NCBI GenBank assembly: GCA_025361045.1
Contig: JANYAZ010000309.1
Coordinates: forward strand, 1 to 49,055
Source of the DNA: Geothrix sp.
Lineage (GTDB): Bacteria > Acidobacteriota > Holophagae > Holophagales > Holophagaceae
Direction: 5' to 3'
DNA length: 49,055 bases
Shown: piece by piece, positions 1 to 49,055 of the stretch
How positions within the stretch are numbered: the first letter of the stretch is position 1
Layout of the letters: every line of letters begins with the position of its first letter
Translations under genes and position numbers: made by a program
Notes under the pieces: model-generated
Seen by the model: the letters and a program-made list of their open reading frames with translations, nothing else
Database searches by the model: none
What the model was told of the DNA's origin: nothing

Positions 1-4
1 TGCC

Positions 5-775
5 GTGACCTTGACGCCGAAGCGTGAGACTTCGCCCCATGACACGGCGGAGTACACCTTCGATGAAATCGTCGCGAGGTTAGAACAAGGGCGCCTTCAG
101 GTGGAGGCCACGGAGGTCGGTTCCCGGCTTGTCATGGCCCATGCCGAGGCACCTCCCCAGGACCGTCGTCACGCAAGAGGCCCGGCCTCACTTGCAGACG
201 AACGCCGAACCTATAAACCTCTGAATCTACCCACGCTCTTCCCGGAAAAGGGGCCGATCCTGATCCTTGTCGTCGGGGGCTTCGCCACGGACGCGTCGCT
301 GCATCAACCGTTGCCTTTCTGGGAGGACAGCCGTTCTGGTGGGTACCTGGTCTGGCAGGCACTTGGGCGCGCGGGCCTGCTCCACAAGAAGGATGCGGAT
401 TTCACCTTGGGTCGCGGGGGCTTCTGGGATCCAACCCCGCCTCGCACCTTGGGCCTGGCGATGACCCATGTGGGCTTCTGTCCTAAAAACGGCGAGGTGG
501 ATTTCAATCAGGTGGTGCACCCCTGGAACATTCACCGCCTCGAAACCCTGGTGGAAGGCTGCTGGAGTCGGTCCATGGACCGGCTCAAGATCATCACTCT
601 GGGGGAGGCCGCCCGATTCATGATGTGTGCCATTGCCTTCGGGATGCCGGGGATTCCGGTACTCTCCCTGCCTGAACCCACGCCGGAAGAATTGGCGCGC
701 AACCTGGGCCACGACTCGACCGGGGGGCTTTGGCTGGACTGGGCCTCAGACTTGCTGGCCATCGGTCGAAGCTGA
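5..775 (+). CDS. Hypothetical protein with a divergent uracil-DNA-glycosylase-like fold; the 5' end may lie outside the window
   Basis: Motif order ILVVGGFA..PF..SGGYLVWQALGRAGL..MTHVGFCP..KIITLGEAA..LPEPTP parallels UDG family 4/5 (VGEAPG..F.G.SG..L..TNAVKC.P..IVxLG..A..HPS). Confidence 0.5.
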   Translation: MTLTPKRETSPHDTAEYTFDEIVARLEQGRLQVEATEVGSRLVMAHAEAPPQDRRHARGPASLADERRTYKPLNLPTLFPEKGPILILVVGGFATDASLHQPLPFWEDSRSGGYLVWQALGRAGLLHKKDADFTLGRGGFWDPTPPRTLGLAMTHVGFCPKNGEVDFNQVVHPWNIHRLETLVEGCWSRSMDRLKIITLGEAARFMMCAIAFGMPGIPVLSLPEPTPEELARNLGHDSTGGLWLDWASDLLAIGRS

Positions 776-1240
776 ATTGGCAGGCTGGTGGGTCCCACGT
801 CCCGGCCCGGTGGTCCACAGCACTTGGATGGCCAGGAGCAACAACCCGGCATCTCGAAGGATGATCCAGCGCATGTCGGCCAGGCGCTCCGACTCCGTCC
901 CGGGTGTGCTGGCGCCGAAGCAACCGCAATCCACTGGATGCTGACGAATCAGATTGATGGAAAGGGCCAGGCTGAAGGACAGCAGCAGGGCCGCCACCCA
1001 CAGGGCCGCGGCCCGGACCCAGAGGCCGAGACAAAGAGCCAGGCCGGTGAAGAGTTCCAGCCAGGGCAGGATCAGGGCGAGTGGGGAGAGACTCCAGACT
1101 GGGAAGAGTTCATAGGCCCAGATGGCCTTGGTGAAGCCCGGTGGATCCATGATCTTGGGCAGGGCGGCGGCAATGAAGACCAAGCCCAGCAGGACCCGCA
1201 CAGCCATGGTCAGGTTCGGATGACTCAGCCAGCGTCTCAT
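746..1240 (-). CDS. MauE/DoxX family redox-associated membrane protein
   Basis: RVLLGLVFIAAALPKIMDP, LPWLEL and DCGCFG motifs; four hydrophobic segments. Confidence 0.85.
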   Translation of the reverse strand: MRRWLSHPNLTMAVRVLLGLVFIAAALPKIMDPPGFTKAIWAYELFPVWSLSPLALILPWLELFTGLALCLGLWVRAAALWVAALLLSFSLALSINLIRQHPVDCGCFGASTPGTESERLADMRWIILRDAGLLLLAIQVLWTTGPGRGTHQPANSASTDGQQV

Positions 1241-1884
1241 GGCTGGCCCTTGTCGATCGGGTGCCCCTGGGCCACCCAGTCAGGGAAACCATCGCGATAG
1301 ATGAGCAGGTGGAAGTAGCCCTCGTTTAAAAGTTTCGCGGCGAGGAGGTGGGAGTCCCTGCAGCTGCCACCACTGCAGTAGATGATGATGGGGTCCTCGG
1401 GACCAGGCCTGCGCGCGGCCTTGAAGGAGAGGAGCCGATCATCCAGGTCTGATTCCCAGATGGGGGTGCACCAGGCCCCGGGAATGTGGCCCTCGACGTA
1501 CTCAGCGCTTCGCCGTGCGTCAAGAAAGGGGACACCGGTTTGAAAGGCCTTCCAAGCCTCCTGGCTGGTGATCTCACGGATGGGATTCTCCGCGGTCGCA
1601 GCCTGGGGTTGCGGGGGTCGCAACGCTGACCCCTGGGGTTTGGCCAGAGGGGCAGGGCGGGCACGGGCAACGGGCTCTGATGGCGGGTTGGCCGACGGTT
1701 GGGACGGCATTGAAACCACTGTTCCTTCGCGCAGGGGGGTGGGCACTGGAGGAGCCAGGGCGTAACTCGACCAGGCCAGACGGCGCGAAGCTGAGGCCAG
1801 GGTATTGGACACCAAGGCCGCTAGAGCGGCCATTCCGGCCAATGCCAGCATCCGGGGAAAGGTGGATCGGAGGGAGAATGGCAT
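1237..1884 (-). CDS. Membrane-anchored/exported rhodanese-domain protein
   Basis: N-terminal hydrophobic segment, Pro-rich linker, FLDARRSAEYVEGHIPGA, IIIYCSGGSC, GFPDW; 4-bp overlap with the MauE gene; start moved to ATG 1884. Confidence 0.85.
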   Translation of the reverse strand: MPFSLRSTFPRMLALAGMAALAALVSNTLASASRRLAWSSYALAPPVPTPLREGTVVSMPSQPSANPPSEPVARARPAPLAKPQGSALRPPQPQAATAENPIREITSQEAWKAFQTGVPFLDARRSAEYVEGHIPGAWCTPIWESDLDDRLLSFKAARRPGPEDPIIIYCSGGSCRDSHLLAAKLLNEGYFHLLIYRDGFPDWVAQGHPIDKGQP

Positions 1885-1897
1885 GGGGCGATTCAGT

Positions 1898-2146
1898 TCA
1901 CAGCACGATGTACCGGTAGGTGCCGGGATTCTGCTCCTTGAGCAGCAGTTGGATCGTCCAGCGTCCATCGGGAAAACGCTCGAACATGGTGGCGCTCATG
2001 ACGGATTCCTTCAGCCAGTGCCGGATATCCTCGTAACCCTCGAAGACAGGTGGCTCCCAATTTTCGACCATGTCCGCATGCCTGGCCGAGCCGGGCTTGA
2101 GCCGGTCCATCAGTCTCGCCAGTGAGGTTTCGGGCTGGTGCATCAT
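1898..2146 (-). CDS. Small hypothetical protein (82 aa)
   Basis: Fills the gap between co-oriented genes; GGAG upstream of the start; protein-like composition. Confidence 0.6.
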   Translation of the reverse strand: MMHQPETSLARLMDRLKPGSARHADMVENWEPPVFEGYEDIRHWLKESVMSATMFERFPDGRWTIQLLLKEQNPGTYRYIVL

Positions 2147-2167
2147 CTGCTCCGGGGCTGAGGGCGT

Positions 2168-2563
2168 CTACTGACCTTGGCGGCTGGCGGCCGATCCATC
2201 GAGGAAATCCGATGGGCAACAGACATTCTCCGCACCGGGCTCGAGGGACTGGATGAGGGCTCGAAGCGAGACCTCACTGCCGACATCGAGGGCCCTGGAG
2301 AAGGCGATGGCGATGCCTCGCGCATCGGCCCTGACCACCGTCCCCCGGGTCACGACCCGCTTGCCGGGCTCCCCTGCCCCGAGCAGGATCGCCACGCCAC
2401 AATTGGTACCAACGGCCAAGGGATGGCTTCCATCCAGCAACATGCCACCCATGCTGAGATCGATGGCGGACGGGAAGCTGAGCATGGTGTCCTCGACGAT
2501 CAGCCTCACCTCGTAGGCAATGGGGATGCGGCGGAAGCGGCGCTTTTCAGGGGTTGGGGGCAT
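2168..2563 (-). CDS. PilZ-domain protein (c-di-GMP receptor-like)
   Basis: EKRRFRR (RxxxR) and DLSMGG (DxSxxG) motifs; start set at ATG 2563. Confidence 0.85.
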   Translation of the reverse strand: MPPTPEKRRFRRIPIAYEVRLIVEDTMLSFPSAIDLSMGGMLLDGSHPLAVGTNCGVAILLGAGEPGKRVVTRGTVVRADARGIAIAFSRALDVGSEVSLRALIQSLEPGAENVCCPSDFLDGSAASRQGQ

Positions 2564-2609
2564 GGGTGGGATCCGGGTCTGGGCATGATAGCGCGCCCCT
2601 GCGCCGGGC

Positions 2610-4322
2610 TCATGGCTTCCTGGGGGACTGGTAGGCCTGGTCATGGACATCCAGGACGGCCCGGCCGGAAGGGTCGGTCATCTTGGCGAAGGAGGCGTCC
2701 CAGCGCAGGGCCGTCTCCGTGCTGCAGGCCACGCTGCGCTCGAAGGGCACGCAGTTCACGGCGGTGGCGCTGGGGAAGTGGTGCTCGAAGAGCTGGCGGT
2801 AGAAGTAGGCCTCTTTGGTTTCCGGCGTCTTCACCGGGAAGCGCTCGGCAGCCCCGGCCATCATGCTGTCGCTGATCTCCCGTTCCGCCGTGGCCTTGAG
2901 GGCATTGATCCAGGCATAACCGACGCCATCGGAGAACTGCTCTTTCTGGCGCCAGAGCACCTCATCGGGGATGAAGCCATCAAAGGCCTGCCGCAGGGGG
3001 AACTTCTCGATGGGCCGGGGGCGGGCGGCGTTGCGCGGCAGCTTCACCGAGGGATCCATGCGCATGGCCACGTCCAGGAACTCGCGGTCCAGGAAGGGCA
3101 CGCGGGCCTCGACGCCCCAGGCGGCGCTGGACTTGTTGGCCCGGGCGCAGTCGTAGAGGTGCAGCTTCTGAAGCTTTCGCACGGTCTCGAAATGGAGCTC
3201 CGGCCCGTCCGGGGCCTTGTGGAAGTACAGATAGCCGCCGAAGATCTCGTCCGCGCCCTCGCCGGACAGCACCATCTTGATGCCCATGGCGCGGATCTTC
3301 CGCATGAGGAGGTACATGGGCGTCGAGGCCCGGAGGGTGGTGACGTCGAAGCTTTCGATGTGGTAGATCACGTCGGAGAGGGCGTCCAGGCCCTCCTGCA
3401 CGGTGAAATGGATCTCGTGGTGGATGGCGCCGATGTGGTCGGCCACGAGGCGGGCCGGCGCCAGGTCCGGCGCACCTTTTAGGCCGATGGCGAAGGAGTG
3501 GATCCGGGGCCACCAGGCGGGCGCTGAGCCGCCCTCCTCCACGCGGCCTTCGCGGTACTGGGCGGCGATGGCCGAGACCAGTGATGAGTCCACGCCGCCG
3601 GAGATGAGCACACCGTAGGGCACGTCGCACATGAGTTGGCGCCGCACGGCGGCCTCCAGCGCGGCGCGGAGTCTGGCCGGGTCATAGGGCTCCGAGGGGA
3701 CATGTCCTGGCGCGGCCCAGTCCGGCTCGTAGTAGCGCTGGAAGCCCTTGTCGGCCTCGTGGCCCAGGAAGAAGTGGCCCGGGGGCACCTCGCGGATGCG
3801 CTCGCAGTGGCCCACGAGGGCCTTCATTTCGGAGGCGACATACAGGTGGTCGTGGCGGTCCCAGCCCACGTAGAGGGGGATGACGCCGATGGGATCCCGG
3901 GCGATGAGGTAGGTTTCGCGCTTGGGATCGTAGAGCACAAAGGCGAAGATCCCGTTCATGCGGTTGAGGAAGTCGCGGGGTTTGAGTTCGTCGTAGAGGT
4001 AGAGGATCACTTCACAGTCCGACAAGGTCTGGAAGTCGTGGGACTCTTTCAGGCCATGTCGGAGTTCCTGGTGGTTGTAGATTTCTCCGTTGACCGCCAG
4101 CACCGTGCCCTGGAGGGTGTCGATGAGGGGCTGGGCCCCATGTTCGACATCCACGATGGAAAGCCGCTCATGGACCAGGATGGCCCGGTCGTCGCTGAAG
4201 ATGCCGCTCCAGTCCGGCCCGCGGTGGCGGATCTTGCGGGCCATGGCCAGGGCTTGGCGCCGCAGGTCGGCCACCGGGGACTTTACCGGATCCAGATCGA
4301 GGATGCTGACGATGCCGCACAT
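2610..4322 (-). CDS. asnB: Asparagine synthetase B (glutamine-hydrolysing)
   Basis: MCGI N-terminus (Ntn Cys), HRGPD, NGEIYNH, SGGVDSS, SGEGADE; GGAG SD before ATG 4322. Confidence 0.97.
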   Translation of the reverse strand: MCGIVSILDLDPVKSPVADLRRQALAMARKIRHRGPDWSGIFSDDRAILVHERLSIVDVEHGAQPLIDTLQGTVLAVNGEIYNHQELRHGLKESHDFQTLSDCEVILYLYDELKPRDFLNRMNGIFAFVLYDPKRETYLIARDPIGVIPLYVGWDRHDHLYVASEMKALVGHCERIREVPPGHFFLGHEADKGFQRYYEPDWAAPGHVPSEPYDPARLRAALEAAVRRQLMCDVPYGVLISGGVDSSLVSAIAAQYREGRVEEGGSAPAWWPRIHSFAIGLKGAPDLAPARLVADHIGAIHHEIHFTVQEGLDALSDVIYHIESFDVTTLRASTPMYLLMRKIRAMGIKMVLSGEGADEIFGGYLYFHKAPDGPELHFETVRKLQKLHLYDCARANKSSAAWGVEARVPFLDREFLDVAMRMDPSVKLPRNAARPRPIEKFPLRQAFDGFIPDEVLWRQKEQFSDGVGYAWINALKATAEREISDSMMAGAAERFPVKTPETKEAYFYRQLFEHHFPSATAVNCVPFERSVACSTETALRWDASFAKMTDPSGRAVLDVHDQAYQSPRKP

Positions 4323-4331
4323 GGGAACTCC

Positions 4332-4370
4332 AAAAAGAAATAACCCCGATCCGCTGTCGCGAATCGGGGT
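4332..4370 (-). terminator. Intrinsic terminator (attenuator 3:4 hairpin) immediately upstream of asnB
   Basis: Minus strand ACCCCGATTCGC-GACA-GCGGATCGGGGT (12 bp with one G.U, GNRA loop) followed by TATTTCTTTTT. Confidence 0.9.
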
Positions 4371-4390
4371 GGTCCGGGGTGTCAGGAATC

Positions 4391-4477
4391 TTAGGAGAGA
4401 CCCTTGCCGGCCCACGCGCGATTCGCGCGAGGGAGGCGATTGGTATTGCGGTTGGGCCGCAGGGGGGAAAGGGTCAT
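4391..4477 (-). CDS. Putative asnB leader peptide [28 protein letters not shown] (28 aa, 4 Asn)
   Basis: Translated by hand from ATG 4477 to TAA 4391; Asn at codons 9, 11, 13 and 19; overlaps alternative hairpins; below the ORF-track size cutoff. Confidence 0.8.
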
Positions 4478-4492
4478 GGGTTACCTGATAGA

Positions 4493-4522
4493 ACCTTATC
4501 GGTCCCCTTCACGGATCGTCAA
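4493..4522 (-). promoter_or_regulatory. Sigma70-type promoter for the asnB leader
   Basis: TTGACG (4522-4517) - 18 nt - TAAGGT (4498-4493), 15 nt before the leader ATG. Confidence 0.6.
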
Positions 4523-4586
4523 GGCTCGATTGAAAAAGGTGGTTCCTCTTGCTCTTGATGATGAAATGGTCCGGTTGGAGGCCCGA

Positions 4587-5618
4587 ATGAAAGCCCTGTT
4601 GAAGACGAAACGCGAGGAAGGCATCTGGATGGGGGATGTCCCCATGCCCGAGGTGGGGCCCAATGACGTGCTGATCCGCGTGCACAAGAGCGCCATCTGC
4701 GGCACCGATGTCCACATCTACAACTGGGACGAGTGGGCCCAGAAGACCATTCCCGTGCCCATGGTGGTGGGCCACGAATACGTGGGCGTCATCGAGCAGG
4801 TGGGCGCCGAGGTGGAGGGCTATCACCCGGGCGACCGGGTTAGCGGGGAGGGGCATATCACCTGCGGCCACTGCCGCAACTGCCGGGCGGGCAAGCGCCA
4901 CCTCTGCCGCAACACCGTGGGTGTGGGGGTGAATCGCTCGGGCTCCTTCGCCGAGTACCTGTCCATTCCCGCTTTCAACGTGTTCAAGGTGCCCGACAAC
5001 GTACCCGATGATGTGGCTGCCATCTTCGACCCGTACGGCAATGCCGCCCACACAGCTCTTAGCTTCGACATGGTGGGAGAGGACGTTCTCATCACCGGTG
5101 CTGGCCCCATCGGCATCATGGCCGTGGCCATCGCCAAACACGTAGGCGCGCGCCATGTGGTCATCACCGATGTGAACGACTATCGGCTCGACCTGGCCCG
5201 GAAGATGGGTGCCACGGTTGCCGTGAATCCCACGAAGAAGAGCCTTCCCGAAGTGATGAAGGACCTGGGTATGACCGAAGGCTTCGATGTGGGCCTTGAG
5301 ATGAGCGGCAATCGCAATGCCTTCGAATCGATGCTCGAGGCCATGCACCACGGTGGCCGCGTCGCCCTGCTGGGCATCCTCCCCGGCGACTGCGCCATCG
5401 ACTGGAGTCAGGTGATCTTCAAGGGGCTGATCCTGAAGGGCATCTATGGCCGGGAGATGTTCGAGACCTGGTACAAGATGGCCGCCATGGTCCAGAGCGG
5501 CCTGGATATCACCCCGGTCATCACCCACCACTACGGCATCGACGACTTCCAGAAGGGCTTCGACGCCATGCGCAGCGGGCAGAGCGGGAAGGTGATTCTG
5601 AATTGGGGGGTACGTTAG
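4587..5618 (+). CDS. tdh: L-threonine 3-dehydrogenase
   Basis: MKAL.., [55 protein letters not shown]; GGAGG SD. Confidence 0.97.
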
Positions 5619-5642
5619 GTTGTTGCATTGAGGCAACACCTG

Positions 5643-5670
5643 CAAAATGCGGCCCCTGGCCGCATTTTGT
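5643..5670. terminator. Probable bidirectional terminator between convergent genes
   Basis: CAAAATGCGGCC-CCT-GGCCGCATTTTG perfect 12-bp stem, flanked by two further hairpins (about 5617-5641 and 5673-5693). Confidence 0.65.
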
Positions 5671-5717
5671 TAGCTGCGCACGACGTGCGCAGCCGGGCCT
5701 CGCGGCTGACTGGAACC

Positions 5718-6341
5718 TCAACGAATCGGCTGCGGCTGTGGCACGGGGGGGAAGGACCCCTCGCCCCAGGGGGCTCCGTCCTTGATGAGGATGTCAGCGG
5801 CAAGTCCTTCACCACCTGGCTGGAGATCGGTGCCCAGGCAGGCGAGGTAGTAGCCGTCGAGTTTGGTGTTGAACCGTTGCTTGGCGGGCCCCCGCTTGAC
5901 CTGGAATTCCTCGATGGGCCGTGTGACGTAGGGATGGTACAGGAAGGGATGCCCCCAGGGGGTCTCCGGGACCTGATCGAGGTATTCGGGCACCAGGTCG
6001 CTCACGGTCACCGGATATTCACCCTTATTGCTCTTGTAGCGGATCAGGGCATCTGAAATGCGTTTCATGGCGGAGCGGACCTGTTTCTGGCGATCGGCCA
6101 TGTCCCGGTTCACGAAGGCTTCGATGAGATAGAGGTCCCGCTTGGCCTGCTGTGCCGCCTCAGTGTCGGGATAGCGCTCGGTCAGCTGTTTCATCATGGC
6201 CCTGGCCTCGAGGCTTCGGCCTTCGAGGTTGAGCTTCCGGGCCTCCTCATAGAGGTTGGCGGGCAGCCGCGGATCTTCAGAACTGCAACCGGCCGCCATC
6301 AGCATGAGGGCCAGGACAGGGGCGAGGCGGCGGTAGAGCAT
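5718..6341 (-). CDS. Lipoprotein with a TPR-like helix pair and a C-terminal GspG (T2SS pseudopilin)-like domain
   Basis: Signal MLYRRLAPVLALMLMAAG-C; ALIRYKSNKGEYP, VPETPWGHPFLY and LGTDLQPGGEGLAADI resemble the GspG globular domain. Confidence 0.7.
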   Translation of the reverse strand: MLYRRLAPVLALMLMAAGCSSEDPRLPANLYEEARKLNLEGRSLEARAMMKQLTERYPDTEAAQQAKRDLYLIEAFVNRDMADRQKQVRSAMKRISDALIRYKSNKGEYPVTVSDLVPEYLDQVPETPWGHPFLYHPYVTRPIEEFQVKRGPAKQRFNTKLDGYYLACLGTDLQPGGEGLAADILIKDGAPWGEGSFPPVPQPQPIR

Positions 6342-6506
6342 GGTCCGAACCATAGCAGAGGCAGGGGCTTCATTGAAGTGGTCCGTCTTGGAAAACAGTG
6401 TGTCTGGGCCTGGGATGAGGTCATCTGATGGGCCCCGACCGAACCTCCAGAAAAGCATCGGTTATTCCGCCACGGCCCCTAAGATGGAAGGGTGAAAGGG
6501 GGCGTC

Positions 6507-7160
6507 ATGACGGACAGGCCGATGCTCATAGGCATCGTGGGGGGGTCCGGCAGCGGCAAGACCTCGGTGGCCGTAGAACTGGTCAAACGGCTGCGTAAAA
6601 AGACCGTGGCCACGATGCTCCTGGACATGGACGCCTACTATGCCCCGTTGGAAGTGGTGAAGGGGCGCTTCGATGGGCGCCCTGTGAACTGGGACCACCC
6701 CCATGCTTTTGACCTTGAACTGATGGCCACCCACCTATCGGCCCTCCACCGCGGTGAGACCATCCGCAAACCCCTCTACGACTTCAGGCTCTCTGATCGC
6801 ACGGGTTGGGAACCCGCCGTTCCCCCCGGCCAGGTCGTCATCCTGGAGGGGCTGCTGCTGTTCGCGCTGCCAGAGCTTCGGGATCAGCTGGACATGAAGA
6901 TCTTCGTGGACACGGATGCTGACATCCGGATTCTGCGACGCATCCGAAGGGACACGCGAGAACGGGGCCGCAGCCTGGAGAGCGTCATGGACCAGTACGA
7001 GAACAGCGTTCGGCCCATGCATCTCGAGTTTGTCGAGCCCAGCAAGCGGTGGGCTGACCTCATCGTTCCCACGGGCGTGGAGAACCGTACGGCCCTGGAT
7101 GTCATCACCCACCACATCTGCAGCCGGGTCGGCAACCAGGAAGGGGCTTCGCGTGTTTGA
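6507..7160 (+). CDS. udk: Uridine kinase
   Basis: GGSGSGKT P-loop, NWDHPHAFD, KIFVDTDADIRILRRIRRD, FVEPSKRWAD; alternative GTG start at 6492. Confidence 0.95.
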   Translation: MTDRPMLIGIVGGSGSGKTSVAVELVKRLRKKTVATMLLDMDAYYAPLEVVKGRFDGRPVNWDHPHAFDLELMATHLSALHRGETIRKPLYDFRLSDRTGWEPAVPPGQVVILEGLLLFALPELRDQLDMKIFVDTDADIRILRRIRRDTRERGRSLESVMDQYENSVRPMHLEFVEPSKRWADLIVPTGVENRTALDVITHHICSRVGNQEGASRV

Positions 7161-7473
7161 ATCCGGCCCCCATCTCGATGCCGAGACCTTCCAGGGCCTG
7201 GATCCAACCCTCGTGCAGATCCTCGACGTGCGTGAACAGTGGGAGTACGAACGGGCCCGGATTTCTGGTGCCGTGCTCATCCCCCTCAGTGAACTGGCGG
7301 ACCGCGTGGGAGAACTCGACGCCAATCGCCCGCTGGCCGCCTACTGTCACCACGGCATGCGAAGCCTTCAGGCCTTGCGCTTTCTCCAGTCGGTGGGTTT
7401 TTCGGAGCTGGCCCACTTATCGGGCGGCATCGATGCCTTCAGCCGTCTGGATCCCTCAGTGCCGAGGTACTGA
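7153..7473 (+). CDS. Single-domain rhodanese (sulfurtransferase)
   Basis: ILDVREQWEY, YCHHGMRS, LSGGIDA; GTG start overlapping the end of udk. Confidence 0.88.
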   Translation: MFESGPHLDAETFQGLDPTLVQILDVREQWEYERARISGAVLIPLSELADRVGELDANRPLAAYCHHGMRSLQALRFLQSVGFSELAHLSGGIDAFSRLDPSVPRY

Positions 7474-8078
7474 TGAGGTTGCTGCATCGCCACCCGGAGG
7501 GTTTCGATCCCGCAGTGCCATGGGTGCAGGAATCGGAGAGCGTGCGTCAGGATTCACGGCTGTTTCGGCAGATTGTGGCGCAGCGACGGAGTCCCCACAC
7601 TGGGCGTGAGCATGCCTTCTACCGGCTCCAGGGCCCTGACTGGGTGAATGTGGTGGCCTTCACCCGGTCAGGCGAGCTGTTGGCGGTAGAGCAGTTCCGC
7701 CATGGCATCGACGAAGCAACCCTCGAGATCCCCGGGGGTGGCTGCGATCACGGGGAGGCTCCCGAGGAGGCCGCCCGGCGGGAGCTCCGCGAGGAAACGG
7801 GCTTCGTGTCCCAGCACTGGGTGCCACTGGGTTCCTGCACCCCCAATCCCGCCACCCAGAACAACCGCTGTCATACGTTTTTGGCGCTGGACTGTGATGC
7901 CGCTGGTGAGCTGGCCCTGGATCCGGCCGAGGAACTCCAGGTCTGGGCGATTTCCTGGGCGGAGTGGCAGCTCCTGATGCGGCGGGGTGAGATTCACCAT
8001 GCCCTTGTGCTGTCTGCCTTCCAACTCCTCAGCCTTTGGGAAGGCTGGCCTGATCTGCTTCGACGGTTGGAGGTCTGA
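7473..8078 (+). CDS. NUDIX hydrolase (ADP-ribose pyrophosphatase-like)
   Basis: Nudix box GGCDHGEAPEEAARRELREETG preceded by QFRHG..LEIPGG. Confidence 0.92.
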   Translation: MRLLHRHPEGFDPAVPWVQESESVRQDSRLFRQIVAQRRSPHTGREHAFYRLQGPDWVNVVAFTRSGELLAVEQFRHGIDEATLEIPGGGCDHGEAPEEAARRELREETGFVSQHWVPLGSCTPNPATQNNRCHTFLALDCDAAGELALDPAEELQVWAISWAEWQLLMRRGEIHHALVLSAFQLLSLWEGWPDLLRRLEV

Positions 8079-8079
8079 G

Positions 8080-9147
8080 GTGATTCGTCCGGTCCTGTGT
8101 TTGCTCGGTACCCCCGTCCTGATGGCTCAAACGCCTGTTCCGGCGGTACCCCTCTGCCAGATAGCCGGATCCCCGAATCTCCGATTTGAAACTGAGTTGG
8201 ATGTGGTCCTCGAATCGTTGAGTGCCCACGAACGAAAGCCCTTTTTCAAGGCCCTTCGCGGCAAGCAGAGGGAACTTCAGGCGCGGATCCTCGAGGTGGA
8301 ACGGGGCCTCCAGCAAGCCCAGTCCCTTCGGAACACGCTGGAAAGGGAAGGCTCTGCGAACCTGCCCCAGGCCCAGGCCCTGGTGGAGGGACAGTCCCGA
8401 ATGTTGTCTGAATTCCGCGAGATGGACAAAGTCATCGCGCGAAAACGTTGGGACGAAGACCCCCTGAAGCTCGATGCCGATGAACTGAAGGTGGATCTCT
8501 ACGGCGGTTTCCAGTTCTCCAGCCTGTTCAGCGAGCAGGACCAGAAGGGCTCCTTCTTCTCCAAATCCAGGCCCTTTGTCGCCCTGGACATCCGCCAGAC
8601 CTTTCGCCGTCCTGCCCAGGAAACATGGTGGGAAGTGTTCAGTACGCTCTCCTTCCAGTCATCCAGCTTCGAGACCTCCGAAACCCTCAATGTGATCACC
8701 TCCAGCGGTCACTTCCGGGGCGAGGTGGGGCTCTGGTGGATGCGGTCCCTCACCGAACGGGTGAGTTGGGGGGTGGTGGGTTCGGCTGGGGTCGTGGGCT
8801 TCAGCCAGCCTGTGAACCAGTCAGACCTCACTGCGACGTCCCGGGATGAATTTCGCAATCGATTCAAGCTGGGGTTCACCACCCGACAGGAGGAGGGGGC
8901 CTTTAAGGGCTCCTTTGCTGAATGGTCCTACCTCCGTGATCCCCTGTTCCGCTACCAGGACCGGATCTACATGAGGGGTCGCGTGGTGCTAACCCAGTTC
9001 GGCTCCCAGGGCGCCAGCGGCGACTTCTACATGGAGGGGTCGGTCAACAAGGGCGGGCATGGAAAGGATGAGGCCGTGGTGCTGGTGGGCTTCCGTCTCA
9101 GCACCGTGGCCTTCTTCCGGAGCCTGGGGGGCGGGGCGAAGCCGTGA
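8080..9147 (+). CDS. Hypothetical exported protein with a coiled-coil N-half and a probable beta-barrel C-half
   Basis: Signal-like start, heptad-rich segment, then alternating aromatic/polar strands (DLYGGFQFS, GEVGLWW, FKLGFTT). Confidence 0.6.
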   Translation: MIRPVLCLLGTPVLMAQTPVPAVPLCQIAGSPNLRFETELDVVLESLSAHERKPFFKALRGKQRELQARILEVERGLQQAQSLRNTLEREGSANLPQAQALVEGQSRMLSEFREMDKVIARKRWDEDPLKLDADELKVDLYGGFQFSSLFSEQDQKGSFFSKSRPFVALDIRQTFRRPAQETWWEVFSTLSFQSSSFETSETLNVITSSGHFRGEVGLWWMRSLTERVSWGVVGSAGVVGFSQPVNQSDLTATSRDEFRNRFKLGFTTRQEEGAFKGSFAEWSYLRDPLFRYQDRIYMRGRVVLTQFGSQGASGDFYMEGSVNKGGHGKDEAVVLVGFRLSTVAFFRSLGGGAKP

Positions 9148-9163
9148 GTCTTCCCATGAAAAA

Positions 9164-9270
9164 CGGAGACAGGATTAACAGGATGAAAGGCTGGATTAAC
9201 AGGATTAATGAGCAGAAGCAGTTTTTTTGAATCCTGTTAATTCTTGTGAATCTTGTTAATCCTGTCCCCG
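9164..9270. repeat. Long imperfect inverted repeat built from a 9-nt unit (ACAGGATTA)
   Basis: CGGAGACAGGATTAACAGGAT..GGATTAACAGGATT pairs with AATCCTGTTAATTC..ATCTTGTTAATCCTGTCCCCG. Confidence 0.9.
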
Positions 9271-9331
9271 CCTTTTCCTAAACACAGCCAAGGCGCTAGT
9301 CTGAGTGCTGGATCCAATTGAGGAGCGCCCC

Positions 9332-9829
9332 ATGGCCAGTGAATGTTCCTTCGACGTCGTGTGCAAGGTTGACTTGGATGAGGTGAAGAACGCCTTGTCC
9401 CAGGCCATGAAGGAGATCGGGCAGCGCTTCGACTTCAAAGGCTCCGTCGCGAAGATCGAGCTGAAGGATGACAAGGTGCTGGTGCTCAACGCTGACGACG
9501 AGACAAAGCTGAAGGCCGTCATCGACGTGCTGCAGACCAAGCTGCACAAGCGTGGCGTGAGCATCCGGAGCATGGTCTACGGCAAGATCGAACCGGCCTC
9601 CAAGGGCAGCGTCCGCCAGGAAGTCACCATCCAGCAGGGCATCCCAGTGGAGAAGGCCAAGGGCCTGATCAAGGCGCTGAAGGATTCGAAGATCAAGGTC
9701 CAGGCCAGCATCCAGGGCGACCAGCTCCGTGTCAGTGGCAAGAGCCGGGATGACCTGCAGGAAGTCATCGCCCTCTTCAAGAAGGATGACCAGGGGATGG
9801 ACCTGCAGTTCACCAATTACAGGGGATGA
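9332..9829 (+). CDS. yajQ: YajQ family nucleotide/c-di-GMP-binding protein
   Basis: SFDVVCKVD, RFDFKGS, KVQASIQGDQLRVSGKSRDDLQ, LQFTNYR; GAGGAG SD. Confidence 0.95.
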   Translation: MASECSFDVVCKVDLDEVKNALSQAMKEIGQRFDFKGSVAKIELKDDKVLVLNADDETKLKAVIDVLQTKLHKRGVSIRSMVYGKIEPASKGSVRQEVTIQQGIPVEKAKGLIKALKDSKIKVQASIQGDQLRVSGKSRDDLQEVIALFKKDDQGMDLQFTNYRG

Positions 9830-9830
9830 G

Positions 9831-10826
9831 TTGAGTCGTCTGGACCTCTCACGCTACTTCCTCCCCATCTCCCCCAAACTGGCGGGCGTGGAGGCTGAGC
9901 TGCAGCGCATCCTGCAGAGCGACGTGGAGGTGGTCCAGAAATTGGCAGATCACGTGCGGGGAGGGCAGGGCAAGCGCCTGCGCCCGGCCCTGGTGATGCT
10001 GTCCTCCCGGTTCTGTGGCGGGCAGAATGACGACGATGTCCGCTTCGGCGCCGTGTTCGAGCTGATCCATACGGCCACCCTGGTGCATGATGACGTCATT
10101 GATCACGCCCAGCTCCGGCGCGGCATGCCCACCCTCAATCGGCTCTGGGGCAACACGCTCACAGTGCTCTTTGGCGACCTGCTCTATCTGGTGGCCATGA
10201 GCGAAGCCATCGCCGGTCGAAGCTGGCGGATGATGGAGATCCTGGCGGCGGTCACCACCCGCATGACCGAGGGCGAGCTCATCCAGAACGATGTGCTCTT
10301 CAAGCTCGACACCAGCCGCAAGGATTACTTCGACATCCAGGAGCGGAAAACTGCCCTTCTGTTCAGTGGCTGTACGGAGTCCGGTGCTGTCCTCACGGGC
10401 CGCAGCGACGCCGATTGCCTCGCCATGGCTGGCTACGGATTGGAAGTGGGGCGCGCCTTCCAGCTGGTGGACGACTTGTTGGACTACACCGCCACCAGCG
10501 AGCAGCTGGGCAAACCCGCCTTCAGCGACCTGCGGGAAGGCAAACTCACCCTGCCCATGCTCACCCTTCTGGAGAGGGCACCCGATGAGGTCCGCCCCCT
10601 GATCCGGACCATCTGGGACCGGGGTGAAGAGGTACCCATTCCTGCCGCAGAGGAAATCAAGCTCCGCGCCCTCATCGACAAGCACGATGCCCTGGCTGAA
10701 ACCCGGGACCTGGCCCTGGCGGCCTCAAGAAATGCTGTAGCCCACATCGTGGCCGTTCAAGGTGACCCTGCCACCGGCGAGCTGCTGCGGGAAATCCCCG
10801 AGGCACTGTTGACGCGGAGCATGTGA
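9831..10826 (+). CDS. Polyprenyl diphosphate synthase (IspB/HepT-like)
   Basis: GKRLRP, LVHDDVID..RRG, FQLVDDLLD, GKP..DLREGKLTLP; TTG start inferred. Confidence 0.92.
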   Translation: MSRLDLSRYFLPISPKLAGVEAELQRILQSDVEVVQKLADHVRGGQGKRLRPALVMLSSRFCGGQNDDDVRFGAVFELIHTATLVHDDVIDHAQLRRGMPTLNRLWGNTLTVLFGDLLYLVAMSEAIAGRSWRMMEILAAVTTRMTEGELIQNDVLFKLDTSRKDYFDIQERKTALLFSGCTESGAVLTGRSDADCLAMAGYGLEVGRAFQLVDDLLDYTATSEQLGKPAFSDLREGKLTLPMLTLLERAPDEVRPLIRTIWDRGEEVPIPAAEEIKLRALIDKHDALAETRDLALAASRNAVAHIVAVQGDPATGELLREIPEALLTRSM

Positions 10827-10830
10827 CAGG

Positions 10831-12405
10831 TCAGCTCTCCGACTCGCCCAGCCTCAGGTCGAAGGGGATCCCTGCCCGCTTGCAGGCGGCGATGAAGGTC
10901 TCCTTGTCGGGGCACTTGAGATAGGCCTCCATGGGCTCTACCTTCCGACCCTGGATCAGGTCGACAAGGGCATCGTTCATGAGGCGTTGTCCGTAGCTGC
11001 GACCCGTCTGCATGGCACTGGGGATCTGGAAATTCTTGCCCTCGCGCATGAGGTTGGCGATGGCCGGCGTGATGAAGAGGGTCTCCAGGGCGGCCACGCG
11101 GCCCCCTCCAATGCGCTTCAGCAGTACCTGACTGACGACGCACTTGAGTGCGTCTGCCAACATCACGCGGATCTGTTGCTGTCGGTCGGAGGGGAACTGG
11201 TCCACGATACGGTCGATGGTGCCGATGGCGCTGCTGGTGTGCAGGGTTCCGAACACGAGATGCCCAGTGGCGGCGGTCTCCAGGGCGATGGCGATGGTTT
11301 CGAGGTCGCGCATCTCGCCCACCAGCACCACGTCAGGGTCCTCGCGCAGCGCGGCACGGAGGCCGCTCTTGAAGCTGTCTGTGTGGGTCCCCACTTCCCG
11401 CTGGTTCACCAGACAGCCCTTGCGGGGGTGTACGAACTCGATGGGATCCTCGATGGTGAGGATGTGGTCCTTCCGTTTCTGATTGGCCAGATCCACGATG
11501 GCGGCCAGGGTGGTGGACTTGCCACTGCCGGTGGGTCCAGTGACCAGCACCAGGCCCTTGGACAGGGTGGCCAGACGGCGCACGGGGTCCGGGATACCCA
11601 GCCTGTCTGGATCAGGCAGCTGGTTGGGAATGACACGACAGACCAAGCCGGGCCCAACCCGGTCGCAAAAATAGTTCACTCGTAGCCGGCAGCCCCCGGC
11701 CTCGTAGCCATAGGCGAAGTCGGCATCGTGGTGTTCTTCGAACCGTTGCCAAGCCGCCGGGGAGGCCAGTGCTTCCATCAACTCCAGCAGGGTGGCTGGA
11801 TCCATGGCGCCGAAGCCCTCCAATTCCTTCATGTCGCCGTGGACCCGAATCAGGGGTGGCTCATGGGTGGTGCAATGCAGGTCGGAGCCCTGTTTCTCCA
11901 GCAGGGCCGCAAACAGCCGCTCAGCCAGCGGATGCCCTTGGGTCTTCTTGGGGCGGGGGGCTGGTCTCGGGGTCGCCGGGGGGACGGGTTGGGGGGCAGG
12001 AGCCGGGGAGGGTGCAGCGGTTCTGACTGCCGGTACGCTCTCAACTGGCGCCGCGGCCTTTGTTGGGGTGGTGGCATGCTGGGTGGCCGGCGGGCCGGAG
12101 GGGCCCTGGTGCTCGGCCTGGATCTGGGGGTTCTCCATGTACCGGCTCAGGCGGATTCGGAAGGACTGCCCACCCAGGTCGTAGTCGAACTCGGCTTGAC
12201 CGTCCTTTTGCCAGGCCGCCTTGAGTTCGGGGGGCACAACGTCCCCGGCCAGTACATCGACCATGACGGCCGGCAACGGATTGGGCAGCAGGTCGATGGC
12301 TTCCCCGGACTTCAACTCCAGGCGAGGTTTTTTATCCGCGTTCACATCCAGGCGGCTGCCAGCCTTCGTGATGACTTGGGAGAGCAGGCGATCCAACTGG
12401 GCCAT
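10831..12405 (-). CDS. pilT: Type IV pilus retraction ATPase PilT with an extra N-terminal domain
   Basis: GPTGSGKST, TIEDPIE, ALREDPD, GEMRD, TGHLVFGTLH, AIANLMRE. Confidence 0.9.
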   Translation of the reverse strand: MAQLDRLLSQVITKAGSRLDVNADKKPRLELKSGEAIDLLPNPLPAVMVDVLAGDVVPPELKAAWQKDGQAEFDYDLGGQSFRIRLSRYMENPQIQAEHQGPSGPPATQHATTPTKAAAPVESVPAVRTAAPSPAPAPQPVPPATPRPAPRPKKTQGHPLAERLFAALLEKQGSDLHCTTHEPPLIRVHGDMKELEGFGAMDPATLLELMEALASPAAWQRFEEHHDADFAYGYEAGGCRLRVNYFCDRVGPGLVCRVIPNQLPDPDRLGIPDPVRRLATLSKGLVLVTGPTGSGKSTTLAAIVDLANQKRKDHILTIEDPIEFVHPRKGCLVNQREVGTHTDSFKSGLRAALREDPDVVLVGEMRDLETIAIALETAATGHLVFGTLHTSSAIGTIDRIVDQFPSDRQQQIRVMLADALKCVVSQVLLKRIGGGRVAALETLFITPAIANLMREGKNFQIPSAMQTGRSYGQRLMNDALVDLIQGRKVEPMEAYLKCPDKETFIAACKRAGIPFDLRLGESES

Positions 12406-12510
12406 GGTCAGGACTCCGGATGCTGAAAGGATGCCACGGGTCACAGCCTTCGGGGTTCGGGGTTGAGCCTCTGGCCGCTAGACTGGGAGACGACCCTTCC
12501 TGGAGTAGGC

Positions 12511-13668
12511 ATGAACATCCATGAGTACCAAGCCAAGGAACTGCTTCGCCGCTACAAGGTGACCACCCCTGATGGGAAGGTCGCCCAGGACGCGGAGGAG
12601 GCCCGCATGATCACCAAGGAATATGGTGGCGCCAGCGTGGTCAAGGCCCAGATCCATGCCGGTGGCCGGGGTAAAGGGGGTGGCGTGAAGTTCGCGACCG
12701 ATCCCGACAAGGCCGCCGACCTGTTCAAGGCCATCTTTGGCATGCAGCTCGTCACCAAACAAACTGGGGCCGAGGGCCGCAAGGTCCACACAGTCTTCAT
12801 TTCGAAGCCAGTGGACATCGCCCGGGAGCTCTACCTGAGCTTCCTGGTGGACCGCGGCTCCAGCCGGGTGACCATCCTGGCCTCCACTGAGGGTGGCGTG
12901 GAGATCGAGGAGGTTGCCGAGAAGACCCCCGAGAAGATCTTCAAGGTGGCTGTGGATCCGGCTTTGGGCCTCTGCGGGTTCCAGGCCCGACAGGTAGCCT
13001 TCGCCCTGGGGCTGGAAGGCGACACCTTCAAGCAGGGCGTGGTCTTCCTCCAGAACCTCTACAGGCTTTTCATGGAGAAGGACTGCTCCATGGTGGAGAT
13101 CAATCCTCTGGTGGTGACCAAGCACGGTGATGTCACGGCCCTGGACGCAAAGATCGGCTTCGACGACAACGCCCTGTTCCGCCACCCCGACGTCCTGGCC
13201 TTCCGGGACCTCAATGAGGAGGCTGAGGAGGAAGTCGCCGCCAGCAAGTTCAATCTGAATTTCATCAAGCTGGACGGACAGATCGGCTGCATGGTGAATG
13301 GCGCGGGCCTGGCCATGGGCACCATGGACATCATCAAGTACCACGGCGGTTCCCCAGCCAACTTCCTGGATGTCGGCGGTGGAGCAACCGAGGATGCTGT
13401 CAAGAACGCCTTCCGGATCATCCTGCAGGATCCCGCGGTGAAGGCCGTGCTGGTGAACATCTTCGGCGGCATCATGCGCTGTGACGTGGTCGCGGCGGGC
13501 ATCGTGAACGCCGCGAAGGAAATCGGCATCCAGGTGCCGGTGGTCGTGCGCCTCGAAGGCACCAACGTCGAAGAGGGCAAGAAGATCCTGGCTGACAGCG
13601 GGCTGAACCTCATCGTCGCCAAGGATCTGAAGGACGCCGCCGAGAAGGTGGTCGCCTCCATCAAGTAG
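12511..13668 (+). CDS. sucC: Succinyl-CoA synthetase beta subunit
   Basis: [48 protein letters not shown]. Confidence 0.98.
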
Positions 13669-13677
13669 GGCAACGCT

Positions 13678-13713
13678 GTCCGGGGGTTCCGCGCTGCGCG
13701 CACACCCCCGGGC
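13678..13713. repeat. REP-like nested hairpin between sucC and sucD
   Basis: CCGGGGG..GCGC-TGC-GCGC..CCCCCGG. Confidence 0.55.
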
Positions 13714-13789
13714 CCCTGGATGAGTGCGCGGGAGACCCGCACCCTCCTCCCATCCCCGGAACCGGAGTTCGAATTCAGAGAGGTATGAC

Positions 13790-14662
13790 ATGGCTGTTCT
13801 CGTGGGCAACCACACCAAATTGATCGTCCAGGGCATCACGGGCCGTGAGGGCCTCTTCCATGCCAAGGGTTCACGCGACTACGGCACCAACGTGGTCGGC
13901 GGCGTCACACCCGGCAAGGGCGGCACCGAAATCGAGGGTTTCGTCGTCTTCAATACGGTCAAGGAGGCCGTGGCCAAGACTGGCGCCAACGCCAGCATGA
14001 TCTTCGTGCCACCCGTTGGCGCGGCGGATGCCATCCTCGAGGCCCTGGAAGCGGGCATCGAGCTCATCGTCTGCATCACCGAGGGCATCCCCGTCCTCGA
14101 CATGGTGAAGGTCAAGCGCGTCCTGCCCGACTACCCCAAGAGCCGCCTCATCGGCCCCAACTGCCCCGGCATCATCAGCCCTGGCCTGGCCAAGATCGGC
14201 ATCATGCCCGGCCGCATCCACAAGCAGGGCCACGTGGGCGTGGTCAGCCGCTCTGGCACCCTCACCTATGAGGCTGTGGGCCAGCTGACGGCCCTCGGCA
14301 TCGGCCAGAGCACCTGCATCGGCATCGGTGGTGATCCCGTGAACGGCACCAGCCACATCGATGCCCTGCGCCTGTTCCAGGACGATCCGGATACCCACGC
14401 CATCATCATGATCGGCGAGATCGGCGGCAGCGCTGAGGAAGAAGCCGCCGAGTTCGTAAAGCAGTACGTCACCAAGCCCGTGGTGGCCTTCATCGCCGGC
14501 CAGACGGCCCCTCCGGGCCGCCGCATGGGCCATGCCGGCGCCATCATCTCCGGGGGCAAGGGCACCGCCGCCGAAAAGATGAAGGCCCTTACCGCTGCGG
14601 GCATCACGGTGGTGCAGAGCCCTGCGGACATGGGAACGGCCCTGGCGGAACGGCTGAAGTAA
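13790..14662 (+). CDS. sucD: Succinyl-CoA synthetase alpha subunit
   Basis: [34 protein letters not shown] (phospho-His). Confidence 0.98.
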
Positions 14663-14669
14663 GAAAACC

Positions 14670-14743
14670 ACCACGAAGACGGGAAGACCACGAAGAGGGC
14701 GCCGAGATTCGCCTTTCTTCGTGGTCTTTGCGGTCTTCGTGGT
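14670..14743. repeat. Long inverted repeat with an internally duplicated 9-mer (ACCACGAAG)
   Basis: ACCACGAAGAC-GGG-AAGACCACGAAGA-GGGCG pairs with CGCCT-T-TCTTCGTGGTCTT-TGCG-GTCTTCGTGGT. Confidence 0.9.
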
Positions 14744-14756
14744 TTATCTTTCGGGC

Positions 14757-15164
14757 ATGCTGATCTCCCGCGAAATGGTTCTGGACATGGACATCGCCCT
14801 GAACGCGGCGATGTTCGGTGGCGACATGATGGCGAGGATGGACAAGGTGGCGGGCATTGCGGCCTCTTTGATGTCCCGAAACCGGCGCTTTCTCACCTTG
14901 AAGGTGTCCGAACTGCTCTTCCACAGCCCGGTGCGGGCTGGGGAGATCATCGAATTCCACGTGAGTCTTGCCCGTCAGGGAAAGACCAGCCTGACCCTTC
15001 AGATCAATGTGCAGGTCTATGAGCCGGTGTCGGACCAACGACGAGATGTGACCAGCGGAGAATTCGTCATGGTGGCAGTGGACGAGGCCCTTCGCCCGGA
15101 GCCCATTCTCTGGAAACCGGAGATGCTCCAGGCCGAGGCCGACGCCCGTCTTCAGCACCCCTGA
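14757..15164 (+). CDS. Acyl-CoA thioesterase (hotdog fold, YciA-like)
   Basis: MFGGDMMARMD, FHSPVRAGEII, GKTSL, FVMVAVDE. Confidence 0.88.
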   Translation: MLISREMVLDMDIALNAAMFGGDMMARMDKVAGIAASLMSRNRRFLTLKVSELLFHSPVRAGEIIEFHVSLARQGKTSLTLQINVQVYEPVSDQRRDVTSGEFVMVAVDEALRPEPILWKPEMLQAEADARLQHP

Positions 15165-15203
15165 TTCCGGGCTGGCAGGTCCTGATTCGCGTATGCTTAT
15201 GTC

Positions 15204-16082
15204 ATGACAGATCTCATCAAGGCTCACCTGGATCATCGGCGCGTGTGGCGGGATTTCGATTACTGCTACCCCGTGATCTCGCGCCGCAGTCGGGGCGTCA
15301 GTCTTGGTGTAAACCTTAATCCGGACAAGGTTTGCAATTTTGATTGTGTCTACTGCGAGGTGGATCGCCTGACCGCCCCCAAACGGAAGGATCTCGACCT
15401 GGACCTCCTGGGGGAGGAACTGGGCCTGCTGCTGGATCTGGCGACCAGCGGCGAGATCTACCAGATACCGCCCTTCGACTCGGCTCGGCCCGAACAGCGC
15501 CGCCTTAATGACATTGCCTTCAGTGGGGATGGTGAGCCCACGACGGCCCGTGAGTTCGCGGAGGTGGTCAGGCGGGTTGTTCGTCTCAAGGATCAGCGTG
15601 GACTGAATCTGGTGAAGCTGGTGCTCATCACGGATTCCAGCCGACTCCAGGCACCGGACGTAATGGCGGGATTGGAGACCCTGATGGCGCATCAGGGCGA
15701 AGTGTGGGCGAAGCTGGATGCCGGCACCGAGTCCTACTACCAGGAGATCTGCCGGAGCCAGGTACCTTTCCAACGCATTCTCGACAACCTGCTGGCCACC
15801 GCCCGCCGCTGGCCGATCCTGATCCAGACCCTCTTCCTCGACTGGAAGGGAAAGGGGCCCAGTGAGGCTGAGTTGGAGGCGTACTGCGGCAGGCTGGAAC
15901 ACATCCGGTCAAACGGGGGACAACTCCAGGCCGTCCAGCTCTACACCGTGGCCCGACCCACCCCGGAACCGGAAGCCCGACCCCTGTGGCACCTGGAGAT
16001 GGATGCCATCGCCGCGAGTCTGCGGGGCCGACTGCCGGGACTGCCAATCGAGGTCTACTACGGTCCGGAGGAATGGGCCTGA
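15204..16082 (+). CDS. Radical SAM protein of unknown substrate
   Basis: SRRSRGVSLGVNL, CNFDCVYC, FSGDGEPT, KLDAG. Confidence 0.9.
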   Translation: MTDLIKAHLDHRRVWRDFDYCYPVISRRSRGVSLGVNLNPDKVCNFDCVYCEVDRLTAPKRKDLDLDLLGEELGLLLDLATSGEIYQIPPFDSARPEQRRLNDIAFSGDGEPTTAREFAEVVRRVVRLKDQRGLNLVKLVLITDSSRLQAPDVMAGLETLMAHQGEVWAKLDAGTESYYQEICRSQVPFQRILDNLLATARRWPILIQTLFLDWKGKGPSEAELEAYCGRLEHIRSNGGQLQAVQLYTVARPTPEPEARPLWHLEMDAIAASLRGRLPGLPIEVYYGPEEWA

Positions 16083-17308
16083 TGCGTCAGGTCTACCTGG
16101 TTGCAGCGTTGCTGGTGAGCCTTGGTTGGTCGGGCTGCCGTTCACGGGCGGTGAAACCGCCCCCTGCACCTCCCACCAGCCTCAGTCTGGTCGCCGTGGG
16201 GGACATCCTCATGCATCAGGATGTGAAACGCACGGCGGACCAGGATTCCAGTGGCTTTCCTGCACTTTGGAGTGACCTGATCCCCCTGTTTCAAGGAGCG
16301 GATTTGGCCTTCGGCAATCTGGAGACCCCCATCGCACCCCGTACGGGCCGACCTGGCGTGCCCTTCCAATTCAACGCACCGGAATCCCTCCCGGCCGCGC
16401 TTCGAGCCAGCGGGTTCACCGTGCTGTCCACGGCCAACAACCATGCCTTCGACCAGGGCCCCGGAGGGGTACGGGAAACCCTGGAAAGGCTGCGGGCCCA
16501 GCAACTGGTGGCCATCGGCAGTGGCGTTGACCGGGCCCAGGCGGAGACCCTCCAGATCCTCGAGCGTCAGGGGCTAAAAGTGGCTTTCCTTGGCTTCACG
16601 GACCTCTTCAACATCGACCTGAACCGCAGGGCCTCCGAGCCCTGGGTGCGTCCACTTGATCTTGAACCCGCCCTTCAGGCTGTTCGCGACGCCAGGGGGA
16701 AGGCGGATCTGGTGGTGGTTAGTGTTCACTGGGGTAACGAGTATCAGCACGCCCCGACGAAGCGGCAGAGGAACATCGCCCAGGCTTTTGCGGTTGCTGG
16801 CTGCGACGTGATCCTGGGACACCATCCCCATGTGCTGCAGCCGGCCGAGCTGATCACAGTCGGGGATCGCAGGGCCCTGGTGGCCTATTCCTTGGGGAAC
16901 TTCATCAGCAACCAGGACCGCATGTATCGGGCCGATCTCTTCCCTGTGGCGGGGGGGGACAACCGTGATGGCGCCGCCCTGAAGCTCCGCTTCGAGCGTA
17001 GGGACGACAGCGAGGGCAGGGGGGGCGTGGTGCTGGCCGAGGTCGCCATCGAGCCGCTCTGGACCGAGAACAATTGGGGGGCGGCAGCCAATCGGCGAGA
17101 GATCCGCGTCATCCGGGTGGCGGCCGCCGAAGCCCGGGTTCGCGGCGAGTTGGATCGGCTTTGCGATCCGGCCGAAGGGCCGCGGGCCATGCCCCAGGAT
17201 GCCGCCCGGAAGAAGTCGATCCTGGAGAAGCAGGAGTATCTGCGCACGCTCATTCTGCGTCGGAAGCGCATCGCCGAGATCGTTGGAGAGACTTACATGG
17301 CTCGCTAG
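16082..17308 (+). CDS. CapA-family metallophosphoesterase lipoprotein
   Basis: Lipobox WSG-C, VGDILMH, NLETP, ANNHAFDQG, HWGNEY, GHHPHV, YSLGNF. Confidence 0.92.
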   Translation: MRQVYLVAALLVSLGWSGCRSRAVKPPPAPPTSLSLVAVGDILMHQDVKRTADQDSSGFPALWSDLIPLFQGADLAFGNLETPIAPRTGRPGVPFQFNAPESLPAALRASGFTVLSTANNHAFDQGPGGVRETLERLRAQQLVAIGSGVDRAQAETLQILERQGLKVAFLGFTDLFNIDLNRRASEPWVRPLDLEPALQAVRDARGKADLVVVSVHWGNEYQHAPTKRQRNIAQAFAVAGCDVILGHHPHVLQPAELITVGDRRALVAYSLGNFISNQDRMYRADLFPVAGGDNRDGAALKLRFERRDDSEGRGGVVLAEVAIEPLWTENNWGAAANRREIRVIRVAAAEARVRGELDRLCDPAEGPRAMPQDAARKKSILEKQEYLRTLILRRKRIAEIVGETYMAR

Positions 17309-17862
17309 GCGAGCCCCAACTCGATCCGATGCTGATGCAGGACGGCAATGATGCGGGCGAGGTGATCATCCTCGGTGCCACCGACGGTCTCGATGAGCAT
17401 CCGAAGGCCCTCAGCCACCTCAAAGCGGTCCACGCCTGCGGCGAAGGCCCGGTCCTTCAGCTTCTTCTTCACGCTCTTGGGTTCGAGTCCCTCGGTACGG
17501 GTGGGGCGGACCAGGGCGCAGGCCATGACGAAGCCGGTGATCTCGTCGGAGGCCAACAGGGCCTTGTCCAGCAGGCTGTCATAGGAGACATTCCACCTGG
17601 TGTAGTGGGCACTGATGGCATGGGCAAGGTCCGTTTCCCCTCGGTCCAGCAGCCAAGCCACAATGCGCTTGGGGTGTTCTTGCGGCCAACTGTCGTAGTC
17701 TGCGTCATGGAGCAGGCCCGCCAAACCGAATGGTTCACTATCCTGGCCGACTCGGTCCGCCAGGTCCCGCATGACGAGTTCTACCGCCCTGGCGTGGGTC
17801 CTCAATTTCTCAGATGGCGTCCAGTCGCAGAGCAGTTGCCAGGCTTCCTCGCGGGTGAGCAT
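17305..17862 (-). CDS. HD-domain hydrolase
   Basis: LRTHARAVE, GLLHDADY, DEITGF, SVKKKLKDRAFAAGVDR. Confidence 0.88.
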   Translation of the reverse strand: MLTREEAWQLLCDWTPSEKLRTHARAVELVMRDLADRVGQDSEPFGLAGLLHDADYDSWPQEHPKRIVAWLLDRGETDLAHAISAHYTRWNVSYDSLLDKALLASDEITGFVMACALVRPTRTEGLEPKSVKKKLKDRAFAAGVDRFEVAEGLRMLIETVGGTEDDHLARIIAVLHQHRIELGLA

Positions 17863-17872
17863 CAGGGAATCC

Positions 17873-18703
17873 TCAGGGGATGACGATGGTGGACCTGGGC
17901 GGGCCGGGGTCGGGATCACCGGAGTAGCGGACGGATTCGAGGAACAGCCCCGAGGCTGGCGCGGCCTTCGCTCCCCAGTAGAGGTTTGCGGCTTCAGTGG
18001 GATTGCGAAGATCCTCGAGCACCCGACGCGGCTCTTCTTCCCCCATGGCACAGGCCACAGAAGCGCCCACCATGCGCCGCACCTGGCGACGGAAGAAGTG
18101 GGTGGCGCGCACCCGCAACAAGATCAGGGCGCCGGACTCGGCCACTTCGCAGCGGAGGAGCCTGGCCCGGCCATCCTCCTCGGTGTCGAGATCAGCGAAG
18201 GCGGATACATCCTGGTCTCCCTCGAAGGCCGACCAGGCCCGGGTCAAACGGTCGAGATCAAGGCTGCGCTTTACCCACCAGATCCAGGGCTTGCCAAAGG
18301 CACTGCGGCGTCGGCTGATCTGATACAGGTAGGTGCGATCCACAGCATCATGACGGGCATGGAATCGGGGCGGACAGCTGCGGACATCCCGAATGGAAAT
18401 GTCCTGGGGCAGGGCACTGTCCAGGATGCGTCGTAGCTCGCCGGGACGGGGAGCCCCTTTGGCTTCCAGATGGAGATGAGCGACCTGGCCGAGGGCATGG
18501 ACCCCAGCATCGGTTCGACCGGCACCGCCGAGATACGTCAGGCGCAGACCGGCCTCGTGAAGGACGTGCTCGATGCTTCCTGCCACGGTTCGAACACCTT
18601 CCCGGGATTGCTTGGCACCCTGGCGCTGCCAGCCCTGGAAGCGACTTCCGTCGTATTCGATCAGCAGGCGGAAAGACGCCAGAGGGGGAGCATTCAAAGC
18701 CAT
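17873..18703 (-). CDS. truA: tRNA pseudouridine(38-40) synthase
   Basis: IEYDGSRFQGWQ, GRTDAGVHALGQV, FHARHDA, FFRRQVRRMVG, APASGLFL. Confidence 0.92.
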   Translation of the reverse strand: MALNAPPLASFRLLIEYDGSRFQGWQRQGAKQSREGVRTVAGSIEHVLHEAGLRLTYLGGAGRTDAGVHALGQVAHLHLEAKGAPRPGELRRILDSALPQDISIRDVRSCPPRFHARHDAVDRTYLYQISRRRSAFGKPWIWWVKRSLDLDRLTRAWSAFEGDQDVSAFADLDTEEDGRARLLRCEVAESGALILLRVRATHFFRRQVRRMVGASVACAMGEEEPRRVLEDLRNPTEAANLYWGAKAAPASGLFLESVRYSGDPDPGPPRSTIVIP

Positions 18704-18704
18704 C

Positions 18705-19103
18705 TCAAGGCTCGATGACGGCCTTAACGGCCGCAATCAAGGTGGCGGGATCATGGATCGGCTTGGCGATGTAGCCTTCGGCGCCAGTAAGTTCCAAGTA
18801 TTTTTCTCGATCACCGAACATCGCGTGAGCTGTGGCCAGCAGCACGGGAATGTGTCGTGTGACTTCATCCTTTTTCAGCAACTGGGTGATGAAGATGCCG
18901 TCCACCTTCCTGCCTTCGTAGCTGGACCTGGAGAGGCTCACATCCATGATGATGGCGGCGAGATCGGCTTCACGGGCCAGCCGGACGATTTCGTCCACTT
19001 CTTCTGAAACCAGAACCTCGTACCCGCCCTTCTTGACGAGCACGGTCTGGATGAACTTCACATTGATGGGGTCATCCTCCACCAGGAGAATCCGTTTGGA
19101 CAT
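18705..19103 (-). CDS. Single-domain response regulator (DivK-like)
   Basis: ILLVEDD, IIMDV, TAHAMFGDREK, YIAKPI. Confidence 0.92.
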   Translation of the reverse strand: MSKRILLVEDDPINVKFIQTVLVKKGGYEVLVSEEVDEIVRLAREADLAAIIMDVSLSRSSYEGRKVDGIFITQLLKKDEVTRHIPVLLATAHAMFGDREKYLELTGAEGYIAKPIHDPATLIAAVKAVIEP

Positions 19104-19137
19104 GAACGCCTCGACGTTTCCAGCCTATCGGCACTCG

Positions 19138-19986
19138 CTAGTAAGTGCCAAGCTTTTGCTGGGTTTCCAGACGATCGAGCAGGTCATCAGGCACCTGGAG
19201 ACCGCCGCGACCGCGGCCCAGGCGCAGGCCAGGCTTGTTTGCCCCGTGATAGTCGCTGCCACCGGTGACCACCATGCCGAGTTTCGCAGCAAGGGTCACG
19301 AAGTATTTCTGCTCGGCAGCGCGGTACTCACCGTAATACCCCTCGAGGCCTTCGAGACCCCGTTGCTGAAGGTCCGCCATGGCCTCATCCCAGCGAAAGC
19401 CGCCACGGATGAAACGGCCTGGGTGGGCGACCACGGGTACCCCTCCAGCCTCACGAATCCATTGAGCCGCTTCGGCAGGACTCAGCTCGTCCCGGGGCAC
19501 GAAGCCCGGGCAGTCATCGCCGATGAGGCGTTCAAAAGCCTCGGGAGCCCGGCGCACAAAGCCGCGGGTGGCCAGAGCCTCGGCGAAATGCACACGAGAG
19601 AGCAGCGGTGTTTCTGCGTGGGCCTGGACGTCCTCAAGGGTGATGGGACAACCGAGTTCCGCCAAACGCAGGATCATGCGGCGATTGCGATCCTCACGGC
19701 GCCCGCGGAGATTTTCGAGCCGGGCCTGGAAGATGGCATCAGCTGGATTGACCAGGAGTCCTAGGACATGAAGGGAATGCCCCAGGAAGCGGCAGCTGAG
19801 CTCGGTGCCTACCATGAGGCGAACTTTCACTCTGGGTTGCATCGCCAGAAATGCAGGGATGCCACCCAGCGTGTCGTGGTCCGTCAGACAGAGGGCCGAT
19901 AACCGCGCGTCTTCACCAAGCAAAGCCAAGTCCTCGGGCGTATCGGTGCCGTCGGAATGGAGGGTGTGGCAATGAAGGTCGATCAC
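19138..19986 (-). CDS. PHP-domain phosphoesterase (TrpH/YciV-like)
   Basis: DLHCHTLHSDG, TDHDT, HVLG, AHP, GGSDYHG. Confidence 0.93.
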   Translation of the reverse strand: MIDLHCHTLHSDGTDTPEDLALLGEDARLSALCLTDHDTLGGIPAFLAMQPRVKVRLMVGTELSCRFLGHSLHVLGLLVNPADAIFQARLENLRGRREDRNRRMILRLAELGCPITLEDVQAHAETPLLSRVHFAEALATRGFVRRAPEAFERLIGDDCPGFVPRDELSPAEAAQWIREAGGVPVVAHPGRFIRGGFRWDEAMADLQQRGLEGLEGYYGEYRAAEQKYFVTLAAKLGMVVTGGSDYHGANKPGLRLGRGRGGLQVPDDLLDRLETQQKLGTY

Positions 19987-20023
19987 AATCCGACCGTAGC
20001 AGAGCGCAGGGAGGATTGGACGG

Positions 20024-20042
20024 AATGCCCCGAAGGGGCATT
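20024..20042. other. Short perfect hairpin with a GAA triloop
   Basis: AATGCCCC-GAA-GGGGCATT, intergenic. Confidence 0.6.
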
Positions 20043-20074
20043 GCCGCCCGGAGGGCGAGGGCCGGAGGCCCGAG

Positions 20075-20371
20075 TCACGATACTTCTCCGGAAGCCTTTT
20101 TGTTGGCCCGATAGAGTGCCGCCAGGAGTACTGCGACAGCCTGGAACAGGTCAGGGGGAATGAGACGATCCAGGTCCAGGGGCTCTAGGGCGGCCAGCAG
20201 GTCGGGATCCTTGGAGATCGATACACCATGCTGCTTGGCGAGGTCCAGAATGCGTTCCGCAAGAAGTCCCTGGCCTTTGGCGACCAGTCGTGGTGCGGCA
20301 TCCTGGAAGGGCACCTCCGGCCGGTACCGCAGAGCGGCAGCGCGGGGGCGAGAAGAACCTGGACGGGCCAT
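20075..20371 (-). CDS. Stand-alone FlhB C-terminal-like (EscU/YscU/HrcU family) protein
   Basis: AAALRY..APRLVAKGQGLLAERI, IPPDLFQAVA. Confidence 0.85.
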   Translation of the reverse strand: MARPGSSRPRAAALRYRPEVPFQDAAPRLVAKGQGLLAERILDLAKQHGVSISKDPDLLAALEPLDLDRLIPPDLFQAVAVLLAALYRANKKASGEVS

Positions 20372-20394
20372 GAGCCCTTTATCGGTCAATGGCC

Positions 20395-21921
20395 CTACTG
20401 GACGAAGTTCGAAGCGCTTTGCGCATCGTCGGCGGGCTCATCCATGGCCAGGCGGCGGAACAGCTTTACGTCGGCCAGGGACAGGATGCTCATGTAAGAG
20501 AAGCCGCTGAAGAACAGCCAGAGGAATGGAACGGAAGCCCACTTGCGGATGTAGATGGCCACCAGGACCGCGCCGAAGTAGTAGATGGCGAAGCCGAGCT
20601 CCAGGAAGGTCATGAGGCTCTTGGGCACTTTGTAGGCCCGCTTGGTGACAGAGTTGCCATTGGCATCCACGCCGTATTTGGGGGTGCGCTTGAATTCCTT
20701 GTCGTCGGTGAAGAAGCCCTCCAGGACGGCCTTGGCCTGATTCAAGGCGAGGCCAATCCCCAAGCCCATGAGACCGGGGATGTACTTCAGCCGGGACTTC
20801 CAACCCGTGTTGTCGGTCAGTTCCTTCTGAGAGAGACCGAAGTAGAGGCCCACGCTGACCGCGTTCAGCAGAAAGAAGGGGCCATCCGTAAGGAGCAGGA
20901 TGTGGATCGGCGTACCGGCCCGAAAGATCATGGCGGGCACCATGATGACGGAAAGCACCACCATCAACATGTAGTTGCAGTTGGCCGTGAGGTGGAACCA
21001 GCACTCGAGCTTGGTGTGCAGGCTCTCGTTGGACATCCAGATGGTCTTCATGAGCTTGCGGATGACCTGGGCATTGCCCTTGGCCCAGCGATGCTGCTGG
21101 CTCTTGAAGGCGTTGACCTCGACGGGCAACTCGGCCGGGACGACCAGATCCTTGAGATAGACGCCCTTCCAGCCCTTGAGCTGGGCGCGGTAGGAAAGAT
21201 CGGCGTCCTCCGTGATGGTGTCGTGTTCCCAGCCGCCGGCATCGGCGATGGCGGATACTCGCCACATACCGGCCGTGCCGCTGAAATTGAAAAAGGCCTT
21301 GGAGCGGTTACGAGCGGTGTGCTCGAAGACGAAGTGGCCGTCGAGCAGGATGGCTTGGACCTGGGTCAGCAGGGAGAACTCGCGGTTCAGGTGGGCCCAG
21401 CAGCCCTGGACGAAGGCCACCTTCTCGTTGGCGAAGTGGGGCACAGCCTTGCGGAGGAAATCCTCGGTGGGCAGGAAGTCCGCGTCGAACATGGCCACCA
21501 GCTCGCCCTTGGCGACCTTGAGGCCCTCAGACAGGGCGCCGGCCTTGAAGCCCGTGCGGTCCGTCCGATGCAGGTAGTGGATGTCGAAGCCCAGGGCCTT
21601 GTAGCGGTCGACCACGGCGCTGGCGACCTTGACCGTGTCGTCGGTGGAGTCGTCCAGCACCTGGATCTCAAGCTTCTCCCTGGGCCAGTCCATCTTCACG
21701 ACGTATTCCATGAGTCGCTCGATGACATTCATCTCGTTGAACACGGCCAACTGGACCGTGACCACGGGGAGGTAGGACTCGTCACCCATGGCCTGGGGCA
21801 CGTCCTTCTTGTGACGGTAGTAGAGGAGCAACATCCAGAGGCGATGGGCCCCATAGATGCTCAGGATGGTGAGCAACGTGAAGTAGGTGACAAGTACGAC
21901 TGATTTGACGACTTCCATCAC
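20395..21921 (-). CDS. Membrane-bound processive GT2 glycosyltransferase (cellulose-synthase-like)
   Basis: QVLDDSTD, GFKAGAL, FDADF, TED, QQHRW (QxxRW); multiple TM helices. Confidence 0.92.
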   Translation of the reverse strand: MMEVVKSVVLVTYFTLLTILSIYGAHRLWMLLLYYRHKKDVPQAMGDESYLPVVTVQLAVFNEMNVIERLMEYVVKMDWPREKLEIQVLDDSTDDTVKVASAVVDRYKALGFDIHYLHRTDRTGFKAGALSEGLKVAKGELVAMFDADFLPTEDFLRKAVPHFANEKVAFVQGCWAHLNREFSLLTQVQAILLDGHFVFEHTARNRSKAFFNFSGTAGMWRVSAIADAGGWEHDTITEDADLSYRAQLKGWKGVYLKDLVVPAELPVEVNAFKSQQHRWAKGNAQVIRKLMKTIWMSNESLHTKLECWFHLTANCNYMLMVVLSVIMVPAMIFRAGTPIHILLLTDGPFFLLNAVSVGLYFGLSQKELTDNTGWKSRLKYIPGLMGLGIGLALNQAKAVLEGFFTDDKEFKRTPKYGVDANGNSVTKRAYKVPKSLMTFLELGFAIYYFGAVLVAIYIRKWASVPFLWLFFSGFSYMSILSLADVKLFRRLAMDEPADDAQSASNFVQ

Positions 21922-22045
21922 GGAATAAACCCCCCACAGCCCAGGTCAGTGGGCCTGCTTTATTTTGTCACAAGTTCTAGGAAAATCCATGAAAAACCTA
22001 ACAATCTACAGCCTCATCTCCGATGCGTCCGGTAGGATGACAACC

Positions 22046-23953
22046 ATGGGTGACCTCGACAACCTCAGCCTCCCCAGAATGATCGGCCGCTACCAGGTCC
22101 TTCGCCTGCTTGGGTCCGGTGCCATGGGAAGCGTTGTCCTGGCCGAGGACCCCCGGATCAAGCGAAAAGTGGCCATCAAGCTCATGAAGCTGGACGCGGT
22201 GCGCACCGAGGCGGATCAGCATGAGTACCTGGCCCGATTTCAACGGGAAGCCGAGGTCTCAGGTCTCCTGAACCACCCAGGCATCGTCGCCATCTACGAC
22301 GTGGGGGAAGTGGAGGGTCACGGCCCTTTCCTGGCCATGGAATTTGTGGCCGGGAAACCGCTGGATGGGCTCATCAAGAATGGACCACCCTTGTCCATCA
22401 AGGAGAAACTCCGGATTGCCGTGGGTTTGGCCGAGGCCCTTGACCATGCCCATGCCAAGGCCATCGTCCACCGGGACGTCAAGCCAGGGAACGTCATGGT
22501 GAGTGAAGATGGCCGTCCCAAGCTCATGGATTTCGGGATCGCGAAGCGGGAAGACGCCAGCCTCACGCAGACCGGCACCTTCCTCGGCACGCCCAGCTAT
22601 GCCAGCCCCGAACAGATCAAGGAAGGCACCGTCGACAACCGTTCTGACATTTTCAGTTTCGGTGTTCTGGTCTTCGAGCTCATGAGCGGCCAGTCACCCT
22701 TCCCCGGTTCGTCCATCAACACCATCCTCTACCGCATCGTGAATGAGCCTCCCATCGAAGTGCAGCCACCGGTCATGGGAGTCCTGCCCGAAGGATGGCG
22801 CAGGGTATTTGACAGGGTGCTTGCCAAGCGACCCGCCGACCGGCACCCATCCTGCACGGCCTTTGTGCGGGATCTGCTCGATGCGGTGGTGGAACTTGGA
22901 AAGGAAGACCGCCGGGAAGTTCTGGGCCTCATGCGGATGAGTGGCGAGGCCCCGATTCCGGAGATCGTCTCCACGTCTTTCGACGAAACGATGGTCGTGG
23001 CCCGTCCTGAGTCCAGGAAGGCGCAGTGGCCCTGGATGACGGCCCTGGTGCTGGTTGCCGCCCTGGTCGGCGGCTGGTTCATCTATCAAGCTCCCAGGAG
23101 GACGAGGCTTAAGATCGATTCCATCCCCGCCAAGGCGAAGGTCTTTCTCAACGACCTGGAAGTGGGCTCCACGCCCCAGAACCAGCCCCTGATGCAAGGC
23201 GACAAGCTTCGCCTCGAGGCAAAGGGATTCGAACCCCTTCTCTACGAACTCAAGCCAGGTGAAGCACCCCCATCCGTGTTCGAGTTGAAGCCCATCATCA
23301 GCAATCAATTGGTGGATTCGACCCCCAAGGGCGCCACGGTGGTGTTGGATGAGAAGACCCTGGAGGGCGAGACACCGCTCCTGATCCAATGGAACCAGGG
23401 GCTCCCTCATCGCCTGACGCTCACCAAGGACAAGCTTGGCCATGCCCTGGACTTCGGACCTGGTGAGGTTCCGGGGGGTCGTGTCTTTGAGCTCAAAGAA
23501 GCCACCACGGCTGAGACACGGCAGGAACCTGCCCTGAATCCAAACGATCCGGGTTCCCTCAAGCTGGCCGGTGGTTTCAGCGTACGGGTGAAATCGGCTG
23601 GCAAGGACCTGGGGGAGCTCAGTCCCGGCGGGAAGTTGGCCCTGGCCCCTGGTACCTACCAACTGGAGCTGCTCAGCACTCGCTACTTCTACAGGGATGC
23701 TCGAGCCGTCACCGTATCCCCCGGCCAGACGGCGACTCTTACCGTAACGGGTCTTGCCTTCCTCACCATCAATACGTTTCCGGGGTCAGGGAAGGTCTTC
23801 GTGGATGGCCAGGACACGGGCACCGAAAGCGACGGCAGCAGCCCGGTCCAGGTCGCTCTGGGCCGCCACACGATCACGGTCCGTGGGCCCAAGGGGACCA
23901 AGACTGAAACCCTGGATGTGACCGGGGACAAGCTGTTGAGCTTCCCGCTTTGA
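22046..23953 (+). CDS. Ser/Thr protein kinase with a TM helix and PEGA-like extracellular repeats
   Basis: LGSGAMG, VAIK, HRDVKPGN, DFG, YASPEQ, DIFSFG; SIPAKAKVFLN and STPKGATVVLD repeats; start uncertain (22037 or 22046). Confidence 0.93.
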   Translation: MGDLDNLSLPRMIGRYQVLRLLGSGAMGSVVLAEDPRIKRKVAIKLMKLDAVRTEADQHEYLARFQREAEVSGLLNHPGIVAIYDVGEVEGHGPFLAMEFVAGKPLDGLIKNGPPLSIKEKLRIAVGLAEALDHAHAKAIVHRDVKPGNVMVSEDGRPKLMDFGIAKREDASLTQTGTFLGTPSYASPEQIKEGTVDNRSDIFSFGVLVFELMSGQSPFPGSSINTILYRIVNEPPIEVQPPVMGVLPEGWRRVFDRVLAKRPADRHPSCTAFVRDLLDAVVELGKEDRREVLGLMRMSGEAPIPEIVSTSFDETMVVARPESRKAQWPWMTALVLVAALVGGWFIYQAPRRTRLKIDSIPAKAKVFLNDLEVGSTPQNQPLMQGDKLRLEAKGFEPLLYELKPGEAPPSVFELKPIISNQLVDSTPKGATVVLDEKTLEGETPLLIQWNQGLPHRLTLTKDKLGHALDFGPGEVPGGRVFELKEATTAETRQEPALNPNDPGSLKLAGGFSVRVKSAGKDLGELSPGGKLALAPGTYQLELLSTRYFYRDARAVTVSPGQTATLTVTGLAFLTINTFPGSGKVFVDGQDTGTESDGSSPVQVALGRHTITVRGPKGTKTETLDVTGDKLLSFPL

Positions 23954-24020
23954 GACCCACCCCCTCGGGTGGCAGCAAGCGCGCAGCTGCCGATTTCGAA
24001 TCCTTCAAGCGCTCCCCAAT

Positions 24021-24042
24021 CAAAAAGCCGCCTTGCGGCGGC
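24021..24042 (-). terminator. Intrinsic terminator after tRNA-Gln
   Basis: Minus strand GCCGCC-GCAA-GGCGGC-TTTTT. Confidence 0.85.
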
Positions 24043-24046
24043 CATG

Positions 24047-24121
24047 TGGTTGGGGAGGAAGGATTCGAACCCTCGGTACGCAGGATCAAAACCTGCTGCC
24101 TTACCACTTGGCTACTCCCCA
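24047..24121 (-). tRNA. tRNA-Gln (TTG)
   Basis: TGGGGAGTAGCCAAGTGGTAAGGCA-GCAGG-TTTTGAT-CCTGC..GGTTCGAATCC..CTCCCCAACCA cloverleaf with encoded CCA. Confidence 0.97.
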
Positions 24122-24178
24122 GGCGGAAAGGCAAGCATAGCGCGGGTTCGCGTCCCACCCAAGCCCCGAGATTCGGCC

Positions 24179-24538
24179 TCAGGGGTTGGGCTTAGGGGTG
24201 AAGCCGAACTCCTCGACGCTCAACAGGTCGGGGCGCACTTGGGCAGCTTCGCCGCGCTCGATGCGGCTCAGGGCGCGATGGCCAGTGGCGGTTTCGTAAG
24301 CCAACAGGACCTTCTCCTCGATGACTTCGCGCAGCGTATTGTTCAGGGGGTAGGCGATGTCCTTGAAGCTGCCATCCCGCTTGCGGCGACTGGGCATGGC
24401 CACGAAGTAGCCATCCTCACCCTCCACCACGCGCAGATCCCCCACCAGGAAGCAGTCTTCGATGACGAGGGCGGCAAAGGCCTTCAACTTGTCATCGCCG
24501 TCCACCTTGGTGATCCGAATGTCGGTGATCGTGAGCAT
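24179..24538 (-). CDS. spoVG: SpoVG family nucleic-acid-binding protein
   Basis: ITDIRI..KLKAFA..FVAMPSRR..DGSFKDIAYP. Confidence 0.92.
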   Translation of the reverse strand: MLTITDIRITKVDGDDKLKAFAALVIEDCFLVGDLRVVEGEDGYFVAMPSRRKRDGSFKDIAYPLNNTLREVIEEKVLLAYETATGHRALSRIERGEAAQVRPDLLSVEEFGFTPKPNP

Positions 24539-24591
24539 GTCAATCCTTGGGCTACAGACCTCGGCCTTCAGGAGCGAGGCCGACCTTCAGC

Positions 24592-25257
24592 TTATCCGAT
24601 CTCGATCCAGCCCCACTGGCGATCGGTGGTTTCACCTCGTCGGTAGGAGTAGAGCAGATCGGGTCGGCAGACGGTGCAGAAGCGCACACTGCCATTCTTG
24701 GAAGGGTCCAGTCCCAGGTCCAGGCCCTGCGCGTGGAGGAAACCATGCAGATCCAGGTGGGCCTTTCCAGCAGAACCCTCAGTGCGCAGGGTGTCCTGCC
24801 AGGCAGGATCCAACCGGGCCGCGGAGATGACCTCGTCCCCCACCTCGAAGTGGCAGGCGAGGATGGCGGGGCCCAAGGCCCACACCAGGTTCCAGGGATC
24901 TCCACCCAGGGATTGATAGAGGGCGACGCCACGCCGCAGGATGCCACCCCCGGGTGCGGGATCGCCATGTCCAGTGGCTCCACGCCAACCTGCGTGCAGG
25001 GCCGCGACCCAGGGCTTTCCTCCCGCCACCTTTCCCGCCAACAGCACGGGAACACAGTCCGCCACCCTCACACCGATGCGGGTCCCCGGGGAGGTGGTCC
25101 AGATGCCATCGCCTTCAACCACTGCATCGGAAGCCTCCACCACGCCACAGCGATGGACCTGATTCAGGCGTCGATCGGGAAGCGATGCGGCCAGGTCCAA
25201 GCGGGTGGAGAAGCCCCAGCTGAGCGGAAAGGGGACCGTAACAGCGGGAATCAGCAC
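24592..25257 (-). CDS. pgeF: YfiH/PgeF family purine nucleoside phosphorylase (laccase-domain) protein
   Basis: QVH, ADCVPVLL, HAGWRG, GPAI..CHFEVG, CT.C..YSYRR; start uncertain. Confidence 0.85.
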   Translation of the reverse strand: MLIPAVTVPFPLSWGFSTRLDLAASLPDRRLNQVHRCGVVEASDAVVEGDGIWTTSPGTRIGVRVADCVPVLLAGKVAGGKPWVAALHAGWRGATGHGDPAPGGGILRRGVALYQSLGGDPWNLVWALGPAILACHFEVGDEVISAARLDPAWQDTLRTEGSAGKAHLDLHGFLHAQGLDLGLDPSKNGSVRFCTVCRPDLLYSYRRGETTDRQWGWIEIG

Positions 25258-25264
25258 CAGAAAG

Positions 25265-26119
25265 TCAGCCCTTGGATCCCGGGTGAGCTTCCAGCCACTG
25301 CTTGATGCGGTTGGCATCCCCCAGGCGGGTGTATTTGCCCCAGGAATCCAGCAGGATGACCAGCACGGGCCGATTCGCCAGCATGGCCTGCATGACGAGG
25401 CAGCGCCCGGCCTCCTCGATGTAGCCGGTCTTGGAGAGGCCGATATTCCAGCGAGGGTTTCGGACCAGGGCGTTGGTGTTTGGGAACTGGATGCTGCGTC
25501 GTCCTGCCTGGATGGTGGTCGCGGGGCGCGTGCTGAAATCACGGATTTCTGGGTAGCGATAGGCGGCCTGGAGGAGGTGCGCCAGATCCCAGGCTGTGGC
25601 CACATTGCCACTGGAAAGCCCCGAGGGGTCCTCGAAGTGGGCACCGCTGAGGCCAAGTTCCTTCGCCTTCTCGTTCATGGCCCGAACAAAGCTCGTCAGC
25701 CCGCCTGGATAGGTGCGACCGAGGGCATGGGCGGCGCGATTCTCCGAGGCCAGCAGCGCCAGGAGCAGGGCTTGCTCCCTTGGCAGGCGGGTGCCGACCG
25801 GGAGGCGTGAGCGACTGTGGCGCAGCGAATCCTTGTCATCACTCGTGATGGTCAACAGCTCACTGGGGTCGAGATGAGCATCAAGCAAAACCATGGCGGT
25901 CATGAGTTTGGTCAGGGAGGCGATGGGCACCACCGCGGCAGCCTGTTTTTCGAGCAAGGCCTGGCCTGTGCTCTGGTCCAGCACCAGGGCGGAGGCGGAT
26001 TTCAGGAACAGTCGGCCAGGTACCGTGGGCGTACCCGCGTGCAGAGTCATGGCTCCCAGGGCCAGCGCGCCGAGGGTCAGCGCGCCGAGCAACCGCCGTA
26101 TCCCTTTGCCTGACCCCAT
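25265..26119 (-). CDS. pbpG: D-alanyl-D-alanine endopeptidase (PBP7-like, peptidase S11)
   Basis: Signal peptide; ASLTK (SxxK), SEN (SxN) and KTG motifs, KTGYIEEAGRCLVM. Confidence 0.88.
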   Translation of the reverse strand: MGSGKGIRRLLGALTLGALALGAMTLHAGTPTVPGRLFLKSASALVLDQSTGQALLEKQAAAVVPIASLTKLMTAMVLLDAHLDPSELLTITSDDKDSLRHSRSRLPVGTRLPREQALLLALLASENRAAHALGRTYPGGLTSFVRAMNEKAKELGLSGAHFEDPSGLSSGNVATAWDLAHLLQAAYRYPEIRDFSTRPATTIQAGRRSIQFPNTNALVRNPRWNIGLSKTGYIEEAGRCLVMQAMLANRPVLVILLDSWGKYTRLGDANRIKQWLEAHPGSKG

Positions 26120-26193
26120 GCCTGCTCCAGAAGATTCCGACTGTTATCACTTCTTCCTAGTCTATCGGATCTAGAGGCCGATGACTCAAGTCA

Positions 26194-27090
26194 TCAGGGC
26201 CAGAGCAGCGCAAGAAGGCTCAGGTCCGTGACAGCCCAGGCACCCAGCCCCCAGTACATGCCGGTTTCATGCTGATGGTCAGTCCAATTCCGCCAGTTCT
26301 TCAACCATGGAAGCAGGACCGCCAGCCAGGCAAGCATCGATGGAAGGAGGAACACCGGGGTTCGGCCCATGGCGCGGATTGCGGCCAGGAAGAACCCGTG
26401 GGCGACCAGGACCGCCAGGAGGGCGAGGATCAGACTGCGACCCACACCCACTTGGATCACCAGGGTTCGGTCGCCCCGTCGACTGTCCTCGGCCACCTGG
26501 TAGATCTGGGTCATGGGATAGAGGGTGGCGAACAGGAAAGCGAAGCCGATGCAGGCCAAGAGAATGGTCTGGCTAAAGGGCCGCCCGGTCAGGGCCCAGC
26601 CCGCCATGGGGGTCAGCATCCCAAAACCGACACAGTTGATGAGGAGATCCCAGCCGGCCCTGGCCTTGAGTCGCGGGGGGGGGACCGAATACAGAAGGCT
26701 CATCACCACGCAGGAGAGGTTGATGAGGGCGAAGGGCAGGGGCAGCAGGAAGCCCAGGAGGGCCGCCGCGCCGAGCAGGACGGACGAGAAGGCGACCAGG
26801 TGTTCTGGAGGTTTCGGGGGCGCCTTGAGATAGCCGATGTCGCCCTCGTCCTGGTCGAAGGCGCTGTTGATGGCAAGCGTCCCGCCATTCATGAGCGCCA
26901 CGTAAACGAGCCATCCAAGGAACGCAGGCCGGGCGCGAAGGCCCATGCCTGTAGCCAGGAGGGTGCCCAGGAGGAAGTGGGCGGACATGATCGGCCACTC
27001 CAGGGGACGGAGGTGCAGCAGGTAGGGCATGGCCCCGGCACCGACCACGCCCTCGAAAAAACGGCGGACAGGAAACGGGCCGCCTGTCAT
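26194..27090 (-). CDS. UbiA-family prenyltransferase
   Basis: INSAFDQDEGD, YSVPPPRLK, YQVAEDSRRGDRTL; multiple TM helices. Confidence 0.85.
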   Translation of the reverse strand: MTGGPFPVRRFFEGVVGAGAMPYLLHLRPLEWPIMSAHFLLGTLLATGMGLRARPAFLGWLVYVALMNGGTLAINSAFDQDEGDIGYLKAPPKPPEHLVAFSSVLLGAAALLGFLLPLPFALINLSCVVMSLLYSVPPPRLKARAGWDLLINCVGFGMLTPMAGWALTGRPFSQTILLACIGFAFLFATLYPMTQIYQVAEDSRRGDRTLVIQVGVGRSLILALLAVLVAHGFFLAAIRAMGRTPVFLLPSMLAWLAVLLPWLKNWRNWTDHQHETGMYWGLGAWAVTDLSLLALLWP

Positions 27091-27878
27091 GCGATGCCGT
27101 CACGACGAAGCTTCTGGATATCCCGGGCAGGCAATCGACGCGGTTCCACCAGGGTTTCCATGGCCGAGAAGAGATGCGGGGCGTTGAAATCCGTATCAAC
27201 GCACATGCCATGGGCCAGGGAGAGTGGAATGACATAACAGGGGAGCTCCGGCATCTTGGTGAGCCCCTTGAGCAGACGGTCCGTGCAACTCACGGCCACG
27301 ACGAGGTCCGGGCGGTACTCCCGGGCCTCGCGGTAGGCCTTGTGGCTGCGGTTGGTGATGCGCCCCTCCCAGCGATTGAGCAGGGCGGCATTCATGTAGT
27401 CGCCCACGGGACAGAGACCGCAGTCGTAGCAGGCCTGGAGGTCGTCAAGGATGCCCGCCTTGCAACGGGACATCTGAATGCAGTGGGGCAACAGGATGAG
27501 GGCACGCTTGGCTCGCTGGGCCAGGAAGGCCTCGCGAACGCGCAGGTTGTTGTAGCCGCAGAAGGCCAGAATCCAGGCCTCCTCCTGGCCCAGCCAGCGT
27601 GCCAGAGGCAGGAGGGCATTGGCCCAGAGGGTGTCCTGACGCATGATGGCAGTCCGGTTGCGCAGGAAGGCCTGGCCGCGAAGGAAGCTGGGCCAGGCTG
27701 CGGCCAGCGCCCCCACACCCGCAAGGATCCACCAGCCCCGGGCTGCCCCGTGCAAGGTCGCAGCGGAAAAGGATATGACTGCCAGAGCGAGCGGAATTCC
27801 CCTGCGCACCAAGAGGAAGAGCACGCCCCGCTCGTCCGGCAATGGGCCGGGGCCGGCAAGGGTGCGGGGTTCCTTCAC
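27087..27878 (-). CDS. DUF116-like membrane-anchored Cys-rich protein
   Basis: LLPHCIQ..C..CYDCGLC..VAVSC..L..G..CVDT pattern. Confidence 0.8.
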   Translation of the reverse strand: MKEPRTLAGPGPLPDERGVLFLLVRRGIPLALAVISFSAATLHGAARGWWILAGVGALAAAWPSFLRGQAFLRNRTAIMRQDTLWANALLPLARWLGQEEAWILAFCGYNNLRVREAFLAQRAKRALILLPHCIQMSRCKAGILDDLQACYDCGLCPVGDYMNAALLNRWEGRITNRSHKAYREAREYRPDLVVAVSCTDRLLKGLTKMPELPCYVIPLSLAHGMCVDTDFNAPHLFSAMETLVEPRRLPARDIQKLRRDGIA

Positions 27879-29341
27879 TTGGCGGCTCCTGCAAGTCCCA
27901 CCATCTTCTTCAGATCATCATCCTTCCAGCGGAGACCGCCACCGAAGAAAATGGTACGAAGGTCTTTGTTGCCGATGTCCTGGACGCCAGCCTGGATGTA
28001 GGCGCCCTTCCAGAACTGGTAGCTGCTGGTGAAGCGGTACCGGGGATTCGGTTTGTCGTCGCGCTTGGTAAAATCGTAAGCGAGGAAGCCAATCCGGAGG
28101 CGATCCTCGTCCAGGGTGCGTAGCTCCACCCCACCCCCGCCCTTGTTCTCCACGATGCCGGCCGAGAAGACCACGGGGCCCATCCGCTTGGCGAACTGCG
28201 CGGAGGCCGTGAAGGCTTGATCGGTGGTGACGAATTTGGTCCTCTCGATCACCGACACGGGCTGTCCCGTCACGGGGTCGAGCTTGGTGACAGTATGCGA
28301 GCTTTCGCTTAGCTTGCCGTCTGGCGTGGAGGCGAAGCCCAGCGAATACCAGTAGTCCGGTCGCGGCACAATTTCAAGGCCGAGTCCCACCCTGCTGTCC
28401 TTGCGCTTTTCCCATTGGGCCGCGTTCATGTCGAGGCGGAAGTCCATCTTATTGAAGCCGCCCAGCAGGCCGTTCACGTTGTCCACGGCTTCGTTGATCT
28501 TCTTGACCGTGGTCTCATCGTTCAGCAATTTCCCGATGGTGCCCTCGCCCTTGTTGACCCGGTCTGTGAGGACCTTCAGATTGTCCGCCGTGCCCTGGAA
28601 ACTCTGGGCCAGCCTGCGCACATCGCCCACGACCGCCTTCAGTTCCGGCCGATTCTCCTCAAGGATGGCATTGAGGTTCTTGCCCACGGTTTCGAACTGC
28701 TGGGCCAGTTTGGGCAACTTGTCCCGCAGGTCGGTGGACAGGGCTTCTACGTTGGCCATGGTGTGGTTGATGGCCCCGTGATTCTCCTGGGCCATGGAAC
28801 GGAATTCGGCTGTCAGCACCCGGATGTTGTCCACGATTTCGTCGAGCTTCTGGCGGCCCTGTTCACCACCAATGGATTCGTTCAGGGCCTGGGTGATGCC
28901 CTTCACGTTCTTGCCCACGTCAGACAGGGTTTCCATGAGGTTGTCGAGGCTCACACCGGCCTTGCTGGGCAGGGGAATGCCCTCGGGGAAGGGCCCCTTG
29001 GCGCTATGGCCGGGATCCAGGTCCACGAACTTCTCGCCCAGAATGCCAATGGAACCCAGAGAGACAGCGGCATCCGCGTAGATCGGCACGTCGTTCGAGA
29101 TGCCCAGCAGCACGCGGGCCTTGCCATTCTCGAGGGTGATGGTGCGGACGGAGCCCACCGGCACGCCAGCAATGCGCACGGCGCTCTGCATGTTCAGGCC
29201 GGCCACTTGGTCAAAGAATGTGAATCGCTCGGACTGGTTGCGCTTGCCGCCTAACTCCAGCTTTTCCGTACGAAAAATCAGCACGGCCAACAGCACGATG
29301 GCACCGGTGAAGAAGAGCCCGACTTTGGTTTCAAGCCTCAT
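27875..29341 (-). CDS. mlaD: MlaD/MCE-family protein with long helical and C-terminal beta domains
   Basis: ETKVGLF, GLNMQSAVRIAGVPVGSV, GILGEKFVDLDPG, GTIGKLLND. Confidence 0.9.
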   Translation of the reverse strand: MRLETKVGLFFTGAIVLLAVLIFRTEKLELGGKRNQSERFTFFDQVAGLNMQSAVRIAGVPVGSVRTITLENGKARVLLGISNDVPIYADAAVSLGSIGILGEKFVDLDPGHSAKGPFPEGIPLPSKAGVSLDNLMETLSDVGKNVKGITQALNESIGGEQGRQKLDEIVDNIRVLTAEFRSMAQENHGAINHTMANVEALSTDLRDKLPKLAQQFETVGKNLNAILEENRPELKAVVGDVRRLAQSFQGTADNLKVLTDRVNKGEGTIGKLLNDETTVKKINEAVDNVNGLLGGFNKMDFRLDMNAAQWEKRKDSRVGLGLEIVPRPDYWYSLGFASTPDGKLSESSHTVTKLDPVTGQPVSVIERTKFVTTDQAFTASAQFAKRMGPVVFSAGIVENKGGGGVELRTLDEDRLRIGFLAYDFTKRDDKPNPRYRFTSSYQFWKGAYIQAGVQDIGNKDLRTIFFGGGLRWKDDDLKKMVGLAGAAK

Positions 29342-30129
29342 GGGTGGGCCTCCTGAGTTTTACGTTTGGGCGGCGGCGGATCCTGGAGGAAGGGGCCATC
29401 GGCATCCCCACGCAGGAACTGCTGGATGACGGGATGCGGGTTGACCTTGAAGTCAGCCGGAGCTTCGCAGGCGATGCACTCCCCCCGGAAAATCAGGGCG
29501 ATGCGGTCGGCGATCTCGAAGGCCGATTTCAGATCGTGAGTAATGGTGATGCTGGTGATGCCCAGTTCGTGCTTGAGATCGAGGATGATGCGACCAATGA
29601 CGTCGGTCATCACCGGGTCAAGCCCCGTGGTGGGTTCGTCGAACAGCAGGACCTTGGGTTTCAGGGCGATGGCGCGGGCGAAGCCCACGCGACGCTTCAT
29701 GCCTCCGGAGAGCTCGGCCGGCTTGAGTTGATCGGTGCCCTTCAATCCCACCATGGAAAGGCATTCCTCCACCCGGGTCCGAATGTCGGCCTCCGCCATT
29801 TTGTGGTGTCGTCTTAGCCCGAAGGCCACGTTCTCGAAGACGGTCATGGAATCGAAAAGGGCCGCCATCTGAAAGCACATGCCAATGCTCTGGCGAACCT
29901 CGAAGAGTTCCTTCCGGGTTAGCTGGGCAATGATCTTGCCCTCAACGGCCACATGCCCGGAGTCTGGTGTCAGCAGGCCCATGATGTTGCGCAGGAGGAC
30001 GGTCTTGCCGGTCCCGGACCCCCCCAACACCACCAGGCTTTCGCCCTCCTGTACCTGGAGGTTCACGTTGGACAGCACGACCTTCGGCCCGAAGGCCTTG
30101 GAGAGGTTGACGACGTCAATCACGGCCAT
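29338..30129 (-). CDS. mlaF: MlaF-type ABC ATPase
   Basis: GGSGTGKT, ALFDSMTVFENV, LSGGMKRRV, DEPTTGLDP, THD. Confidence 0.92.
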   Translation of the reverse strand: MAVIDVVNLSKAFGPKVVLSNVNLQVQEGESLVVLGGSGTGKTVLLRNIMGLLTPDSGHVAVEGKIIAQLTRKELFEVRQSIGMCFQMAALFDSMTVFENVAFGLRRHHKMAEADIRTRVEECLSMVGLKGTDQLKPAELSGGMKRRVGFARAIALKPKVLLFDEPTTGLDPVMTDVIGRIILDLKHELGITSITITHDLKSAFEIADRIALIFRGECIACEAPADFKVNPHPVIQQFLRGDADGPFLQDPPPPKRKTQEAHP

Positions 30130-30133
30130 GTCG

Positions 30134-30910
30134 TCACACCAGCAACAGTTTGGTCAGGAAGAAGTCGGCGATGAGAATCCAGAGGCTGCTGGTGACCACA
30201 CTGCTGGTGGGGGCATGACCCACGCCTTCGGCCCCGCCTTGGGTGCGATAGCCTTTCCAGCATCCAACCAGGGCGATGATCATCCCAAACACGAAGGCCT
30301 TGTAGATCGCAATGCGAAGATCCCGGAAAGCCAGGAGCTTGTAGAATTCGTTGCCGTAGACGTAGGAGCTCTGGCCTTCCACGCCGACGAGGATCAGGTA
30401 GCCGCCCCAGTATCCGATGTACACGGAAACCACCGTCAGGAGGGGCACCATCAGCATGGAGGCGAGGAGGCGCGGTACGAAGAGGTAGTGGATTGGATCG
30501 GTCGCCAGGCATTCGAGGGCATCGATCTGTTCCGTGACCTGCATGGTGCCCAGCTCCGCGGCCATGGCGGACCCGATGCGACCGGAGAGCATGAGGCCGG
30601 TGATCACCGGGGCGAGTTCCCGCATGATGGCCAAGCCCTCGACCTGGGAGGCCAGCCCTTCCGCCTGGAACTGCTTGAAGCCGTAGGCCAGTTGCACTGC
30701 GAACACCATGCTCACGGCCAGGCTGGTGAGGGCCACCACGGGGATCGAGTTCACCCCCACGGACTGGAGCTGATTCAGCAGGTTCTTTCCGTCAAAGGGA
30801 CGCTTGAAGATGGCGGCGAAGGTTCGACCCGCAAGGACCGCGAAATCACCGAACGTATCCGTGGCTCCCAGTACGGCTGTGCCGACCTTGTCGAATAGAG
30901 TCAGGACCAT
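30134..30910 (-). CDS. mlaE: MlaE-type ABC permease
   Basis: RELAPV..GRIGSAMAAELGTMQVTEQIDAL, GAEGVG. Confidence 0.95.
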   Translation of the reverse strand: MVLTLFDKVGTAVLGATDTFGDFAVLAGRTFAAIFKRPFDGKNLLNQLQSVGVNSIPVVALTSLAVSMVFAVQLAYGFKQFQAEGLASQVEGLAIMRELAPVITGLMLSGRIGSAMAAELGTMQVTEQIDALECLATDPIHYLFVPRLLASMLMVPLLTVVSVYIGYWGGYLILVGVEGQSSYVYGNEFYKLLAFRDLRIAIYKAFVFGMIIALVGCWKGYRTQGGAEGVGHAPTSSVVTSSLWILIADFFLTKLLLV

Positions 30911-30930
30911 GGGGCTCCGAACGTAAAGAA

Positions 30931-32328
30931 CTAGCTTAACCCAGTCCCCTTCTTCTGCCGGGATCGCAGCCTGGAGGCACCACCATCATGCGACATCTGG
31001 GGGACCCGGCTGAGGGCAAGGGAATCGGCGGCGACATCCTTGGTGATGGTGCTGCCGGCACCGATGATGGCGCCGTCACCGATGACCAGAGGGGCCACCA
31101 GCTGGGTGTCGGACCCAACGAAGACGTTCCCTCCGATGATGGTGCGGTGCTTGTTCACCCCATCGTAGTTGCAGGTGATGACACCCGCGCCGATGTTGGT
31201 TCCTGTGCCTATCTCAGTGTCACCGAGATAGGCCAGGTGATTGGCCTTGACCCCCCGCTGGAGTTTCGCCTTCTTGGTCTCCACAAAATTACCGATGTGG
31301 ACCCCCTCGGCCAGTTCAGTGCCCTCCCGCAGCCTTGCGAAGGGGCCGATCTTAGAGCCCTCGCCGATGTGGGCCAGCCCGATCACGCAGTAGGGGCGGA
31401 CCTCGATGCCCGGGCCCAGAACCGAATCCACGATCACAGTACCCTGGCCGATGCGGGTCCCCTCGCCCACGGTGACCGAGCCCTCGAGTCTGACGCCAGG
31501 TTCCAGCACCACATCCTGTTGGAGATGCACCCGCGGACCCACCAGGGTGCTGCCGGGATGAAGGAAAGTCACCCCTTCACCCATCCAGTGGCGCTCGATC
31601 CGCCGTTGGGCAGCGGCCTGCAGGGCCGCTTGATCGTGCCGGGAGTTCATGCCCGCCAGTTCCTCGGGATCGCAGACCTCCACGGTTACGGAAATCTCGC
31701 GGGCCACGGCGACCACAGCGTCCGTCAGGTAGAACTCCTTCTGGGCGTTATCGTTCGTCAAGGCCAGCAGCGCCTTGCGCAGGGCGGGCCAGGGGAGGCT
31801 GTAGGCACCACCATTCACCCGCTGCAGGGCAAGTTGGGTCGGGGTGGCGTCTTTCGCTTCGACCAGGCCTGCGAGACGGCCGTCAGAGTGCTGGAGGACG
31901 CGGCCGTAGGAACCGGGAGTAGGCAAGTCCATGGCCAGCAGCAAGGCTTCGGCGGCGCAGAGATGGAGGACCGTGCTGGCGGTCGTGAGGGGGACATCAC
32001 CGCAAAGAACGGCTACCTGGCTGGTGCCTAGGCGGTCCAGTTCGGGAATGCAGGCCTGGAGCGCATGCCCTGTCCCAAGCGGTTCCCCTTGATCCACGGT
32101 CGTGACAGGGCAGGGCAGGAGCCCGGCCTGTTCCCAGGATTTCAGGGCAGCCAGGACCTGTTCCTTTCCGTGGTGTACCACCACCACGGCACCCCGCAGA
32201 TCCTTGGGGAGGGCCCGCAGGACCCACAGCAACGAGGGATCCCCGAGAATGGGGTGGAGCACCTTCGGAAGCCGGGATTTCATGCGGGTTCCGAGGCCCG
32301 CTGCCAGGATCACAGCCACCGTGGACAT
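30931..32328 (-). CDS. glmU: Bifunctional GlcNAc-1-P uridyltransferase/acetyltransferase
   Basis: LAAGLGTRMKS..PKVLH, EFYLTD, GPFARLR, GNFVETK, CNYDG; hexapeptide repeats. Confidence 0.97.
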   Translation of the reverse strand: MSTVAVILAAGLGTRMKSRLPKVLHPILGDPSLLWVLRALPKDLRGAVVVVHHGKEQVLAALKSWEQAGLLPCPVTTVDQGEPLGTGHALQACIPELDRLGTSQVAVLCGDVPLTTASTVLHLCAAEALLLAMDLPTPGSYGRVLQHSDGRLAGLVEAKDATPTQLALQRVNGGAYSLPWPALRKALLALTNDNAQKEFYLTDAVVAVAREISVTVEVCDPEELAGMNSRHDQAALQAAAQRRIERHWMGEGVTFLHPGSTLVGPRVHLQQDVVLEPGVRLEGSVTVGEGTRIGQGTVIVDSVLGPGIEVRPYCVIGLAHIGEGSKIGPFARLREGTELAEGVHIGNFVETKKAKLQRGVKANHLAYLGDTEIGTGTNIGAGVITCNYDGVNKHRTIIGGNVFVGSDTQLVAPLVIGDGAIIGAGSTITKDVAADSLALSRVPQMSHDGGASRLRSRQKKGTGLS

Positions 32329-32347
32329 GCCACCTCCTGCATCCAGC

Positions 32348-34354
32348 CTACATCAGCCCGGGGTCTGTTCCGTCCGGGTGGCGGAGCAGAGCCAGGAGCG
32401 TTTCGAAGAAGGGCCCGGCGCGGAAGGGTTTTTCCAAAAAACCAAGGCGCCGGAGACCAAGGGCCCCTGGGTTGATGGGGAGGGGCTGACCCATGCCCAT
32501 CACCAGGGTCGGGATCGGTTCTTTCTGAAAGGCCCGAAGGGACCGCTGAAACCGTTCGAGTCTGGAGGTCCTTTCCAGCACCAGCACGTCCGGTTGGGGC
32601 TTCCCGTGACTGTCGCGGAGCAAACCACGGAGGTCCTCGAAGGCCATGGCTTGGCCACCGCCGGATTGAACCAGCATCGTCAGGGCCTCGCGGACCAGGG
32701 GATCCTGGTCCACCACCCAGATGCACCGACCTTCAAGCGGGAGCTCGGGTGGGACCAGGGCCTTCGGAGCGTAAGTGGGGAGGTAGATCCGCGGTCGCAG
32801 TCCACCAAGGGCATCCTGGTCCAATTCCAACAGACCCCCGGCTTCGAGGACGGACTGTCGCAACCAGCCCAGACCAAACACAGTCTTGATCTGGCGGGTT
32901 TTGCCGGCCTCTTCCCTCACGTGGAGCAGGCCGAAGACCCGGCTGCCCAGATGGACCGATTCGAGCACCAGAGACAAGCGCCCCGCCGGAGAGCGTTCCA
33001 GCGCATGGAGGGTCAGGTGGGTGGCGATCCGTTTGAGCGCCTCGCCCTCGACGGTCAGCAGCAGGTCGACCGCATCCAGGCGAATGGATCCTCCGACGGG
33101 AAGGACCGTCTGGATCCAGGGCAGAACAGACGCGAGGGCCACCCTCCCATCCATGGGTGGTTTGGACCTGCCTGGAGCAGGCGAAGGATCCAATCGCTCT
33201 GTGGCTGCCACGACCTGATCCAAGGCCGACCTGAGCGGCCCGTCCTCAACCGCCCCATGCAGCCTCTCCATCCCGGAGTTCAGGGCGATGAGGGCATTGG
33301 CCCTCAAGCGGCGTCCGTCTTCAGCGCCACCGATCTCGATGGAGCCGCCACCGATCAGCCCAAGCGATCCAGCCGCGGCATCCTTGATCCAGACGACGGC
33401 CATGCCCCGATCAAACGTGGACGCCTCCAGGTCCACCTGACGAAAGGTGCCATCGTCACTGACCTGAGTGGCCTGCGCCGAGGCATACCCGTACTGCAGC
33501 AGCTGGCTCCGAAGGCCTTCCCATACGGCGGTATCGCCTCCCTGGAAGATGGCATCCAGGGAGTAACCTCTGAGACGGTGTCTGGGCAGTCCGGCCAACT
33601 GACTCAAGGGACCATTGGATTCCAGGATCCGTCCTTGGGCATCGACCAGCCAGATGGGCTGTCGGGCTTCCAAACCGAGAGAGAGTTGGGGTGATTCGTC
33701 TGTTTTCGATTGCTCCAGCAGGGCCAAAGCCACCTTCAAGCCCTGCCCCCGTCCTTCCACCCAGGCCCCCTGGTTCCGCAGCCAACGGAGCTGTTGCAGG
33801 GCGACCAGCCCGAGCAGCATTCCTGCCAGAAGCGCCGCTGGCCAGGATAAACGAGGGACGCCCGGAGGAAGGAGGCCTTGAGCCAGTGCCCCGACCCCCA
33901 GAGCCATGGCCCCCACGAGGGGCATGCGTACCTCAAGCTGACGGCCCTTGGCCCACCGGTAGGCGAGGTCCGAGAACAGCAGCCAGAGCACGGCCTCCAG
34001 GGCCGCGCCACCCCAAAAACGGGCGACCTCGTGCCATGGCAGATGAAGGCGGAGGAGCAGCAGGACGAGGAACCCGGTGGCTCCCCCCACCCCTAAGGCC
34101 AGTCGTCGGATCCCTTGCACGCCTTCGCGCTGAGCCTGAAGGAAGAGGGTGAATCCGAAGAGGGCCCCGCCAAACTGGGAGGTGGGCATCGGGGATCCCG
34201 CAAGGTGTCCCCATGGCAAGGCGAGCATCGTCAGGATCCCGCCGAGGAAATAGCCGTAACTGAGGCCGATGCGGCCCTTCCGCCGGAAGATCCAGAACCC
34301 CAACCACGGTGGAAGGGGGAGCAGCAGGGCGGCGATCAGGTCGGCCATGGCCAT
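32348..34354 (-). CDS. Membrane protein with a PAS domain and degenerate kinase-like and receiver-like domains
   Basis: About 6 TM helices, PAS-like WLVDAQGRILESN, eroded HATPase, C-terminal IWVVDQDPLVRE..PDVLVLE..LEKPF. Confidence 0.7.
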   Translation of the reverse strand: MAMADLIAALLLPLPPWLGFWIFRRKGRIGLSYGYFLGGILTMLALPWGHLAGSPMPTSQFGGALFGFTLFLQAQREGVQGIRRLALGVGGATGFLVLLLLRLHLPWHEVARFWGGAALEAVLWLLFSDLAYRWAKGRQLEVRMPLVGAMALGVGALAQGLLPPGVPRLSWPAALLAGMLLGLVALQQLRWLRNQGAWVEGRGQGLKVALALLEQSKTDESPQLSLGLEARQPIWLVDAQGRILESNGPLSQLAGLPRHRLRGYSLDAIFQGGDTAVWEGLRSQLLQYGYASAQATQVSDDGTFRQVDLEASTFDRGMAVVWIKDAAAGSLGLIGGGSIEIGGAEDGRRLRANALIALNSGMERLHGAVEDGPLRSALDQVVAATERLDPSPAPGRSKPPMDGRVALASVLPWIQTVLPVGGSIRLDAVDLLLTVEGEALKRIATHLTLHALERSPAGRLSLVLESVHLGSRVFGLLHVREEAGKTRQIKTVFGLGWLRQSVLEAGGLLELDQDALGGLRPRIYLPTYAPKALVPPELPLEGRCIWVVDQDPLVREALTMLVQSGGGQAMAFEDLRGLLRDSHGKPQPDVLVLERTSRLERFQRSLRAFQKEPIPTLVMGMGQPLPINPGALGLRRLGFLEKPFRAGPFFETLLALLRHPDGTDPGLM

Positions 34355-34381
34355 GTGCGAGTGCCTCCAGAGCAGGGGGGA

Positions 34382-35089
34382 TCAGAGAAGCGTCGCAGAC
34401 CAGATACCACGCAGGGCGTTCATACACCACACCTGCCCTTCCCCAGGGCCGGGGAGGGGGAAACGGCCGATGTCAATGCGAAGGCCCCGGGATTCCGCCC
34501 AGCCGGGAAGGTCCAGTCGTTCGGCCAGACTGGCTACGCGCCCCAGCTGAGGCGGGAGGGTCAGGACATTCCCCTGCTCGATTCCCACCGAGGCGATGGC
34601 CGTTTCTGCAACCGTTCCATCCGCCCACAGAAGCAGGGCATCATCGGCCCCGACCTGCCGGACCGATGACAGGACCGCCTGGCTCCATGGGCCCGAAAGC
34701 CCTTTGTGCATGAGGGTGGTCTCCATCTGTCGATCCCGGAGGGGATGGGGCATTGGGATCAGCCGGTAGGGCTGGGGAGCCGTGGGCAGGGCTTCCAATC
34801 TGGCGGAAACCAGGGCGTCATCCGGATGAAGGACCATGCGCAAAGCGGCATCCATCCCGGGGGCTGCCAAGTTCAGCCAGGTGGTCATTTCCACCTCAAT
34901 ACCGGGCAGCCAGTCGACGGTTCGGCCCATGGCCGAAGCCCCGGCCTGGAGGCGTTCCAGATGGGATGGAAGGTGTCGGGGGACCCCCAGAAGGACCGCA
35001 AGGGCGGTGCGGGGCAGGTGGTCCCCAGATGGCATCCCGGTATGGATGGCCTGGGCCACCCCCGGGCCAAACCATCGATCTGCGCTCAT
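34382..35089 (-). CDS. Class IV aminotransferase-like protein (PabC-like, compact)
   Basis: HLERL, HKGLS, GADDALL..G.VAE, MNALRG. Confidence 0.75.
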   Translation of the reverse strand: MSADRWFGPGVAQAIHTGMPSGDHLPRTALAVLLGVPRHLPSHLERLQAGASAMGRTVDWLPGIEVEMTTWLNLAAPGMDAALRMVLHPDDALVSARLEALPTAPQPYRLIPMPHPLRDRQMETTLMHKGLSGPWSQAVLSSVRQVGADDALLLWADGTVAETAIASVGIEQGNVLTLPPQLGRVASLAERLDLPGWAESRGLRIDIGRFPLPGPGEGQVWCMNALRGIWSATLL

Positions 35090-36294
35090 ACCTTCGGCTG
35101 GGGGGGAAGCAGATCCTGGCTGATCCTGCCGGCCAACCGCACCGCCAGCGCGGAGGCTTCCAGGAAGTTTTCAGCTTCCGCGATCCACCTCCCAGCCTTG
35201 TCGAAGGCGGTCCCATGGTCAGGACTGGTGCGAATGAACGGGAGCCCCAGCGTGAGATTCACTGCCCGAGCCGGTTCGAGGAGCTTGACCGGGATCAGCC
35301 CCTGGTCATGGTAGAGCGCCACCACGAGGTCGAACTCACCTCGTGCGGCTCGCTGAAACACGCTGTCAGCCGGCAATGGGCCAAAAAACAGGGGCGCTGG
35401 CTGTGGTTTGGAGGGGACCCCAGTGGAGAGGACCTCAATGCCATGGTGACCCGCGGCCTCGGCCTGTGGCCCGCCCGCAGGTGGAAAGAACGGCCAATGG
35501 GTGAGGGGTGGATTGGGCTGAAAAGCAGCCTCGGCCTGCTGGATGGCTTGCTCAAGCAACTTTTCTTCCTGGCCAAAGGCCCCCTGTTCCCCGGCATGGG
35601 GGTTCAGGGCGCAGAGCGCCACACGCAAATCAGTCTTTCCGGTGAGTTGGATGAACCGGTCGGCCGCAAAAGTCAGCGTCTCGGCGACGGCAGCTGTGGA
35701 TAGGGACTCTACGACCGAACGCAGGCTTTGGTGGACGCTATGGAGGACCACGTTGAGTCGAGGACTGACAAACGCCATGCGGGTGATGGCCGAGCCAGAC
35801 AGGTCGCGGAGAAATTCCGTATGCCCGGGAATGTCGTACCCAGCTAGGTGGGCAGCGGCTTTGGCCAAGGGAAGGGTCACCAGCGCATCAGCGGCTCCAC
35901 TCATGGTCATCAAGGCCGCAAGCCGAACGGCTTCAACTGCGGCCTGACCTGAAGCGGCGGAACCCTCACCAAGGGTCAGCTGGCCAGTACCAATCTCCGG
36001 CGTGGGATCCAGCCAGAGGGCCTCACCCAGCACCTGGGGATGCTCTCCGGGTGAGAGCACCTGCAGGGTATAGGCCTTGCCGGGGCAGGGTGGGAGTGCT
36101 GCCAAGTCAGGTTCCAGCCATCGCCAAGCCACCGGAGCGCCTGGCAGCCCCTCAAGAAGATCCGCTCCAGCCCTGCATCCGACAACCGTCACATCAGTCC
36201 GGGCCTGGATGGCCACCAGGCTCCGAAGCAGGAGTTCTGGGCCGATGCCGCAGGGGTCCCCCAAGGTAATGACGATCCGAGGACGGCGGCTCAT
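35086..36294 (-). CDS. pdxA: 4-hydroxythreonine-4-phosphate dehydrogenase
   Basis: GDPCGIGPE, PGHTEFL, LNPHAGE, PADS, YHDQGLIP, RTSPDHGTAFD. Confidence 0.95.
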   Translation of the reverse strand: MSRRPRIVITLGDPCGIGPELLLRSLVAIQARTDVTVVGCRAGADLLEGLPGAPVAWRWLEPDLAALPPCPGKAYTLQVLSPGEHPQVLGEALWLDPTPEIGTGQLTLGEGSAASGQAAVEAVRLAALMTMSGAADALVTLPLAKAAAHLAGYDIPGHTEFLRDLSGSAITRMAFVSPRLNVVLHSVHQSLRSVVESLSTAAVAETLTFAADRFIQLTGKTDLRVALCALNPHAGEQGAFGQEEKLLEQAIQQAEAAFQPNPPLTHWPFFPPAGGPQAEAAGHHGIEVLSTGVPSKPQPAPLFFGPLPADSVFQRAARGEFDLVVALYHDQGLIPVKLLEPARAVNLTLGLPFIRTSPDHGTAFDKAGRWIAEAENFLEASALAVRLAGRISQDLLPPQPKV

Positions 36295-36322
36295 GGAGAC
36301 CCCTGCATGGTGGTGGCAGGGT

Positions 36323-36805
36323 TCAGTCGAAGACCGGAATCTCGACCTCGGCCGCCTGGGGTTCTTCCTTCTTGGTGGTACGGCTGCGGCGGATCCTGGG
36401 CTCTTCTTCCTGCTTGTAGATGTATTTGATGTTGTGCTTGGGCACCAGGACGTTGGGTTCCTTCAACCGATTGATCTTCAGGCAGTGCTTGTCGTACCAC
36501 TCGATGACCCCGCGCACCTTCTCATCGTCCTGGAGCACGATCACCATGGGCGTCTTGGATTGCATCTGCTTGAGGTAGTAGAAGCTTTCGGCATTCGTCT
36601 GTTCGGGCGGGGCAATCTTGCGCCGGGGGCTGCCCAGCCCTTGCGGGACTGTGGCCGCGGCGGGATTGACCGCCGGGTTGGGCTCACCACTGGCGGTCAT
36701 GGCCGGGGGTACCGGAGTCATGGCCTCGCCACCACCGCCTTTTGCGGGGATGCCCAGCTTGTCCTTCAGGTCACTGAGGTTTGGTCGAATGAGCTTCCGG
36801 TTCAT
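36323..36805 (-). CDS. hfq: Hfq/Sm-like RNA chaperone with disordered extensions
   Basis: Core YLKQMQSKTPMVIVLQDDEKVRGVIEWYDKHCLKI..VLVPKHNIKYI aligns with Hfq Sm1/Sm2 (G.I..FD, YKHAI). Confidence 0.7.
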   Translation of the reverse strand: MNRKLIRPNLSDLKDKLGIPAKGGGGEAMTPVPPAMTASGEPNPAVNPAAATVPQGLGSPRRKIAPPEQTNAESFYYLKQMQSKTPMVIVLQDDEKVRGVIEWYDKHCLKINRLKEPNVLVPKHNIKYIYKQEEEPRIRRSRTTKKEEPQAAEVEIPVFD

Positions 36806-37004
36806 GGAGGTTCCTGGCCCAGTGGGCAGTGCGGAGATGTCAAAGTCATCGACCAGTGGCCGAGTCCCATTCAAACCCGTGCAGTCAGGCCCAATGGGCG
36901 GGGCGGACTGCGCGCGCTGAAAGGGGATGAACCACTGTGGCAGGTGCCAAGTGGACCATGCAAGGGTGTATGCCTCGTTTGGATGCTTGAAAGCTGCGAT
37001 AAGT

Positions 37005-38699
37005 TTACGCCTGATCGGAGGGCGATGCCATTGGCACTTCTTCTCTGTGGGGTGATAGGAAAATGCGGATGTGGGTACCTACCCCCAAGGTGCTTTCGAC
37101 CTCGATGCGCCACCCCATGGCCACAATGAACTTGTAGACGAGGCTCATACCCAGTCCTGACCCTTCTTCAAAGCTCCCGGCGAAAGGCACGAAGAGGCGC
37201 TCCAATTGCTCCCCGGTCATCCCGCAGCCGTTGTCTGAAACCGTCAGGCAGACCGCCGTGTCTGAGACGAGGCAGGACATACGCAGCCGGGGTTCCGGCG
37301 AGTCCTTCAAGGCCTTTCGAGCATTGCTGAGCAGGTTCATGAGGGCTCGGTGGAGGCCTGCGGAATCCGCGCACAAGCTCACCGCCGGGACGGGATCGAT
37401 GGTCAGCGGAAGTCCCTCAGTTCGAGGGTCCATCTCCCAACTGGAGCGGACCTCTTCGATAACCCTTGGCAGGGACAAGATCGAGTCGGCAGGCGGCTCT
37501 GGGCGGGCAAAATCCAGGAAATCAGACACGATGTAGCCCACGCGCTGAGTTTCCCGGTCCAGGATGCCCAGGATGCGGGTCCGCACCTCCTCGGGGGCTC
37601 CTTCTTTTTGGAGCAGTTGCACGCAACCACTTATGGAAGCGAGCGGATTCCTGATTTCGTGGGCGAGACCGGCGGCGAGTTGTCCGATGGCCGCAAGCCG
37701 TTCACTGATTCGAGTCCGTTCCTCCAGCGCCTTGAGGTCCGTGAGGTCCTGGAACAGCATGAGCTGACCGGATTCGCGGCCGGAGGCGCCGCGGAGGGAG
37801 GCCAGGTGACCTCCCAGGACGCGACGGCCACGCCCGGGAACAGGAAGAACGACCTCGAAGCGATGTTCCCGGCCCTTGCGCCAGGAGATGGGATCTTCGA
37901 GTTGGAACAGATCCTGAAGCGCGACGCCCTCGGCGATGGGCCCACCCAGGATGGACATGGCAGCGGGGTTCGCCGAGGTGACTCGGCCCTTCAAATCCAG
38001 GGTGATCAGCCCGGAATTCATGGATTCGACCACGCGCTGATGGAGGGCGGACAGCTCATCGACGGCCGCTTCGCTGACGCTGAGGTCCGTACGGAGACGG
38101 TCGAGATTCCTGCGAATGAGCACCACCAGGAGGGTGGCGGCGAAGATCTGCAGGGCGGCGCTTCCGAGAAGGAACGAAAGCCGACTTGGATCTGGCTCCA
38201 GGACCTCGGTCGAAAGACCAAAGGGAGGGAGCAGGCCGAAGGTAAACCCGAGCACCAGGAGGATATGGGTGAGCGAGGAGACCACCCCCACCCAAACGAT
38301 TTCCGTGGTCCCGAGGTAGAAGGCCGAGGCTAGCACTGGGAAGATATACAGGGTGGCAAAGCGCTCCTGCACCACCCCCTGGAAGGCGATGACCAGCGTG
38401 ACCAGGGCCAGATCGAGAGCCAAATTCCAGCGTATCCAGGCGGCACGGGGTGTCGGGAAGAGCTGATCCATCGCCACGAGACCGCGTCCGGATTCCCAGA
38501 GCGCCTCAGCAAACATCAGCAGCAGCGTGGCCAAGTAGCCCAGTTCCCCGGGACCTGAAGCTCTTCCCTCCGCGGGAAGGGCGGCGTGTACCACCAGCAG
38601 ACCAAAGCTGGCGAAGAGGCGGAAGGAAAGGGGCAGGAAGGGGGCGCTGGCGTCTGACACACCCAACCTGCCCCAGGTGCGCTGGAGCATGTCAACCAT
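37005..38699 (-). CDS. PilS-like membrane sensor histidine kinase
   Basis: TM region, PAS, ERLAAIGQLAAGLAHEIRNPL, NLLSNA, DNGCG, GSGLG; start uncertain. Confidence 0.9.
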   Translation of the reverse strand: MVDMLQRTWGRLGVSDASAPFLPLSFRLFASFGLLVVHAALPAEGRASGPGELGYLATLLLMFAEALWESGRGLVAMDQLFPTPRAAWIRWNLALDLALVTLVIAFQGVVQERFATLYIFPVLASAFYLGTTEIVWVGVVSSLTHILLVLGFTFGLLPPFGLSTEVLEPDPSRLSFLLGSAALQIFAATLLVVLIRRNLDRLRTDLSVSEAAVDELSALHQRVVESMNSGLITLDLKGRVTSANPAAMSILGGPIAEGVALQDLFQLEDPISWRKGREHRFEVVLPVPGRGRRVLGGHLASLRGASGRESGQLMLFQDLTDLKALEERTRISERLAAIGQLAAGLAHEIRNPLASISGCVQLLQKEGAPEEVRTRILGILDRETQRVGYIVSDFLDFARPEPPADSILSLPRVIEEVRSSWEMDPRTEGLPLTIDPVPAVSLCADSAGLHRALMNLLSNARKALKDSPEPRLRMSCLVSDTAVCLTVSDNGCGMTGEQLERLFVPFAGSFEEGSGLGMSLVYKFIVAMGWRIEVESTLGVGTHIRIFLSPHREEVPMASPSDQA

Positions 38700-38726
38700 G
38701 GTGCCCGAATCTGCCATCCTTAGGCC

Positions 38727-39161
38727 ATGGCCGACTCCGCCTCCTCATCGACCCCCTCGCTCCGTGCTGCTGGCATGCGGCAGACGCCTCAACGGGAAGG
38801 CATCCTCCAGGTCCTGCGGGACTCTGATAGACCGTTGACGGTGGAAGAAATTTGGGAGCAGATTCCGGAGCGGAGATCAGGCCTTCCCACGGTCTACCGC
38901 AACCTGGAACGCTTCGTGCGCGAAGGCTGGGCCGAAAGCATTCTTGGTGTCGACCAGGTGATGCGATTTGTCCGCTGCGAGTCCCGCCAGCATCACCACC
39001 ATCTCCAGTGCGAGCGTTGTGGTCGGACTGCAGAGGTGGATGCCTGTGGGCTCGAAGCGTCCCTCAAGCACCTCGAGACCCTCTCCGGGTTCCGGATCAC
39101 GCGTCATCAGTTGCTGCTGTTCGGCCTCTGCGGGGCATGCCGTTCCGAAAAAGACCGTTGA
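38727..39161 (+). CDS. Fur-family metalloregulator (Zur-like)
   Basis: GMRQTPQR, TVYRNL, HHHHLQCERCG, C-terminal CGAC. Confidence 0.93.
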   Translation: MADSASSSTPSLRAAGMRQTPQREGILQVLRDSDRPLTVEEIWEQIPERRSGLPTVYRNLERFVREGWAESILGVDQVMRFVRCESRQHHHHLQCERCGRTAEVDACGLEASLKHLETLSGFRITRHQLLLFGLCGACRSEKDR

Positions 39162-39186
39162 CCGCACTGCGCGCCATTGCTAGGCT
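39158..39186 (+). promoter_or_regulatory. Sigma70 promoter of the tRNA-Gly/tRNA-Cys operon
   Basis: TTGACC-17 nt-TAGGCT, 11 nt before the tRNA. Confidence 0.7.
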
Positions 39187-39197
39187 TGATGTCTCAC

Positions 39198-39272
<75 letters not shown>

Positions 39273-39329
39273 CCACACGGGCCGCGCAAGCGGCCCGCAT
39301 GATTTGAAAGCCTCAAAGCACCAACGCAA

Positions 39330-39404
39330 GGCGCCGTAGCCAAGTGGTAAGGCCCGGGACTGCAAATCCCGTATGCATCGGTTCGACTCCGATCGGCGCC
39401 TCCA
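39330..39404 (+). tRNA. tRNA-Cys (GCA)
   Basis: GGCGCCG..CGGGA-CTGCAAA-TCCCG..GGTTCGACTCC..CGGCGCCTCCA. Confidence 0.97.
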
Positions 39405-39406
39405 GA

Positions 39407-39430
39407 AGGGCCCCCGCAAGGGGGCTTTTT
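39407..39430 (+). terminator. Intrinsic terminator after tRNA-Cys
   Basis: GCCCCC-GCAA-GGGGGC-TTTTT. Confidence 0.88.
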
Positions 39431-39473
39431 CATGCCGAGCGGGAGGGAAGAGGAAATGCCAGCGGCCCTGAAA

Positions 39474-40022
39474 TCAGACGATCGATCGGAGCTGGTTTCG
39501 GGAGGCGGTCAGGCCCAGGATGATCCCAAGGGCCAGTGACCAGAGCGCGGCGAGACCCAGCTGAAACTCGGCAGGCAGGCTGAAGGTCAGTGTGTGGGCG
39601 GGAATCCAGAACCAGCCAAGGGTGCGGATGGCCGGCATCATCCCGTCGAAGCCCTGACGGCCCAGAATGAGGTTGTCCTCTAGCCGGTGGAAAAGCATCA
39701 TCTGGGGGCCGAAAAAGACGTTTGTCAGGGTGGATAGGGTGAGCGCCCATCCGAACCCAGAGGCCAGGATGGAAGGCAACAGGTGGTGATCCATCAAGGC
39801 GCGAGTAAACCCCTTCATACCTACGAATCCGGCCTTGATGACGAGTCCGAGCAGGGCCCATGCAATCACCTTGAAACCCAGTTGGAGTGGCGTACAGGGG
39901 AGGACCGGGCGGCGGTGTTTCAGGCTGGCAGCCACCATTTCGCCCAGGGTGCCCAGCAGACCGAACTGAATCGCGGCAGAAAGAAAGGGATGGGACAGGA
40001 CCCAGAGTCGGTAACTGGTCAT
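39474..40022 (-). CDS. Mpv17/PMP22-like membrane protein
   Basis: Hydrophobic throughout; C-terminal FWIPAHTLTFSLP.EFQ..LAALWS resembles Mpv17/PMP22. Confidence 0.65.
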   Translation of the reverse strand: MTSYRLWVLSHPFLSAAIQFGLLGTLGEMVAASLKHRRPVLPCTPLQLGFKVIAWALLGLVIKAGFVGMKGFTRALMDHHLLPSILASGFGWALTLSTLTNVFFGPQMMLFHRLEDNLILGRQGFDGMMPAIRTLGWFWIPAHTLTFSLPAEFQLGLAALWSLALGIILGLTASRNQLRSIV

Positions 40023-40057
40023 GCCGGAAGGCTATCCAGGGTCGGGGAGGGCGGGGG

Positions 40058-41203
40058 TCACATGACCGTGCGTTCTGGATGGCCATCGATCCAGCCCCCA
40101 CCCAGCACCTCTCCGTCTTGGTAGAAGACCACGGCCTGGCCGGGGGCGATGGCCCGCTGCACCTCGGCGAAAGACACCTTGGCTCGACCGTCGGGTAGCG
40201 GAATCACCAGGGCCTCTGCTTCGGGGGAGCGACTGCGAATGCGGGCCTCGCAGACGATGGGACCCTGAGGGGCAGCGTGAACCCAGTTGAGGTCCCTGGC
40301 CACCAGGTCCCGAGCCATCAGGTCAGCCTCAAGACCGACCCAAACCGTGTTGGTGGCCGCCTCGGTTCTCACGACGTAGAGGGGTTCGGCAAAGGCCACG
40401 CCCAATCCGCGTCGCTGACCCACGGTGTGCCGCCAGTATCCCTGATGGCGTCCCAGCACCCGGCCATCCACATGGCGGATGTCCCCCTCGCCCAGCCCTG
40501 GATCGCGACCTTCCGCCTCGATGAACGCATCGTACCGGTCCTGGGTGACGAAACAGATCTCCTGGCTTTCAGGCTTCTCAGCCAGGTGGAGTCCCAACTC
40601 GGTTCCCAACCTGCGGACTTCCGGTTTCGTGAGGTGGGCCAGAGGGAAGAGGGTCCGGGCCAGGGTTGCCTGGTTGTGATGAAAGAGGAAATAGCTTTGG
40701 TCCTTCCCAGGGTCGGAGGCCCGTCGAAGGTGCCAGTGTCCAGTTGCGTAGGTGATGGTCGCGTAGTGACCCGTGGCCACAAAAGGAGCCTCCAGGGCCA
40801 CAGCCCGATCCATGAGTGCAGAGAACTTAAGGTGTTGGTTGCATCGAATGCAAGGACTGGGGGTTTCACCCTCCAAGTAACCCTGGATAAACCCTTCAAT
40901 GACCGTTTCGCGAAATTGGTTCTCGAAGTCCATGACGTAATGGGGGAATCCCAGCTGATGGGCAACCCTACGGGCATCATGAAAATCATCAAGGGTGCAG
41001 CATTTCCCGTCGGAACCTTGAATGGTTCTTTTATCAAATAGCTGCATGGAAATGCCAATGACCTGGTAGCCAGCCCGGTGGAGCAGCGCGGCCATTACCG
41101 AGCTATCCACCCCTCCTGACATGGCTGCCAGGATTCGATCGCCAGGGCTGAGTGTGGGGTGGTGCTGCAGGGGTTCAAGGGCCTGATCCAGGAGTTCGCT
41201 CAC
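40058..41203 (-). CDS. mnmA: tRNA 2-thiouridine(34) synthase
   Basis: AMSGGVDSS, PSPCIRCN, ATGHY, KDQSYFL, ESQEICF, TVGQRRGLG, APGQAVV. Confidence 0.97.
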   Translation of the reverse strand: MSELLDQALEPLQHHPTLSPGDRILAAMSGGVDSSVMAALLHRAGYQVIGISMQLFDKRTIQGSDGKCCTLDDFHDARRVAHQLGFPHYVMDFENQFRETVIEGFIQGYLEGETPSPCIRCNQHLKFSALMDRAVALEAPFVATGHYATITYATGHWHLRRASDPGKDQSYFLFHHNQATLARTLFPLAHLTKPEVRRLGTELGLHLAEKPESQEICFVTQDRYDAFIEAEGRDPGLGEGDIRHVDGRVLGRHQGYWRHTVGQRRGLGVAFAEPLYVVRTEAATNTVWVGLEADLMARDLVARDLNWVHAAPQGPIVCEARIRSRSPEAEALVIPLPDGRAKVSFAEVQRAIAPGQAVVFYQDGEVLGGGWIDGHPERTVM

Positions 41204-41205
41204 CG

Positions 41206-43446
41206 TCAGGTCCTCAGTCGCCGAAGCCGGAGAAGGGAGACCGCCAGCAACAAAAGAAGTGGGGCGATGGCACCCCAGTAGGCGGGTATCTCGGAGGCAC
41301 GTGCAGCCCCCCCAAAGAGCGTCTGCAAGCCCAGGAAGACCAGCCCAGCCACCAGTCCCGCGCCAAGGGCCTGCCCACGACCTTGCCTGGGCCCAGGAAA
41401 GGCAAAGGAGAGCATGGCGAGCACCAGGCAGGGGCCGGCCAGCCAACCCAACAGTCGGCCCCACAGCATATAGGCCCGTTCGGGGTCGGGTGCCCAGACC
41501 TGCCAGCGGACCAGGTCAATGGTCCGGGCCTCTTCAGCACTGGCTGTGGTACGGAGGGCCTGGGCCGGGAAGAGTCGCTCAACAGGAGGTCCTTTGATCA
41601 GGCGCAATCCTCCCCACGCAAGGGCATCGGAGTTGGCGTCGCCCAAGCGCCACCGAAGGAGGATCGGAGCTTCACCAGGCGCCTTCAGTGGGAACCCCCA
41701 CCTCTGGTCAGCCTGGAGGTGCCAGAGGACCCCGGTGGACCCCAGATAAAGCCAGGGTTTGGTGGAAAATTGATCCTGAGAACGGTTGAGAATTCGCCTG
41801 TAAAGATGGTTGGCGCGGCTCATAGCTGGAGGTGCTAGGCCCACCTGAAGCAGGAGCGTAAGGAGGGTGACCAGACCCCACGCCCACCGGCTGCTCCACA
41901 ACCAGCGCAGCAGGCTGACCCCACCGGCCCTGAGGGCGAGCCACTCCCGGCTGAGAGCGGCCTCAGAAAGGGTCAGCAGGGTTCCGAGCAGGAAGGAAAT
42001 GGGGAGTGCGACCACCAGAAACGGCGGGAGATTCCAGAACCAATATCTAATAAAAACAATGAGTTGAACACCGTTCTTAGAAAGATCTCCAGCAAGATTT
42101 GCATACTCTATGAGCAAATTCAGGACGAGCAAACTGCTGAGGGCGGACCCCCAGTTCCTCCACCAGGCCAGGGTCGACCAGTGCCGGAGGATCCCGTGCT
42201 GTGTCCCTTTCCCATGCAGCCAGGCCAGCAGGGCACCTCGCCGGTGTGAAAGATGGTCCAGCATGGGTGCCAGGCGAGTCCAAATGGGGCGGGTGACGAG
42301 ACTCAGCCCACCCTCGATGGGGTTGGATCGATGTGGTTTCAGGCGTTCCCGAAGCAGCAGCCAGCCGCCAGCCAGAAAGGGGAAAGGAACAAGAAAGAGG
42401 GGAATGATCGTTTTAAGTTTTCCGACTTCCCACATGTTTTCAAAATACTTAAGAACAACGTAATACAACATGATGACGCCGAGGCTTTTGAGGATGGCAC
42501 CACCCCGATGGAACCGAGGGTGCCCAAAGCCCATGGCGATCCCGAGCAACAGGAGCGCGGCGGCGGCAAGGGGAAGGGTGGTTCGTCGGCAGAACTCCAT
42601 GGCAGCCTTGAGCCTCAGATCCCGGAATTCTCGGGTACCGCCTCCTGGCAGCGCAGGCACGCGAAGAATCTTCAGCAGGGTGACTGAGCTTTCGTAGCGG
42701 AGGGGGGTTGGTGGCAGCAGTCTGGCGCCGGCGGGAATGACGAACCTGAGAACCTGTTTCTCCTGGCTCAGGTGGATGACGCTCCCCTGGCCAGAAGTCT
42801 GGTAGAGGGCCCCCTGCAGGCCGGTGAGGTGAAGCTGTAACTCGGAGGATCCATCTTGCTTGGCCTCGATGGCGTAGGTCATGGTCGAGGCCGTCAGGTG
42901 CTGAACCCCCTGGGGGGTGGATTCCATGATGTGGATCTGCCCCTCAGGGGATACCCAGAAGGCGGAGTTCGGGGCTCCTGGCGGAAACCAGGGCGGTGCA
43001 CCGGGTCGAAGGAACCTGGCTTTCGCTTCTTCTGTCATTCGGACCCGCACGGTCTGCTGGACCCGGGCCGCAGCCGGAACGATCACGTGAGCATTGATGG
43101 TGGCGAGCAGCACAAGCCAAAAAGACATGCGCAGCCAAGGAGCTGTCCAGGTCTTACGCCCTGCACCAAGGCCCTGGGCTGCCACGAGTTCGGAACCTTC
43201 CATGAGCTGCTGCGTTCCCATCAATCCACCGAGCACGGCTGCCATCGGCAGCACCAGCCCGAGGTTCTCGGGCATGGAAGTCAGCAGCATCGGCAACAGC
43301 CATCGCAGGGGCGCCCCCTGAGAAAAGATCTCCTTCGAGATGACGACCATCTCCCAAGACAGCAGCAGGAAGCCATAGAACAGCAGGGCACCCAGGAAAG
43401 GGGTAGCCCAGCGCCTGAAGACATATCGGGACAGAACGGAGTGCAC
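41206..43446 (-). CDS. Fused LptF/LptG family LPS-export permease
   Basis: Two tandem permease modules (ELVAAQGLG; EWLALRAGGVS), each with TM helices and a periplasmic region. Confidence 0.8.
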   Translation of the reverse strand: MHSVLSRYVFRRWATPFLGALLFYGFLLLSWEMVVISKEIFSQGAPLRWLLPMLLTSMPENLGLVLPMAAVLGGLMGTQQLMEGSELVAAQGLGAGRKTWTAPWLRMSFWLVLLATINAHVIVPAAARVQQTVRVRMTEEAKARFLRPGAPPWFPPGAPNSAFWVSPEGQIHIMESTPQGVQHLTASTMTYAIEAKQDGSSELQLHLTGLQGALYQTSGQGSVIHLSQEKQVLRFVIPAGARLLPPTPLRYESSVTLLKILRVPALPGGGTREFRDLRLKAAMEFCRRTTLPLAAAALLLLGIAMGFGHPRFHRGGAILKSLGVIMLYYVVLKYFENMWEVGKLKTIIPLFLVPFPFLAGGWLLLRERLKPHRSNPIEGGLSLVTRPIWTRLAPMLDHLSHRRGALLAWLHGKGTQHGILRHWSTLAWWRNWGSALSSLLVLNLLIEYANLAGDLSKNGVQLIVFIRYWFWNLPPFLVVALPISFLLGTLLTLSEAALSREWLALRAGGVSLLRWLWSSRWAWGLVTLLTLLLQVGLAPPAMSRANHLYRRILNRSQDQFSTKPWLYLGSTGVLWHLQADQRWGFPLKAPGEAPILLRWRLGDANSDALAWGGLRLIKGPPVERLFPAQALRTTASAEEARTIDLVRWQVWAPDPERAYMLWGRLLGWLAGPCLVLAMLSFAFPGPRQGRGQALGAGLVAGLVFLGLQTLFGGAARASEIPAYWGAIAPLLLLLAVSLLRLRRLRT

Positions 43447-43463
43447 CTGATGTTCCTGAATTA

Positions 43464-43491
43464 AGTTTCGATAATGTATATTATGTAACCT
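43464..43491 (+). other. dif: dif-like XerC/XerD recombination site
   Basis: AGTTTCGATAA-TGTATA-TTATGTAACCT; the 16-bp core ATAATGTATATTATGT is identical to E. coli dif; AT-rich patch in GC-rich DNA. Confidence 0.88.
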
Positions 43492-43521
43492 TAAATCGCG
43501 CAGACAAAGCTGAACCTTGAA

Positions 43522-44508
43522 TCATAAGACCTTGGCTGCCAAGAGATCGTGGATATGGACCACCCCGCAAGGCACTCCCTCCCGGGTCACCATCAGGAAG
43601 GTGATTTTGCGGGTCTCCATGGCCCCTGCAGCCTCCAGAGCCAGAGCCTGTTCATCGATGGTGGAGGGACTCCGGGTCATGACTTGTTTGGCCGAGAGCT
43701 CGAGTGGATTGCGGCCGTCCTGTTCCGACCTCTCCAGGGCCCGGCGGATGTCACCATCGGTGATGACCCCCAAGAGCGCAGATCCCTCCATGACGCTCGT
43801 CATCCCGAGCCGGCCCTCGGTCATGGCATTCAGGACGGCGGTAAGAGAGGCCCCAGATCCGACAACCGGCCACTTGTCATGCATCAAGAATCCCACCTTC
43901 ACCAACTTGGCACCCAGACTTCCAGCAGGGTGATTCAGGGCAAACAGGTCCCGGGTAAAGCCCCTTCGGGCCATGAGGGTGCTCGCCAACAGATCACCCC
44001 AGACCAGCTGAAGGGTGGTACTGGCCATGGGGGCCAGTTCCAGGGGGCACCCCTCGCCTTGAGGGAGTTGATAGCTGAAGGTCCACTCGGCGGCCTGACC
44101 CAGGCTGCTGTCTGGTCGAGAGGTGAGGGCGGCGATGGGGATCCCCATCCGCAGGAGGCTTGGAAGCAGACGCACCACCTCCTCGCTTTCGCCACTGTTG
44201 GAAAGCGCAAGGATGGAGTCCTCTGCCGTCACCATGCCGAGGTCGCCGTGAAGGGCTTCGGCCGGGTGGAGGAAGAAACTGGGACAACCCGTTGATGCGA
44301 GCGTGGCTGCAATCTTTTGTGCGATGAGGCCCGACTTGCCCATGCCGGTCAGCACCACCCGACCGGTTCTGCCCATCACCATGCGGGTCCAGGCATCCAC
44401 AGCTTGCGAATCCCAGGTTTCCCTCAATTCTTTAAGAGCTTCCCGGGCCGCGTCCAGCACGGCATTTCCGACCTTGATCGCTCCTGCGGCCTCGTTCTCA
44501 TCCTTCAC
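43522..44508 (-). CDS. kdsD: Arabinose-5-phosphate isomerase (KpsF/GutQ, SIS + CBS domains)
   Basis: GMGKSGLI, HPAEALHGDLG, SNSGE, HPAGSLG, GVITDGD, HIHDL. Confidence 0.93.
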   Translation of the reverse strand: MKDENEAAGAIKVGNAVLDAAREALKELRETWDSQAVDAWTRMVMGRTGRVVLTGMGKSGLIAQKIAATLASTGCPSFFLHPAEALHGDLGMVTAEDSILALSNSGESEEVVRLLPSLLRMGIPIAALTSRPDSSLGQAAEWTFSYQLPQGEGCPLELAPMASTTLQLVWGDLLASTLMARRGFTRDLFALNHPAGSLGAKLVKVGFLMHDKWPVVGSGASLTAVLNAMTEGRLGMTSVMEGSALLGVITDGDIRRALERSEQDGRNPLELSAKQVMTRSPSTIDEQALALEAAGAMETRKITFLMVTREGVPCGVVHIHDLLAAKVL

Positions 44509-44544
44509 TGTTTTGACTCCGATGCGGTGGCGAGCAAGGTGTCC

Positions 44545-45168
44545 ATGCTACCAGCCATTCTCCCCCTCTTTCCCCTGCCCCAGGTCGTGCTGTTCCCGCA
44601 GACCTTCCTGCCGGTCCAGATCTTTGAGCCCAGGTATCAGGAGCTGACTGTAGAGGTTCTGAACTCCCACCACCACCTGATCCTCACCCTGATGCGGGAG
44701 ACACCCGATCCAGGCTCCCTGGGGGAGACCGCACCCGTCTTCGAAACTGGCTGCCTGGCTGAAGTCGTTCGGGCCGAACCACTCACTTCCGGGCGCTGGA
44801 ACCTGCTGCTCCAGGGGAGGGAGACCGTGCGGATCCGGGAGGAGCTGCCCGGGAAGCCCTTTCGCCAGGCCCGGTTCGAAGTGGTCCCGTTCAACGCCTC
44901 GATCCTCTGGCCGGGTCCGCATCGTCGTCGTCTCATGGAATCCCTCCACGCCTACGCCACCTCGGAGGGCATTGAATCCCAGCTCAAGGAACTCCTGGAT
45001 CTCCCTTTGGAGGACATGGGTCGCCTAAACACCCTGGCCATGGCCTTGGATTTCGAACCCACGGAGCGTCAGTTCCTTCTGGAATCGCCGGACCTCCCTA
45101 CCCTTGCCGACCGGATGCTTCAGTTGTTGGATTTCGCGGTCGGTGGGCGATCCATCCGGGGCCTCTAA
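44545..45168 (+). CDS. Stand-alone Lon N-terminal (substrate-binding) domain protein
   Basis: LPLFPL..VLFP..IFEPRY, ERQFLLE. Confidence 0.88.
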   Translation: MLPAILPLFPLPQVVLFPQTFLPVQIFEPRYQELTVEVLNSHHHLILTLMRETPDPGSLGETAPVFETGCLAEVVRAEPLTSGRWNLLLQGRETVRIREELPGKPFRQARFEVVPFNASILWPGPHRRRLMESLHAYATSEGIESQLKELLDLPLEDMGRLNTLAMALDFEPTERQFLLESPDLPTLADRMLQLLDFAVGGRSIRGL

Positions 45169-45203
45169 CCGGCCCGCGTGCTTCTCTTTGCTACACTAAC
45201 TTT

Positions 45204-45279
45204 GGCCCTGTAGCTCAGCGGTCAGAGCTGGCGGCTCATAACCGCCTGGTCGTGGGTTCGAACCCCACCGGGGCCACCA
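45204..45279 (+). tRNA. tRNA with CAT anticodon, most likely tRNA-Ile2 (lysidine)
   Basis: GGCCCTG..GGCGG-CTCATAA-CCGCC..CGGGGCCACCA; paired 1:72 and no GGG:CCC anticodon stem (so not initiator); body resembles E. coli Ile2. Confidence 0.9.
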
Positions 45280-45326
45280 ATCCGCAGGACCGCGGATTAG
45301 GACCGGCGCCATTGCGACGGCCCGAA

Positions 45327-45519
45327 GGGCGCCGGCACACGATGTGCCGGCGTCACCATTTGCCAGGATTGGCAAAGAGGACGGGATCGCCGCAGGCGAT
45401 TGCCGCCCGCATGATGCTCAGCGGTGCGGGTCCCCACTCGGAACGCTGCGCCGCAGCGTCCACTCGTGACCCGCATCCGCATTTGCGGGCGAGGGCACAG
45501 GAAGTGCCCTCGTCACCAT
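45327..45519. repeat. Two direct copies of a 33-bp palindromic REP-like motif within a hairpin-rich spacer
   Basis: 45327-45359 GGGCGCCGGCACACGATGTGCCGGCGTCACCAT and 45487-45519 GGGCGAGGGCACAGGAAGTGCCCTCGTCACCAT. Confidence 0.85.
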
Positions 45520-45544
45520 GAGCGCAACACCCAGATCTGAATGC

Positions 45545-46261
45545 TTACACGATCCATTTCCGCAGCTCGCCCTCGGCGAAGATCAGGTGTGCCAGCATGG
45601 CCTCAGAGGCGGCCTTGGGAGACCGGGCTCGGATGGCCTCGAGGATCTCTGAATGCTGATCGATGATCTTCTGGGCGTTCTGGATGTTGTCGTGATAGAG
45701 CTGACGCCGGGCCACCGAGTTGGCCTTGGCGAATTCCTCCGACACCGTCTTGAACAATTTGGTCAGCAGGCTGTTGTGAGTGGACTCAGCCACGGCGTAG
45801 TGAAAGGCGGCGTCGTATTCCTCGCCCTTTTCTGGATCCAGAACGTTCAGGCGTTCACGCATCTTGTCAAGCATGGCCTCGATGTGATCCAACTCCTCCT
45901 GGGTCGCCCGTTCAGCGGCCAGGCCGGCGGTGGCCGTCTCGAAGATGCGGCGCATTTCGAACATGTCGAGGAGTGAACTGCGCTCCACTGCCAGGAACAT
46001 GGCCAGGGGACGAATGATGTCATCGGTCTCAGTGCCCCTGACGAAGGTGCCTTCCCCGGGGCGGATATCAATGACGCCGAGCATCTCCAAGGTCCGGATG
46101 GCTTCTCTCACCGAAGCTCGGCTGACCTGGAATTGTTCGGCCAACTCCCGTTCCGCCAGCAGCCTGTCCCCGGGCTTCAGCCTCCCATCGGTGATGAGAT
46201 GTTTGATCTGCTCCACGATCTCTTCGTACAGCCGCTTGGTTTTAATGGGGGTGAATTCCAT
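45545..46261 (-). CDS. FadR/GntR-family regulator (LldR/LutR-like)
   Basis: LKPGDRL..ERELAEQFQVSRASVREA, FCD domain FH..HN..H; divergent from the lactate permease. Confidence 0.93.
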   Translation of the reverse strand: MEFTPIKTKRLYEEIVEQIKHLITDGRLKPGDRLLAERELAEQFQVSRASVREAIRTLEMLGVIDIRPGEGTFVRGTETDDIIRPLAMFLAVERSSLLDMFEMRRIFETATAGLAAERATQEELDHIEAMLDKMRERLNVLDPEKGEEYDAAFHYAVAESTHNSLLTKLFKTVSEEFAKANSVARRQLYHDNIQNAQKIIDQHSEILEAIRARSPKAASEAMLAHLIFAEGELRKWIV

Positions 46262-46339
46262 GAGGTCGCTTTATGAAAAAATCTAACTATTGAAAAAAAA
46301 CTACATGGAAAGTGTGATCAAAAATACCACTCTTCGGTA

Positions 46340-46350
46340 TGGTCTGACCA
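46340..46350. promoter_or_regulatory. Probable FadR-family (LldR/PdhR-type) operator
   Basis: Palindrome TGGTC-T-GACCA fits TGGTnnnACCA and lies between the regulator and the permease. Confidence 0.75.
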
Positions 46351-46432
46351 CTAGACCTATTGTAACCTTCGCCCAAGCTCTTTTCCAAAACTCTACCCCC
46401 CCATCTTCTTCCCACCCCCTTTTGGAGGCCGC

Positions 46433-48196
46433 ATGACCCCCTGGACCCAAGTCTATTCCCCCGTCATGGGGAATATCTTCCTTTCTGCACTGGTGGCCGC
46501 TCTGCCGGTCTTCGTGCTGCTGGGCTTTCTGGCTAAGCATGTGAAGGCGCACTACTCGGCCATTCTGGGCCTCGTCACCTGTCTGGCCGTCGCCATCCTC
46601 GTGTACAAGATGCCCGCTGGCATGGCCGGCATGGCGGCCGTGCATGGTGCTCTGTTCGGCCTGCTCCCCATCGGCTGGATCGTGCTGAACGCCATCTTCA
46701 TCTATGACATCACCGTGAAATCCGGGGATTTCGAGGTGGTGAAACACTCGATCGCCGGCTTGGCTGGGGATCGCCGCATCCAGGCCCTGCTGATCGCCTT
46801 CAGCTTCGGCGCCTTCATCGAGGGCGCCGCTGGCTTCGGCACCCCCGTGGCCATCAGTGCCGCCATGCTCATCGGCCTGGGCTTCCGCCCCCTCCAGGCC
46901 GCCGGTCTGGCCCTCATTGGCAATACCGCCCCCGTGGCCTACGGTGCTCTGGGCAGCCCGCTCATCGCCCTCGCGGGTGTGACCGGCCTGCCCTTGGACA
47001 TGTTGAGCGCCGCTGCGGGCCGCATCCTGCCCATCTTCTCTCTGATCGTACCTTTCTGGATCATCTGGACCATGGCCGGACGCAAGGCCATGCTGGAAGT
47101 CTGGCCCGCCTGCCTGACTGCGGGTGGCAGCTTCGCCATTGCCCAGTTCCTGGTGAGCAACTACCACGGCCCCTGGCTGGTGGACATCATCGGCGCCATC
47201 ATCTCCATGGTCTCGCTCGTCATCCTGCTGAAGGTCTGGCAGCCCAAGACCATCTGGCGCTACGAGCACGAGCGTGAAGACGCCCATGCGGCGGTGGTGG
47301 AACAGAGCACAGGGAAGGTCGTGAAGGCTTGGATGCCCTGGGTCTTCCTGTCCATCTTCGTCTTCGCCTGGGGCACCCCTCAGGTCAAGACCTTCCTGAA
47401 TGGCGGCACCAAGGCCGCGCCTAACTTCCTGAACGGCATTACTGTCAAGACCTTCGAAATTCCCAAGCTCCACAAGATGGTCATCAAGGCGCCTCCCGTG
47501 GTCGCCAAGCCTTCCGCCGAAGCCGCGGTCTGGACCTTCAACTGGCTCTCCCTCACGGGCACCAGCCTCATGCTCGCCGGCATCGTCAGTGGCCTGCTGG
47601 CCGGGTTCAGCTTCCTGGAGCTGGTCAAGATCTGGGGCAAGACCGTCAATCGTGTGAAGATTTCCCTGCTCACCATTGCCGCCATGCTGGCCCTGGGCTT
47701 CGTCTCCAAGTCCGCGGGCCTGGACGCCACCATGGGTCTGGCCTTCGCCAGCACCGGCATGCTGTTCCCCTTCTTCAGCGCCATGCTGGGCTGGTTGGGT
47801 GTGGCCCTCACGGGCAGTGACACCTCCTCCAACGTGCTCTTCGGTGGCCTGCAGAAAATCACCGCCGAGCAGCTGGGTCTGAACCCGATCCTCACTGCAG
47901 CCGCCAACACCACCGGTGGTGTCATGGGCAAGATGATCGATGCCCAGAGTCTGGTGGTGGCCTCCGTGGCCACCAACCAACAGGGCGAGGAAGGCACCAT
48001 CCTGCGCTACGTGTTCTGGCACAGCCTGGCCTTGGCCGCCATGGTGGGCGTCGTGATCTTCTTCTATGCGAAGGTCCTGCCTGCCAACTGGATGCCCCAG
48101 CTGCCCCCGGCCGCTCCGGCTGCAGTGGCTCCAGTTGTGGCCCCTGCCGTTCCGGCCGCTCCTGCGGCCGTACCTGCCCCCGCCCCGGCCAAGTAA
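46433..48196 (+). CDS. lctP: L-lactate permease
   Basis: DRRIQALLIAFSFGAFIEGAAGFGTP, NTAPVAYGALG, TGSDTSSN, GKMIDAQS. Confidence 0.95.
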   Translation: MTPWTQVYSPVMGNIFLSALVAALPVFVLLGFLAKHVKAHYSAILGLVTCLAVAILVYKMPAGMAGMAAVHGALFGLLPIGWIVLNAIFIYDITVKSGDFEVVKHSIAGLAGDRRIQALLIAFSFGAFIEGAAGFGTPVAISAAMLIGLGFRPLQAAGLALIGNTAPVAYGALGSPLIALAGVTGLPLDMLSAAAGRILPIFSLIVPFWIIWTMAGRKAMLEVWPACLTAGGSFAIAQFLVSNYHGPWLVDIIGAIISMVSLVILLKVWQPKTIWRYEHEREDAHAAVVEQSTGKVVKAWMPWVFLSIFVFAWGTPQVKTFLNGGTKAAPNFLNGITVKTFEIPKLHKMVIKAPPVVAKPSAEAAVWTFNWLSLTGTSLMLAGIVSGLLAGFSFLELVKIWGKTVNRVKISLLTIAAMLALGFVSKSAGLDATMGLAFASTGMLFPFFSAMLGWLGVALTGSDTSSNVLFGGLQKITAEQLGLNPILTAAANTTGGVMGKMIDAQSLVVASVATNQQGEEGTILRYVFWHSLALAAMVGVVIFFYAKVLPANWMPQLPPAAPAAVAPVVAPAVPAAPAAVPAPAPAK

Positions 48197-48225
48197 ACCG
48201 GGCGGACTTCAGTCGAATGACCTGG

Positions 48226-48261
48226 GTCCCGCCGACATCTTGATCGTCGGCGGGACTTTTT
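48226..48261 (+). terminator. Terminator-like hairpin between the permease and the dehydrogenase
   Basis: GTCCCGCCGAC-9 nt-GTCGGCGGGAC-TTTTT. Confidence 0.7.
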
Positions 48262-48291
48262 ACGGCCCCGCCAGGGGAAAGGATGTTTCTC

Positions 48292-49055
48292 ATGACCACT
48301 GCCACAGCCACCTCCCTGAGGGATTCCCTTGCCGCCATCCTGGGCCCGGACCGGGTGCTGGACCGGCCAGTGGATCTGATCGCCTTCGCCTCGGACGCCA
48401 GCTTCTACCGGCTGATTCCGAAGGCCGTGGCCTTCGCCAGCAGCATCGAAGACGTTCGCGGGCTCTTCCGCCTGAGCCACGAATTAAAGGTCCCCATGAC
48501 CTTCCGCGCCGCGGGCACCAGCCTGTCGGGCCAGTCCGTATCAGATGGCATCCTGGTGGAAGTGGCCCGCAACTGGCGGGGCATCCAGGTGCTGGAGGGC
48601 GGCGCCAAGGTGAGGGTCCAGCCCGGCGTCATCGGCGCCCACGTGAACCATGCCCTCAAGTTCTTCAAGGCCAAAATGGGCCCCGACCCGGCCTCCATCA
48701 ACACCTGCACCGTGGGCGGCATTCTTTCGAACAACTCCAGCGGCATGTGCTGTGGCGTGTCCCAGAACGCCTATCACACGCTCGAATCCCTCACCTTCGT
48801 GCTGCCTTCCGGCACCGTCATCGACACAGCCTCAACCAACGCGGATGAGCAGTTTCGCGCCCTGGAGCCCGCCCTGACAGAGGGCCTACTCAAGCTGAAG
48901 GCCGATTTATTGGCCAATCCCGCCCTGGCAGAACGCATCCGGGCCAAGTACCGGACCAAGAACACCACCGGCTATTCCCTCAACGCCTTCATCGACTTCG
49001 ACCGGCCCGTGGACATCTTCCGCAATGTGCTGGTGGGCTCGGAAGGCACCCTGGC
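48292..49055 (+). CDS. FAD-linked oxidoreductase, probable Dld-II-type D-lactate dehydrogenase (partial, runs off the window)
   Basis: Translated by hand: DASFYRLIPK, TFRAAGTSLSGQ, GPDPAS, NNSSGMCCG, KNTTGYSLNA, GSEGTL; no stop codon in the window. Confidence 0.88.
   Translation, partial: MTTATATSLRDSLAAILGPDRVLDRPVDLIAFASDASFYRLIPKAVAFASSIEDVRGLFRLSHELKVPMTFRAAGTSLSGQSVSDGILVEVARNWRGIQVLEGGAKVRVQPGVIGAHVNHALKFFKAKMGPDPASINTCTVGGILSNNSSGMCCGVSQNAYHTLESLTFVLPSGTVIDTASTNADEQFRALEPALTEGLLKLKADLLANPALAERIRAKYRTKNTTGYSLNAFIDFDRPVDIFRNVLVGSEGTL

What the first reader, a model, noticed from the sequence alone, without database searches (positions are those of the whole stretch)
4332..4522. Candidate asparagine-sensing ribosome-mediated attenuator controlling asnB
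Seen on the minus strand, in order: promoter TTGACG-N18-TAAGGT, then the leader ORF 4477-4391 ([28 protein letters not shown]) with Asn at codons 9, 11, 13 and 19 (three are AAT), then three mutually exclusive helices. The 1:2 helix is CCCUCGCGCG-AAU-CGCGCGUGGG (4433-4411). The 2:3 antiterminator pairs leader CGCGAAUCG..GUGG.CCGG (4427-4407) with CCGG.CCAC..CGAUUCGCG (4377-4358), 9+4+4 bp. The 3:4 terminator is a 12-bp stem with a GACA loop and U tract, ending 9 nt before the asnB ATG. Established: this is the trp/his/thr/leu attenuator architecture. Inference: stalling at Asn 9-13 masks segment 1, allows 2:3 and lets transcription enter asnB, while full translation covers segment 2 so the terminator forms. 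Asn is not among the textbook leader-peptide systems (asn genes are usually linked to AsnC or T-boxes), but I cannot check whether this has been predicted before.
Basis: partly seen in the sequence, partly recalled or inferred. Interest (0 to 1): 0.92.

Follow-up and report, generated by a model that had tools for sequence, protein, structure and literature searches.

The report
Asparagine-sensing leader attenuator before asnB
A conserved asparagine-rich mini-gene followed by hairpins predicted to switch between "stop" and "go" sits in front of the asparagine synthetase gene of a Geothrix-like bacterium and likely turns the gene on when asparagine runs short, a textbook control device that I did not find described for asparagine, and the same RNA scaffold with aromatic codons in the asparagine slot precedes an aromatic-pathway gene in the same genome.

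Summary
The downstream gene is asnB; the closest named relatives are Geothrix/Holophagaceae. An Asn-rich leader ORF precedes asnB in 76 of 87 family loci read. Asn13 is invariant in 72 of 72 aligned leaders, while Asn19 is mostly Asp and is only RNA scaffold. Xanthomonadales carry leaders with different stems. Across 101 modelled leaders the antiterminator is lost 0-1 codon after the last Asn in 82 (no shuffle control). AsnRS is encoded. New here: the same scaffold, with Phe/Tyr/Trp in the Asn slot, precedes a DAHP synthase in this genome, and Pro- and Phe-rich leaders precede proB and pheA: a natural codon-swap control. Against: no expression data, little two-sided covariation within the family, and read-through must be kinetic. 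No Rfam, NCBIfam or paper match (ten searches); one 2010 table lists only the Xanthomonas terminator, unannotated. This scan already noted Asn attenuators on other DNA (12 notes). Verdict: classical attenuator with a likely new specificity.

The parts
4517..4522 (-). predicted -35 box TTGACG
   Evidence: TTG and C in 49 of 49, A in 48 of 49 same-genus leaders
4493..4498 (-). predicted -10 box TAAGGT, 18-nt spacer; start site inferred near 4486
   Evidence: T 48/49, A 49/49, last T 49/49; strict scan did not list it
4483..4486 (-). short AGG element 6 nt before the leader ATG, possible ribosome-binding site at the 5' end of the RNA
   Evidence: AGG at a similar place in most of 49 same-genus leaders; function inferred
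4391..4477 (-). leader ORF, 28 codons plus stop
   Evidence: leader before asnB in 76 of 87 family loci
4439..4453 (-). sensing window: Asn9, Asn11, Asn13
   Evidence: Asn13 column Asn in 72 of 72 (59 AAT, 13 AAC); Asn9 63 of 72; Asn11 60 of 72
4411..4433 (-). 1:2 hairpin (predicted pause/protector); encodes the R-A-N/D-R-A-W scaffold
   Evidence: -15.3 kcal/mol; 99.4% of cells paired in 72 leaders
4358..4427 (-). 2:3 antiterminator: 4427-4419 with 4366-4358, 4415-4412 with 4372-4369, 4410-4407 with 4377-4374
   Evidence: -32.2 kcal/mol; 9-bp core 98.3% paired, outer helix 86.6%
4332..4370 (-). 3:4 intrinsic terminator (stem 4370-4343) and U tract (4342-4332)
   Evidence: 98.3% paired in 72 leaders
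4399..4475 (-). extra predicted helix not in the finding: start region 4475-4469 with 4405-4399, closing over 1:2 in untranslated RNA
   Evidence: own-partner duplex -10.9 vs -9.2 kcal/mol for swapped genera, 64 of 2000 permutations as good; not seen in genera g9 and g11
4328..4331 (-). GGAG ribosome-binding site of asnB, outside the terminator stem
2610..4322 (-). asnB, glutamine-hydrolysing asparagine synthase B, 570 aa
   Evidence: NF006949 814 bits vs cut-off 499; TIGR01536 437 vs 267
4575..5618 (+). divergent tdh (L-threonine 3-dehydrogenase); neighbour, not part of the switch
   Evidence: NF003808 over cut-off; divergent in 37 of 49 same-genus loci

Best explanation
A conserved Asn-rich leader ORF and an overlapping predicted terminator/antiterminator lie between a predicted promoter and asnB, and they likely act as a classical ribosome-mediated transcription attenuator that would read charged tRNA-Asn. 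Steps: (1, inferred) RNA polymerase starts near 4486 and pauses at the 1:2 hairpin until a ribosome loads on the leader. (2, predicted by folding) If Asn-tRNA is scarce the ribosome waits at Asn11 or Asn13, covers the 5' strand of the extended 1:2 helix but stops just short of 4427, frees the CCGG/GUGG toehold, and 2:3 zips up as segment 3 emerges; this pre-empts the terminator long enough for polymerase to pass the U tract into asnB. (3, predicted) If Asn-tRNA is plentiful the ribosome runs past codon 15-16 to the stop, melts segment 2, 3:4 forms and transcription ends near 4335. (4, inferred) Because the genome has AsnRS and a discriminating-type AspRS motif, Asn-tRNA tracks free asparagine, closing a feedback loop on AsnB. 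The RNA scaffold is modular: the same one serves an aromatic-codon leader before a DAHP synthase.
For: Conservation: 76 of 87 family asnB loci; Asn 14.2% of 2001 leader codons vs about 2.0% in long ORFs and 2 of 1929 in each other frame. Asn13 changes only synonymously (59 AAT/13 AAC of 72), whereas the six hairpin codons keep third positions and change first or second positions: selection on the amino acid in the window and on the RNA in the stems. Pairing kept: 99.4% (1:2), 98.3% (2:3 core), 98.3% (3:4); the variable 2:3 pair is A-U 27, G-U 36, G-C 9, A-C 0. Different stems, same geometry: 21 of 30 Xanthomonadales-order loci read carry an Asn leader and hairpin-U tract; switch point 0-1 codon after the last Asn in 82 of 101 leaders and terminator arm free with the ribosome at the stop in 98 of 101. 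Codon swap: scaffold with F/Y/W before DAHP synthase in 24 of 30 loci, Pro-rich leader before proB in 30 of 30, Phe-rich leader before pheA, Thr-run leader before an aspartokinase-like gene. AsnRS over cut-off in this genome and matched in 75 of 76 near-complete family genomes; no asnA found; no archaeal-type non-discriminating AspRS over cut-off in 5 near-complete relatives.
Against: No transcript end, ribosome or reporter data; the only RNA runs found were contigs that did not cover the homologous leader. Two-sided covariation inside the family is scant: 2 pairs (1:2), 0 in the 2:3 core, 1 pair (3:4); for 2:3, 45 of 500 shuffles reached the same percentage paired. At equilibrium 3:4 beats 2:3 by about 10 kcal/mol on the full RNA, so the model needs kinetics. 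Without a ribosome the terminator arm was still mostly sequestered at equilibrium in 84 of 101 truncated RNAs, so the default state of untranslated RNA is uncertain. Four of six short-type (g14) leaders gave no clear switch in the model. The genome also has gatB alongside GlnRS, so an indirect route to Asn-tRNA is not excluded. Eleven of 87 family loci have no leader. Relatives are not independent samples, and one search had no shuffle control.
Confidence: 0.9

Rival explanations
1. Same attenuator, but the signal is not free asparagine alone: Asn-tRNA is partly made by GatCAB transamidation, or the interleaved Arg/Pro codons co-sense, so the switch reports nitrogen (Gln/Asp/Arg) status.
For: gatB over cut-off and GlnRS both present, which leaves GatCAB without an obvious Gln-tRNA job; Arg is 15.9% and Pro 8.4% of leader codons.
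Against: AspRS shows Leu and Lys at the positions that mark discriminating enzymes (motif recalled, not from a call); no archaeal-type ND-AspRS in 5 relatives. The Arg between Asn codons is replaced by Leu or Ala in several genera and coincides with a small GCGG/CCGC hairpin in about 50 of 72 leaders.
Confidence: 0.05
2. The leader peptide itself (R-A-N/D-R-A-W) is a nascent-chain arrest motif or a general sensor of slow translation, as in ermC- or tnaC-type leaders.
For: The motif is nearly invariant in 72 leaders and recurs in the DAHP-synthase leader.
Against: Third codon positions are frozen while residues change (N/D/G, R/S/C, A/V/T, W/V); a stall there removes the antiterminator in the model; several Xanthomonadales leaders and the g14 leaders lack the motif but keep the Asn run.
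Confidence: 0.03
3. A translation-independent element (riboswitch, T-box-like or protein-bound leader, or a constitutive terminator yielding a small RNA); the ORF is incidental.
For: The RNA is far more conserved than pairing alone requires; no data show the ORF is translated.
Against: No Rfam match near threshold; no T-box in 5 relatives; start and stop codons and frame are kept while leader length varies by whole codons; the enriched amino acid follows the downstream enzyme in four further leaders.
Confidence: 0.02

Closest known systems
Classical leader-peptide attenuators of amino-acid operons (trpL, hisL, leuL, thrL, pheL, ilvL; recalled, and summarised in passages of PMC5864092 and PMC4833913)
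   Same: Short ORF with clustered cognate codons, 1:2 / 2:3 / 3:4 alternatives, intrinsic terminator before the first biosynthetic gene, last sensing codon one ribosome footprint before the antiterminator.
   Different: Senses Asn; found in Acidobacteriota (Holophagaceae), Gemmatimonadota and Xanthomonadales; no sequence match to any Rfam 15 family; Xanthomonadales and g14 versions are predicted leaderless (-10 box 6-7 nt before ATG); one scaffold is shared by Asn and aromatic leaders in the same genome.
Computationally found uORF attenuators: cysS uORFC-8-2 and aroF uORFC-13-1 (PMC8632094, passages), ilvB uORFC-75-1 (PMC11109978, passages), Listeria Rli60 (PMC5864092, passages)
   Same: Same logic outside enterobacteria; an aroF leader with Phe codons is described for Acholeplasma.
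   Different: Other amino acids, genes and phyla; asparagine and asnB do not occur in the main text of the two discovery papers.
Premature terminators before Xanthomonas asnB (PMC2965389, supplementary Table S8 rows)
   Same: Five Xanthomonas rows list a terminator 62-65 nt before asnB, the distance range of the homologous terminators seen in Xanthomonadales loci here; likely the same element (inference).
   Different: Attenuator annotation is '-'; no leader peptide, antiterminator or Asn sensing is named, and the main text does not mention asparagine.
Asn T-box (Firmicutes) and AsnC control of asnA (recalled)
   Same: Goal: couple asparagine supply to asn genes; T-boxes also read tRNA charging.
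   Different: No T-box fold; no asnA found in this 84%-complete genome; the sensor here would be the ribosome.

Membership tests
Classical ribosome-mediated transcription attenuator | Short leader ORF with clustered codons for one amino acid | tested here: met
Classical ribosome-mediated transcription attenuator | That amino acid is the product of the downstream gene | tested here: met
   asnB equivalog; swapped codons match swapped genes
Classical ribosome-mediated transcription attenuator | Intrinsic terminator between leader stop and first gene | tested here: met
   predicted only; found in 101 of 102 leaders
Classical ribosome-mediated transcription attenuator | Mutually exclusive antiterminator using the terminator 5' arm | tested here: met
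   predicted; two-sided covariation weak within the family
Classical ribosome-mediated transcription attenuator | Stalling at sensing codons leaves segment 2 free; reaching the stop covers it | tested here: met
   model with an assumed 12-nt footprint: 82 of 101 and 98 of 101
Classical ribosome-mediated transcription attenuator | Untranslated leader defaults to 1:2 plus terminator (superattenuation) | tested here: inconclusive
   window: 1:2 and 2:3 states equal within 1.3 kcal/mol, barrier 18.4; arm sequestered at equilibrium in 84 of 101
Classical ribosome-mediated transcription attenuator | Cognate aminoacyl-tRNA made directly from the free amino acid | tested here: met
   AsnRS over cut-off; gatB also present
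Classical ribosome-mediated transcription attenuator | Leader translated, RNA polymerase pause, terminated RNA, read-through on starvation | not testable with these tools
   contig-only RNA runs were uninformative
T-box riboswitch | Stem I with specifier loop and T-box antiterminator (RF00230) | tested here: not met
   no match in 3500-5500; 0 of 5 relatives
Nascent-peptide arrest leader | Peptide motif conserved at the amino-acid level with free synonymous change | tested here: not met
   opposite pattern in the hairpin codons

The most novel reading that the evidence does not exclude
An undescribed asparagine class of leader-peptide attenuator that spans at least three phyla, moved into Gemmatimonadota together with asnB, and in Geothrix belongs to a modular family in which one RNA switch was duplicated and re-tuned simply by swapping the codons in the sensing window (Asn for asnB, Phe/Tyr/Trp for DAHP synthase; related leaders use Pro for proB/proC and Phe for pheA).
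Probability: 0.7. Interest if true: 0.7.

Novelty: new variant of a known kind. Interest (0 to 1): 0.62.

Why it matters
It adds asparagine, and in passing proline, to the amino acids read by leader-peptide attenuation, and extends the mechanism to Acidobacteriota and Gemmatimonadota. It gives a likely function to a terminator flagged but left unexplained before Xanthomonas asnB in 2010. The pair of leaders with one scaffold and different sensing codons in one genome is a rare natural view of how attenuators change specificity, and a ready-made control for experiments. The mechanism itself is textbook, and this scan has already noted Asn attenuators in other lineages.

Tried and rejected
Rfam: three chance-level hits at 3500-5500 (E 0.6-5, far below gathering); 0 hits in five homologous loci. 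NCBIfam: no family for the leader peptide. Strict sigma-70 scan: 0 sites; promoter judged by conservation instead. Model R1 found matches in 9 of 151 Acidobacteriota genomes, all in this family, and 2 of 151 genomes of the Gemmatimonadota phylum sample: not found elsewhere in those searched, with strict filters that also missed a g14 leader. Asn19 and Trp22 as sensing codons: rejected. Translational attenuation: rejected, since the asnB ribosome-binding site lies outside the stem and the leader-stop-to-ATG distance varies from about 62 to 133 nt in the family. Literature: ten full-text searches returned 0, 1, 0, 0, 4, 1, 0, 1, 0, 1 papers, none describing an Asn attenuator; PMC3219751, PMC1262725, PMC5850271, PMC7968998 and PMC12623061 were seen as listings only. 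PMID 20198868 (comparative survey of attenuation) is not held and the supplement of PMC11109978 could not be read; either could hold an earlier prediction. The protein tree is the quick version; the careful search did not finish and no clade test was run.

Full report
What is there. On the minus strand the window reads, in order: TTGACG (4522-4517), 18 nt, TAAGGT (4498-4493), a 28-codon ORF (4477-4391) with Asn at codons 9, 11, 13 and 19, a 12-pair hairpin (4370-4343) with an interrupted U tract (4342-4332), GGAG, and an ATG at 4322. The gene is asnB (NF006949 814 bits against a cut-off of 499); tdh runs divergently. The closest named AsnB relatives, at 88-89% identity, are Geothrix (Holophagaceae, Acidobacteriota). 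The region folds at z = -4.09, and only 8 of 10,665 short ORFs in the genome have three Asn in five codons.

Conservation in the family. Of 133 family genomes searched I read the upstream DNA of 87 asnB loci with an intact 5' end; loci truncated at or near the start, and two duplicates, were left out. 76 of 87 have a 14-36-codon ORF with at least two Asn ending 55-140 nt before asnB: g1 49/50, g10 6/6, g11 5/5, g9 5/5, g8 2/2, g15, g5 and g4 1/1 each, g14 6/12, g7 0/3, g6 0/1. Seventy are of the window's type; six in g14 are a shorter type with another terminator. One same-genus genome keeps the promoter but has lost the whole leader (L125). In the alignment of the 70 plus two Gemmatimonadota leaders, Asn makes up 14.2% of 2001 codons, against about 2.0% in long ORFs of the genome (shadow ORFs not removed) and 2 of 1929 in each other frame. 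The Asn13 column is Asn in 72 of 72 (59 AAT, 13 AAC), Asn9 in 63 and Asn11 in 60. The six hairpin codons behave the opposite way: third positions are nearly frozen while residues change, and position 19 is AAT 27, GAT 44, GGT 1. So the window is selected as asparagine, and the hairpin as RNA.

Structure evidence, for and against. Pairing is kept in 99.4% of cells for 1:2, 98.3% for the 9-bp 2:3 core, 86.6% for its outer helix and 98.3% for 3:4. The one variable core pair is A-U 27, G-U 36, G-C 9 and never A-C. But the stems are so invariant that two-sided changes are few (2, 0 and 1 pairs), and for 2:3 45 of 500 shuffles reached the same percentage. The stronger evidence is between lineages. 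Of 50 asnB matches in 101 Xanthomonadales-order genomes, 30 loci were read: 21 carry an Asn-rich leader and a hairpin-U tract with stems unlike the window's, one looks decayed, eight have none. I modelled 102 leaders (72 window type, 6 short type, 24 Xanthomonadales); a terminator was found in 101. With a ribosome covering 12 nt past the first A-site base (an assumption; PMC4833913 gives a similar figure, passage) and RNA cut at the terminator loop, the terminator 5' arm stays sequestered until 0-1 codon after the last Asn in 82 of 101 and is free with the ribosome at the stop in 98 of 101. Four short-type leaders gave no clear switch, and no shuffle control was run. Against the simplest textbook picture: on the full-length RNA the terminator wins at every ribosome position, by about 10 kcal/mol, and without a ribosome the arm was still mostly sequestered at equilibrium in 84 of 101. 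For the window, the barrier from 1:2 to 2:3 falls from 18.4 kcal/mol (no ribosome) to 16.4, 12.0 and 10.8 with Asn9, Asn11 or Asn13 in the A site. An extra helix pairs the start region (4475-4469) with 4405-4399 and props up 1:2 in untranslated RNA; it has modest cross-genus support (64 of 2000 permutations as good; absent in g9 and g11).

Promoter. The -35 TTGAC and the -10 T-A-n-n-n-T with an 18-nt spacer are conserved in the 49 same-genus leaders. In Xanthomonadales and g14 the best -10 box mostly ends 6-7 nt before the leader ATG, which predicts leaderless translation; in the window's genus the gap is about 15 nt and holds an AGG.

Can Asn codons report asparagine? The genome encodes AsnRS over the cut-offs of two models, as do 112 of 133 family genomes by cut-off and 75 of 76 near-complete ones by match and 5 of 5 outside genomes tested. 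One tRNA-Asn(GTT) was found; AAT is 25% of Asn codons in long ORFs but 180 of 284 in the leaders. No asnA was found (genome 84% complete). gatB and GlnRS are both present, a caveat; the AspRS has the discriminating-type residues (motif recalled) and no archaeal-type non-discriminating AspRS passed cut-off in 5 near-complete relatives.

A natural codon swap. A covariance model of the Asn leaders hit three more places in the same genome. At C158:8436-8575 (E 1e-13) the same hairpin codons, antiterminator and terminator follow a window of Phe, His, Tyr and Trp, in front of a DAHP synthase; my simple parser recovered this leader in 24 of 30 loci read, with Tyr-Trp ending three codons before the hairpin where the asnB leader has its last Asn three to four codons before it. 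At C67 a Pro-rich leader precedes proB (30 of 30 loci read, Pro 20.5%), at C123 a Phe-rich leader precedes pheA, and in a relative a Pro-rich leader precedes proC. In a g14 genome a seven-Thr leader with terminator precedes an aspartokinase-like gene, back to back with the Asn leader. The enriched residue thus follows the downstream pathway five times, which chance, a riboswitch or an arrest peptide would not predict.

Spread. R1 matched 9 of 151 Acidobacteriota genomes, all in this family, and 2 of 151 in the Gemmatimonadota sample, both before asnB. In a quick tree of 32 AsnB proteins the two Gemmatimonadota proteins with window-type leaders sit inside Holophagaceae as sister to the window's genus (SH-aLRT 95), which suggests transfer of gene plus leader; the leader-bearing Xanthomonadales proteins form a separate clade (100) (no clade test).

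Mechanism. Most likely (0.9): classical attenuation. Shown: sequence, conservation, gene identities, AsnRS. Predicted: the helices and the footprint geometry. Inferred: pausing, translation of the leader, kinetic pre-emption of the terminator, response to asparagine. Rivals: nitrogen-status or co-sensing variant (0.05), arrest peptide (0.03), translation-independent element (0.02).

What is known. No Rfam 15 family or NCBIfam model matches. Ten full-text searches found no Asn attenuator. I saw passages of PMC4833913, PMC11109978, PMC5864092, PMC2965389, PMC8632094 and PMC3771888, a zero-hit term search of PMC5737381 and of the readable supplement of PMC8632094, and rows of Table S8 of PMC2965389, which lists unannotated premature terminators 62-65 nt before asnB in five Xanthomonas genomes. 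PMID 20198868 and the supplement of PMC11109978 could not be read and may bear on priority. This scan has 12 earlier notes of Asn attenuators in at least 10 other genomes (unchecked AI notes, not counted as evidence), none with sequence like this window and none naming these taxa.

Verdict. Real and conserved; a member by all computable features of the classical attenuator kind, with a specificity not found in print: new variant of a known kind. Interest 0.62.

Noticed in passing
G000:C158:8436-8575 (+), locus L199: Paralogous attenuator with the same scaffold but Phe/His/Tyr/Trp codons, before a DAHP synthase (TIGR00034); recovered in 24 of 30 loci read.
   Followed up: partly
G000:C67:11459-11579 (+), L200; also L209 (proC) and L214: Pro-rich leader with terminator before proB (30 of 30 loci read, conserved N-P-x-P-like core) and before proC in a relative: candidate proline attenuator.
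   Followed up: partly
G000:C123:16341-16465 (+), L201; L210; L213: Phe-rich leader with terminator before pheA (chorismate mutase/prephenate dehydratase); a Phe/Tyr/His leader before a class II DAHP synthase-like gene in genus g9.
   Followed up: partly
L159:401-530 (+): Leader with seven consecutive Thr codons and a terminator before an aspartokinase-like ORF (named from its start motif, recalled), divergent from the Asn leader.
   Followed up: no
window 4508-4522 (-): The promoter spacer is conserved beyond need (G6 92%, T8 94%, G11, G13, A14 92%, A15 98% of 49) and forms an imperfect palindrome with the -35 box: a possible operator or overlap with the divergent tdh promoter. Unexplained.
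   Followed up: partly
L125:560-603: A complete same-genus genome keeps the promoter but has lost leader and terminator, so asnB would be unattenuated: a natural deletion control.
   Followed up: partly
L033, L036, L216: Gemmatimonadota asnB genes with Asn leaders; L033 and L036 nest inside Holophagaceae in the AsnB tree, suggesting transfer of gene and switch together.
   Followed up: partly
L176: In one small Xanthomonadales genome the leader looks decayed (fewer Asn codons, mismatched hairpin).
   Followed up: no
family survey: Two AsnRS types occur in the family (about 430-450 bits and about 610-630 bits against TIGR00457); they do not track presence of the leader in a simple way.
   Followed up: no
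L147 (between terminator and asnB): A short tandem repeat of a 7-nt unit lengthens the spacer between terminator and asnB start in one g8 genome.
   Followed up: no
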